Program-made: the position numbers and the translations under genes
Assembly: GCA_036522535.1 (NCBI GenBank)
Contig: DATDFP010000282.1
Coordinates: forward strand, 1 to 34,164
Reading direction: 5' to 3'
Length of the DNA: 34,164 bases
Origin: Gemmatimonadales bacterium
Lineage (GTDB): Bacteria > Gemmatimonadota > Gemmatimonadetes > Gemmatimonadales > GWC2-71-9
Notes under the pieces: model-generated
The model's input: the letters and a program-made list of their open reading frames with translations, nothing else
Told to the model about the DNA's origin: nothing
Databases searched by the model: none
Part shown: in pieces, positions 1-34,164 of the stretch
How positions within the stretch are numbered: position 1 is the first letter of the stretch
Layout: each line of letters starts with the position of its first letter

Positions 1-2
1 TG

Positions 3-284
3 TTGAAGGACATCGTAGAGGTGAGGCCGCTGGGCGGCTACCGGCTCTACTTACGCTTCGAGGACGGGGTGGCGGGTGAGCTGGATCTCGCGGGCCGCAT
101 TCGGTTTGAAGGGGTCTTCGCGGTTCTGAGAGATCCCGCCCTCTTCGCGCAGGTGCGGATCGACCCTGAGCTGGGGACGGTCGTGTGGCCGAACGGGGCG
201 GACCTGGATCCCGATGTCCTCTACGCAGAGCTGTCAGGCACTCCGATCGCGGTCCCACCGCCGATGACGGGGCCCTCGAGGTGA
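3..284 (+). CDS. DUF2442 domain-containing protein (possibly N-terminally clipped by the window edge)
   Basis: The 93-aa ORF has the typical DUF2442 pattern: VEVRPLGGYRLYLRFEDG...ELDL...DPALFAQVRIDPELGTVVWPNGADLDPDVLY. The first codon is TTG at the window edge, so the true start is uncertain. Confidence 0.8.
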   Translation: MKDIVEVRPLGGYRLYLRFEDGVAGELDLAGRIRFEGVFAVLRDPALFAQVRIDPELGTVVWPNGADLDPDVLYAELSGTPIAVPPPMTGPSR

Positions 285-285
285 G

Positions 286-2508
286 TCACCGGGTCGCCAC
301 CACGATGATCGCCACCGTGCTCGCGAGGATCTGCGCGATCGCCCCGAATAGCGCGACGTAGTCGGTGTGCGGCGCGTTGGGATCCTTGAAGGGGACGACC
401 ACCTCCGAGCCCGGCCCGGGCCGGGGATCGCTCGTTCCGAAGAACCGGTGATGCCGCGTGCGCACCTCGCCGTTCGCGTAGCGCACGCTCACCGCTCCCT
501 TGCGGGCGAGCTGGGCGAAGCCCCCGGCCGCGCCGATGTAATAATCGAGCCCGCGTCCCTCCTGCCACAACACGCTCCCCGGTGAGTTGACGGCCCCGCT
601 CACCTTCACGCTCGGCTCGTACTCGGGGATCGAGATCGCATCGCCCGGCTGGAGAATGATGTTGAATTGGGAAGCCGTGTCCTGGAGCGCGCGTCGCAGC
701 TCCACGTTGATCCGGCCCACGCCGTTGGCCGCGCGGTTAAAGCGGATCCCTTCGGGATACGCCCGCGGCGTCAAGCCCCCGGCGCGCGCGATTACGTCGG
801 AAAGCCGGTCGGTCTTGCTGCGTAGGGAATAGGTGCCGGGATAGCGCACCTCGCCTCCCACCTCGACCGTGCGCTGGAGCTCGAAATCGGGCTGCCGCAG
901 GATCAGCACGTTGTCGAATGGCTGCAACTCCACTTCCGGTGCACCGGCTGCGGGGAAGGGGAGGCCAGGGGGACCGATGTAGCGGCCGGTGGAGTCACGG
1001 TTGAAGAGGTACGTCGAGTCGAGCGGCACTCGGATCGTCGCGGCGAGTTGTCCCTTCGAGCGGTCCTCCGGCAGCCGGGCGATCTCGGCCTGTTGCAGGT
1101 CGGCGCCGACCTTGGGTCCGCGCGCCAGGAGCACGAGATCCCGCAGCGTGATTCCAGGATGCCACGGATACGGCCCCGGCTTCTCGACCATCCCGGCGAT
1201 CCCGACGTAATACCCGGCCCCGAGGGACGGCAGGGCGTCCACGACCACCGAATCGCCGTCCTCGAGCGACAGCGCGGGCACCGCCACGCCGCTCGGCGGG
1301 TCGCCGGATTTCGAGGCGCCGTCCCTCCTTTCCGTCGCGAGCGGGACGTCCATCACCACCCGCCCTGACGGACTCGAGCCGCGCTCCGCCGCGGGCAGGA
1401 TGCGGTACACAGAGACGCGCTTGAGGGCGGCGTCCGCCCGGAACCCGCCGGCGGCCTGCACGAGGTCCGGGAGCGTCTCCCCCGGCTTGAGATCGTAGAT
1501 CGCGGGGCGCGTCACCGCGCCGGTCACCTGGACCCGGGTTCCGTGCACCGGCACGAACACCACGTCTCCCGTCTGGAGCCGGATGTCGTTGCGGGTATCC
1601 CCGTGCAGCAGGTAATCGTACAGGTCGAGCGTCGCCAGCGGCTTGCCGGCGCGCCGCACCTCGACCGAGCGCATGTCGGCGCGCTCGGTCACGCCGCCCG
1701 CGGCATAGAGCCCCGTCAGCACGGTGCCGAGCGAGCTGATCTGGTAGGCGCCAGGCTGCGCCACCTCGCCCACCACATACACCTGGTTCGCGCGCACGTT
1801 GGCCACGGAGATGTCGAACCGCGTGCTCGCGCTCGCCGCGCGCTTCACGCCGGAATACACCCGGCCGAGGCGCGTGTAGAGCACGTCGCGCAGCTGGTCG
1901 AGGGTGAGATTCGAGACGAACACCTGCCCAACCTGCGGGATCAGGATGAACCCCTCGCGGGTCACCTGGAGCGTGTACGCCAGCTCCACGTCGCCGGTCA
2001 GGATCAGCACCAGCACGTCACCGGGCCCGAGCTTGTAGTCGGCGGGAACGGGGCCCGACAGCAAAGGGAGGAACTGCGTCGTGGTGCGCCGAAACACGTC
2101 CACGCCGAACACGGCGCTGCTCGGTCCCGAAGAGGATCGCACGATGCCGGTATCGACCGGCAGGATCTCCCCGGCGCTCGCGACCGCGGGAAGCCCGAGC
2201 GCCTGGATCGCGGCGAGTTGGCTCGCCCCGGGCACCGGTGCCGGTTGGCCGGCGGCGGCGGCGCCGAGGTAAGCGTCGAGCAGATTTGCCGGGTAGCCGC
2301 CCGCCTGGAGCCGCGCCCGGATCTGCTCCCCCGTCAGCCCCGACTGCTGGATGCGCTGGCGGATGACGTCCCCCAGGCCGGGGTTCTGCTGCAACGCCTG
2401 CTGCAGCGCCGCCTGGGCCTGGCTTGGTGGCGGCACGTTCTGAGCGTCGGCGCGGTGTGATGTTGAGACAACGAGGAGACAGACCCCGAGTGAGACCAGC
2501 TTCCTCAT
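286..2508 (-). CDS. Polysaccharide export protein (Wza/KpsD-like; Poly_export plus repeated SLBB domains)
   Basis: I trimmed the long ORF 286..2919 to ATG 2508 (MRKLVSLGVCLLVVSTSHRADAQ), which gives a signal peptide. Motifs include YKLGPGDVLVLILTGDVEL, QVYVVGEVAQPGAY and repeated GD.V.VP soluble-ligand-binding beta-grasp units. There is a C-terminal hydrophobic helix. The upstream 137 codons are Arg/Gly-rich and overlap the DUF1059 gene. Confidence 0.85.
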   Translation of the reverse strand: MRKLVSLGVCLLVVSTSHRADAQNVPPPSQAQAALQQALQQNPGLGDVIRQRIQQSGLTGEQIRARLQAGGYPANLLDAYLGAAAAGQPAPVPGASQLAAIQALGLPAVASAGEILPVDTGIVRSSSGPSSAVFGVDVFRRTTTQFLPLLSGPVPADYKLGPGDVLVLILTGDVELAYTLQVTREGFILIPQVGQVFVSNLTLDQLRDVLYTRLGRVYSGVKRAASASTRFDISVANVRANQVYVVGEVAQPGAYQISSLGTVLTGLYAAGGVTERADMRSVEVRRAGKPLATLDLYDYLLHGDTRNDIRLQTGDVVFVPVHGTRVQVTGAVTRPAIYDLKPGETLPDLVQAAGGFRADAALKRVSVYRILPAAERGSSPSGRVVMDVPLATERRDGASKSGDPPSGVAVPALSLEDGDSVVVDALPSLGAGYYVGIAGMVEKPGPYPWHPGITLRDLVLLARGPKVGADLQQAEIARLPEDRSKGQLAATIRVPLDSTYLFNRDSTGRYIGPPGLPFPAAGAPEVELQPFDNVLILRQPDFELQRTVEVGGEVRYPGTYSLRSKTDRLSDVIARAGGLTPRAYPEGIRFNRAANGVGRINVELRRALQDTASQFNIILQPGDAISIPEYEPSVKVSGAVNSPGSVLWQEGRGLDYYIGAAGGFAQLARKGAVSVRYANGEVRTRHHRFFGTSDPRPGPGSEVVVPFKDPNAPHTDYVALFGAIAQILASTVAIIVVATR

Positions 2509-2579
2509 GTCACCAGCTTTCCCGAAGGGAGCGAACGCGAAAAGATGGGGCGTAACTCGTGGGGGGGTCAAGACGGCAA

Positions 2580-2607
2580 GAACCCCGGGGCCGGTGCCCC
2601 GGGGTTC
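2580..2607. repeat. REP-type palindrome GAACCCCGGGGC-CGGT-GCCCCGGGGTTC (12-bp stem), likely terminator hairpin
   Basis: Read directly from the sequence. It lies 8 nt downstream of the DUF1059 stop on the minus strand. It has the same core as the REP copies at 33.4-34.1 kb. Confidence 0.7.
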
Positions 2608-2615
2608 GGACTGCG

Positions 2616-2807
2616 CTAGGCCAGCTGCTTCGCCTTGATGGCGCCCTTGACCTTCTTCGTCAGGTCCGGCGTCATCTCCCTGATGTTGTGCTTCTCCTTC
2701 GCATGCTGAGCGACCTTCCGCATCACTTCGTCGTCGTTCGCTCCGGTCGTTACAAACGTGCAACCGGGCATTACGTCGGCACAACGCAACTCCTTGACCG
2801 TGGGCAT
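2616..2807 (-). CDS. DUF1059 domain-containing small protein
   Basis: MPTVKELRCADVMPGCTFVTTGANDDEVMRKVAQHAKEKHNI... matches the DUF1059 pattern. ATG 2807 is preceded by AGGAGG (complement of cctcct at about 2813-2818). Confidence 0.8.
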   Translation of the reverse strand: MPTVKELRCADVMPGCTFVTTGANDDEVMRKVAQHAKEKHNIREMTPDLTKKVKGAIKAKQLA

Positions 2808-2977
2808 AGCGTCCTCCTGGTTTTGTGGAACATTTCGCACCGTGGTACCACGCCGGCACGGCGCAGTTCCGCGGCCGCCCGGCACCGTTTCGCCGTGGCA
2901 CGCGGCGCCAACGCGTCATTTACCGTTTGCCCCGGGCCGTCGGCCCGGCGCCGCCTGGCAAAGTAGGACTCGCCCCC

Positions 2978-3004
2978 GTTATGTTATTAACAGTTATTAA
3001 CTAG
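2978..3004 (+). promoter_or_regulatory. AT-rich operator-like tandem repeat GTTAT-GTTATTAAC-A-GTTATTAAC upstream of the RHH gene
   Basis: Two identical 9-mers start at 2983 and 2993, a 10-bp phase. Each is a near-palindrome (GTTA-T-TAAC). The repeat ends 8 nt before ATG 3009. It is the most AT-rich stretch in an otherwise very GC-rich region. Confidence 0.45.
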
Positions 3005-3008
3005 GGAC

Positions 3009-3857
3009 ATGGCCACCATCCTGTCGATCTCCGTTCCTGCCACGCTGCGCGCCCAGCTCGACCGCGAAGCGCGGCGCCAGCGGCGCTCGCGCAGCTGGAT
3101 CGTGACCGAGGCGGTACGACGCTACCTCGAGGCGCGCCCCAAGCCGTTCGCCGAGGTCGGTGCGTCGTTCGAGCGCGGGCGCGACCTGACGCTGCTCGAA
3201 GGGCTGGCGCTCGACTATACGGAGCGGGCGCGCGAAGCGGAGCGGCTATGGGAGGAGGGATGGCGGTTCGCGCCTCGCCGCGAACCGTACGTCCGGGTAT
3301 TCGACACCATCGCCGAGCTCGAGGCCTGGCAGCAGAGCCCGGAGAGCCTTCGCATCGTGCCCCCGCCCACCCGACCGCGGCCGGGCCGGGTGCGCGAGCG
3401 TGGCATCGAGACGCGAGTCGCCGCCGTGTGCCGCCTGCTCAATCACGAGAGGGTGCGCTACGTGCTGATCGGGGGGGCGGCGGTGATCCTGCACGGCGTG
3501 CTCCGTCTCACCAAGGACGTGGACGTGCTGATCGAGCCGACGGTAGACAACGCGACCCGGGCGCTTCGCGCCCTCCGGGGACTGGCGTTCGGGTTTGCGC
3601 GAGAGCTCGACCCGGAGCAGGTCGCGACCCGGCCGTTCACCATCATCGGGGATAGTCCGCGAGTGGACCTGCTCACGGTCGCCTGCGGCGTCACCTACGA
3701 GCAGGCGATTCGGACGTGTATCCCGATCAGGGTGGAAGGCGTGCCGGTCCCGCTGGCGGATGTGGACACGCTGATCCGCACTAAACGCACGCCGCGCCCC
3801 TACGACGCTGGGGACATCCAGGAGTTGGAGCGGCTGCGGGAACTCGGACGGTCATGA
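3009..3857 (+). CDS. Ribbon-helix-helix (CopG/Arc-like) DNA-binding domain fused to a Pol-beta-superfamily nucleotidyltransferase domain
   Basis: The N-terminus MATILSISVPATLRAQLDREARRQRRSRSWIVTEAVRRYLE is a classic RHH strand-helix-helix. The C-terminal half carries the minimal NTase signature GGAAVILHGVLRLTKDVDVLIE (hGG..x..D.D). Confidence 0.7.
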   Translation: MATILSISVPATLRAQLDREARRQRRSRSWIVTEAVRRYLEARPKPFAEVGASFERGRDLTLLEGLALDYTERAREAERLWEEGWRFAPRREPYVRVFDTIAELEAWQQSPESLRIVPPPTRPRPGRVRERGIETRVAAVCRLLNHERVRYVLIGGAAVILHGVLRLTKDVDVLIEPTVDNATRALRALRGLAFGFARELDPEQVATRPFTIIGDSPRVDLLTVACGVTYEQAIRTCIPIRVEGVPVPLADVDTLIRTKRTPRPYDAGDIQELERLRELGRS

Positions 3858-4126
3858 CCCACCCGGTCAAGCGTTACGAGGCATTGCGGGGTTATGGCGC
3901 GATCGCGAGGACCTCGGCGACGCCGACGCGTACGTGAGGCGCCTGCGGCGGGATACCCGACGGATGCAGGATTTGCGGTTCCTCGATGGTCACTGAGTCC
4001 CGAAAAGCACGCCGGACACAGGAGCCGACGGGCCGTGGCCACCATCCTCACCGACCGCGCCCGTGAGGGGGGACCAGCCGGGAGGAAGGTTGGGGGTTCG
4101 CGCTTAATTGATAGGGCCACGCGCGC

Positions 4127-4155
4127 TTGACGGCTTGCCGAACCAGTCGTACGAT
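4127..4155 (+). promoter_or_regulatory. Candidate sigma70-type promoter TTGACG-N17-TACGAT
   Basis: TTGACG is at 4127-4132, followed by a 17-nt spacer and TACGAT at 4150-4155, about 44 nt upstream of ATG 4199. This is a sequence match only. Confidence 0.35.
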
Positions 4156-4198
4156 AACGCACGCTGGTTTTACAGCCGCCCCGATCTCTTCCGTTTTC

Positions 4199-5167
4199 AT
4201 GACGTCCGCGCCCGGCCTCCTCGCCTCGGCTCGTCCCGACGCAGCGGCGATCGAACGGGCGGTGCTTCGCACCGTCGCCTACGGCGATGTGTTCGAATAT
4301 CCGCTGCGGGACTCCGAGGTGCATCGCTACCTGCACGGAGTCCGCGCCACGGCCGAGGCGACGGCGGCGGCGCTGGCCCGCTGTTCCACTCCGGGCGGCG
4401 CGCTCACCCACCGAAATGGCTATTACACGCTGCGCGGCAGAGATGGCTTGGTGGATGTCCGCCGCGCACGCGCGGTGCACGCCGGGCGGCTGTGGCCCGC
4501 CGCCGTGCGGTACGGCCGCGCGATCGCCGGCCTGCCGTTCGTGCGCATGGTGGCAGTCACCGGATCACTGGCCTGGGACAACATCGACAACGCGGGGGAC
4601 ATCGACTATCTGATCGTGACGGAGCCCGACCACCTCTGGATGTGTCGCTGGCTCGTCGCGGCGGTGGGGCGGGTGGTGCGCCTCCGCGGCGCGGTGCTCT
4701 GTCCAAACTACCTGGTGTCCTCCCGCGCGCTGCTCCTGGCCGAGCCCAACCTCTACGGCGCGTACGAGCTTGTCCGTATGACGCCCATCGTGGGTCGGAG
4801 CATGTACCGCCGCCTGCGGTTCGCCAACGCCTGGGCCGCGGATTATCTCCCGAACGCGATCGAGACGCCATGTCCGCCGGACGTCCAGGCTCGGCCGGGA
4901 CACGGGATCGGCAACCGGGTGATAGCGCGCCTGAAGCGGCTCGCGGAACGCGCCCTCCGCTCGAGCGCGGGGACGGCACTGGAGCGATACGAGATGACGT
5001 ACCGCATCCGCAAGCGGGTCAAGCAGGGCTTGGCACAGGGGGAGGCGTCCTACGGTTTTGACTGGTACAAGGGGCACAGCAGCGGCCACCGCCAGCGCAC
5101 GCTCGCCGCGTTCACCGAGCGCCTTCAGCGGTTGGAGGGAGGAGGGATCTCGGGCGGCGTGTCGTGA
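4199..5167 (+). CDS. Uncharacterised nucleotidyltransferase-fold protein (family not recognised)
   Basis: The ORF was trimmed to ATG 4199. The central motif VAVTGSLAWDNIDNAGDIDYLIV fits the GS-x(n)-D.D Pol-beta NTase signature. Composition looks coding. Its stop TGA (5165-5167) abuts GTG 5168 of the next ORF. Confidence 0.6.
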   Translation: MTSAPGLLASARPDAAAIERAVLRTVAYGDVFEYPLRDSEVHRYLHGVRATAEATAAALARCSTPGGALTHRNGYYTLRGRDGLVDVRRARAVHAGRLWPAAVRYGRAIAGLPFVRMVAVTGSLAWDNIDNAGDIDYLIVTEPDHLWMCRWLVAAVGRVVRLRGAVLCPNYLVSSRALLLAEPNLYGAYELVRMTPIVGRSMYRRLRFANAWAADYLPNAIETPCPPDVQARPGHGIGNRVIARLKRLAERALRSSAGTALERYEMTYRIRKRVKQGLAQGEASYGFDWYKGHSSGHRQRTLAAFTERLQRLEGGGISGGVS

Positions 5168-5224
5168 GTGACATCCTGGTCGGCCGGTCGTACTGCCTGG
5201 GGTTGCCGTTCTGATCCGGTTCCA

Positions 5225-6196
5225 ATGAAGGCCCGTGTGGGCTTATCCGGCGTGGGTGCCCTTTCGAACGCGGCGTTCCTCGCCGACCGGCCCATCACAC
5301 ACGCTCTCGTGCTCGGCGGCAGCGGATTTCTGGGCGCGCCGCTCGTGCGCAGGCTTTGCGCGGCCGGCGTACGCACGACCTGCCTCCTGCACCGCAGGCC
5401 ACCACCCGTTGCCCAGGTCGGCGTGCTGAGCGGCTCGGTGGACAGCTTTCCCTGGCGCGCCCTGGAGGAGGATCCGCCGGACGTGATCTTCCACTTGGCG
5501 CGCATCGCCGGCCGCGGCGGCATCCGGGGGGCGCTGACCCGCGTGCGGAACCGGGTGGCCAACGAGCGCCTCCTCCTTGCGCTGGCCAGCTGGGCGCGGC
5601 CCCCCCTTCTGGTCTATGTGGGCGGGACGCTCGCTTATGGCTCGCGTGGCGAGGAGCCGGTCACCGAAGAGACTCCCCTCGCCCCCACCAGCTTCTCGCG
5701 GGACTACCATCGTGCCGAGGTGCCCTGGCTGCGCGCCCTGCGCGAGAACGACGCTCCGGTGATCGTGGCGCGTCCCGGCTGGGTGCTGGGATCCGGATCG
5801 TGGTTCGAGGCCTACTACCGGCGTTTTCTTCGGGCGGAGCGGGCAGTACCGCTCTACGGCCCCGGCGACAACTGGATGTCCCTGGTGCACGTCGAGGACT
5901 GCGCGGGTCTGCTCGAGCACATGGCGCGCTGCGCGCCCCCGATGTCCGTCGTGAACGTGTTCGCCGGACCGCCGCTACGGCAGGTCGAGTTGGCCGAGCG
6001 GCTGGCCCGGCTGGCGGCCCTGCCCATACGCCGCGTTCCCCTGGACGACCTCGAGCGGCGATTCGGTCGGGCGGTGCGTGAAGCGTTCGCCTTCTCCGCG
6101 CGCGTCGGCACGGTGCATCAGGCGCTCCACGCCGGATATCGGATCGAGCATCAGGATCTCGACGGCGATCTGTCCGCGCTTCTGCGCAGCACATAG
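5225..6196 (+). CDS. NAD-dependent epimerase/dehydratase family (extended SDR) protein
   Basis: The Rossmann motif ALVLGGSGFLGAPLVRRL lies near the N-terminus, and the length is typical of extended SDRs. The start is ambiguous: GTG 5168, ATG 5225, or GTG 5237/5252. Confidence 0.8.
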   Translation: MKARVGLSGVGALSNAAFLADRPITHALVLGGSGFLGAPLVRRLCAAGVRTTCLLHRRPPPVAQVGVLSGSVDSFPWRALEEDPPDVIFHLARIAGRGGIRGALTRVRNRVANERLLLALASWARPPLLVYVGGTLAYGSRGEEPVTEETPLAPTSFSRDYHRAEVPWLRALRENDAPVIVARPGWVLGSGSWFEAYYRRFLRAERAVPLYGPGDNWMSLVHVEDCAGLLEHMARCAPPMSVVNVFAGPPLRQVELAERLARLAALPIRRVPLDDLERRFGRAVREAFAFSARVGTVHQALHAGYRIEHQDLDGDLSALLRST

Positions 6197-6984
6197 AGCA
6201 GGTGCTCTCCGCCGGACCACAGCGGCGTGCGGTTGAGCGCTCGATCGGCGATCCAGAGCGCCCGCACCAGTGCGCCGCGCTCGTGGAAGCGGGCGGCCCG
6301 GTACCACGCCGGGTAGAGGATGGAGAAACCCTCGCGCCGCTCGACCTGGAAGGCGGGTGCGAAACGTGCCTCGATCTGCCGGGGGAAATAGAGCGAGGCC
6401 CTGAGCGGGGTCTGGTCCGAATAGCCGGGCCAGCGGTCGGCGAACCGCGCCATAGCGCGTCGCGGCCGGCCGCGCAACAGGTGCAAGGCGGCGTCCACGA
6501 CGTACGTGCGGTTGACGAAGGTGAGCACCAGGACGCCACCGGGTGCCACCACTTGCGCCAGGGCCGTGACGGCGCGGTCCAGGTCGGGCTCGGTGTTGAG
6601 CGGACCGAAGAAGGAGTAGATCAGGTCGAATTGGTCTCCGGGAAACACCCGCGGGACGTCCTCGGCACAGCCGCGCTCGACACGCACCCCGCGGCCCGTG
6701 AGTTTGGCGCGCGCCAGCTCCACCATGCGAGGCGACACGTCTATTCCTGCGTAGCGGCGCCCGGGATAGCGCTCGCCGAACCAAGCGAGGTCCGTGCCCG
6801 GGCCGCAACCCAGATCCAGCACCGCGCCGGCCGGATGAGGCTCGACCGCGCGGCGGAATGCCTCCCGCACGCGGACCAGCACGTGGTTCGAGGCGTAGCG
6901 TTCCTCCGCCGTTTCGGCGAAAGCATTGTAGTAGGCGCCGGTCTCCTGGAGATCGGTCTCGTCGGCGCGCAGGAGGGGGGGCAC
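6151..6984 (-). CDS. Class I SAM-dependent methyltransferase
   Basis: Motif I is VLDLGCGPGTDL and the post-I motif is YAGIDVSPRMVELA, followed by PGGVLVL. The start is GTG. The 3' end overlaps the convergent SDR gene by 46 nt. Confidence 0.8.
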   Translation of the reverse strand: MPPLLRADETDLQETGAYYNAFAETAEERYASNHVLVRVREAFRRAVEPHPAGAVLDLGCGPGTDLAWFGERYPGRRYAGIDVSPRMVELARAKLTGRGVRVERGCAEDVPRVFPGDQFDLIYSFFGPLNTEPDLDRAVTALAQVVAPGGVLVLTFVNRTYVVDAALHLLRGRPRRAMARFADRWPGYSDQTPLRASLYFPRQIEARFAPAFQVERREGFSILYPAWYRAARFHERGALVRALWIADRALNRTPLWSGGEHLLYVLRRSADRSPSRS

Positions 6985-7001
6985 GCACCTATCATACTCA
7001 C

Positions 7002-7865
7002 GTGAGCTACGTGCGCTACCGGCTCACCAGCTCGCCGGCGCCCGCCGCGACGGGTTGGGACGCCTGGGCGGAGGATTACGCAAGGCTCGGTTCATCGAAT
7101 CCGACCTATGCATTGGGCAAGGAGTTGTTGCACAGGAGGGTCGACGAGGTGTCGGCTGCGCCGCGAGGCGGAGTGGCGTGGGTGCTCGACTTCCATTGCG
7201 GCGCCGGCGACGACCTGGCGCGCTTTCTCGCCCGGGGATGGCACGCGGTCGGCTGCGACGGATCTCCCGGCATGCTCCGCGCCGCCGCCGCTCGCTGCGC
7301 ATCTCACCTGGCCAGCGGGCGCCTCGAGCTGTGGCACGGACGCGCCGAGGAGCTGGCGCCGAGCTCGTTCGAGGGCCGGCGCTTCGATATCGTCTTCTCC
7401 ACCACGGGAGGATTCGCCTACCTTGATGACGAGCTGTTCGTGCGCGTGCATCGGCTGCTCGCCGCTATGCTCGTGCCGGGCGGCGTGATGGTGATGGCGC
7501 ACCTGACGCGGTTCTGCGCGGCGGAGAGCCTGTTTCACCTGTTGCACCTGCGCCCTCGACGCGTGGTGGAGCGCTGGCGGGGGCGGGTCCCGGTGACCGT
7601 GCGAGGGAAGCAAATGCTGATGCGGCTGCGCTCGCCCGGCCACATTCGCCGGCTGCTCGCGGGGGTGGTGCATCTCGAACGCCTGACCCCACTGCTCTGG
7701 TGCACCCCGCCCTTCCAGAGCGGCTTCGTGCCCGGCCCGCGTGCGCTCGCCGCGCTGCGCGCGATCGAGCGCCGGACCGCTCACACTGGCGCTCTGGCGC
7801 TGCTGGCCGATCAGGTCGTGTGTGTCGCCCGGCCCCTCGACAGCTCCTGGAACAACGCCAGGTAG
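7002..7865 (+). CDS. Class I SAM-dependent methyltransferase (paralogue of 6151..6984)
   Basis: Motif I is VLDFHCGAGDDLARFL, followed by VGCDGSPGMLRAA and PGGVMVMA. It shares an unusual C-terminal segment with its neighbour (HLLHLRPRRVVERW versus HLLRGRPRRAMARF). The GTG 7002 start is chosen because upstream codons overlap the divergent gene. Confidence 0.75.
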   Translation: MSYVRYRLTSSPAPAATGWDAWAEDYARLGSSNPTYALGKELLHRRVDEVSAAPRGGVAWVLDFHCGAGDDLARFLARGWHAVGCDGSPGMLRAAAARCASHLASGRLELWHGRAEELAPSSFEGRRFDIVFSTTGGFAYLDDELFVRVHRLLAAMLVPGGVMVMAHLTRFCAAESLFHLLHLRPRRVVERWRGRVPVTVRGKQMLMRLRSPGHIRRLLAGVVHLERLTPLLWCTPPFQSGFVPGPRALAALRAIERRTAHTGALALLADQVVCVARPLDSSWNNAR

Positions 7866-8980
7866 GCCTGCGCATTCGCGCGCCAGGAGAACCGGCCGGC
7901 GAGGAACCGGCGGCGGCCTGCCTCGCCGATTCGTCTGGCGCGGTCGGGATCGGCCGCCAGCGTGCGCAACTCGGCCAGCAGCGCATCGTCATCGCCGGGC
8001 GGGACCAGGATCCCGCTCACGCCGTGTTCGATGTGTTCCTCGATACCCTCGCCGCGCGTGCCGAGCGACGGCACGCCCAGCGACATGGCTTCGAGGTAGA
8101 CCGCCCCCAGCGACTCGCGCACGCTCGGCAGAGCCATGACGCTGGCGCGCGCCATCCGCTCCTGGGCGGCACGCGCGTCGAGCGCGCCCGTCAGCTCGAC
8201 CAAGCCTTCGATGCCCAGCGCGCGGACCAACTGCTCCAGCGCCGGCCGTTCAGGGCCATCACCTACGATCACCAGGCGCGCGTCCGGCCGCTCTACCGCC
8301 AAGCGGGCGAACGCCCGTATCAGGTGATCCACCCGCTTGCGCGCGATCAGACGGGTGACCGTGCAAACCGTGAAGCCTTGCGGCCGGACCGTGGACAGGC
8401 CCACGTGGGTCTCGATTCCTAGCGGGATCACCAGGTTCCGATGCGGGCCCGCCAGCTCCAGGGCGTGGCGTCGAAGCGCCTCTGACAGATAGACGGCGCA
8501 ATCGGCGCTCCGGAGCGTCCGGACGATCCCTTGGCGAACAATCGCGCTCGCCGGGGCCAGGTCGTAGAGCTCGTGGTCATAGAGGCTGACCACGAAGGCC
8601 GCGCCGTCGATCCGTCCGAGCAGCGACCCCGGCAGCGACGCGGAGTGCGCCAGTATCACGTCAGGCGCGGCCACCCCCGCCGTCAGCGCGGTCGCCGCAG
8701 CCCGAGCGAACAGACGGCGCTCGAGCGCGTGCCCGGCGCCTCGCAAGAAGCGCGGCACGCGCGGATAGCGCGGATGGGCCACCACCACCGCCTCGTCGCG
8801 CTCCTCGTCGGGGATGCGTGTGCCGGACAGCCAGCGCCGCGGCGACCACGGCAGCGGAACCACGGCGCGTACTTCGTGCCCGGCCGCCGCAAACAGCCGA
8901 AGCTGCTCGTCGTGGGACACGCCGCGCATGGGCAGGGCCGGCGTTGGCAGGTGCGGCGAGACCACGGCGATGCGCATCAC
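7811..8980 (-). CDS. Glycosyltransferase family 4 (GT-B, GT1/GT4 clan)
   Basis: The N-terminus is MRIAVVSPHLPTP.... The C-terminal donor-binding block is ALPSVRESLGAVYLEAMSLGVPSLGTRGEGIEEHIEHGVSGILVPPGD (E-x7-E type). Confidence 0.85.
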   Translation of the reverse strand: MMRIAVVSPHLPTPALPMRGVSHDEQLRLFAAAGHEVRAVVPLPWSPRRWLSGTRIPDEERDEAVVVAHPRYPRVPRFLRGAGHALERRLFARAAATALTAGVAAPDVILAHSASLPGSLLGRIDGAAFVVSLYDHELYDLAPASAIVRQGIVRTLRSADCAVYLSEALRRHALELAGPHRNLVIPLGIETHVGLSTVRPQGFTVCTVTRLIARKRVDHLIRAFARLAVERPDARLVIVGDGPERPALEQLVRALGIEGLVELTGALDARAAQERMARASVMALPSVRESLGAVYLEAMSLGVPSLGTRGEGIEEHIEHGVSGILVPPGDDDALLAELRTLAADPDRARRIGEAGRRRFLAGRFSWRANAQAYLALFQELSRGRATHTT

Positions 8981-10083
8981 AGGGCCCGCGCGAGCTCGAG
9001 CAGTCGCGCGGCCCAGGTGTGCTCGGCCAACACCCGCCCCCGCCCGGCTCGCCCGATCGCCTGCGCCACGGCCGGGTGCCGCACGCTCCGGCGCACCAGC
9101 GACGCCGCCTCCGCTGCGTGGCGGAAGGTCAGCACTTCTCGCCCCACCTCGAAGGCGTGCTCGACGTCCTCGTTGTGCTGGGTCAGGTAGCAGCAGCCGT
9201 AACCGGGGAACTCCACGTCGCGCAGCTTGAGGTAGCTCAGGTAGACGCCCTGGCTGTCGCGGCCCTCGTTCAGCCCCAGCACCACGCGACAGCGTGAGAG
9301 GAAGGGCACTATCTCGTCGTCGGCGAGCGGGCGGCCCCCTGCTCGGACCAGCGGTTTGAGAGCGCGCACGAGGATGCGTTCGCCCAGGCTAGCGCGCGCG
9401 CGGCGATCGGCGCGCTGCGGGCGGTGCCGCGGCCGCGCTGGCGCCGCGTGTGTGTGCTGCCAACCCTCGCCCCGCACCTCCGTCGGACACCCGAATAGCC
9501 GCAGCCCCGCCAGGCGAAGGACGCGGTTTCCGGTGGGCGCCCCGACGAAACCCAGCGCGTGCTCGGCGGTCTCGCAGATGGCTTCCGGCAGCGCCGCCGG
9601 GTGTACCGCGTAGGGCCGGCACAGGACGGGGCGCCCGAGCGCACGGTAGCGCGCCTCAGCCGCCCGCTCGGGGAACCAGTTGAGTGACGCCACGCGCGCC
9701 AGCGCTTCGACCAGGTCAAACGCGTACGTACTGTCGCAGAAGAAGTTGATCCAGGGGATGCCCAGTTCCACCGTGCGCTCGATCAACGCCGGATCGACAT
9801 CCGAGCTGAAGCAGTAGGAGATCACCGCGTCCAGCCCGCCCTCGGCGTGGGCCGTGCGGATCTGGTCCCACAGGCGCTCGGACATGGCGTCCCGATGGCG
9901 GGACGGACCGAGCGTTGCCACAGACACCGGCCGCGCCCACGCGAAGTCCACCGCCACCGGCAGCACCACGCTCGGCAGCGCCGCCTCCAGCCCGTCGTAG
10001 AAGTGGTGCCGCCACACCCGCATATAACGGCCAGTGGTATGGCAGTCGGGCACCAGCGCGAAGACGCGGACAAAGGCCTTCAA
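8977..10083 (-). CDS. CgeB-like / Glyco_trans_1_2-type glycosyltransferase-like protein
   Basis: The C-terminus LKLRDVEFPGYGCCYLTQHNEDVEHAFEVGREVLTFRHAAEAASLVRRSVRHPAVAQAIGRAGRGRVLAEHTWAARL resembles the CgeB/PF13524 pattern. The start is uncertain (TTG 10083 or ATG 10023). The longer ORF to 10296 overlaps the TonB receptor gene. Its stop overlaps the GT4 start (GTGATG). Confidence 0.6.
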   Translation of the reverse strand: MKAFVRVFALVPDCHTTGRYMRVWRHHFYDGLEAALPSVVLPVAVDFAWARPVSVATLGPSRHRDAMSERLWDQIRTAHAEGGLDAVISYCFSSDVDPALIERTVELGIPWINFFCDSTYAFDLVEALARVASLNWFPERAAEARYRALGRPVLCRPYAVHPAALPEAICETAEHALGFVGAPTGNRVLRLAGLRLFGCPTEVRGEGWQHTHAAPARPRHRPQRADRRARASLGERILVRALKPLVRAGGRPLADDEIVPFLSRCRVVLGLNEGRDSQGVYLSYLKLRDVEFPGYGCCYLTQHNEDVEHAFEVGREVLTFRHAAEAASLVRRSVRHPAVAQAIGRAGRGRVLAEHTWAARLLELARAL

Positions 10084-10123
10084 GCGACCAGCGAAGCCAC
10101 GCGGAGAAGTCTGTGACAGGTGA

Positions 10124-12169
10124 CTAAGGGGTCGCGCGCACGCCCAGGACGCCGGTGCGCGGCACGCCGGGTCGGTCGAAGGCCGTCTCGTAGCCCGTGT
10201 CGAACAGGTTGTTGACCCGCGCGTACACCTCCAACGTGCTGCTGGCGCGCCAGTGCGCCACGAGCTCGAGCAACACGTAAGGGTCGAGGGTGACACGCTG
10301 CCCGGTGAATCGCTCCGTGAAGACCGTCTGCTCGCCCACCAGCGTGGCGCGCGCTACGGTGGTGAATGAGCGCGTGAGGTCGGCCGCGACAAAGGCATTG
10401 CCCGTGACTCGCGGCACCGCCGGGAGCGTGCTCCCGACCGGGTAATCGGTGGGCGACAGCCCCGCGTTGTCGAGGATCTTGCTGTTCAGCCAGGTGAGGT
10501 TCGCCCCCGTGCGCCACCGCGCTGACCACCAGCGCTCGACGTCGACCTCGACGCCCGTCGAACGAGTGCTGCCGAGGTTCTTGTTCGTCTGCTTCGAGCC
10601 CGTGTCGGCGGGCACGGTCCGGATCAGGTCGTCGTAGCGCTGGTTGAAGTAGCCCACCCCGACCGTCAGCGGCTGCCCCGGAGTCGTCAGCGTGGCGCCG
10701 ATTTCCCAGCTGGTGCTGTGCTCCGGCTTGAGGTTGGGGTTGGGGATCGTTCCCGGGTTCTCGAGGAACTGCTGGTCGACGTTGGGCGCCTTGAACGCCC
10801 GCCCGGTCGCCGCCCGCAGCGCGAGCCGGTCGGGCACGACGTCGAGGACGACGCTCGCACGGGGCAGCAGCTCCGCCGCGAGCCCCTGGAACTTCTCGAG
10901 CCGGGCGCCGCTCAGCACCGAGAGGCGCGGGCCGAGGCGGCCTTGCAGCTCCGTGAACATGGCGTCATTGAAGCGGTGGAAATCGGTGTGCGAGGGGCCG
11001 AAATCCCCCGCCTGGTTGTTCGACTCCGCTTCCCGTTGCCACTCGGCGCCGTAGGAAACCGTGAGCTGTGCCCCCCCGGCCTTGCCCAAACGCAGCGCGT
11101 TGCTGCCGACGTATTCCAACCCGGGGCGCAGCAGCGTGCTCCGAAAGCCGAAGTTGAAGTCGAAGACGAAGAAGGGATAAGACGTGGAATCGGTCACGCC
11201 GTCCTTCTGGTCGCGGTACACGAAGTCGTCCCAGAGCAACCGGGCTGTGAAGCGATGGTGCCAGGTGGGAGTCGCGGCCCAGCCGGCGGAGAGCGATCCC
11301 AGCCACCGGTAGTGGCCGTCGCGCTGGTTCGGGTCGAGCGGCACGCGCGTGACGCCCGGGTCCCGCACCGGCAGGTGGGCCTGCACGTCGATGTAGCGCG
11401 CCGTGGCCATGAGGGTCCATCGCTCGGCCGGGCGCGCGTCGAGCCGCAGCGACATGTCGCCCGTGACGACGTTGTTCGCAAGCGCGTAGATGCCGCGGTT
11501 GTATGCGAAGCCCACACCGCTCGAGTACCGCAGGCGCTCGGCGCCGCCCGATAGCGTGAGTTCGGTGCGCGTCTGGTCGCCGTGCTCGGTCGCCCGACCG
11601 CCCTCGGTGAGCAGGTCGAGTTGGGCCGGGCCCGGCTGCCCCTGCCGAGTGATGAACTGCACGGCACCGGACATTGCCGACGATCCCCACAGCGCGCTCA
11701 AGGGCCCCCGGGCGACCTCGATCCGCTCCACGTTGGTGAGCGTCACTCCCTGCAGGTCATGGAAGCCGCCGCTGATGTTGATCGGCACGCCGTCGAACAG
11801 GATTTGGGCGAACGATTCTTCGCCGCCCCGCAGGTGCAGCACGGTGGGGCCCCCGGGCCCGCTGGCTTCGTCGATCGAGACACCGGGGAGGAACGTGAGC
11901 GCCCGGGCCGCGTACGGCGTCGGCTCGGCGGCGAGGTCGCGGCCTTGCAGCACCGAAGTCGCGACCCCGATGTCGAGTCGCGAAATCGGTTCGCGGCTGG
12001 CCGTGACGACGACTGGCGGCAGCGCATAAGGGCGGGCAGGATGAATGCTGTCGCGGGGTGCGGAATCCGTCGGCGCGGGCTGCTGTGCGCCCGCGGCGAC
12101 TGAGCCCACAAGGGAAACCAGTACCGTTCCCAATACGCCGCAACGGGTCCGGAGCGTTCGCCAGGGCAT
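10124..12169 (-). CDS. TonB-dependent outer-membrane receptor (BtuB/CirA-like plug plus barrel)
   Basis: It has a signal peptide. The plug region reads VVVTASREP...LTFLPGVSIDEASGPGGPTVLHLRGGEESFAQILFDGVPIN...IERIEVARGPLSALWGSSAMSGAVQFITR, followed by a long beta-barrel. AGGAG lies 7 nt before the ATG. Confidence 0.9.
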   Translation of the reverse strand: MPWRTLRTRCGVLGTVLVSLVGSVAAGAQQPAPTDSAPRDSIHPARPYALPPVVVTASREPISRLDIGVATSVLQGRDLAAEPTPYAARALTFLPGVSIDEASGPGGPTVLHLRGGEESFAQILFDGVPINISGGFHDLQGVTLTNVERIEVARGPLSALWGSSAMSGAVQFITRQGQPGPAQLDLLTEGGRATEHGDQTRTELTLSGGAERLRYSSGVGFAYNRGIYALANNVVTGDMSLRLDARPAERWTLMATARYIDVQAHLPVRDPGVTRVPLDPNQRDGHYRWLGSLSAGWAATPTWHHRFTARLLWDDFVYRDQKDGVTDSTSYPFFVFDFNFGFRSTLLRPGLEYVGSNALRLGKAGGAQLTVSYGAEWQREAESNNQAGDFGPSHTDFHRFNDAMFTELQGRLGPRLSVLSGARLEKFQGLAAELLPRASVVLDVVPDRLALRAATGRAFKAPNVDQQFLENPGTIPNPNLKPEHSTSWEIGATLTTPGQPLTVGVGYFNQRYDDLIRTVPADTGSKQTNKNLGSTRSTGVEVDVERWWSARWRTGANLTWLNSKILDNAGLSPTDYPVGSTLPAVPRVTGNAFVAADLTRSFTTVARATLVGEQTVFTERFTGQRVTLDPYVLLELVAHWRASSTLEVYARVNNLFDTGYETAFDRPGVPRTGVLGVRATP

Positions 12170-12222
12170 CGCAGCGCTCCTGCCATGGGTTATGTGTGGT
12201 CGATCTTACCGCCAGATTGCGC

Positions 12223-12329
12223 CTAGTGCCGTTCCAACTATTTGCGCCCACGGTTCCGACGCGCTTCGGGCCGTAGATGCACCGCGTCACGGATCGGTAT
12301 TTAGGCTCGACAAGTTGGAACGGCACTAG
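12223..12329. repeat. Perfect 17-bp inverted repeat (CTAGTGCCGTTCCAACT / AGTTGGAACGGCACTAG) enclosing 73 bp with a nested inner stem
   Basis: Read directly: 12223-12239 against 12313-12329. The inner inverted repeat is TCCGACGCG...CGCGTCacGGA. The element lies in the 187-bp divergent region between the TonB receptor and MFS genes. Confidence 0.6.
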
Positions 12330-12356
12330 AGTATCCCCGTTCGGGCGGAGCCGCAA

Positions 12357-13586
12357 ATGGACGCAACTGGAAAGCAAACGCTGCCACCGGTAGTGCTGCT
12401 CATTGCCGGCAATGTGCTGTTCGCGACCGGGCTCATCTTTCACGCGTTTCTCTACAACTTCTATCTGGAAGCGCTCAATCTCTCGGCCGTGGTGATGGGC
12501 CACGCGGCGGCCGCGCTCACGGGTGGCGGACTGGTCATGCTGCTGCCCGCCGGCGTGCTCGCGGACCGCCTGGGACCACGCGCGGCTCTCAGCGCCGCCG
12601 CCATGGTGCTGGCCGTCGGACTGGCCCTCGGCGCCGTCGCCGCGACCCCCGTCGCGGTGTACGGCGCGGCAGCGCTCGCGGGCGCGGGGAGCGCGATCTG
12701 GCGGGTCGCGGTGGGGCCGATCCTGATGGCGCTCACCACGCCGCGCACACGCGCGCGGGCGTTCGCCTGGAACGTCGCGCTGCTCGTCGGCTGGGGCGGT
12801 GCCGGCACTGCGATAGCGGGCGCCACATCCCGGTGGCTCGAGACACGGTGGACGCTCGAGCGGCTGCCGGCACTGCGCTGGGCGCTCGTCCTGGGCGCCC
12901 TGGGAAGCGCGGCGAGCCTGCTTCTGTTCCAGGCCGTGCGATCGCCGGAAACGTCGGCTCCGCGCGGCGCCGGAATGGGCGTGCCGCCGGCGGTGTATCG
13001 CCTGCTCCCCCTCGTCGGGCTCGTGGCCGTGTGGATGCTCGGTGCAGCGCTCGCGGCGCCGTTCCTGAACATCTTTTTTGCGCGCGCACACGGACTCTCG
13101 ATCGAGCGCATCGGGTACATCTTCGCGGCCGCAAGCGTGTGCTGGGCCCTCGCCGTGGTCGCTAGCGGCGAAGTGGCGAGTCGGGTGGGAGCACGCCGCG
13201 TGCTTGTCCTGTCACTACTCCTGTTCGGTCCGGCGATGTGGGGTCTATCGCTCACGCACAGCGTCGAACTTGCGGTCGCGCTGTACTTTCTCCAGGGGCT
13301 CATCGGCCCGGTGACGAACCCGCTGATCGACCAGTGGCTGCTCGGACAGACGCCCCGCGAGCGCCGGGGCGTCGTCTCGAGCTGGCGCCAGGTGGCGGCC
13401 GACCTGAGCGCCATGATCGGCGCGAGCCTCGGCGGCTACCTGTTGGCTGGGAGCGAAGGGAGTGGGGGGGGCGTCGTCTTCGAGACGCTGTTCCGAGTGG
13501 CGGGCGCGATCGGACTGGTCGGCGCGCTGGGCCTCATCGCGGGCGTACGCGTCAGGCCGGGCGATGCGCAGGAGAGCGGGCGATAG
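12357..13586 (+). CDS. MFS transporter
   Basis: About 12 hydrophobic segments. The loop 2-3 motif GVLADRLGPR is typical of MFS. GGAG lies upstream of the ATG. Confidence 0.85.
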   Translation: MDATGKQTLPPVVLLIAGNVLFATGLIFHAFLYNFYLEALNLSAVVMGHAAAALTGGGLVMLLPAGVLADRLGPRAALSAAAMVLAVGLALGAVAATPVAVYGAAALAGAGSAIWRVAVGPILMALTTPRTRARAFAWNVALLVGWGGAGTAIAGATSRWLETRWTLERLPALRWALVLGALGSAASLLLFQAVRSPETSAPRGAGMGVPPAVYRLLPLVGLVAVWMLGAALAAPFLNIFFARAHGLSIERIGYIFAAASVCWALAVVASGEVASRVGARRVLVLSLLLFGPAMWGLSLTHSVELAVALYFLQGLIGPVTNPLIDQWLLGQTPRERRGVVSSWRQVAADLSAMIGASLGGYLLAGSEGSGGGVVFETLFRVAGAIGLVGALGLIAGVRVRPGDAQESGR

Positions 13587-13606
13587 CGGACACCCTTGCG
13601 GCGGCG

Positions 13607-14848
13607 CTACCCCCGCATCATCCGCGCGATTCCGCGTCGGATGCGGTACCAATGGACGCCGAGCGCCTTGTGAGGCGACAGGAGCTTCCCGTCAAGACGG
13701 GGCCATGCGGTGTCCGCCAGAGCTGCCATGACCTCTCGCGGCGAGCCCACCCAGACGAGCCGTTCCCCCGTCGGGTAGGGGTGGAGGCGCTGCGCCCACG
13801 CCGGCGTCGTGTCGCGCACCATGCGGCGGAGCAGCCGAGGCGCTGCCCCCGCCACGCGCTCGAGCACGCCGGGATCGATGCTGCCAGGTGCGAGCCGCTC
13901 CGCCAAGTCCAGCGCCGGAAACACAAATCGACCCGTGCCCGTGCGGCGCACCAGCGCGTCGAACGCGTCCCAGAGCTCGGAACGCTGCCCGAAGTCGCGT
14001 CTCGCGACCAGCACGATCTCGACCAATCGGATTAGCGTGATCGAGTAGAAGTGGCCGGACGCGTGCAGTGCGAGGTAGGCGAGCAGCAGGGGCTGCGGCA
14101 GGACTCGGACGGGTCGTGCGAATTCGTTCCACACCTCCCCCTCCGAGGGACTCGGAGTGCCGAGGCCGGTGGTCAGGCTCGCAAACAGCCTGCGATCGAG
14201 CGACAGGTGCAGGTCCACGGACCACGGGTTCTCCGCGTGGGCCAGCTCCAGGGACCGAACCGCCCCATCGCCGGACGGAGTCCAAACGGTTCCTTGCAGC
14301 TCGCCTGGAGAGACTTGCGCGAACCCGAGGTCACCGAGGACGCCGCGCGCCGCTGGCTCTTGCTCGGGGCTCACGAGGAGGTCGATGTCGGTCGACGGCC
14401 GCGAGCCGGGCTCGGGGAAATAGCGATGTCCCGTGTGGGTGCCCTTCAGCACCACGACCTCGATGTCCCGGTCGGCGAGCGGAACGAGCAGCCGCTCGAG
14501 CTCGTGGCGCATGCGGCTGGCGCGGCGCCGGCCGTGGTCGAGGTGCGTCGCGAGCAGGGCCGCAACCGGCGGCTCGGTAGCGATGCGTTCTGTCTCGCAC
14601 CAGAGACCGAGCAGCGGACCCATTCCCGCGGCGGAGGCCGCAATCCCCAGCACCCGGGCATCGGTGGCGGGTGGGAGCCGAAGCTCGATGGGACCCCAGG
14701 CACCCGCCAGCGCGGCGGCGGTGACCCGGGCGATCTCTTTCTGGGCCGCTCGAAACGCCGAGGAAGAAACCTCCGGCCACAGGTCTCGCGCATCCTTCGT
14801 CATGGCATAGCGCGCGAGCCGGGCGTCGATCTCGGCGCGTGACTGCAT
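13607..14848 (-). CDS. Uncharacterised nucleotidyltransferase (NTP_transf_5 / PF14907-like)
   Basis: VVLKGTHTGHRYFPEPGSRPSTDIDLLVSPEQEPAARGVLGDLGF...WSVDLHLSL resembles the PF14907 pattern (KG......Y......R...DiDlLV). The ORF was trimmed to ATG 14848. The 30 upstream codons are Arg/Pro-rich. Confidence 0.65.
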   Translation of the reverse strand: MQSRAEIDARLARYAMTKDARDLWPEVSSSAFRAAQKEIARVTAAALAGAWGPIELRLPPATDARVLGIAASAAGMGPLLGLWCETERIATEPPVAALLATHLDHGRRRASRMRHELERLLVPLADRDIEVVVLKGTHTGHRYFPEPGSRPSTDIDLLVSPEQEPAARGVLGDLGFAQVSPGELQGTVWTPSGDGAVRSLELAHAENPWSVDLHLSLDRRLFASLTTGLGTPSPSEGEVWNEFARPVRVLPQPLLLAYLALHASGHFYSITLIRLVEIVLVARRDFGQRSELWDAFDALVRRTGTGRFVFPALDLAERLAPGSIDPGVLERVAGAAPRLLRRMVRDTTPAWAQRLHPYPTGERLVWVGSPREVMAALADTAWPRLDGKLLSPHKALGVHWYRIRRGIARMMRG

Positions 14849-15016
14849 GGTCACCAAGCTAGCCGGGGATCGGGGAGGTCCGTAAGATGGTGCGCGTCGT
14901 TGACGGCGTCGGTGCGGTGTCCTGCCCCTGGCCATCATAGACCAGCTCGTAGGCCGCGCTCTGGCCGCGCCGGGCGATGCGCCTCCGCCAGACTGGCGCC
15001 GTAGCTTCTGCGATTA

Positions 15017-15757
15017 CTATCGATCGTTGGAGACGCGCCGCATGAGGCAGTCGAGCTCGAGTACGCACTTGGACGAGTCACGCCCCAGCGCCTCGAACGC
15101 CGTGATCTCGAATCCTAGGTTTCTGAGGTAGGCCAGCGCATCCGCGAACGGCGTCACGTTCCTGTAGAGCGGCCTGATCGCGAGCTCGACGAGCAACCCG
15201 CGGACCTCTCCCAGTCTCTCTGACGCTCCCCGGATGACTTGCAGGTCGGATCCCTGAGTGTCGGTCTTGAGGAAGATCGCAGGCGACCGCATCCCGGCGG
15301 TGCACTCGTCCCACACGTGATCCAGCCTTCTCACCTCAACCACTTCGGTCCGCTGTACTCGCATGTTAAACGGGAACTCACGCGCGGCCTCGGTGGGCGG
15401 GAGCAGCGAGCTGAGAACGGTCGGAGTCAGGACGTTGATTGGAGCAGGTCCCTCGACGGCGCCCAGGGCCATTTGGTAGGCCTTCCACTTGGGGTCGCGG
15501 GCGGACTGTGCCGCCAGCACGCGGAAGCTCTCGGACAGCGGCTCAAAGGAGACAATGTGGCCGTCATAGCCAAGCCCGCGCAGTTTGAGGCCCGTCTCCC
15601 CATGGTGCGCGCCGACATCGAGCACACAGGTGATCTCGAGCTCGGCGAGGAGAAGCTGCAGTTCCCGGAGTAGTGACCCACCGGGCGGATAGCGGGTGAT
15701 GTCATAGCCAAAACTCCGGGCCACCCGGTGCACAAGGGACTTGATGGTCGTCAACAT
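15017..15757 (-). CDS. FkbM family methyltransferase
   Basis: VLDVGAHHGETGLKLRGLGYDGHIVSFEP...IFLKTDTQGSDLQVIRGA...LVELAIRPLY is the typical FkbM (TIGR01444-type) pattern. Confidence 0.85.
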   Translation of the reverse strand: MLTTIKSLVHRVARSFGYDITRYPPGGSLLRELQLLLAELEITCVLDVGAHHGETGLKLRGLGYDGHIVSFEPLSESFRVLAAQSARDPKWKAYQMALGAVEGPAPINVLTPTVLSSLLPPTEAAREFPFNMRVQRTEVVEVRRLDHVWDECTAGMRSPAIFLKTDTQGSDLQVIRGASERLGEVRGLLVELAIRPLYRNVTPFADALAYLRNLGFEITAFEALGRDSSKCVLELDCLMRRVSNDR

Positions 15758-15791
15758 GGAGGCGGTCTGGACTTCTCGTCGCCGAGGATGC

Positions 15792-16778
15792 TCATAGCCC
15801 GCGGCGCAGAGACCGGTAGACTCTCATCGCCACCGGAGGCATAAAGGGGCGGACGCAGGTCTTCACGAGCGCCACCCACCATGCCGGGAGGGTCGGTCGG
15901 CGCGGGAAAGCCCTCCACAGCGAACCGAAAGCTCTGCGGTACTCAGATCGGGCTCGGTGGCAGGCGGCCAGCCGCACCTGCGCGAGGGCGTATTCACGCT
16001 CGCACGCCTTGCGCAGCCGGCCTTGGATGGGGTGAGCGAGAAGTTTCTCGTACACCCGCACCTGGCATCCGACGACTTCCGTCGGCGGGCGGCCCTTCCA
16101 CGTGTTGCCGGCGTGCATGCGGACAGCACACAGCGGAGCTGCGAGCAACGCGACCTCGCGTTGGAGGGACATCCGTATGAACGCGTCGTAATCTTCGCAC
16201 AGCGAGAGCGACTCGTCGAACCCTCCGATCTGGCTCATCAGAGTGCGCTGCGCCAATACGGTCGGCGTGGCCACGCAGGCTCTCCCGGTCACCAGTCCCT
16301 CGACTATCAGCCCCGACCAGGGGTCGGAGCCCGTGCCGGGCGGTGAAGGAACGGGTTCTCCGTTGGGGCCGATCCATTCAAAGTACGTGTAACTCCACCC
16401 GCAGCGAGGTGCGGCCCGCAAGTGAGCGACCTGGCGCGCGAGCTTCTCAGGAAACCAGCGGTCGTCAGAATCCAGAAAGGCGACGTACTCGCCGCGTGCG
16501 TGCTCCAGCCCGGCGTTCCGCAGCCGGGCAGGATTGCCGCAGTGCTCAAGGCAGACGATGTGGAGCCGGTCGTCTTTCATCGCTCGCAGATCGGTGTGAG
16601 TGCAGTCCGTGGAGCCGTCATCGACGACGATCAACTCCCAGTTCGCGTACGTCTGATTGAAGACGGACTGAACCGCCTCCCGCAGGTAGGTGGCCCGGTT
16701 GTAGGTGGGCGTGACGATGGAGACCAGTGGCTCGTCGAGGTGCGTCACCGTTCCCTGAGCTTCGGTGCCCTGGTCCAT
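15792..16778 (-). CDS. Glycosyltransferase family 2
   Basis: VSIVTPTYNRATYLREAVQSVFNQTYANWELIVVDDGSTD, followed by FLDSDD (the DxD motif). Confidence 0.9.
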   Translation of the reverse strand: MDQGTEAQGTVTHLDEPLVSIVTPTYNRATYLREAVQSVFNQTYANWELIVVDDGSTDCTHTDLRAMKDDRLHIVCLEHCGNPARLRNAGLEHARGEYVAFLDSDDRWFPEKLARQVAHLRAAPRCGWSYTYFEWIGPNGEPVPSPPGTGSDPWSGLIVEGLVTGRACVATPTVLAQRTLMSQIGGFDESLSLCEDYDAFIRMSLQREVALLAAPLCAVRMHAGNTWKGRPPTEVVGCQVRVYEKLLAHPIQGRLRKACEREYALAQVRLAACHRARSEYRRAFGSLWRAFPRRPTLPAWWVALVKTCVRPFMPPVAMRVYRSLRRGL

Positions 16779-16827
16779 GAGGTCCTTCTGGTCGCTCCGG
16801 GCTTAGCAAAGCCCGCTCGCAGCCTGC

Positions 16828-18384
16828 CTACGGGACGGCTTCGTGCACCCAGTAGAGCCGCACCCACACCGTGTCCTGCTCGAACACCTGCCGCGGTACT
16901 CTCGCGCGCACCTCGGCAGCCAGGACGGCTTCGGCGTCGTTCGCTGGTGCAAAGTCGTTCCACTGCACGATCCACTGCGGGCGCTGGAACGGCAAGGCAT
17001 GGTCACCCGGGACTCTGGTCGTGTCGTCGGCGAACGGCCCGAACGACGCCGTGGCGTAGCTCCGCAGGCGGTCTTTCCCGAGCCCCGACTGCACCAGAAC
17101 CCGTTGATAATCGAGCGGCGTCATCTCGAGCGTCCGCAAAAACCGGAGGCCATACTGGGCCGCGGCCGGGCCGCGCACTTTCTCCAGGTTGGCTAGCCAG
17201 CTCGCCGCGTCGAACCCCCGCGCCAGCACCACCGCCCGCTCCCCGGGCGCCATGTGGTAATGGAGATAGCGCGCCACCCGGTAGCTCAACGCGGCGTACG
17301 GCTCCGCGGTGGCTCGGTGGACGGAGCGGTCGGCCATCCACAGCCCGGTGCCGACGGACAAGGCCGTGATCGCGTGCCGGAATCGCATTAGGGCGCCAAG
17401 GCCGAGAGCGGCGAGCACCGTGATTCCCACCACCAAGACGTGCGCCTCACGCGTGGTCACGAAACGATCAGGCTGGTCACTCATGCCGTGCGCCGAGAAG
17501 AGAATCGCGATCAGGAAGAGGGCGAGGAATGCCGCCAGCATCCCCCAGGCAGGGTCGCGGATGAGGCGCTGGCGGAGGAACACCCAGGCGCCGAGAGCCG
17601 CCAGCAACAGCGCCGGGAGCGGACTATTCCGAAGCGCCACCCATCCCAGGTGCGCCCAGCGCGCGAAACGCTCCGGGTTGAACGACCACTCGACCGCGAG
17701 AGTCCCCGGCGGGGTTAGGCCGCGGTTGAAAATGATCCATCCGAGCGGCGCCCAACCGACGAGAAAGCTGGCGGCGAGCACGGCTCGCGGCCGGGGCCCA
17801 GTGTGCCGCAGGTACGCGGCAGCGAGGACGGGGCAGGCCAGCCAGCCCTCGTAGCGCGTGAGGCAAGCCGCGCCGAGGCACAGGCTCGCCAGCGTCCAAC
17901 GCTCTGTGAAGGCGAAGTGAAACGCGAACAGGAGGCCCGCAACCAGGAGGATCTCCTGAAACGGGACCACGGAGTACGTGAGGAGGAACGGGTTCGCGAC
18001 GAAGAGGAGCGATGCATCGAGCGCCACGGTTCGAGTTACAAGGTTTGACATCAGAAGGTAAAAGCCCGCACCAGCAGCGGTGCCCACGGCTGCCATGAAG
18101 TAGCGGACGAGGAGCGGGTCGGCCGAAATTGCGCTGAGGTAGTGAATCGCTCCTTGAAGGAGCGGCAACTGGTGCAACAGCACGACGTGCTCCGTGTTCG
18201 CGAGCCGGAAAATCGCGTCGCCGCCGAAGACGACGGGGTAGCGGTGGATAAGGTAAAGGCGGACCAGTAGCCCGGCGGCGACCACCACGGCAATGTGTTG
18301 ACCAGGAAGCCATCGCTCATCGCCGCCGGCGCTCGACTCGGCGACGCCGGGTGGCGCACGGTGAGAAGTTCCCGGCACCCGCAT
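16828..18384 (-). CDS. Polytopic membrane protein, GT-C fold (ArnT/PMT/GT39-like) glycosyltransferase or polymerase
   Basis: About 11-13 hydrophobic helices are followed by a soluble C-terminal domain. The N-terminal region VVVAAGLLVRLYLIHRYPVVFGGDAI resembles GT39/GT83 N-termini. The ORF was trimmed to ATG 18384. The family assignment is tentative. Confidence 0.5.
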   Translation of the reverse strand: MRVPGTSHRAPPGVAESSAGGDERWLPGQHIAVVVAAGLLVRLYLIHRYPVVFGGDAIFRLANTEHVVLLHQLPLLQGAIHYLSAISADPLLVRYFMAAVGTAAGAGFYLLMSNLVTRTVALDASLLFVANPFLLTYSVVPFQEILLVAGLLFAFHFAFTERWTLASLCLGAACLTRYEGWLACPVLAAAYLRHTGPRPRAVLAASFLVGWAPLGWIIFNRGLTPPGTLAVEWSFNPERFARWAHLGWVALRNSPLPALLLAALGAWVFLRQRLIRDPAWGMLAAFLALFLIAILFSAHGMSDQPDRFVTTREAHVLVVGITVLAALGLGALMRFRHAITALSVGTGLWMADRSVHRATAEPYAALSYRVARYLHYHMAPGERAVVLARGFDAASWLANLEKVRGPAAAQYGLRFLRTLEMTPLDYQRVLVQSGLGKDRLRSYATASFGPFADDTTRVPGDHALPFQRPQWIVQWNDFAPANDAEAVLAAEVRARVPRQVFEQDTVWVRLYWVHEAVP

Positions 18385-18536
18385 CTCCGGAATGGAACAG
18401 ATGGTCAAGATGCCGCGGCTGGACCGGGTCCGCCACCGCGGCGACTTCGTTGCTACGGCCGCTCGCTGGGCCGGGCGGCACATCGTTCACGGCTGACTGG
18501 CCGGACGTTCGGAATGTCTGTAAGATCACCGACCCT

Positions 18537-19589
18537 ATGAGCGATTTCGTCCTCTTCGATCGATCGCCAGATTCGCTCTACTTCGGCGTACCGCTACGTT
18601 ACGCCGTCGACCTGCCGGTGCTGGGAATTCCCGTCAAGTTCGAATCGAACAGCCCCGCGGCGCTCGACGTCGTCGAAGGCTCGTTCGGGACCTGGCGGGC
18701 GCTGCACGGCCGGCCGGAGCTGATCGCGCCCGAAGGGGTGCGCGTGCGGCTGATTGTGCATGACGGCGACGAAGGAGGCGCGTCGCACCCTCCCCTCACC
18801 TGCCGGATGCCGGATCGCGACCGCTACATCGTCCATACTCCGGGCAGCCTCTCGATCACCGACTGCCGGCGGCGCGAGGCGGTAGCATACGTCACTCCGG
18901 CGCTGCTCGCCGATCGTGCTCATGTGCAGTACGGCGTGGTCGAAGGGATGGCGCTCTGCCTGGTCACGGCGTGCGGTCGGTATCCCCTGCATGCGGCGGC
19001 GATCGCGCGGGGAGACGTGGCGTTGCTGCTCGCCGGGCCGCCCGGCACCGGCAAGAGTACGCTCGCCTACCAGGCCGGGCGGGGCGGCTTTCGCGTCCTC
19101 TCCGACGACAGCGCCTACGTACAGCTTGAGCCTGTGTTTCGCCTGTGGGGAAGGCCGGGGCGAGTGTATCTGCCTCCGTCGGCCTGTAGCCATTTTCCCG
19201 AGCTCGCCGGCCGTACGCCGTCGCTACTCACCGACGGCAGCGAGAAAGCAGTGGTCCCAATTCCCGCCGGCTGGGAGGTGCGAGGGGTCGGTCAGACGGG
19301 GGAGGCGGGGGGAGTGGCACCGGTGGCGTCGCGCGTGGGCGTATGCCTGCTCGAGCGAACGGGTGGCGGCCAGCGCGCCCCGTTCTCCAGCCCCGCGTCG
19401 CCGCAGGAAGTGCAGTCCTTCCTAAAGGAAGGCGTGGGGATCAGCCGCGTCCGGTTCGGCGACGAGCTGGATCAAGCGCTGGCGCGAGTAGCGGGTGCAG
19501 GTGGCTGGCGGCTGTCGCTCTCACAGAATCCGGCGGACGCACTGCCGTTCCTCGAGGCGATGCTGGTGGAGCTCGAGGGGCGCGGCTGA
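18537..19589 (+). CDS. HPr kinase/phosphorylase-like (HprK-related) P-loop kinase
   Basis: LHAAAIARGDVALLLAGPPGTGKSTLAYQAGRGGFRVLSDDSAYV matches the HprK C-terminal-domain-like Walker A context. The ORF was trimmed to ATG 18537 because upstream codons overlap the divergent membrane protein gene. Confidence 0.7.
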   Translation: MSDFVLFDRSPDSLYFGVPLRYAVDLPVLGIPVKFESNSPAALDVVEGSFGTWRALHGRPELIAPEGVRVRLIVHDGDEGGASHPPLTCRMPDRDRYIVHTPGSLSITDCRRREAVAYVTPALLADRAHVQYGVVEGMALCLVTACGRYPLHAAAIARGDVALLLAGPPGTGKSTLAYQAGRGGFRVLSDDSAYVQLEPVFRLWGRPGRVYLPPSACSHFPELAGRTPSLLTDGSEKAVVPIPAGWEVRGVGQTGEAGGVAPVASRVGVCLLERTGGGQRAPFSSPASPQEVQSFLKEGVGISRVRFGDELDQALARVAGAGGWRLSLSQNPADALPFLEAMLVELEGRG

Positions 19590-19591
19590 CG

Positions 19592-20773
19592 TCAGGGCTC
19601 GGACACCGTTCTGGCGCGGGGCAGCAATCGACGCTCGATGAGAGCAGAGCCAATGAGGTGAGCCATGACCGCGCTGCCCTCCTCGGTGAAGTGGACTCCG
19701 TCCCTAAAATACTGCCGGTCGCCTGGCATCATCGTTGCCAAATCCAGAACGGGAACATCCAGCTCCCTCGCCACCCGACGTAGTACGCCGTTGTTCTCCG
19801 CGGTCCCCTCGCGAAACTCCGGTGAGCTATAGAGCAGCTGCTCCGCGAACGCGCCCGAGTAGGCAAGCGTCGCCAGCACTGGACGGACACGATGGGCCCG
19901 ACTCACGGCAATCAGCGTCCGCAGGTTCCGCTCCCAATAGGTCGGCGGATTGCTATCGAGCATGGTCCTGACTGAAACGTGGCGAAACGGCCCGGAGGGG
20001 TACGTGCCGTTCTGGAGCTGCTCCGCGAACCGGACGATGTACGATGTCGGCGGCAGAGGGCCGAGCGCGCGCGATAGCGTAGTTTGTGGGAGAACGAGAC
20101 CGGCCTTGATCATGACGGCGCGCAACAGCGTACTGCGTTCCAGGAGGGACGGCTCCTGCAGGGACCACTTTTCCCCCAAGAACCCCGAGTTATCGCCACG
20201 GTAGGCAGATGGGGGCCACACCATCCGAGTAGGAACGTCGTTGATCGCCTCGTAGAAGAACACGAGATCCGGATGAAGATCCAATACCCGGAACTCCAGG
20301 TTAAGGACCGACTCGTACGAGCTGTAGCCGCTAACGCCGGCATTCACAACCTCGATCTCGCTCATTCCCCGGGCGCGAAGCGAGTCTTGCAGCAGTGCGG
20401 GGTAGGTGAAACGCCAATCTTCGATACCATCCCCGTACGTCGTCGAGCCTCCGAGACACACGATCCGGTATGCCGTCGGAGGCTTCGGCACAGCCACCTC
20501 GGCTCCGCGAAACCCCAGAGCATTGTGTCGGTTCCGGCCCCGGGAGTAAGCGGGAGTGGGCGCGTACCCGAGGTAGCGGTGCGGCGACAGGGTAGGCTGC
20601 GCATCGGCTCGAGACCCCAGCTGGCCGATGGATGCGTACTTGAGAAACCGGTCGGGCGGGGCCAGGTACCGCAGGTAGAATCGGGTGCCTAACTCCAATA
20701 CCGCGCCCGCCAGCGCCAGAGCACCGATGGCGAGCAGCGCTCCTCGCTTTCTACCCTCCGCCATGTGTACCAT
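19592..20773 (-). CDS. SGNH/GDSL-family hydrolase with N-terminal membrane anchor
   Basis: N-terminal TM segment GALLAIGALALAGAVL. Block I-like motif RIVCLGGSTTYG, block II VVNAGVSGYSS, block III YEAINDV and block V DGVHFTEEG. An alternative start is ATG 20764. Confidence 0.75.
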   Translation of the reverse strand: MVHMAEGRKRGALLAIGALALAGAVLELGTRFYLRYLAPPDRFLKYASIGQLGSRADAQPTLSPHRYLGYAPTPAYSRGRNRHNALGFRGAEVAVPKPPTAYRIVCLGGSTTYGDGIEDWRFTYPALLQDSLRARGMSEIEVVNAGVSGYSSYESVLNLEFRVLDLHPDLVFFYEAINDVPTRMVWPPSAYRGDNSGFLGEKWSLQEPSLLERSTLLRAVMIKAGLVLPQTTLSRALGPLPPTSYIVRFAEQLQNGTYPSGPFRHVSVRTMLDSNPPTYWERNLRTLIAVSRAHRVRPVLATLAYSGAFAEQLLYSSPEFREGTAENNGVLRRVARELDVPVLDLATMMPGDRQYFRDGVHFTEEGSAVMAHLIGSALIERRLLPRARTVSEP

Positions 20774-20800
20774 GAGTCCTCGCCATCGGGCAGGCTTGCC

Positions 20801-21982
20801 TTACAGCAGTTGCCGATATATCTCCGCCGTCCGCTCCGCGGTCTTCTGCCAGGTGAACTCCCGAGCCCGGGCCCGCCCGCGCGCGATGAGGAGATCCTGC
20901 CGCGCCGGATCGTCCGACAGCGCCTCGAGCTCCTGCACGTAGGCCGCCGCGTCGCGCCCTTCCACGACCACGACGGCGTCGCCCCCCACTTCCTTCAGCG
21001 CGCCGGCGCCCGACGTCACGACCGGCAAGCCCGACGCGAACGCCTCGAGCACCGGGAACCCGATCCCTTCGTACAGCGACGGAAACAACAGCACGTCCGC
21101 CGCGCGGTAGGCCCGCCGCAACGTGGCCTCGTCGGCCAACGGGACGCTCCGCACCGCGCGACGCAGGCCCAGCCGCTCGATCAGCTGCTCCTGCTCGGCC
21201 GTGAACCGCCCGCCCACCTGCACCAGGTACGCGTCCGCCATGGCGCGGAGCCGGGCCACGGTCTGGATCACCAGGGGGACGTTCTTCCGCTCGACCGTGC
21301 TACCCACGTGGAGCACGACGAACGCGTCCTCGGGGATGCGCCAGTCCGCCCGTCCGCGCAACCGCGCCCCCGGGGACTCCGAGAAGAAGACGCGGTCCAC
21401 GCCGAACGGCACGACGCGAATGCGCCGGTCGTCGCCCAGCCACGTCGCGAGCTGGCCCTTCAGCCACTCGGTGCCCACGATGTACGCCTGCGCCAGCCGC
21501 AACGCCTTGAGCGTGCGGCGCAGGAACCGGTTGCGCAGCCCCTCGCGCCACCCGTCGGTGGGCGAGCGCAGAATGATCACCGGCATCAGGTCGTGCACCG
21601 TCACCACCACGGGCCGGCGTTGCGCCCGCGTGACCATGTGAGCGTAGGCATGATCGAGGATGTGGACGACCTGCGCCCGCTTCGCCTCGCGCCGCAGCCA
21701 CCACGGATAAAGGAGGTAGCGCGCCGCGTAGCGCTGCGGCTCGCGCAGCGGCCCGGGCAGCACCAGCCTCGTCGGGTCCACGTCCTGCGCCCACCACCTG
21801 GGGTAGCCCCCGGAGCGCCGTCCGTTCGTCGCCTCGCGCGTCAGCTCGCCGATGTGCGCCGCCAGCCGGACCTCGAAGCCCGGGCCGCTGCTCTCCAGCC
21901 AGTCGTGCAGCCGGTGGGCGTAGCGGTCCATGGAGGGCCAGCGCTCGAGCGGGAGATCGGGGACGAGGAGGACTCTGGTCAT
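20801..21982 (-). CDS. Glycosyltransferase family 4
   Basis: LLFPSLYEGIGFPVLEAFASGLPVVTSGAGALKEVGGDAVVVVEG is a GT-B donor motif. The length is typical. Confidence 0.85.
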   Translation of the reverse strand: MTRVLLVPDLPLERWPSMDRYAHRLHDWLESSGPGFEVRLAAHIGELTREATNGRRSGGYPRWWAQDVDPTRLVLPGPLREPQRYAARYLLYPWWLRREAKRAQVVHILDHAYAHMVTRAQRRPVVVTVHDLMPVIILRSPTDGWREGLRNRFLRRTLKALRLAQAYIVGTEWLKGQLATWLGDDRRIRVVPFGVDRVFFSESPGARLRGRADWRIPEDAFVVLHVGSTVERKNVPLVIQTVARLRAMADAYLVQVGGRFTAEQEQLIERLGLRRAVRSVPLADEATLRRAYRAADVLLFPSLYEGIGFPVLEAFASGLPVVTSGAGALKEVGGDAVVVVEGRDAAAYVQELEALSDDPARQDLLIARGRARAREFTWQKTAERTAEIYRQLL

Positions 21983-21989
21983 GAACCGG

Positions 21990-22095
21990 CGCTACGTTGT
22001 ACGACGCTACGTTTTACGAGGCTCGCGCGAGCATCACTTACAACGTAGCGTCGTAGCGTCGTACAACTGTGCTCAGCGTCATAGCGTCGTACAAC
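21990..22095. repeat. Intergenic hairpin element: two 15-mers (CGCTACGTTGTACGA / CGCTACGTTTTACGA), central 12-bp palindrome GCTCGCGCGAGC, then inverted copies (ACAACGTAGCG, TCGTAGCG, TCGTACAAC x2)
   Basis: Read directly. It fills almost the whole 118-bp gap between two same-strand GT4 genes. Confidence 0.65.
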
Positions 22096-22100
22096 GGCAT

Positions 22101-23204
22101 TCACCGCAGTATCTCCTCCCAAAACGCGAGCGTCCGCACGGCCACGGCGTCGTCGGAGAACAACTGCATCGCGCGGGCCCGTCCCGCCTGCGCGAACGAG
22201 TGGCGCACCTCGCTCGCCACCAGGCGCTTCAGCGCGGAGGCGAGCGCCGGCGCGTCGTCGGGAGGCACGATGATGCCGGCGTTGCCGATCACCTCGGGCG
22301 TGGCGCCCGCGTCGCTGCCCACAACCGCCACCTCGTGCGCCATCGCCTCTCCCACCACGTGGGCCGACACCTCCGCCCAATCGGGCAGTCCCCGCGACGG
22401 CTGCACGAGCACGTCGAGCTCGGCCCAGATCTTGGGTATCTCCTCGGGCGGCAGAGCGCCCACCCACCGCACGCGGGCCGCGAGCCGCAGCGCGCTCGCC
22501 AGCTGCTCCAACCGCTCGCGGTCGGGCCCGTCCCCAACCACGGTCAGGTGCCAGCGCTGCCCGCGAATCTCGGCCAGGGCCTGAAGCAAAGTATCGAGTC
22601 CCTTCTCCGGCACCAAGCGTCCGATGCACCCGATCGCGAGCCCCTCGTGATGCGAGTGTTCCGGGTTGGTCGGCACCTGCACGCCGAGCTGGGGGATCAC
22701 GCTGAGCGCCAGGTCGGGAACCGCGCGGCGCATCAGCGCGGCCGCTCCCTCGCTCGCCGCGATCGCGCCCTTGAGCCGGCGCAGGGTCCGCCGCCGGCGC
22801 CAGCGCACCAGGACGGGGAGCGGGAGGTCCACGTTCTCCCGGCTGAACAGCACCACTGAGAGCCGCAGCTTTCTGGCCGCGCGGACGACCTGCGGGCCGA
22901 CATGAGAAGTCGCGTCTTCTTCGACCTGGACTACATCGGGACGCTTGTCTCGCAACAGCGACACCAGGGCGCGCCGCGCGAACCGGGCCGCCGCCGGGTT
23001 GCGATAGCGGCGCATCTCGATGGGGAACACTTCTACCCCATTCTGCCGCTCCCAGCGCACCTCGAGCGTCCGACCCAACCCGGCTTCCTTCCAGCGCTCC
23101 GGTACGCCCACCGTGACGTCGAGCCCGCGGGCAGCAAGGGCGCGCAGCTTGCCCCGGTTGGCGGGGTTGATATAGACGTGGGAGATGATCAGAACGCGAC
23201 GCAT
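22101..23204 (-). CDS. Glycosyltransferase family 4
   Basis: N-terminus MRRVLIISHVYINPANRGKLRAL. C-terminal block VQPSRGLPDWAEVSAHVVGEAMAHEVAVVGSDAGATPEVIGNAGIIVPPDD. Confidence 0.85.
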   Translation of the reverse strand: MRRVLIISHVYINPANRGKLRALAARGLDVTVGVPERWKEAGLGRTLEVRWERQNGVEVFPIEMRRYRNPAAARFARRALVSLLRDKRPDVVQVEEDATSHVGPQVVRAARKLRLSVVLFSRENVDLPLPVLVRWRRRRTLRRLKGAIAASEGAAALMRRAVPDLALSVIPQLGVQVPTNPEHSHHEGLAIGCIGRLVPEKGLDTLLQALAEIRGQRWHLTVVGDGPDRERLEQLASALRLAARVRWVGALPPEEIPKIWAELDVLVQPSRGLPDWAEVSAHVVGEAMAHEVAVVGSDAGATPEVIGNAGIIVPPDDAPALASALKRLVASEVRHSFAQAGRARAMQLFSDDAVAVRTLAFWEEILR

Positions 23205-23211
23205 GGGCGGC

Positions 23212-23394
23212 GAGTGCGGAGTGCGGAATGCGGAATGGAGAATCTGCTGAAATGCGGAATGCGGAATGCGGAATGCGGAATGTCAGTGCGAGGGTCGAAC
23301 TCCGAGGTCGCGCTTCGACGCCATCCGATCAATTCCGCACTCCGCACTCCGCACTCCGCATTTGTGGGCATTCCGCACTCCGCATTCCGCATTT
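23212..23394. repeat. ORF-less heptamer-array hairpin: (GAGTGCG/GAATGCG)n ... 47-bp core ... (ATTCCGC/ACTCCGC)n, double-armed
   Basis: Left arrays are at 23212-23238 and 23250-23282. Right arrays are at 23330-23363 and 23370-23394. The junctions resemble those of the 4HB cassette at 30.7-31.15 kb (GGAATGCGGAATGT... and ...TCAATTCCGCA). Confidence 0.75.
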
Positions 23395-23410
23395 AGATTT
23401 AGCCCTCTCG

Positions 23411-23483
23411 CGGGCCCTTAGCTCAGCGGTTAGAGCAGCGGACTCATAATCCGTCGGTCCCAGGTTCAAATCCTGGAGGGCCC
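23411..23483 (+). tRNA. tRNA with CAU anticodon, elongator type; probably tRNA-Ile2 (lysidine-modified) rather than tRNA-Met
   Basis: It folds by hand as a 73-nt cloverleaf: acceptor GGGCCCT/AGGGCCC, D arm GCTC-AGCGGTTA-GAGC, anticodon arm GCGGA-CTCATAA-TCCGT, T arm CCAGG-TTCAAAT-CCTGG. The 1:72 pair is G-C, so it is not an initiator. It closely resembles my recollection of E. coli ileX. No encoded CCA. Confidence 0.9.
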
Positions 23484-23504
23484 ACGGACTAAAGGCTAGA
23501 AAGC

Positions 23505-23665
23505 AGGGAACGGTAACAGACGCACAGACGCACAGGGGAAAATACTAGACGCACAGACGCGGTAGACGCACAGACGCACCGGCACAGCGTCACCCGGACG
23601 GTCCTGTTCACTACGACCTGTTCACCCCTGCTGCGTCTATGCGTCTGTTGCTGTTCACCGTTCTC
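23505..23665. repeat. Imperfect palindromic element built from CAGACGCA octamer arrays and inverted TGCGTCT / CTGTTCAC copies
   Basis: AGACGC(A/G) occurs 6 times between 23516 and 23578. TGCGTCT occurs twice (23631-23647) and CTGTTCAC three times. The outer arms GAACGGTAACAG (23507-23518) and CTGTTCACCGTTC (23651-23663) are complementary apart from 1 inserted nt. The element occupies most of the tRNA-tRNA spacer. Confidence 0.55.
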
Positions 23666-23676
23666 CAGCCGTTCAG

Positions 23677-23750
23677 GGGTGGTTAGCTCAGCTGGTTAGA
23701 GCGCCGGTCTCACATACCGGAGGTCACAGGTTCGAGTCCTGTACCGCCCA
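23677..23750 (+). tRNA. tRNA-Val (anticodon CAC)
   Basis: It folds by hand as a 74-nt cloverleaf: acceptor GGGTGGT/ACCGCCC with one G-U pair, anticodon arm CCGGT-CTCACAT-ACCGG, T arm ACAGG-TTCGAGT-CCTGT. No encoded CCA. Confidence 0.9.
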
Positions 23751-23933
23751 TTCGCCTACCAGTATAGCGTTTCCTCATAACCTTTGGCTCGCCTCGCACG
23801 CCCCCCCACGGCGCACCAGCGTCCTTCAGGACGCGCTTGGGCCGAGGGCGCCGTTCAGGGCATCCAATCAATCCACGTCGGAACTCTTCCGGGGGTCTTC
23901 CAGCACCTGTCAATCTTGCGCCGGCATTCGCGG

Positions 23934-24974
23934 TCAGAGCAGCCCGCCCCTCCGGAGCTTCCCCGGAGGGTCGTAGCGCGTGTCGTGCGCGGCGAGCACT
24001 TCGGCGGGTGAGACCGTGGCCACGCCCAATTTCCCGACCTCGATGCCGGCCGCGTAGTTCGCGAGCCGCGCTGCCTCACGCACGGATGCGCCGGCGCCGA
24101 GCGCCGTACCCACCCATGCCGTCACCGTGTCACCCGCGCCCGACACGTCGAACACCTCCCGGGCGATCGCGGGGATGCGGCTGATCTCCTTGTCCTTGGT
24201 GACCAGCACCATGCCCTCGGCGCCGAGGGTGAGGAGCAAGTTGTCCACGCCCAGCTTGTCGAGCGATTGCGGGAGCGCGTCCGGACGGTCGATGTCGAGC
24301 GCCGCGCCCATGGCCCGCTCCAGCTCGCGGCGGTTGGGCTTGAACACGGTCGCCCCGCGGTAAGCGAAGAAGTGCTTGAACTTCGGGTCCACCACGACCG
24401 GAATGCCGCGCTTCTTGGCCAGCGTCATCGCCCGCTCGATCACCGCCGCGGTCAGGGTGCCCTTGTTGTAGTCCTCCAACACGAGCGCGTCGGCGTCGGC
24501 GGTCGCCCGCTCCAGCTCGGCCTGGAGCTGCGCTTCGGCGCGCTCCGGCACCGGATCTTCCACCTCTTCGTCGATGCGCACCACCTGCTGGCCACGCGCG
24601 GTGACCCGGGTCTTGGACGTCGTGGGCCGTGCCGCTACGACGACGAGGTGGCTGTCGGTGAGCCGGCTCTGAGCCAGCTCGCCGCGAAACGAGTCGCCGC
24701 GCGCATCGTCTCCGATCACCGCGACGAGCCGGCACTCGGCGCCAATCGCCGCCACATTGGCTGCCACGTTCGCCGCGCCGCCGAGCGCGTGGCGGCGCGC
24801 CCGGACCGAGACGACGGGAACCGGCGCCTCGGGCGAGATCCGGTCCGCGTCGCCCGAGAGATAGATGTCGAGCATCGCGTCGCCCACGACGACGATGCGC
24901 CGGTCGACCATCTTCGCCACCAGGCTCTCTAAATGCTCCCGGGTCAAGCGGGGGTCGGAAGAGAGAGCGGTCAC
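23934..24974 (-). CDS. hldA: D-glycero-beta-D-manno-heptose-7-phosphate kinase (RfaE domain I type, PfkB family)
   Basis: IVVVGDAMLDIYLSGDADRISPEAPVPVVSV...ALGGAANVAANVAAIGAECRLVAVIGDD is the RfaE-domain-I signature. The C-terminal motif DVSGAGDTV is the PfkB signature. The GTG start overlaps the upstream stop (GTGA). Confidence 0.85.
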   Translation of the reverse strand: MTALSSDPRLTREHLESLVAKMVDRRIVVVGDAMLDIYLSGDADRISPEAPVPVVSVRARRHALGGAANVAANVAAIGAECRLVAVIGDDARGDSFRGELAQSRLTDSHLVVVAARPTTSKTRVTARGQQVVRIDEEVEDPVPERAEAQLQAELERATADADALVLEDYNKGTLTAAVIERAMTLAKKRGIPVVVDPKFKHFFAYRGATVFKPNRRELERAMGAALDIDRPDALPQSLDKLGVDNLLLTLGAEGMVLVTKDKEISRIPAIAREVFDVSGAGDTVTAWVGTALGAGASVREAARLANYAAGIEVGKLGVATVSPAEVLAAHDTRYDPPGKLRRGGLL

Positions 24975-26497
24975 GGCAGCCCTCCTGTCGTCGAAAACCG
25001 GTAGCTCAGCGCCGCCCGCCCCTCGAACCGGGTGCGCGTGTCGCCCGCGAGGTGCTGGAAGTTGCTGATCCGATGGACGCCCGCGTCGAACGTGACCACC
25101 ACGCGGGCACCGGCGCTGTAGTCGCCCGACACCGCGGCCCGCAGCGTCCGCTCGACGGTCCCCTGGAAGATGGGCGGAGTCGTGGGATAGTTGGGGACGG
25201 CCGGATGGGGCAGGCGCGGATCTCCCTCGCCCTGCCGCAACAGCGTCAGCTCCGGCGCGAGCAGCAACCCGGGCGCCGCCAGCACGCTGAGCTTGAGCGT
25301 GGCCTGATCGTAGTCGGCGAAATTGCGGCCGGTGCCGAGGAAATGGTAGAGCGGCACCTCGAGGTTGTCTTCGTTCCGGTAGGTGAGGTTCGCCACCCGC
25401 GTGTAGAACAGCGTCCAGGCGGCCGATCCGCCCCCCAAGGAACCCCTGGCACCCGCGGTGAGGGCATAGCTCGAGGGCTTCAGATCGGTCGCCGTCTTGC
25501 GGTCGATCTCGATGTCGTCGAGCATCAGCTGCGCGAACAGGCTCACGGCTCCGTCCCGCTCCACGTCAAGCCCGACGAAGCTGTTGACGTCCGTGCCGGT
25601 ATTCAGCTGTTCGAAATATCCGACATTCAGGATGTTCAAATACCACGGCTCGAATTGGCGCCCGGGTCCCGAGAGCACCGAGCCTTCCCACACCGCGCCG
25701 CTCCACCGATCTGAAGGTCTGATCCAGAGACGATGTTGCGACATGTAGCGGTGCACCGTGGCGCCGGTCGAGTCGGTGCGATCGTCGAGCTGCGTGGCGA
25801 TCGCCTGAAGCTGCACGCGCGACGTGCCCACCGCGAGCGCGAGGTGGTCCAGCCCGTAGGGATCGTCGGATAGCAACAAGCCTTGAATGACGCTCGGTCC
25901 CCAGTTCCGGTCCAGTCTTCCGAAAAACAGCTCGCCGAACCGCCACTGGGCGCTCACGTAGCTCTCGGCCGTGCGGCCTGCGATCACGCGGTTCTTTCTG
26001 CCGAACCAATCCGGGTCGTACTTGAGCCGGGTGTCAAAGTACGTGTGGGTGACCGCAACGACCGGTCCAGTCAGCAGGGTGAGCGCCAGGCCCCCATCCA
26101 CGAATCCGTGCTTGGGTCCCGACTGCCTCGGACCGCTCGAGTCCAACGCGGCCAGTGGGTCGCGCCGGGTGTATGTGGCGGCCGCAACCCCGACGTCGCC
26201 GACGATCTGGTAGCTCGGGGCCTCTCGTTCGAGCGCGAACTCCCGCAGCAGCCGGCGCACCAGCGCGCTTCCAGCGCTACCGACCGTGAGCGTGTCGACG
26301 TCCCGGAGCGCGCGGACCAGGTCGGCCTGCCGGAGCGGACGCGTGAGCGGTGTGGGGTCGTGCAGTATGCCGGCTGCGATCAGGTGCTCGATGTACGGCA
26401 TGGCCCAGTGCTGGAGCGGAACGTAGGGTGAGGCCGCTTGGGCCGCGAGAACGGCGCCTGAGAGGAACGGGATCGCCACGACGACCCTCGCCCTCAC
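24971..26497 (-). CDS. Capsule assembly Wzi-family outer-membrane protein (tentative)
   Basis: A signal peptide is followed by SPYVPLQHWAMPYIEHLIAAGILHDPTPLTRPLRQADLVRAL, a Wzi-like N-terminal helical motif. A roughly 450-aa stretch rich in alternating beta-strand patterns follows. The GTG start overlaps the upstream stop. Confidence 0.6.
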   Translation of the reverse strand: MRARVVVAIPFLSGAVLAAQAASPYVPLQHWAMPYIEHLIAAGILHDPTPLTRPLRQADLVRALRDVDTLTVGSAGSALVRRLLREFALEREAPSYQIVGDVGVAAATYTRRDPLAALDSSGPRQSGPKHGFVDGGLALTLLTGPVVAVTHTYFDTRLKYDPDWFGRKNRVIAGRTAESYVSAQWRFGELFFGRLDRNWGPSVIQGLLLSDDPYGLDHLALAVGTSRVQLQAIATQLDDRTDSTGATVHRYMSQHRLWIRPSDRWSGAVWEGSVLSGPGRQFEPWYLNILNVGYFEQLNTGTDVNSFVGLDVERDGAVSLFAQLMLDDIEIDRKTATDLKPSSYALTAGARGSLGGGSAAWTLFYTRVANLTYRNEDNLEVPLYHFLGTGRNFADYDQATLKLSVLAAPGLLLAPELTLLRQGEGDPRLPHPAVPNYPTTPPIFQGTVERTLRAAVSGDYSAGARVVVTFDAGVHRISNFQHLAGDTRTRFEGRAALSYRFSTTGGLP

Positions 26498-28011
26498 GGC
26501 AGAGAGCCTTCGCCGTGGAGCCGGAAATCGAAGCCCAGCGAGCCCACCCAGCGAGTGTCACTGGCGCCGGTCACATGGGCCGCGTTGTGGATCAGGTGAA
26601 CACCGCCGTTTGCCACGAGTCCCCAGCTCGGGTGCTGCCAGTTCGCGCCAAGCGCCAGGCGCAGCGTGCGCTCCACCACGCCCTGAAAGATCGTTGCGGT
26701 CGTCGGGTAGTCGGGGACCAGGGGATGTGGCAGGCGCGGGTCCCCCTGGCCCTGGCGCAGCACAGTGGCTTCGGGCTGGAGCAGGAGACCCGACTGCGTG
26801 AGAAGGGTCAGCCTGGCGGTTGCCTGGTCATAGTCGTCGAAGTTCCGGCCCGTGCCGAGGAGGTGAAGCAGCGGGACCTGGAGGTTGTCCTCGTTACGGT
26901 ACGTCAGATTCGCGACTTGCGTATAGAAGGCGGTGAGCGTCGCTGTTTCCGCGAGACGGCCCTTCACGCCCGCCGTGAACGCATAGCTGGTCGGCTTCAA
27001 GTCGGCGGCGGTCTTGCGGGATATCTGAATGTCGTCGAGCATGAATTGGCCGAACACGCTCACGTTGCCCCGACGCTCGAACTCACCGCCAACGAAGAAG
27101 TTCGCGTTTGCTCCGGCGCTCCCCGCGCGCAGCACTCCCAGGGTTGCGGCGTTCAGGTACCACGGCTCAAGCTGTCGCCCGACGCCGGACAGCACCGAGC
27201 CTTGCCAGAGCGCCAACGTCCAGCGTCCCTCGGGCCGGATCCACAGCCGGTGTTGTATCATGTAGCGGTTCACCGGCGCACCGGTGGAATCGGTCCGCGT
27301 ATCGAGCTGAGAGACGTATACCTGTAGTTTGATTCGCGGCATCCCGACCGTCAGCGCGAGGTGGTCGAGGCTGTACGGATTGTCGGAGAGCAGGACGCCC
27401 TGGATCCCGCTAGGTCCCCAGTTCCGGTCGAGGATCCCGAAGAACAGCTCTCCGAAACGCCACTGCCCGCTGACGTAACCTTCGGCAAACCGGGTCGCGT
27501 TATCGGAGGTGCCAAACCAGTCGGGGTCGAGCTCCAGCCGGGTATCGACGGTAGGATGGCTCACGCCCACGAACGGCCCGAACGCGAAGAGGAGCTGTCC
27601 CCCGGCATTCGCGAAGACGTGATTGCCAGACTGCCTTGGCGGCGTGCCTCTTCCCAGTTCCAACGGGTCGCGCACGGTGTAGGTGGCCGCGGCCAATCCG
27701 CCGTTCAGATCGACGCGGTAGCGCGGCCCGTGAATGTCGGGCTTGAACTCGGCGTGGAGGCGGCGGATCGTAGCCGTGGTAGCCTCGCCCAGGTTGGACG
27801 TATCGACCGCTTCCAGCGCGCGGACCAGGTCCGCCTGCCTCAGGGGCCGCGTCAGGGGCGTCGGGTCTTCGAGCACGCCGGCCGAGATCAGCTGTTCGAC
27901 GTAAGGCATCGCCCAGTGCGCGAGCGGCACATAGGGCGACGCCTCCTGACCTGCGAGGCGGTGGGGGTCGAGGACGCATGTCGCGAGGAGGAACGCAACC
28001 CGGGCGCGCAT
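26494..28011 (-). CDS. Capsule assembly Wzi-family outer-membrane protein, tandem paralogue (tentative)
   Basis: The 794-aa ORF was trimmed to ATG 28011 (MRARVAFLLATCVL...). It is collinear with the neighbour over its full length, for example SPYVPLAHWAMPYVEQLISAGVLEDPTPLTRPLRQADLVRAL and LRQGQGDPRLPHPLVPDYPTT against LRQGEGDPRLPHPAVPNYPTT. Confidence 0.6.
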   Translation of the reverse strand: MRARVAFLLATCVLDPHRLAGQEASPYVPLAHWAMPYVEQLISAGVLEDPTPLTRPLRQADLVRALEAVDTSNLGEATTATIRRLHAEFKPDIHGPRYRVDLNGGLAAATYTVRDPLELGRGTPPRQSGNHVFANAGGQLLFAFGPFVGVSHPTVDTRLELDPDWFGTSDNATRFAEGYVSGQWRFGELFFGILDRNWGPSGIQGVLLSDNPYSLDHLALTVGMPRIKLQVYVSQLDTRTDSTGAPVNRYMIQHRLWIRPEGRWTLALWQGSVLSGVGRQLEPWYLNAATLGVLRAGSAGANANFFVGGEFERRGNVSVFGQFMLDDIQISRKTAADLKPTSYAFTAGVKGRLAETATLTAFYTQVANLTYRNEDNLQVPLLHLLGTGRNFDDYDQATARLTLLTQSGLLLQPEATVLRQGQGDPRLPHPLVPDYPTTATIFQGVVERTLRLALGANWQHPSWGLVANGGVHLIHNAAHVTGASDTRWVGSLGFDFRLHGEGSLP

Positions 28012-28107
28012 GAAGCGCGCAATAGTGGAGTTGCCGGTCGCAAGCCGCAAGCGGTTTCCCGGCGTCCAGTTGTTAGAGCCGCATCGCAGGTCTATTCTTG
28101 CCCCCAA

Positions 28108-28962
28108 GTGTCTCCGCTGCTCGTGCTGATCACGGCCGTCCTGGCGACGACCTATTCGGGCCCGATCGTCCGCTTCGCCACGGCGCCGGCGGTGGCGATC
28201 GCATTCTGGCGGCTGGCGCTGGTGCTGCCCGTCACGTTCGGACTGGCGACCCGCGAGCCGCAGGTGCGGGCGGTGCGTGAGGCGTTTCGGCTGATGCTCT
28301 TGTCGGGGCTGCTCCTGGCGGTGCACTTCTGGGCGTGGATCGCGTCGCTCCGGTTCACGACCGTGGCGAGCTCGGTTCTGCTGGTTTCCCTCAAACCGAT
28401 CTTCGCGTGGGTGCTCGCGGCGCTGTGGCTGGGCGAGCACCCCGGCCGGGCGGAGCGCTGGGGCATCGTGGTCGCCGTGGTGGGCGCATCGCTGATCGGT
28501 CTCGCCGACGCCCGCCTGTCGCTGGGTGCGCTGGGCGGCGATGCACTGGCCCTGATCGGCGCCGTGACGGGCGCCGGCTATTACGTGATAGGACGCCGCG
28601 TGCGGCAGACCGTCGGTGTGTGGAGCTACGCGTCCGCGGTGTACGCGGTCGCCGCCGTGGTCCTGGGCGTCGTGGCCGCGTTCAGCGGCGCGCCGCTCAC
28701 GGGGTTCGGCACGCGGGACTGGCAGGTCTTCGCGGCCATGGCTGCCGGCCCGATGCTCGTCGGACACACGGGCATGAACTACGCGCTTCAACACTTCCGC
28801 GCGACGACGGTGAACGTGGCGGCCCTGGGCGAGCCGGTGGGAGCCACGCTGATCGCCTGGCTGGTCCCCGCCATCCATGAGGTGCCGACGCCGAGGGCCC
28901 TCGTGGGGGGAATGCTCGTGCTCGTCGGGATCGGGTTGTCGGTGGGACGAGCCAGGCGATGA
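28108..28962 (+). CDS. EamA/DMT-family transporter
   Basis: About ten hydrophobic helices with a two-fold EamA-like organisation. The ORF was trimmed to GTG 28108. The upstream part of ORF 27361..28962 is antisense to the Wzi paralogue and non-protein-like. Confidence 0.8.
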   Translation: MSPLLVLITAVLATTYSGPIVRFATAPAVAIAFWRLALVLPVTFGLATREPQVRAVREAFRLMLLSGLLLAVHFWAWIASLRFTTVASSVLLVSLKPIFAWVLAALWLGEHPGRAERWGIVVAVVGASLIGLADARLSLGALGGDALALIGAVTGAGYYVIGRRVRQTVGVWSYASAVYAVAAVVLGVVAAFSGAPLTGFGTRDWQVFAAMAAGPMLVGHTGMNYALQHFRATTVNVAALGEPVGATLIAWLVPAIHEVPTPRALVGGMLVLVGIGLSVGRARR

Positions 28963-29993
28963 GGGTCGAGCAAGCGCGGGGCTCGCTCGTCGAGACCTGG
29001 CACGATGTCCACGTCGCCGTCGTGGACTCGACCGGTCGCCTGCTCGCCCGGTCCGGAGACCCCGACCTCGTCACCTACTGGCGCTCGGCCGCGAAGCCCT
29101 TCCAGGCCCTGCCGCTCGTCGATGATGGAGTGGTGGACCGGTTCGGCATCAGCACTCAGGAGTTGGCACTGTGTTGCGCCTCGCACTCGAGCGAGCCGGA
29201 TCAGATAGCGCTGGTGCGGAACCTGCTCGCCAGGATCGGCTGCAGCGAGCGGGATCTCCTGTGCGGTCCGCATCCGCCGCTATCCGAGCGCGTGGCCTCG
29301 GACTACGCGACCCGCGGCGTGCGGCTCACGGCCGTGTACTCGAACTGCTCGGGGAAGCACGCCGGAATGCTCGCGCTGGCGCGGCACCACGGCTGGCCGA
29401 CGGAGTTCTACACGCGCCTCGAGCACCCGGTGCAACAACGCTGCCTCGCCGAGGTCAGCCGCTGGACGGAAGTCCCGCAGAACGACATCCGGACGGCGGT
29501 TGATGGCTGCGGCGTCGCGTGCTACGGGCTGCCCCTGCGGAATATGGCGCTGGCGTATGCGAGGCTGGCAAACGCGGAACGCGGAGCGCTGAACGCGGAA
29601 CTTCAAAGGGAGCGCCCTGACACGCAGGACCCTGCACGACAGTTCCGCGTTCCGCCCTCCACGTTCCGCGTTGTTGAAGCGATGCTGCGCCATCCCGAGC
29701 TCGTCGCCGGGGAAGGGCGTGCGTGCACCGAGATCATGCGGGCTCATCCCGGGCGCGTGATCGCGAAGGTGGGTGCCGAAGGCGTCTATTGCGCGCTGCT
29801 CAAGCGGGAAGGCTTGGGCGTGGCGCTCAAGGTCGCGGACGGCCATGGCGTTGCGGCGGCGCTCGCCCTGGCGGCCGTGTTGGAGGAGCTCGGCCTCCGA
29901 CCCCGCCCGGCCTCGCTCGCCGCGCGGCCCAGCGTGAACACGCGGGGCGAGACGGTCGGCGAGCTGCGTGTAAATGGGAGACTGGAGAAATGA
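28959..29993 (+). CDS. Asparaginase II family (PF06089-like) protein carrying a repeat-derived in-frame insertion
   Basis: RSAAKPFQALPLV, CASHSSEP, NCSGKHAGMLAL, AVDGCGVACYGLPL, HPELVAGEGRACTEIM and AKVGAEGVYC match the Rhizobium-type asparaginase II family. Its ATG overlaps the EamA stop (ATGA). Confidence 0.8.
   Translation: MRVEQARGSLVETWHDVHVAVVDSTGRLLARSGDPDLVTYWRSAAKPFQALPLVDDGVVDRFGISTQELALCCASHSSEPDQIALVRNLLARIGCSERDLLCGPHPPLSERVASDYATRGVRLTAVYSNCSGKHAGMLALARHHGWPTEFYTRLEHPVQQRCLAEVSRWTEVPQNDIRTAVDGCGVACYGLPLRNMALAYARLANAERGALNAELQRERPDTQDPARQFRVPPSTFRVVEAMLRHPELVAGEGRACTEIMRAHPGRVIAKVGAEGVYCALLKREGLGVALKVADGHGVAAALALAAVLEELGLRPRPASLAARPSVNTRGETVGELRVNGRLEK
29570..29671. repeat. Heptamer-array hairpin (GAACGCG units) inside the asparaginase-family CDS: 31-bp arms (28/31 complementary) around a 40-bp loop
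   Basis: The left arm is AACGCGGAACGCGGAGCGCTGAACGCGGAAC (29570-29600). The right arm is GTTCCGCGTTCCGCCCTCCACGTTCCGCGTT (29641-29671). The total is 102 bp, or 34 codons. Confidence 0.7.
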
Positions 29994-30027
29994 AAGGATG
30001 CGGCAAGGGTGCCCGGGGGCGCGTAAT

Positions 30028-30693
30028 ATGACCAGGCGCCGCTCGCCCGAGAATGGCGTTCCCGCGCCTCTCGACGCCGTGACCGCCGCCCTCGTTCGGG
30101 TGGCGGCCGCGCTCGCCGAGGGAAAGCTCGACGTGCTGCGGACCCGGCTCGCCGCCGCGCGGAGCGCGGGAGTGCCCGATCTCTGGGTTGACGAACTGTT
30201 GCTCCAGAGCCTGCTCGTGGTCGGCTACCCGCTGACGCTGGTGGCGTTCGCCGCCTGGCGCGAGGTGGCGGGACCGCTCCACGTGGCCGGGAACGGCGAG
30301 GGAGAAGAGCTGGCGCATGAGGACTGGTCGTCGTGGGCGAAGCGCGGGGCCGCGGTGTGCGCGGAGGTCTACGGGCGCGCCTACCACAAGCTGCTCCTCA
30401 ATCTCCGGTCGCTGCATCCGGCGCTCGAGGACCTCGTGCTGGTAGACGCCTATGGCAAGTTGATCGCCCGACCGGGCCTCGATCTCAAGCGGCGCGAGCT
30501 GTGCACCGTGGCGGCGATCGCGGTGCTCGGCACGGCGCGGCAGCTGCACTCGCACCTGCGCGGCGCGCTCAACAGCGGAGCGACGCGCGCCGAGGTCGAG
30601 GCGGTGCTGGAGCTGATCGACGCCGATCTCGACCCCGCACACCGGCGCAGCGCGCGGGAGCAGTGGGAGGATGTGAAGGGGCGGAGGGTATGA
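30028..30693 (+). CDS. Carboxymuconolactone decarboxylase (CMD/AhpD-like) family protein
   Basis: GLDLKRRELCTVAAIAVLGTARQLHSHLRGALNSGATRAEVEAVLELI is a typical CMD-domain pattern. The ORF was trimmed to ATG 30028. Confidence 0.75.
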   Translation: MTRRRSPENGVPAPLDAVTAALVRVAAALAEGKLDVLRTRLAAARSAGVPDLWVDELLLQSLLVVGYPLTLVAFAAWREVAGPLHVAGNGEGEELAHEDWSSWAKRGAAVCAEVYGRAYHKLLLNLRSLHPALEDLVLVDAYGKLIARPGLDLKRRELCTVAAIAVLGTARQLHSHLRGALNSGATRAEVEAVLELIDADLDPAHRRSAREQWEDVKGRRV

Positions 30694-31156
30694 TTGTCGA
30701 TTGCGGATTGCGGAACTACCAAGTGCGGAATGGGGAATTCGGAATGCGGAATGTAAAGGGGAGGTCATGTCCCAGGTCGACTTGAAGGATCGTACTCGGG
30801 TATTTGCGTCGGCGATCATCGGGTTGGTGGAGGATCTCCCTCGAGGTCGGAGTGCCGATGTGATCGGCACGCAGTTGCTTCGCGCCGGGACCTCCGTTGC
30901 CGCCAACTATCGCTCCGCATGCCGAGCGAGATCGCGCAAGGAGTTCGTTGCGAAGATGGGAGTCGTTGAAGAGGAGTCCGACGAGGCGCAGTTCTGGCTG
31001 GATCTCTTAGTGGAACGGGGACTCGGCGACGCCGAGCGGGTGTCCTCATTGCGGGAAGAAGCTCGCCAGCTGGTTGCAATTGCGGTGTCGTCGATTCGGA
31101 CGGCGCGCGGAACTCCCCGTTCAATTCCGCATTCCACATTCCGCATTCCGCATTAG
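30694..31156 (+). mobile_element. Four-helix-bundle gene cassette bracketed by inverted heptamer arrays (IVS-like module)
   Basis: The left array is at 30699-30753 (GATTGCG x2 ... GAATGGG GAATTCG GAATGCG GAATG). The right array is at 31122-31154 (CAATTCCGCATTCCACATTCCGCATTCCGCATT). The cassette starts 1 nt after the CMD stop and ends 15 nt before the obg ATG. Mobility is inferred, not shown. Confidence 0.55.
30767..31156 (+). CDS. Four-helix-bundle protein (23S rRNA intervening-sequence protein / Avd-like family, TIGR02436/PF05635-like)
   Basis: FASAIIGLVEDLPRGRSADVIGTQLLRAGTSVAANYRSACRARSRKEFVAKMGVVEEESDEAQFWLDLL is the family hallmark. GGAGG precedes ATG 30767. The last roughly 12 codons (IPHSTFRIPH) are read from the right repeat array. 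Confidence 0.85.
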   Translation: MSQVDLKDRTRVFASAIIGLVEDLPRGRSADVIGTQLLRAGTSVAANYRSACRARSRKEFVAKMGVVEEESDEAQFWLDLLVERGLGDAERVSSLREEARQLVAIAVSSIRTARGTPRSIPHSTFRIPH

Positions 31157-32212
<1,056 letters not shown>

Positions 32213-32213
32213 G

Positions 32214-33356
32214 GTGAGCCGGTTGGAACGGGACGAGCTGGCGGCCTACCTCGCCCTCGCTGAAGTCCCGGGGATCGGCCCCGCGCGGCTGCGCACGCTC
32301 GTCGCGGCGTTCGAGAGCGCTGCCGGCGCGCTGCACGCTCCCCACGGCGCGATCGCGGCGCTGCCCGGTCTGAGCCGTGCCGCCGCGACGGCGATTCGGG
32401 CGTGCTCGCCCAAGTCGGGGCACGACATTCTCGAGCGGCTCGAGCGGCTGGGCGCGAGCTTGCTGCTGCCCGACGACCCCGCCTTCCCACCGCTGCTGCG
32501 CGAGATCTCCGAGCCGCCCGTGCTGCTCTACGTCTGGGGAGATGCCGCGCAGCTCAACCGGCCGGCTGTGGGCGTCGTGGGAAGCCGCGACCACACCGCG
32601 TACGGCGCGGAGGCGGCGCGTCTGCTCGCGAGCGGCGTCGCGCGCGTTGGGGTGGTCGTCGTGAGCGGGATGGCCCGGGGGATAGACGCGATCGCTCACG
32701 CCGCCGCGCTCGACGCCGGCGGTCCGTCGGTCGGCGTTCTCGCGAACGGCTTCGGCGTGATTTATCCCGCGGCGAACCGGCCGTTGTATGAGCGCATGAT
32801 CGCGCACGGCTGTCTCATCACCGAGCTGCCGCCGGGAGAGCGCCCCCACGCGGGTGCGTTTCCGCGACGCAACCGCCTCATCTCGGGTGTCGCCGGCGTG
32901 ACGGTCGTGGTGGAGGCGGCGGCCAACTCGGGCGCGCTCATCACCGCCGACTGCGCACTCGATCAAGGCCGCACCGTGCTCGCCGTTCCCGGGCCGATCA
33001 CGAGCCCCACCTCCGTCGGCTGCAACAAGCTGATCCAGCAAGGAGCGAAGCCTGCCCTGTCGGCGGGGGACGTGCTGGAGGAGCTGGGGCTGCCGCGGTC
33101 CGGTCACGACGAGCCGGGCGCGGAAGCCCCCGGGCACCACTCGGCGGTCGGTCGGCTGGCGACACCCGCGCCGCCGCCGGATCTGAGCACCTTGCAGCGC
33201 TCCCTCTGGGACCTCCTGACCGCCGAGCCGAAGCACGTGGACGCCCTGGTCGCGGCCGCGGGGGCCGAGACCGGGCAGGTCCTGACGGCGCTAACGGAGC
33301 TGGAGTTGAAGGGGCTCGTGAAGCAGGAAGCGGGGATGCGGTTTTGCTTGGGGTAA
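32214..33356 (+). CDS. dprA: DNA-processing protein DprA
   Basis: VGSRDHTAYGAEAARLLA...VVVSGMARGIDAIAHAAAL...GVLANGFGVIYPAANRPLYERM...AFPRRNRLISG. A C-terminal winged-helix-like tail is present. The GTG start follows the obg stop by 1 nt. Confidence 0.9.
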   Translation: MSRLERDELAAYLALAEVPGIGPARLRTLVAAFESAAGALHAPHGAIAALPGLSRAAATAIRACSPKSGHDILERLERLGASLLLPDDPAFPPLLREISEPPVLLYVWGDAAQLNRPAVGVVGSRDHTAYGAEAARLLASGVARVGVVVVSGMARGIDAIAHAAALDAGGPSVGVLANGFGVIYPAANRPLYERMIAHGCLITELPPGERPHAGAFPRRNRLISGVAGVTVVVEAAANSGALITADCALDQGRTVLAVPGPITSPTSVGCNKLIQQGAKPALSAGDVLEELGLPRSGHDEPGAEAPGHHSAVGRLATPAPPPDLSTLQRSLWDLLTAEPKHVDALVAAAGAETGQVLTALTELELKGLVKQEAGMRFCLG

Positions 33357-33379
33357 GGGAGGGTCGCATATGTGCCGGG

Positions 33380-33636
33380 TTGAACTCCGGGCGCATGGAC
33401 CCGGGGTGGGTCCGCCCATGGTTCTTTGAACCCCGGGGCATGGCCCCGGGGTTTGGTCTGCCCGTACCTGCTTGAACCCCGGGGCACGGCCCCGGGGTTA
33501 GTCCGCTCTGCGGCCGGTGTCGGTGGGCGTGACCTGGACTTGGGCAGTTCTGTGTGCTTGAACCCCGGGGCATGGCCCCGGGGGGTAGGTCTGTCCGTAC
33601 CTGCTTGAACCCCGGGGCACCGCCCCGGGGTTAACC
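33380..33636 (+). repeat. REP cluster: five direct copies of TTGAACCCCGGGGCA(T/C)(G/C)GCCCCGGGGT hairpins (first copy degenerate)
   Basis: The copies start at about 33380 (degenerate), 33426, 33472, 33558 and 33605. The units 33426-33500 and 33558-33633 are a duplicated two-REP composite. Confidence 0.8.
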
Positions 33637-33659
33637 TACCCCTAACCGACTGCGGGGTA

Positions 33660-34058
33660 ATGGGAGGTTCAGGTCACAAGGCATGCGGGCTCTACGCGCA
33701 CGTCACGTGGCACACGTGGCGGCGCGTACCGCAGGTCCGGAAGCCGGACGTGCCGGTGATAGTCGACACCGTGCTTGATGCGGCACGTCGCTGGGCCGTG
33801 CGCGTGCACGCCCAGGCCGTACTGTCGGACCACGTACACGTCGTCGTGAGTTACCCGCCGCACGTGGCGCTGGCGTCGTTCATTCGACACGCGAAGTCCG
33901 AGTCCGCCCGACGGATCAACGTGATGCGACTTGACGCGCAACGCTTGCGCTGGTGTCGCGGCTACTATGTCGGGTCCCTCTCACGGAGCGACGTGACCCC
34001 GGCGCGGTCTTACCTTGCACGGCAGTTTCAGCGACATCCCGATCGCATACCCGAATAA
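33660..34058 (+). CDS. IS200/IS605-type Y1 HUH transposase, REP-associated (RAYT-like)
   Basis: The HUH motif is SDHVHVVVSY and the catalytic Tyr motif is RSYLARQ (the Y-x-x-x-Q type). The 132-aa size fits. REP hairpins lie on both sides. Confidence 0.8.
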   Translation: MGGSGHKACGLYAHVTWHTWRRVPQVRKPDVPVIVDTVLDAARRWAVRVHAQAVLSDHVHVVVSYPPHVALASFIRHAKSESARRINVMRLDAQRLRWCRGYYVGSLSRSDVTPARSYLARQFQRHPDRIPE

Positions 34059-34068
34059 TTCAGGGTGG

Positions 34069-34135
34069 GTTAACCCCGGGGCGGTGCCCCGGGGTTAACG
34101 CGGGGCGGACGCGCGGCGCCATGCCCCGGGGTTAA
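34069..34135 (+). repeat. REP copies downstream of the RAYT gene (GTTAACCCCGGGGCGGTGCCCCGGGGTTAAC plus a partial copy ...CATGCCCCGGGGTTAAC)
   Basis: Read directly. The first copy is a near-perfect 31-bp palindrome at 34069-34099. The second may be cut by the window end. Confidence 0.7.
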
Positions 34136-34164
34136 CGGCGACCATCCCCCGGCGCTAACGCGCG

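Follow-up and report, generated by a model that had tools for sequence, protein, structure and literature searches.

Fold-back elements with short tandem units in a Gemmatimonadales contig: a heptamer-array cassette with a four-helix-bundle protein gene and its gene-less relatives

The window, a stretch of 34,164 nt from a Gemmatimonadales bacterium (contig DATDFP010000282.1), harbors five palindromic elements (E1-E5) between 21.98 and 31.16 kb, in which short tandem units build the arms (Table 1). E1 occupies a 118-nt gap separating two minus-strand GT4 glycosyltransferase genes; E2 has the second GT4 gene, which starts at 23204, on one side and tRNA-Met (23412) on the other; the stem of E3 extends across the whole spacer between tRNA-Met and tRNA-Val; E4 (102 nt) is inserted in frame within the gene of asparaginase II; and E5 separates a CMD-family gene from obg. 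An earlier note on this DNA had described five elements of tandem units with reverse-complement arms, and all five were recovered. It had also placed all but one of them in short intergenic gaps; the 3' arm of E5, however, lies within the end of the 4HB ORF described below.

Table 1. Positions of the elements and of the features of E5 in the window.
Feature	Position	Strand	Details
E1, intercistronic palindrome, 15-nt units (7+8: CGCTACG + TTGTACGA)	21987..22096	-	left arm 21990-22023, right arm 22039-22096
E2, composite gene-less hairpin, GCGGAAT/GCGGAGT	23209..23393	.	outer arms 23209-23237, 23365-23393; inner arms 23249-23282, 23332-23360; core 23283-23331
E3, tRNA-Met/tRNA-Val spacer stem, NAGACGCN octamers	23491..23673	+	left 23517-23532, 23547-23579; right 23632-23647
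E4, gene-less hairpin, GCGGAAC units	29571..29672	+	arms 29571-29601, 29642-29672; 40-nt core 29602-29641
E5 5' arm	30699..30753	+	two GATTGCG units 30699-30714, then ~4.4-4.6 GCGGAAT-type units 30722-30753
Shine-Dalgarno of 4HB gene, GGGGAGG	30758..30764	+	sequence
4HB protein gene, 129 aa	30767..31156	+	PF05635 + TIGR02436
E5 3' arm	31124..31154	+	~4.4 ATTCCGC units, reverse complement of 5' arm

Tandem arrays with a period of 6-16, paired with reverse-complement arrays at most 800 nt away, were searched for with a strict detector, which reported seven inverted array pairs across the window; every one of them belongs to E2, E4, or E5. Only 0.09 pairs on average were obtained in 100 composition-matched Markov simulations and 0.06 in 100 local block shuffles, with a maximum of one in either set. 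Regular inverted arrays, which had been claimed for every element, were detected in E2, E4, and E5; the first description had overstated the regularity of E1 and E3, which the detector missed.

E5 is a cassette: a TIGR02436 four-helix-bundle (4HB) gene, preceded by a ribosome-binding site of its own, stands between two inverted arrays in which a single heptamer is repeated four to five times. The encoded protein matches TIGR02436 (74.5 bits, cut-off 24), PDB entry 2RLD (E = 1.8e-15), and Pfam family PF05635 (53.2 bits), which has been discussed in PMC10053308; its orthologs (62-94% identity) share the synteny CMD-4HB-obg-dprA. The 5' arm begins 6 nt past the stop codon of the CMD-family gene and is kept in every orthologous locus, with variation in unit variants and copy number; the 3' arm makes up the last ~11 codons of the 4HB ORF and terminates at its stop codon, 15 nt before the ATG of obg (31172). 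According to the predicted RNA fold, the two arms pair with each other (z = -3.2), and in the minimum-free-energy structure the Shine-Dalgarno sequence is paired with CTCCCC at 31113-31118. The inner flanks of cassettes pair at -15.0 kcal/mol with their matched partners and at -13.3 +/- 0.4 kcal/mol with permuted ones (0/300 permutations), a difference that may be inflated because the arm boundaries are fuzzy. In 61 orthologous loci, the 4HB stop is found at -11 to +15 nt relative to the obg start, a spacing that suggests translational coupling. GC-rich stems at gene ends might be taken for ordinary intrinsic terminators or attenuators, which we consider most improbable, as none of the elements examined has a T-run or other intrinsic-terminator character, the stems measure 28-60 bp with loops of 40-390 nt, E4 is inside an ORF, and E5 is directly followed by obg, an essential co-directional gene.

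A link between such arrays and the TIGR02436 protein had been suspected in the earlier note; this link is strong and holds across phyla. The census covered 4HB genes with enough flanking sequence from the window and 98 related loci (n = 86). Inverted heptamer arrays bracket 73 of these 86 genes according to the strict detector, compared with 2 of 109 size-matched control ORFs; the sampled loci are mostly orthologs of one syntenic block, so that independent insertion sites are far fewer than loci. Degenerate inverted heptamers were seen by eye around the remaining 13. The period of the 4HB-associated arrays is 7 or 14 in every case, and the two arms of a cassette hold 4.4 +/- 0.7 and 4.3 +/- 0.6 units. 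A distant PF05635 gene (locus L112) is without tandem arrays. Heptamer arrays also flank all eight plasmid-borne 4HB genes from Chloroflexota, Bacteroidota, Cyanobacteriota, and Spirochaetota, where all 15 annotated neighbours are co-directional with the 4HB gene; the cyanobacterial plasmid cassettes use the unit AATCCCC. On a complete 239-kb Nostoc plasmid, five of five 4HB genes are bracketed, by five different heptamers, and 42 heptamer arrays and 27 inverted pairs were counted (0.75 and 0 in simulations), including TCAGTTA-type arrays; the gene-less families of this plasmid have the same unit as a resident cassette. Overall, seven or more bacterial phyla show the cassette design around this gene family. 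Our literature search found no paper linking 4HB genes to heptamer arrays.

The arms of the cassette also occur without the gene. The asparaginase II ortholog in the related locus L017 (69% identical) lacks exactly the E4 stretch, which leaves a 31-aa gap, and many relatives carry at the same site a hairpin whose units are GCGGAAT or GCGGATT and whose loop measures 15, 40, or 57 nt. The core of E4 resembles the cassette inner flanks with a score of 4.5 (shuffle-test threshold 4.0), and its predicted RNA fold is stable on the two strands (z = -5.8 and -7.3). Arms and core, as read from the sequence, identify E4 as a cassette miniature without the ORF, which keeps the same arms and a core of ~40 nt that joins ~20 bases from each inner end of the cassette. 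Miniature cores in general (36-45 nt) consist of TAAAGGTGAGGTCGTGCCGC followed by GCGCAGAACTCCCCGTTCA, i.e., the cassette inner flanks; of 25 cores, 18 score above the 99th percentile of shuffles. E2 is more complex, with two array pairs, one nested in the other, around a 49-nt core and a predicted fold of -119 kcal/mol (z = -10.4). Its junctions (GGAATGT... and ...TCAATTCCGC) agree with the ends of the 4HB cassette, and on arms and junctions it is probably another miniature, while its core stays below the shuffle-test threshold against the cassette consensus (2.0, threshold 4.0). E2, E4, and E5 thus appear to be one family by descent, to which E2 is assigned by arms and junctions only. The earlier note had argued for a shared generating or selecting mechanism rather than a single mobile sequence, which does not apply to these three: E4 and the gene-less hairpins of relatives carry cores from the cassette flanks, so that descent from one element, and not convergence, explains that family.

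Gene-less hairpins at non-orthologous sites have this cassette-derived core in common, with a near-constant loop of 39-42 nt. The GCGGAAT-type family is found in a tRNA spacer (locus L018), after dprA, and inside asparaginase (missing in L017), and at a PfkB junction it is present in L017 and L018 and absent in the window; gene-less copies lie either with or against the direction of the host transcripts. The occurrence of miniatures at unrelated sites, with presence differing among related genomes, establishes the family of E5 and E4, and probably of E2, as dispersed selfish DNA, now or formerly, which resembles a transposon and its miniature derivatives. It might be supposed that this is REPIN- or MITE-like DNA moved by an unlinked enzyme acting on hairpin DNA (a transposase of the Y1 or another type, or a function of host replication or recombination), with the 4HB gene as a passenger and the RNA stem as a by-product. 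The two orientations, the nesting of E2, the clustering of hairpins on the Nostoc plasmid, and several sites filled or empty depending on the relative all agree with this proposal, as does the strand-symmetric mismatch spectrum described below. However, no transposase gene was found near any cassette in the ~750 kb examined, and filled and empty asparaginase sites gave no target-site duplication (a weak test). Furthermore, one would not expect to meet a passenger in practically all full-length elements of seven or more phyla, and the five heptamers of the Nostoc plasmid would need five specificities acting in trans. We therefore regard this proposal as unlikely, though less so than the other alternatives considered here.

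The left and right arms co-vary across 20 unit types. In 63 cassettes, the arms are exact reverse complements in 47 and agree within 1 nt in 62, compared with 1% exact reverse complements among permuted arm partners. Mismatches in 64 cassette stems are almost equally divided between G:U-compatible (33) and A:C (31) types, and the signature of an RNA strand is absent; with such symmetry, a DNA-level or copying process, and not selection on one transcript, may maintain the complementarity. Earlier readings took heptamer arrays as operator-like sites of a regulator (the Geobacter proposal) or as G-quadruplexes (the Xanthomonas proposal), by which neighbouring genes would be controlled at the DNA level (PMC2700814, PMC4692102). 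The position of E2 in a divergent promoter region would suit them, but G-tracts are absent from GCGGAAT, AATTCAA, and most other units, elements also lie within ORFs and between tightly coupled cistrons, promoter-like sites were looked for and none was found, and the invariable inverted pairing, together with the co-variation of the arms, points to a fold-back structure. For the elements studied here, such readings are very improbable.

E1 and E3 belong to families different from E2, E4, and E5; since all 4HB-linked arrays have a period of 7 or 14, these two (periods 15 and 8) are outliers. The left arm of E1 is CGCTACGTTGTACGA repeated 2.3 times and its right arm is an irregular mixture of 15- and 8-nt reverse-complement units; the predicted RNA fold of E1 is weak and marginal against shuffles (z = -1.8 and -2.6). 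In E3, the left side contains six CAGACGCA-type octamers and the right side two reverse-complement ones; its stem measures 42 nt (79% complementary). When folded with both tRNAs, the tRNA-Met trailer is predicted to pair with the tRNA-Val leader (z = -6.6). Both elements fold back in the same manner but are made of other units (7+8 nt; 8 nt); they occupy transcribed spacers and are at most candidate members of the 4HB system. In L017, the gap of E1 contains a hairpin of GCNNTCA heptamers; in L018, this gap measures only 30 nt, and a GCGGAAT-type gene-less hairpin takes the place of the E3 octamers. These hairpins of other units in the same gaps of relatives are in line with the earlier statement that one architecture, built of unrelated units, is not a single mobile sequence.

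The whole set could have arisen in place, by replication slippage combined with selection or quasi-palindrome correction for spacer hairpins, with no common descent and no part for the 4HB gene. In favour of this origin, the E1 unit is unique to the window (it was not found in ~510 kb of related loci); the E3 octamers occur in related loci only at the orthologous tRNA spacer, where the array after tRNA-Met is kept inverted in L017 and as direct copies only in L009; and the arm copy numbers vary between relatives, as would be predicted from slippage. Work cited in PMC4679880 and PMC4692102 has likewise put an excess of heptamer repeats in bacteria down to polymerase slippage. It is a plausible origin for E1 and E3. 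As an account of all elements it is quite improbable, because slippage alone cannot yield the 4HB association seen in the census, and non-orthologous gene-less hairpins share a cassette-derived core and loop length.

We lean, with moderate confidence, towards an explanation that joins the cassette, its miniatures, and the working of an RNA stem. The elements would be transcribed within host operons and tRNA precursors; the arms, as the folds model them, would then form a stem of 28-35 bp, which keeps the insert outside the host transcript; by analogy with the S23p-bearing intervening sequences of 23S rRNA, this stem may be a substrate of RNase III; in the cassette, the stem base would also mask the ribosome-binding site of the 4HB gene; and slippage would let arm length drift, with the complementarity of both arms maintained. 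Efficient cutting by RNase III would disrupt the coupling of 4HB and obg, which counts against the processing step. The strand-symmetric stem mismatches, the two orientations of gene-less copies, the deviating periods of E1 and E3, the E2 core, and the array-free gene of L112 also speak against this explanation. As to the mechanism of movement, no transposase, target-site duplication, or other trace was found.

The closest known system is the intervening sequence (IVS) of 23S rRNA with its S23p ORF, and the statement in the earlier note that no described system was known does not hold. The IVS of Leptospira, Coxiella, and Brucella likewise have an ORF of PF05635, terminal inverted repeats with a stem of ~28 bp, variable-copy tandem heptamers before the ORF, and ORF-less versions, and their mobility has long been suspected. 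In Coxiella, RNase III was shown experimentally to cut the stem of the S23p-bearing IVS, and the 5' cut falls at the start of the first copy-number-variable heptamer, with the heptamers preceding the ORF (PMC4990558); the elements described here are known from sequence and predicted folds. Unlike the IVS, which reside in rRNA, they occupy gaps between protein cistrons, a tRNA spacer, the 5' end of an operon, and an in-frame site within an ORF; both arms are entirely heptamer arrays, and miniatures are dispersed around the genome.

REP/REPIN sequences with their RAYT genes are similar in having a cognate repeat inverted on both sides of the gene, many gene-less palindromic doublets dispersed extragenically, and several sequence-distinct families within one genome. 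However, REP arms are single palindromes and not tandem arrays, and RAYT is a Y1 transposase-like enzyme, whereas no catalytic motif is recognised in the 4HB protein. The Correia (nemis) elements of Neisseria are miniature inverted-repeat elements (MITEs) co-transcribed with host genes, whose folded terminal repeats are RNase III substrates; their terminal repeats are unique, they show target-site duplications, and they are not known to be associated with a 4HB gene. Avd of diversity-generating retroelements shares its fold and Pfam family with the 4HB protein; it forms a pentameric four-helix-bundle barrel, to which nucleic acid and a reverse transcriptase bind. Unlike in the Avd systems, no reverse transcriptase, template/variable repeats, or PADLOC hit was found in the cassette neighbourhoods.

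Bacterial heptameric repeats (cyanobacterial STRR, GGGAATC pairs of Xanthomonas, TAACTGA of Beggiatoaceae, and heptanucleotide elements of Geobacter) similarly have two to six or more units, are mostly intergenic, often form convergent pairs, and differ in length between strains (PMC4692102, PMC4679880, PMC2700814). They were explained there as G-quadruplexes, regulator sites, or slippage products and were not connected with 4HB genes; the cassette design may explain these long-puzzling 7-base tandem repeats. Inverted pairs of heptamer arrays had thus already been reported, with ~70-75 pairs of GGGAATC arrays in the Xanthomonas genome, and according to a table of the same paper a four-unit GGGAATC array adjoins the start of the S23p gene XCC0516 (PMC4692102). 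The XCC0516 product is an S23p protein with a solved structure.

The window (34,164 bp, 68.8% GC) encodes proteins whose top matches, among the matches listed, come from Gemmatimonadota metagenome-assembled genomes. The five inverted-array elements described in the earlier note (E1 to E5) were all confirmed at their places by sequence reading, Tandem Repeats Finder and an inverted-repeat search. A detector pairing tandem arrays (period 6-16) with reverse-complement arrays at most 800 nt apart returned seven pairs in the window, compared with 0.09 in Markov simulations and 0.06 in local block shuffles (maximum one in both), which bears out an excess over chance. E1 and E3, the least regular elements, were not caught by this strict detector. 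The predicted RNA folds of four elements (E2-E5) were far better than those of shuffled sequences, and that of E1 only marginally so. Rfam recognized only the two tRNAs in the window, with no rRNA and no match on the elements. Intrinsic terminators, recognizable by a T-run after a short GC-rich stem, were considered and rejected, because promoter and terminator scans of both regions examined returned no sites.

Inverted-array elements of the window, with predicted RNA fold relative to shuffled sequences
Element	Coordinates	Arms and core	Position	Fold (z)
E1	21987-22096	left arm CGCTACGTTGTACGA x2.3; right arm of irregular 15-/8-nt reverse-complement units	118-nt gap separating two minus-strand GT4 glycosyltransferase genes	-1.8 / -2.6
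E2	23209-23393	two nested GCGGAAT/GCGGAGT array pairs; 49-nt core	between start of second GT4 gene and tRNA-Met	-10.4
E3	23491-23673	CAGACGCA-type octamers, six left and two right	tRNA-Met/tRNA-Val spacer	-6.6
E4	29571-29672	102-nt hairpin with GCGGAAC arms	in frame within asparaginase II	-5.8 / -7.3
E5	arms 30722-30753 and 31124-31154	arms enclose four-helix-bundle gene 30767-31156		-3.2

The gene in E5 encodes a four-helix-bundle protein of the S23p family (hereafter 4HB), which scored 74.5 bits against TIGR02436 (cut-off 24) and 53.2 bits against PF05635 (cut-off 33.8), and matched the solved homolog PDB 2RLD, an entry of five chains, at E = 1.8e-15. Among the matches listed, orthologs with 62-94% identity occur in many Gemmatimonadota assemblies in the same order, namely a CMD-family gene, 4HB, obg and dprA. 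All of these loci share one layout: after the CMD-family stop come the heptamer units, four or five in number and of types such as GCGGAAT, GCGGAGT, GCGAAAT and GCGGATT, and then a Shine-Dalgarno sequence, the 4HB ORF, an array of reverse-complement units and, last, the obg start. The 3' array codes for the C-terminal tail of the 4HB protein and holds its stop codon. Across 61 loci, the distance between this stop and the obg start ranges from -11 to +15 nt, which makes translational coupling of obg, an essential GTPase gene, to the ORF of the cassette probable; by cassette we mean the 4HB gene enclosed by inverted heptamer arrays. At the junction (31154-31174 in the window, and in the 61 related loci), the two genes often join through TAGATG or TGATG, or overlap by 11 nt, and a separate ribosome-binding site is usually absent. 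In the predicted minimum-free-energy fold of E5, the arms are paired and the stem extends into GGGGAG:CUCCCC, covering the ribosome-binding site. The 5' arms of many cassettes, such as 30722-30753 in the window, repeatedly carry a variant third unit from the loop (TCGG, GTGG or GGGG for GCGG); it is present in both GCGGAAT- and GCGGATT-type cassettes and leaves a conserved stem mismatch, which could reflect shared ancestry or a functional bulge.

The design is general across the gene family. Size-matched control ORFs were set against the 4HB genes found in the window and in 98 related loci, 80 of which came from a metagenome scan using a diverse alignment. Inverted tandem arrays bracket 73 of the 86 4HB genes with enough flank, compared with 2 of 109 control ORFs, and degenerate inverted heptamers were seen by eye around all 13 unbracketed genes. 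Of the array pairs, 190 had period 7 and one had period 14 (2 x 7); arrays of at least three copies numbered 387 at period 7, against at most 38 at any other single period. The cassette arms consist of 4.4 +/- 0.7 and 4.3 +/- 0.6 units around a loop of 359-516 nt, measure 28-35 nt and show a mean complementarity of 93% (64 cassettes). Arm copy number and unit variants differ between orthologs. The two arms of one cassette co-vary: among 63 distinct cassettes with 20 unit types, the 3' arm matches the reverse complement of the 5' arm exactly in 47 and with at most one base difference in 62, while permuted partners are exact in only 1%. Genes sampled from Acidobacteriota, Planctomycetota and Bacteroidota show the same arrangement, each with its own heptamer, either AT-rich or GC-rich, and this also applies to eight of eight plasmid-borne genes (Chloroflexota, Bacteroidota, Cyanobacteriota and Spirochaetota).

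An unbiased test was made on Nostoc flagelliforme plasmid pNFSY06, a complete replicon of 239 kb. All five annotated 4HB genes on it are bracketed, each by a different heptamer (GGGAGCA, AATTCAA, GCAATTC, TAATTCG and CAGATTG), and the plasmid carries 42 heptamer arrays of at least three copies and 27 inverted pairs, compared with 0.75 and 0 in simulations. The rule is that every 4HB gene lies between inverted arrays of its own heptamer, with gene-less copies of the same heptamer scattered across the replicon. It is not absolute for PF05635, since a distant member on a contig labelled as phage (L112) has no tandem arrays. This gene is preceded by dispersed inverted GTGATAT/ATATCAC copies (L112 2280-2500); it neighbours genes for an M18 aminopeptidase and for a CHAP/dockerin protein, which makes a bacterial origin of the contig probable. 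One Gemmatimonadales genome holds a second 4HB paralog (L007 723-1314) with a different bracketing repeat, consisting of six upstream copies of a 14-mer (AATGTCC + AATGATC) and the reverse complement downstream.

The annotated neighbours of the eight plasmid 4HB genes are all co-directional with them (15 of 15), a count taken from annotated plasmid records only because our own ORF maps are unreliable for orientation and position statistics, as 69% GC led to spurious antisense ORFs being picked even in the window. Plasmid cassettes (L099, L102, L101, L105, L103) were also observed within defence-like operons, twice between a DUF1156 protein gene and a Swt1-family HEPN protein gene in different phyla, and further after helicase genes and immediately upstream of cas1.

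Gene-less hairpins with the same arms descend from the cassettes. In about 480 kb of non-redundant loci, 69 distinct gene-less hairpins were found, with loops in two classes of 9-19 nt and 36-45 nt. The cores of about 40 nt read (T)AAAGGxGAGGTCGTGCCGC and then GC(A)CGAC(G)CTCCCCGTT(C)A, which is the 5' inner flank of the cassette, including its ribosome-binding site and start codon, fused to the 3' inner flank; the 15-nt loops retain the 5' part alone. Cores exceeded the 99th percentile of shuffles in 18 of 25 cases. The E4 core passed narrowly (4.5 against a threshold of 4.0), and the E2 core stayed below the same threshold (2.0), though the E2 junctions do match the cassette. On pNFSY06, the gene-less families use the heptamer of a cassette that is itself present on the plasmid (AATTCAA six times, GCAATTC three times). 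The cassette thus relates to the gene-less hairpins as an autonomous element to its miniatures.

Presence of these hairpins is polymorphic between relatives. Cassette-family hairpins occupy non-orthologous sites, including a tRNA spacer (related locus L018), an EamA/asparaginase junction (related locus L017) and the position after dprA (many loci). A PfkB junction is occupied in L017 and L018 and empty in the window, and the asparaginase-internal hairpin is present in most relatives and missing from L017; the tally of gene-less hairpins inside ORFs is inflated by many orthologous copies of this single insertion. Filled and empty asparaginase sites, of which there are few clean pairs, gave no clear target-site duplication. 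On the Nostoc plasmid NZ_CP024791.1 (L110 and L109), two AATTCAA hairpins (174399-174533 and 114502-114690) may be further ORF insertions, as one lies between two annotated sigma-70 factor gene fragments and the other within an annotated AlkB CDS. Apparent degenerate 4HB remnants in "loops" of 258-276 nt after dprA were rejected, being a short hairpin plus a lone array within a radical SAM gene. This partnerless heptamer array is in frame in the HemN-like radical SAM gene after dprA (L017 12763-12794; L073 5243-5274; L074 5250-5281).

E1 and E3 are built of 15-nt and 8-nt units rather than heptamers. The NAGACGCN octamers of E3 come after tRNA-Met both in the window and, in inverted form, in L017; the related locus L009 has three direct copies only, and L018 carries a GCGGAAT-type hairpin in the same spacer instead of the octamers. 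The glycosyltransferase gap of E1 contains a four-unit GCNNTCA heptamer hairpin in L017 and is just 30 nt long in L018. These sites therefore turn over among same-design hairpins with unrelated units, in agreement with what had been proposed. In the related-loci data, no other copies of the E1 unit were found, nor any of the E3 octamers beyond the orthologous tRNA spacer. None of the 4HB cassettes observed has a unit of 8 or 15 nt, so E1 and E3 are no more than candidate members of the 4HB system. The earlier interpretation, in which a shared generating or selecting mechanism lies behind the elements despite their unrelated units, is supported in part. The tRNA-Met/tRNA-Val segment (23412-23750) is inverted relative to L017 3861-4113 and L018 4092-4368. 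In L009 (494-861), the tRNA pair is flanked by inverted GCGGAGT arrays, and recombination between arrays may therefore cause such inversions.

The nearest described system is the intervening sequence (IVS) of 23S rRNA, and the elements appear to work like an IVS without its defining location. Their complementary termini form an extended stem around an insert, E5 carries an S23p-family ORF, and E1-E4 lack an ORF, like many IVSs. Unlike IVSs, which sit in helix 9, 25 or 45 of 23S rRNA, they occupy gaps between protein-coding genes, a tRNA spacer and the interior of an ORF. We class them as IVS-type S23p elements outside rRNA, with dispersed miniatures. These miniatures resemble MITEs in being small, non-coding and dispersed, with terminal inverted repeats, cores from cassette ends and units matching resident cassettes; however, the only ORF of the parent encodes the 4HB protein, which has no transposase domain, and no transposase was found. 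A REP/REPIN-RAYT system was rejected, as the repeat-flanked gene belongs to PF05635 and not to the Y1 (IS200/IS605-like) transposases. A diversity-generating retroelement, suggested by the Avd context, was likewise dismissed, with neither a reverse transcriptase nor template/variable repeats adjacent and with a CMD-family gene, obg and dprA as neighbours. PADLOC gave no match for the 4HB protein.

STRR-type heptamer repeats, known since 1990, share the head-to-tail 7-nt units and the variable copy number (period 7 according to Tandem Repeats Finder) with the heptamer elements, though not with E1 (15 nt) and E3 (8 nt). Previous studies reported heptamer arrays in Nostoc, Geobacter and Beggiatoaceae, as well as 70-75 inverted pairs of GGGAATC arrays in Xanthomonas (PMC4692102), and explained such arrays as G-quadruplexes, regulator sites or slippage products; the 4HB gene goes unmentioned in these papers (PMC4692102, PMC4679880, PMC2700814). 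According to a supplementary table, a four-unit GGGAATC array lies on the start of XCC0516, 6 nt from bccP (PMC4692102), and XCC0516 is an S23p protein with a solved pentameric structure. Full-text searches of openly accessible literature found no paper that links 4HB genes to heptamers; those on the repeat sequences and on 4HB or S23p genes with heptamers yielded the Coxiella paper alone.

In Coxiella, the stem of the S23p-bearing IVS is cleaved by RNase III in vitro; two to three heptamers of variable copy number are present there, and the 5' cut maps to where the first one begins (PMC4990558). On this homologous precedent, host transcription would include the elements, the insert would be folded out of the transcript by the 28-35 bp stem, and the stem would serve as an RNase III cut site. 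Stem mismatches, a test of RNA-level selection, are strand-symmetric (33 G:U-type and 31 A:C-type), which favours neither side and lends RNase III excision no sequence-level support. Together with this symmetry, two points speak against an account at the RNA level only: gene-less copies are present in either orientation, and cleavage would disrupt the tight coupling to obg.

One plausible view is that 4HB genes make up, with their cognate heptamers, a single widespread selfish system. A wider reading, which we put forward tentatively and regard as rather doubtful, is that they represent an unrecognised phylum-spanning selfish class, in which the pentameric 4HB protein is a trans-acting factor for its own heptamer and which is the common source of IVSs and heptamer repeats. 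The pentamer would recognise its heptamer in roughly five tandem copies, in the form of either RNA or hairpin DNA, and promote spread or maintenance of the cassette and its gene-less miniatures; IVSs, cyanobacterial STRRs, TAACTGA repeats and the Xanthomonas GGGAATC pairs would be products of one system, which would account for the heptamer-repeat excess of prokaryotic genomes. Three old puzzles would then receive one testable answer: the function of TIGR02436/S23p, a large function-unknown family, the origin of rRNA IVSs, and the dominance of 7 nt among the longer simple tandem repeats of many bacteria. The rule linking 4HB genes to their own heptamers lends itself to genome-wide and bench tests. 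In practical terms, the elements break assemblies, extend or split ORF calls and insert in frame into enzymes; they also lie between an upstream gene and essential obg, where they probably mediate translational coupling.

Other repeats were also observed near the end of the window. A REP-like palindrome, TTGAACCCCGGGGCATGGCCCCGGGGTT, is present five times 3' of dprA (33380-33640), a position that holds a heptamer hairpin in many relatives, and Tandem Repeats Finder reported the 33380-33506 portion as a period-46 array. At the window edge (34114-34160), it reported a period-23 tandem repeat, CGGCGCCATCCCCCGGCGCTAA x2.1.

Follow-up and report, generated by a model that had tools for sequence, protein, structure and literature searches.

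A four-helix-bundle gene enclosed by inverted heptamer arrays at the CMD-obg junction of a Gemmatimonadales bacterium

Introduction

What is a gene of the family encoded inside 23S rRNA intervening sequences (IVSs) doing between two protein-coding genes, and what are the short tandem repeats that enclose it? The question is raised by a locus of a Gemmatimonadales bacterium in which a four-helix-bundle (4HB) gene lies between a CMD-family gene and obg. Three things that bear on it have for decades been known apart from one another, none with an assigned function: the ORF of 23S IVSs, 4HB genes scattered through operons, CRISPR-cas and restriction loci, and the STRR hairpins of cyanobacteria. 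A preliminary description, made from the sequence alone, had read the locus as an IVS-like gene cassette in an mRNA context. We analyzed the window, which is the whole stretch of 34,164 nt, together with related loci and with 4HB genes of other phyla.

Results

Anatomy of the cassette

The whole cassette occupies 30694-31156, and its parts and neighbors are as follows.

29974-30693, + strand: CMD-family gene, upstream neighbor (PF02627, 2.3e-19); its stop TGA at 30691-30693 touches the first repeat
30694-30716, + strand: remnant of an outer array, of a different dialect (GATTGCG x 2.3) and lacking a 3′ partner (TRF 30699-30714)
30719-30753, + strand: inner 5′ arm, with CCAAG ahead of (TGCGGAA) x 4.3 (TRF 30724-30753; inverted repeat)
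30754-30766, + strand: Shine-Dalgarno (SD) segment TAAAGGGGAGGTC, inside the long stem, its partner being 31110-31121 (inverted repeat I1; fold)
30767-31156, + strand: 4HB gene, 129 aa, ATG start (TIGR02436, 6.8e-21; PF05635)
31110-31121, + strand: anti-SD segment GAACTCCCCGTT, within the 3′ end of the ORF (inverted repeat I1)
31122-31154, + strand: 3′ arm, (ATTCCGC) x 4.4 (TRF 31124-31154; inverted repeat)
31157-31171, + strand: 15-nt spacer (GGGGTGGGGATGTTCG region) ahead of obg (ORF coordinates)
31172-32212, + strand: obg (GTPase ObgE/CgtA), downstream neighbor (PF01018, 1.9e-55; NCBIfam Obg)

The CMD stop is the starting point of the 5′ array, GGGGAGG at 30758-30764 precedes the 4HB ATG, about 11 final 4HB codons come from the 3′ array with the stop TAG (31154-31156) in its last repeat, and the obg ATG follows at 31172. 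The preliminary description of the 129-aa gene, its ribosome binding site and family, the array positions, the junction spacing and the last codons read from the repeat was right in every checkable detail. An upstream TTG start (30701, 151 aa) was considered and rejected because the extension translates nothing but the 5′ array; homologs called in the same way begin MRNAECGIRNAE. The window contains no rRNA, its Rfam matches being two tRNAs only, and the cassette is not in a 23S rRNA helix. At gathering and E-value thresholds, Rfam has no family for the arms or hairpins. No promoter or terminator was detected in a scan of 29900-31400, which was limited to sigma-70-type promoter-like sites and is therefore weak evidence.

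The two arms of inverted repeat I1 (30719-30766 and 31110-31157) measure 48 nt and are 81% complementary, and the stem that they form takes in the Shine-Dalgarno of the 4HB gene, paired with CTCCCC. TRF, pairing and folding all identified the GCGGAAT/ATTCCGC runs as inverted heptamer arms, as had been proposed. The minimum free energy fold of the full cassette is closed by the arms (z -2.9), so that the ORF is indeed a gene in a stem. Seven arrays in the window have a period of 7, the other periods between 5 and 12 having 0-2 each, and the heptamer motif was observed 23 times where 0.9 occurrences were expected.

States and alleles of the CMD-obg junction

We compared the junction in relatives of the window, namely 62 related soil Gemmatimonadales loci, all of them metagenome contigs. 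The cassette is present in 54, whereas 5 are empty, 2 have an ORF-less hairpin and 1 has a solo array; the comparison of empty with filled sites that the preliminary description had called for thus yielded empty, solo-array, hairpin-only and filled states. In the five empty loci the CMD stop overlaps the obg ATG. The junction reads TGATG or TAATG when empty and TGA-array...array-ATG when filled, with no target-site duplication readable between the two. In 52 of 56 cassettes the 4HB stop and the obg start overlap, leaving no spacer, while the window keeps its 15 nt.

The cassettes fall into ten clusters of 4HB identity, the five largest of which hold 5-16 members and have one heptamer dialect each, mirrored in both arms. 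The dialect GCGGAAT is common to cluster 3, and CTCCCC (the anti-SD) is kept in clusters 2, 3 and 4. Among 43 distinct cassettes the mean stem is 35 nt long with 92% Watson-Crick pairs, and arms pair more strongly with partners of their own cluster (-69 kcal/mol) than across clusters (-53 kcal/mol). Mismatches in the arms, read on the transcribed strand, comprise 20 G·U and 32 A·C (p = 0.13); there is no G·U excess, and selection on RNA rather than DNA is therefore not indicated. The nesting of an outer and an inner array also occurs in relatives, where older arrays persist outside newer ones.

Alleles at this junction have been exchanged. Divergent alleles are 64% identical in 4HB versus 98% in CMD, CMD and 4HB identity are correlated at r = 0.31 over 1711 pairs, and more than one allele class is found in nine host groups. 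The flanks of swapped alleles are 98-100% identical, and 100% identical as far as the CMD stop, with breakpoints that differ in position inside the flanks. Site-specific transposition was rejected as the source of these swaps because the breakpoints vary, and judging from these alignments the exchange seems to have occurred by homologous recombination within the flanks. Such swaps require no function encoded by the element.

The 4HB gene is compositionally foreign: its GC3 is 0.68 versus 0.84-0.88 in the neighboring genes, which bears out the less GC-biased codon usage first noticed, GC drops to 0.59-0.62 within the cassette, and 4HB GC3 is below that of the neighbors in 58 of 58 loci. The gene is also under purifying selection (dN/dS 0.18). 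One may ask, then, whether 4HB and stem are a domesticated host module, a long-standing regulator of CMD-obg (acting on mRNA stability or coupling, for example) whose diversity reflects ordinary recombination and which is not selfish. The orthologous locus of four distant MAGs has the cassette in all of them, with 4HB conservation equal to that of the neighbors, and this, the selective constraint, the conserved stop/start overlap with obg and allele swaps of the homologous recombination type would all be expected of such a module. However, empty sites with a functional overlapping junction exist inside the clade, the foreign GC3 is universal among the loci compared, pseudogenised cassette copies and ORF-less derivatives are found, and the same package sits in unrelated operons of many phyla (hsdS-hsdR, csx2-cas1, RND pump genes). 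We therefore consider a host module unlikely, albeit the least unlikely of the alternatives.

The cassette is old at the CMD-obg junction and its protein is constrained, which also fits a gene beneficial to the host.

A gene-plus-array unit in many phyla

We next take the cross-phylum census, which covered 43 unrelated 4HB genes from plasmids, genomes and viral contigs in two sets. Period-7 arrays were present on both flanks of 24 of the 43 genes (12/21 and 12/22) and on at least one flank of 33 (16/21 and 17/22), against a background density of 0.09-0.27 arrays per kb; the bracketing of 4HB genes by repeat arrays, put forward as a check on the cassette, is thus common, and about a fifth of 4HB genes are without clear arrays. 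The package of gene plus repeats occurs in at least nine bacterial phyla. Besides Gemmatimonadota and Cyanobacteria, arrays were found at loci of Acidobacteriota, Planctomycetota, Bacteroidota, Chloroflexota, Spirochaetota, Bacillota and Binatia. The cyanobacterial 4HB genes examined are flanked by heptamer arrays, and in 50 kb of a Chlorohelix plasmid the sole two period-7 arrays flank the 4HB gene. Across phyla, the heptamer dialect tracks the tree of the 4HB protein. A phage collection gave one match, an unverified fecal scaffold with bacterial-looking neighbors and without heptamer arrays. A scan of genome contigs with a single protein returned 9 loci only and was swamped by repeat-derived patterns. 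Arrays and gene are conserved as one unit in many phyla. None of the observations named beforehand as refuting the arrangement (armless cassettes at this site in relatives, other 4HB genes of the genome without flanking arrays, arms that do not pair) was encountered.

ORF-less hairpins and a neighboring transposase

Two heptamer hairpins without a 4HB gene lie elsewhere in the window, and many more are found in loci L006-L009.

23212-23393, no strand assigned: ORF-less heptamer hairpin with GCGGAAT/GCGGAGT arms and a 50-nt loop (arms 60 nt, 82% complementary; fold z -8.3)
29571-29672, + strand: in-frame heptamer hairpin in the GCGGAAC dialect, inside the asparaginase II gene (arms 32 nt, 91% complementary; fold z -6.1)

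Complementary arms and folds confirm both of the ORF-less derivatives that had been pointed out at 23.2 kb and, in frame, at 29.6 kb. The first is placed between the start of a glycosyltransferase gene and tRNA-Met, and its loop retains inner parts of the cassette, namely the SD-like and the 3′ segment. Since ORF-less hairpins share these inner segments, they are most simply read from their sequences as deletion derivatives of the cassette. The second adds about 31 aa to asparaginase II; among orthologs it is missing in L007, reduced to a single arm in L009 and present in other dialects in close relatives. The idea of a mobile or copy-and-decay element gains from the range of site states, the allele swaps, the nested old arrays, the asparaginase ortholog without hairpin, the retained inner segments and the pseudogenes.

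We also considered whether one protein serves all hairpins of a genome. L006 and L008 agreed with this, but a larger set based on the asparaginase hairpin did not: in the window, L029 and L031 its dialect differs from that of the cassette at the obg site. A match of dialect between hairpin and cassette was therefore dropped as evidence for recognition in trans.

An IS200-like Y1_Tnp gene lies at 33660-34059, 2.5 kb from the cassette, and has its own REP hairpins (a REP/RAYT example at 33352-34104). The earlier statement that no transposase, integrase or reverse transcriptase is adjacent accordingly holds for reverse transcriptase among the ORFs scanned (see below) and has to be qualified for transposases, the repeats of this one being different. 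The hairpins might in principle be mobilized in trans by a Y1/IS200-type, RAYT-like transposase, with the 4HB gene as cargo caught in the loop. The Y1 gene with its REP hairpins is syntenic in several relatives, in the 50 kb of Chlorohelix plasmid the 4HB gene has an IS200/IS605 tnpA some 20 kb away, and the hairpins have inserted at varied places, one of them inside a gene. Yet the RAYT repeats (GAACCCCGGGGC...) are unrelated to the heptamers, the gene enclosed by heptamer arms is PF05635 and not a Y1 (HUH) transposase, most of the loci retrieved have no Y1 gene nearby, and a target-site signature was not seen. As the arrays are associated across phyla with the 4HB gene, whose tree the dialects follow, we regard mobilization by such a transposase as improbable.

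The coupling of allele and dialect invites another explanation, a conflict or addiction module in which each 4HB allele would neutralize only its own stem, preventing for example destructive cleavage or blocked translation of the essential or defence gene that follows it, and in which alleles would be kept by frequency-dependent selection. Ten 4HB clusters (five with 5-16 members) do coexist, reshuffled, in a narrow host clade, and cassettes are often found in defence operons (PMC3936711). However, in-frame ORF-less hairpins persist without a matching local cassette, and dN/dS is low rather than elevated. We give this explanation as little credence as the preceding one.

The 4HB protein and its relation to Avd

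Both family assignments are above the curated cut-offs (PF05635: 53.2 bits, cut-off 33.8, 4e-14; TIGR02436: 74.5 bits, cut-off 24, 6.8e-21). An AF2 monomer model (pLDDT 88) has four helices at residues 4-115 and a low-confidence tail. Foldseek matched it to 2RLD (BT_0352, TM 0.87), 2GSC (Xcc0516, TM 0.84) and 4DWL (Avd, TM 0.81), and also to 8UB7; phmmer related the protein to 2rld at 1.8e-15, and PDB entries 2RLD and 2GSC have five chains each. The family of IVS proteins and the kinship to Avd had been correctly recognized at the outset, with Avd the weaker match in fold.

Avd, the accessory protein of diversity-generating retroelements (DGRs), has a homologous four-helix-bundle fold and assembles as a pentamer, which binds both the RNA and the reverse transcriptase of the DGR (4DWL, 8UB7). 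In both sequence and structure the window protein is nearer to the stand-alone branch (2RLD, 2GSC). A search for a DGR reverse transcriptase and TR/VR pairs, which had been recommended, came back empty: Pfam scans of 23 window ORFs gave no RVT domain, the remaining ORFs of at least 220 aa being outside the scan, and no TR/VR-like direct repeat pair was present in the 34 kb. That the gene is an orphan Avd accessory gene of a DGR can be all but dismissed, even though it shares the fold and no Pfam family is linked to DGRs more often than PF05635 (PMC10053308), as the scanned ORFs include no reverse transcriptase and the 34 kb no template/variable repeat pair, the nearest structures are the stand-alone BT_0352 and Xcc0516, and heptamer arrays are foreign to DGRs.

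Discussion

Taken as a whole, we favor, with reasonable but not strong confidence, the reading of this locus as a passenger cassette of the IVS type, one that represents STRR-like heptamer hairpins in a form with an ORF and lies exactly at the stop/start junction of CMD and obg. Cassette, CMD and obg would probably form one transcript, in which the paired arms make the insertion tolerable, hide the Shine-Dalgarno and limit translation of 4HB. Given that the 4HB frame runs across the 3′ arm to a stop that, in most relatives, lies on the obg start codon, we propose that ribosomes open the stem; on balance, they would thereby restore the translational coupling of CMD and obg that exists at empty sites. 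By analogy with the IVS of Coxiella, the stem might well be a substrate of RNase III, although we would not quite count on it. With a similar degree of reserve, the 4HB protein, predicted to be a pentamer, may recognize its own heptamer arrays, which would explain the persistence of dialects over deep divergence. Both the processing by RNase III and the binding of repeats by 4HB are inferred. Between genomes, movement of the cassette at CMD-obg quite probably proceeds through homologous recombination in the flanks.

A bolder reading, which we think has some chance of being correct but is rather unlikely, is that 4HB genes and heptamer arrays are one ancient self-perpetuating system across bacteria, in which the pentamer reads its own dialect (as RNA or ssDNA) and so maintains and homogenizes arrays and seeds them at new transcribed sites. 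The targets proposed for it would range from rRNA, with the classical IVSs, and RNase P RNA to operon junctions and even coding sequences. Were this true, it would constitute a class of mobile elements without transposase, integrase or reverse transcriptase, and two puzzles of about 30 years' standing, the STRR repeats and the IVS ORF, would be explained together.

The gene-plus-array package as a unit seems not to have been described before; our literature search found no paper on it, an absence that is not proof of novelty. The evidence indicates that the IVS ORF, the scattered 4HB genes and the STRR hairpins all belong to, or are left over from, a single kind of cassette. A testable idea follows, namely that the 4HB protein reads its own heptamers, as does a warning that PF05635 genes inside defence operons may be passengers and not components of them. 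The CMD-obg junction, where ten clusters of alleles occur alongside sites that are empty or decayed, provides a natural system for such studies and shows how an insertion can be harmless ahead of an essential gene.

Comparison with known systems

Several known elements share part of this organization. REP/REPIN elements with their RAYT genes likewise have a small gene between inverted short repeats and gene-less hairpins scattered elsewhere, but their repeat is a single imperfect palindrome whereas those of the cassette are tandem heptamer arrays. To our knowledge, the 4HB helical bundle has no nuclease or transposase motif. Rickettsia palindromic elements are hairpin-forming short repeats that lie in frame in protein genes and are tolerated as extra peptide, and the asparaginase II insert resembles them in its in-frame placement of a hairpin; they differ, as far as we know, in having neither tandem heptamers nor an associated gene.

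The ORF-bearing 23S rRNA IVSs of Coxiella burnetii and Leptospira (PF05635, 'S23p') encode the same protein family, likewise with the ORF inside an inverted-repeat stem. In Coxiella, tandem heptamers (GACAGAT) lie just 5′ of the ORF and vary in copy number between strains, RNase III cuts at the first heptamer, and the authors of that study concluded that the IVS protein may not be made in vivo (PMC4990558). The window cassette shares the tandem heptamers directly 5′ of the ORF. However, 23S IVSs sit in helix 25 or 45 of the rRNA, whereas the neighbors of the window cassette are protein-coding genes, in an mRNA context, and, unlike in the 23S IVSs, its 4HB frame continues through the 3′ arm, ending in most relatives at the start codon of the next gene.

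The STRRs of cyanobacteria are tandem 7-nt units that form hairpins, for instance between the co-transcribed hupS and hupL, with function unknown (PMC2670836), and STRR heptamers are also reported to occur inside the RNase P RNA gene (Vioque, 1997). Like the arms of the cassette, they are inverted, hairpin-capable arrays in transcribed intergenic regions. STRRs have been described as gene-less and cyanobacterial; the arrays reported here are not confined to (heterocystous) cyanobacteria, occurring in a Gemmatimonadales host and in at least eight phyla besides Gemmatimonadota, and they form the arms of a 4HB cassette or what remains of one without its ORF.

The heptamer-bounded cassette and its ORF-less counterparts

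The feature at 30694-31156 is real: a gene for a four-helix-bundle protein (4HB; PF05635 at 4e-14 and TIGR02436 at 6.8e-21, both above the curated cut-offs) is enclosed by inverted heptamer arrays. The ORF, ribosome-binding site, family and flanking arrays of the preliminary description agree with the coordinates and profile matches that we obtained.

23212-23393, ORF-less hairpin (heptamer arms without a 4HB gene), 60-nt arms, 50-nt loop
29571-29672, in-frame ORF-less hairpin, inside the asparaginase II gene
29974-30693, + strand, CMD-family gene, upstream neighbour of the cassette
30758-30764, + strand, Shine-Dalgarno GGGGAGG, precedes the 4HB ORF
30767-31156, + strand, 4HB ORF, ATG start, 129 aa
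31172-32212, + strand, obg, downstream neighbour of the cassette
33660-34059, + strand, IS200-like Y1 transposase gene, 132 aa, PF01797 7.5e-17

Asparaginase II and dprA are the outer neighbours beyond CMD and obg. Tandem Repeats Finder placed period-7 arrays at 30699-30714, 30724-30753 and 31124-31154, and an inverted-repeat search identified 48-nt arms (30719-30766 and 31110-31157; 81% complementarity). The predicted pairing extends beyond the heptamers, with the Shine-Dalgarno segment AAAGGGGAGGTC opposite GAACTCCCCGTT in the 3′ end of the ORF, and the arms close the full-length cassette in both the predicted MFE fold and the centroid fold. As had been proposed, the last 4HB codons are read from the repeat: the stop codon lies inside the last unit, and the obg ATG follows 15 nt further on. 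GC content drops from ~0.70-0.73 outside to 0.59-0.62 in the cassette, and the less GC-biased codon usage claimed for the gene is borne out by a GC3 of 0.68, compared with 0.84-0.88 in its neighbours.

The window contains 23 copies of the heptamer motif, compared with 0.9 expected. There are seven period-7 arrays, all belonging to three elements, while each of the other periods from 5 to 12 gives 0-2. Both ORF-less hairpins, anticipated as derivatives at 23.2 kb and, in frame, at 29.6 kb, were found, and they match the cassette beyond the arrays (register-preserving repeat families D5 and D7; pairwise alignment), with a Shine-Dalgarno-like segment after the 5′ array and CCGWTCA before the 3′ array. 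In the 23.2-kb hairpin the former is followed by a stretch matching the first 4HB codons. These common segments are the pattern expected from internal deletion of a cassette. An alignment of five asparaginase II orthologs, in which the insert is lacking in L007 (TRLAGPIL; L numbers denote fetched loci), represented by one arm in L009 and by both arms in L006, L008 and the window, indicates that the in-frame hairpin is a genuine insertion. In closer relatives the insert is always 39 aa, its heptamer being GCGGAAC, GCGGAAT, GCGGAGT, GCGGATT or others, and this unit sequence (hereafter dialect) is not tied to that of the resident cassette at obg.

Other repeats were also noted in the window. Just downstream of the 23.2-kb hairpin, a degenerate 8-nt tandem array (ACAGACGC, ~8 copies, 23516-23579) lies between tRNA-Met (23412-23485) and tRNA-Val (23677-23750). 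Two tandem paralogous genes of ~500 aa each (24971-26497 and about 26494-28000, - strand) are 72-75% identical in DNA (repeat families D1, D2 and D4); no Pfam match was obtained for the copy at 24971-26497. The Y1 transposase gene, which corrects the earlier statement that no transposase is adjacent, has inverted GC-rich hairpins, GAACCCCGGGGC(N4)GCCCCGGGGTT, on its flanks, in a region (33352-34104) that resembles a classical REP/RAYT system. Upstream of the gene the hairpin is present in four to five tandem copies, and one copy lies at 2580-2613. Y1 homologs follow dprA in L009, L036, L045, L054 and L076; 29 fetched loci contain the REP hairpin.

Occupancy of the CMD-obg junction

The exact 4HB protein is present on soil-metagenome contigs. 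The best 120 of 3274 homologs are 67-100% identical, the named ones being Gemmatimonadales, and all 120 end in ...SIPHSAFRIPH; homologs with over-called starts open with MRNAECGIRNAE. The two arrays, when translated, give these two peptides. The order asparaginase II-CMD-4HB-obg-dprA is kept in four Gemmatimonadota MAGs (identity 62-78% for 4HB, 48-59% for CMD and 74-78% for Obg), so the cassette is old at this site.

A metagenome scan with CMD protein alignment gave 80 further loci, 62 of them with both CMD and obg. A 4HB gene lies between the two in 54 (one truncated); five are empty, one has a solo array (L060), and two have an ORF-less hairpin of a clearly different heptamer, GGGGAGT/ACTCCCC, with a ~45-nt loop (L043, 2675-2781; L047, 1580-1690). 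The junction is thus polymorphic for empty, solo-array, hairpin and filled states. The empty sites are nested within filled lineages in CMD-based clustering; either loss or independent gain may explain them. In L069 (725-1210) the 4HB match is limited to the C-terminal half (residues 57-128), and obg aligned only from residue 72; this junction is rearranged or decayed.

The CMD stop and the obg ATG overlap (TGATG or TAATG) at three empty sites, L051, L075 and L095, which suggests that CMD and obg are translationally coupled when the site is empty; the other two (L073 and L081) have short spacers. The 4HB frame reads through the entire 3′ arm in 52 of 56 cassettes, with a stop that either shares the A of the obg start codon (TGATG) or lies 10 nt into obg; the window cassette departs from this by its 15-nt spacer. 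The overlap is of the same type at empty sites, and in the cassettes it is re-created by the 4HB stop. Judged from this layout, the cassette probably keeps obg translationally coupled, and ribosomes translating 4HB may open the stem. Arm mismatches showed no sense-strand G·U excess (20 G·U vs 32 A·C), so DNA hairpins, and not RNA alone, could be under selection.

Sequence statistics mark 4HB as a functional protein of foreign appearance: the median dN/dS over 571 pairwise comparisons is 0.18, and GC3 is below that of both neighbours in 58 of 58 loci (0.69 vs 0.87 and 0.88). Its AlphaFold model (pLDDT 88) has four helices at residues 4-115 and a low-confidence repeat-encoded tail; the nearest structures are BT_0352 (2RLD) and Xcc0516 (2GSC), then Avd (4DWL) and a DGR ribonucleoprotein (8UB7).

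Allele exchange at the junction

The 59 complete 4HB genes at the site form ten clusters at 80% identity, and each of the five largest has a single heptamer, mirrored between the arms.

Heptamer dialects of the five largest 4HB clusters
GCGGAAC/GTTCCGC, 16 loci
GCGGATT/AATCCGC, two clusters, 14 and 5 loci
GCGGAGT/ACTCCGC, 8 loci
GCGGAAT/ATTCCGC, 5 loci, including the window

Computed pairing of 5′ and 3′ arms is much stronger within a cluster (-69 kcal/mol) than between clusters (-53 kcal/mol). Cassettes and flanks are discordant: L024 and L027 share 98% identity in CMD but 64% in 4HB, L096 and L088 share 72% and 95%, respectively, and over 1711 pairs the two identities correlate at 0.31. More than one allele class occurs within nine host groups (CMD at least about 90% identical). 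Aligned as DNA, L024 and L027 match at 100% as far as the CMD stop and beyond about +27 of obg, but at ~63% in the tract between. In eleven such pairs the ends of the divergent tract vary, from 0-120 nt within the CMD 3′ end to 60-90 nt within obg, a pattern that points to homologous recombination in the flanks rather than precise transposition. Remnants of older arrays outside the current arms (in the window, GATTGCG units at 30694-30716; in L072 and L087, GTTCCGC units on the 3′ side of the cassette) and, in cluster 5, inner GCGGART arrays nested in outer GCGGAAC or GCGGATT arrays show that replacement inside an existing array also occurred. The earlier view of a mobile or copy-and-decay element therefore stands as regards allele exchange, absence and decayed forms; exchange at this junction is better ascribed to recombination.

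Heptamer arrays beside 4HB genes of other bacteria

Heptamer arrays, with a different unit in each, adjoin 4HB genes on genome contigs of Acidobacteriaceae, Phycisphaerales, Marivirga, Alistipes and Binatia. Arrays also occur beside sixteen plasmid 4HB genes, from Chlorohelix, Bernardetia, Planktothrix, Gloeocapsa, Pseudanabaena, Nostoc, Dolichospermum, Euhalothece, Treponema, Monoglobus, Chondrinema and Emticicia. With a strict detector, arrays were present on both flanks in 12 of 21 genes of a first set and on one or both flanks in 16 of 21 (the background being 8 arrays in 91 kb); in an independent IMG/VR viral-contig set the figures were 12/22 and 17/22 (background, 0.27 arrays per kb). 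Most misses in the first set are degenerate arrays by eye (e.g., CAGTNNN in Chondrinema); at the 4HB gene of fecal scaffold L103, neither detector nor eye found arrays. A 50-kb stretch of a Chlorohelix plasmid has just two period-7 arrays, both flanking its 4HB gene.

The cassettes usually lie co-directionally between genes of one operon, often of defence:

DUF1156-4HB-HEPN
helicase-4HB-methylase
hsdS-4HB-hsdR
csx2-4HB-cas1
RND adaptor-4HB-RND permease

Plasmid cassettes in the four defence contexts (DUF1156-HEPN, hsdS-hsdR, csx2-cas1 and helicase-methylase) were seen at L015, L018, L019, L022, L104 and L108. An earlier survey read PF05635 genes within cas loci as possibly associated functions (PMC3936711); these genes may be passengers. 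The 4HB genes of Marivirga L012 (6001-6324) and Monoglobus L022 (1501-1821) have internal stops and degenerate but recognisable flanking arrays; they are pseudogenes, copies in decay. A second 4HB gene in L007 (760-1315), 35% identical and 4.7 kb upstream of the orthologous cassette, has its own CCAATGA/TCAATGG units, which form a direct array on its upstream side and a full hairpin on its downstream side. Unrelated period-7 units, namely a GGGGATT/AATCCCC hairpin and CACCACG-type and AACACCT-type arrays, were noted in Gemmatimonadota loci at L009 8197-8266, L006 329-352 and 4621-4648, and L007 8329-8358. Several heptamer families seem to coexist in the genomes of these loci.

The closest relative of the Phycisphaerales 4HB (GCGGATT) is the Gemmatimonadales GCGGATT cluster (61% identity), one Bacteroidota gene and one cyanobacterial gene with CAGT-type units are mutually related (55%), and 4HB proteins with GATTT-type units (Chloroflexota, Cyanobacteriota and Bacteroidota) fall in one clade. 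These relationships indicate that dialect is inherited with the protein across deep divergence. The unit stays constant while 40-50% of the protein changes, for which selection on pairing alone would be insufficient. Indirectly, this indicates that the heptamer sequence as such is recognised, and the accompanying 4HB protein would be the most economical reader. Alternatively, linkage plus concerted evolution may account for the constancy of dialect.

Comparison with known systems

PF05635 has been noted as Avd-like and uncharacterised (PMC10053308), and it also occurs in CPR rRNA insertions. Full-text literature searches found no paper joining the 4HB gene and heptamer arrays as one unit; to our knowledge, their association across phyla is undescribed. 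It makes two old puzzles testable. Cyanobacterial STRRs have been described as 7-bp repeats that form hairpins, lie between hupS and hupL and have no known function (PMC2670836); STRR heptamers are also reported within the gene for RNase P RNA. In Coxiella burnetii the 23S IVS is closed by a 28-bp terminal stem, and two or three GACAGAT heptamers in tandem separate its Shine-Dalgarno from the ORF. RNase III cleaves at the first repeat, and a mobile origin was among the authors' hypotheses (PMC4990558). With the corrections made here, the IVS-like interpretation of the cassette is upheld: it is an IVS-type 4HB element that, unlike the rRNA IVSs, lies outside rRNA.
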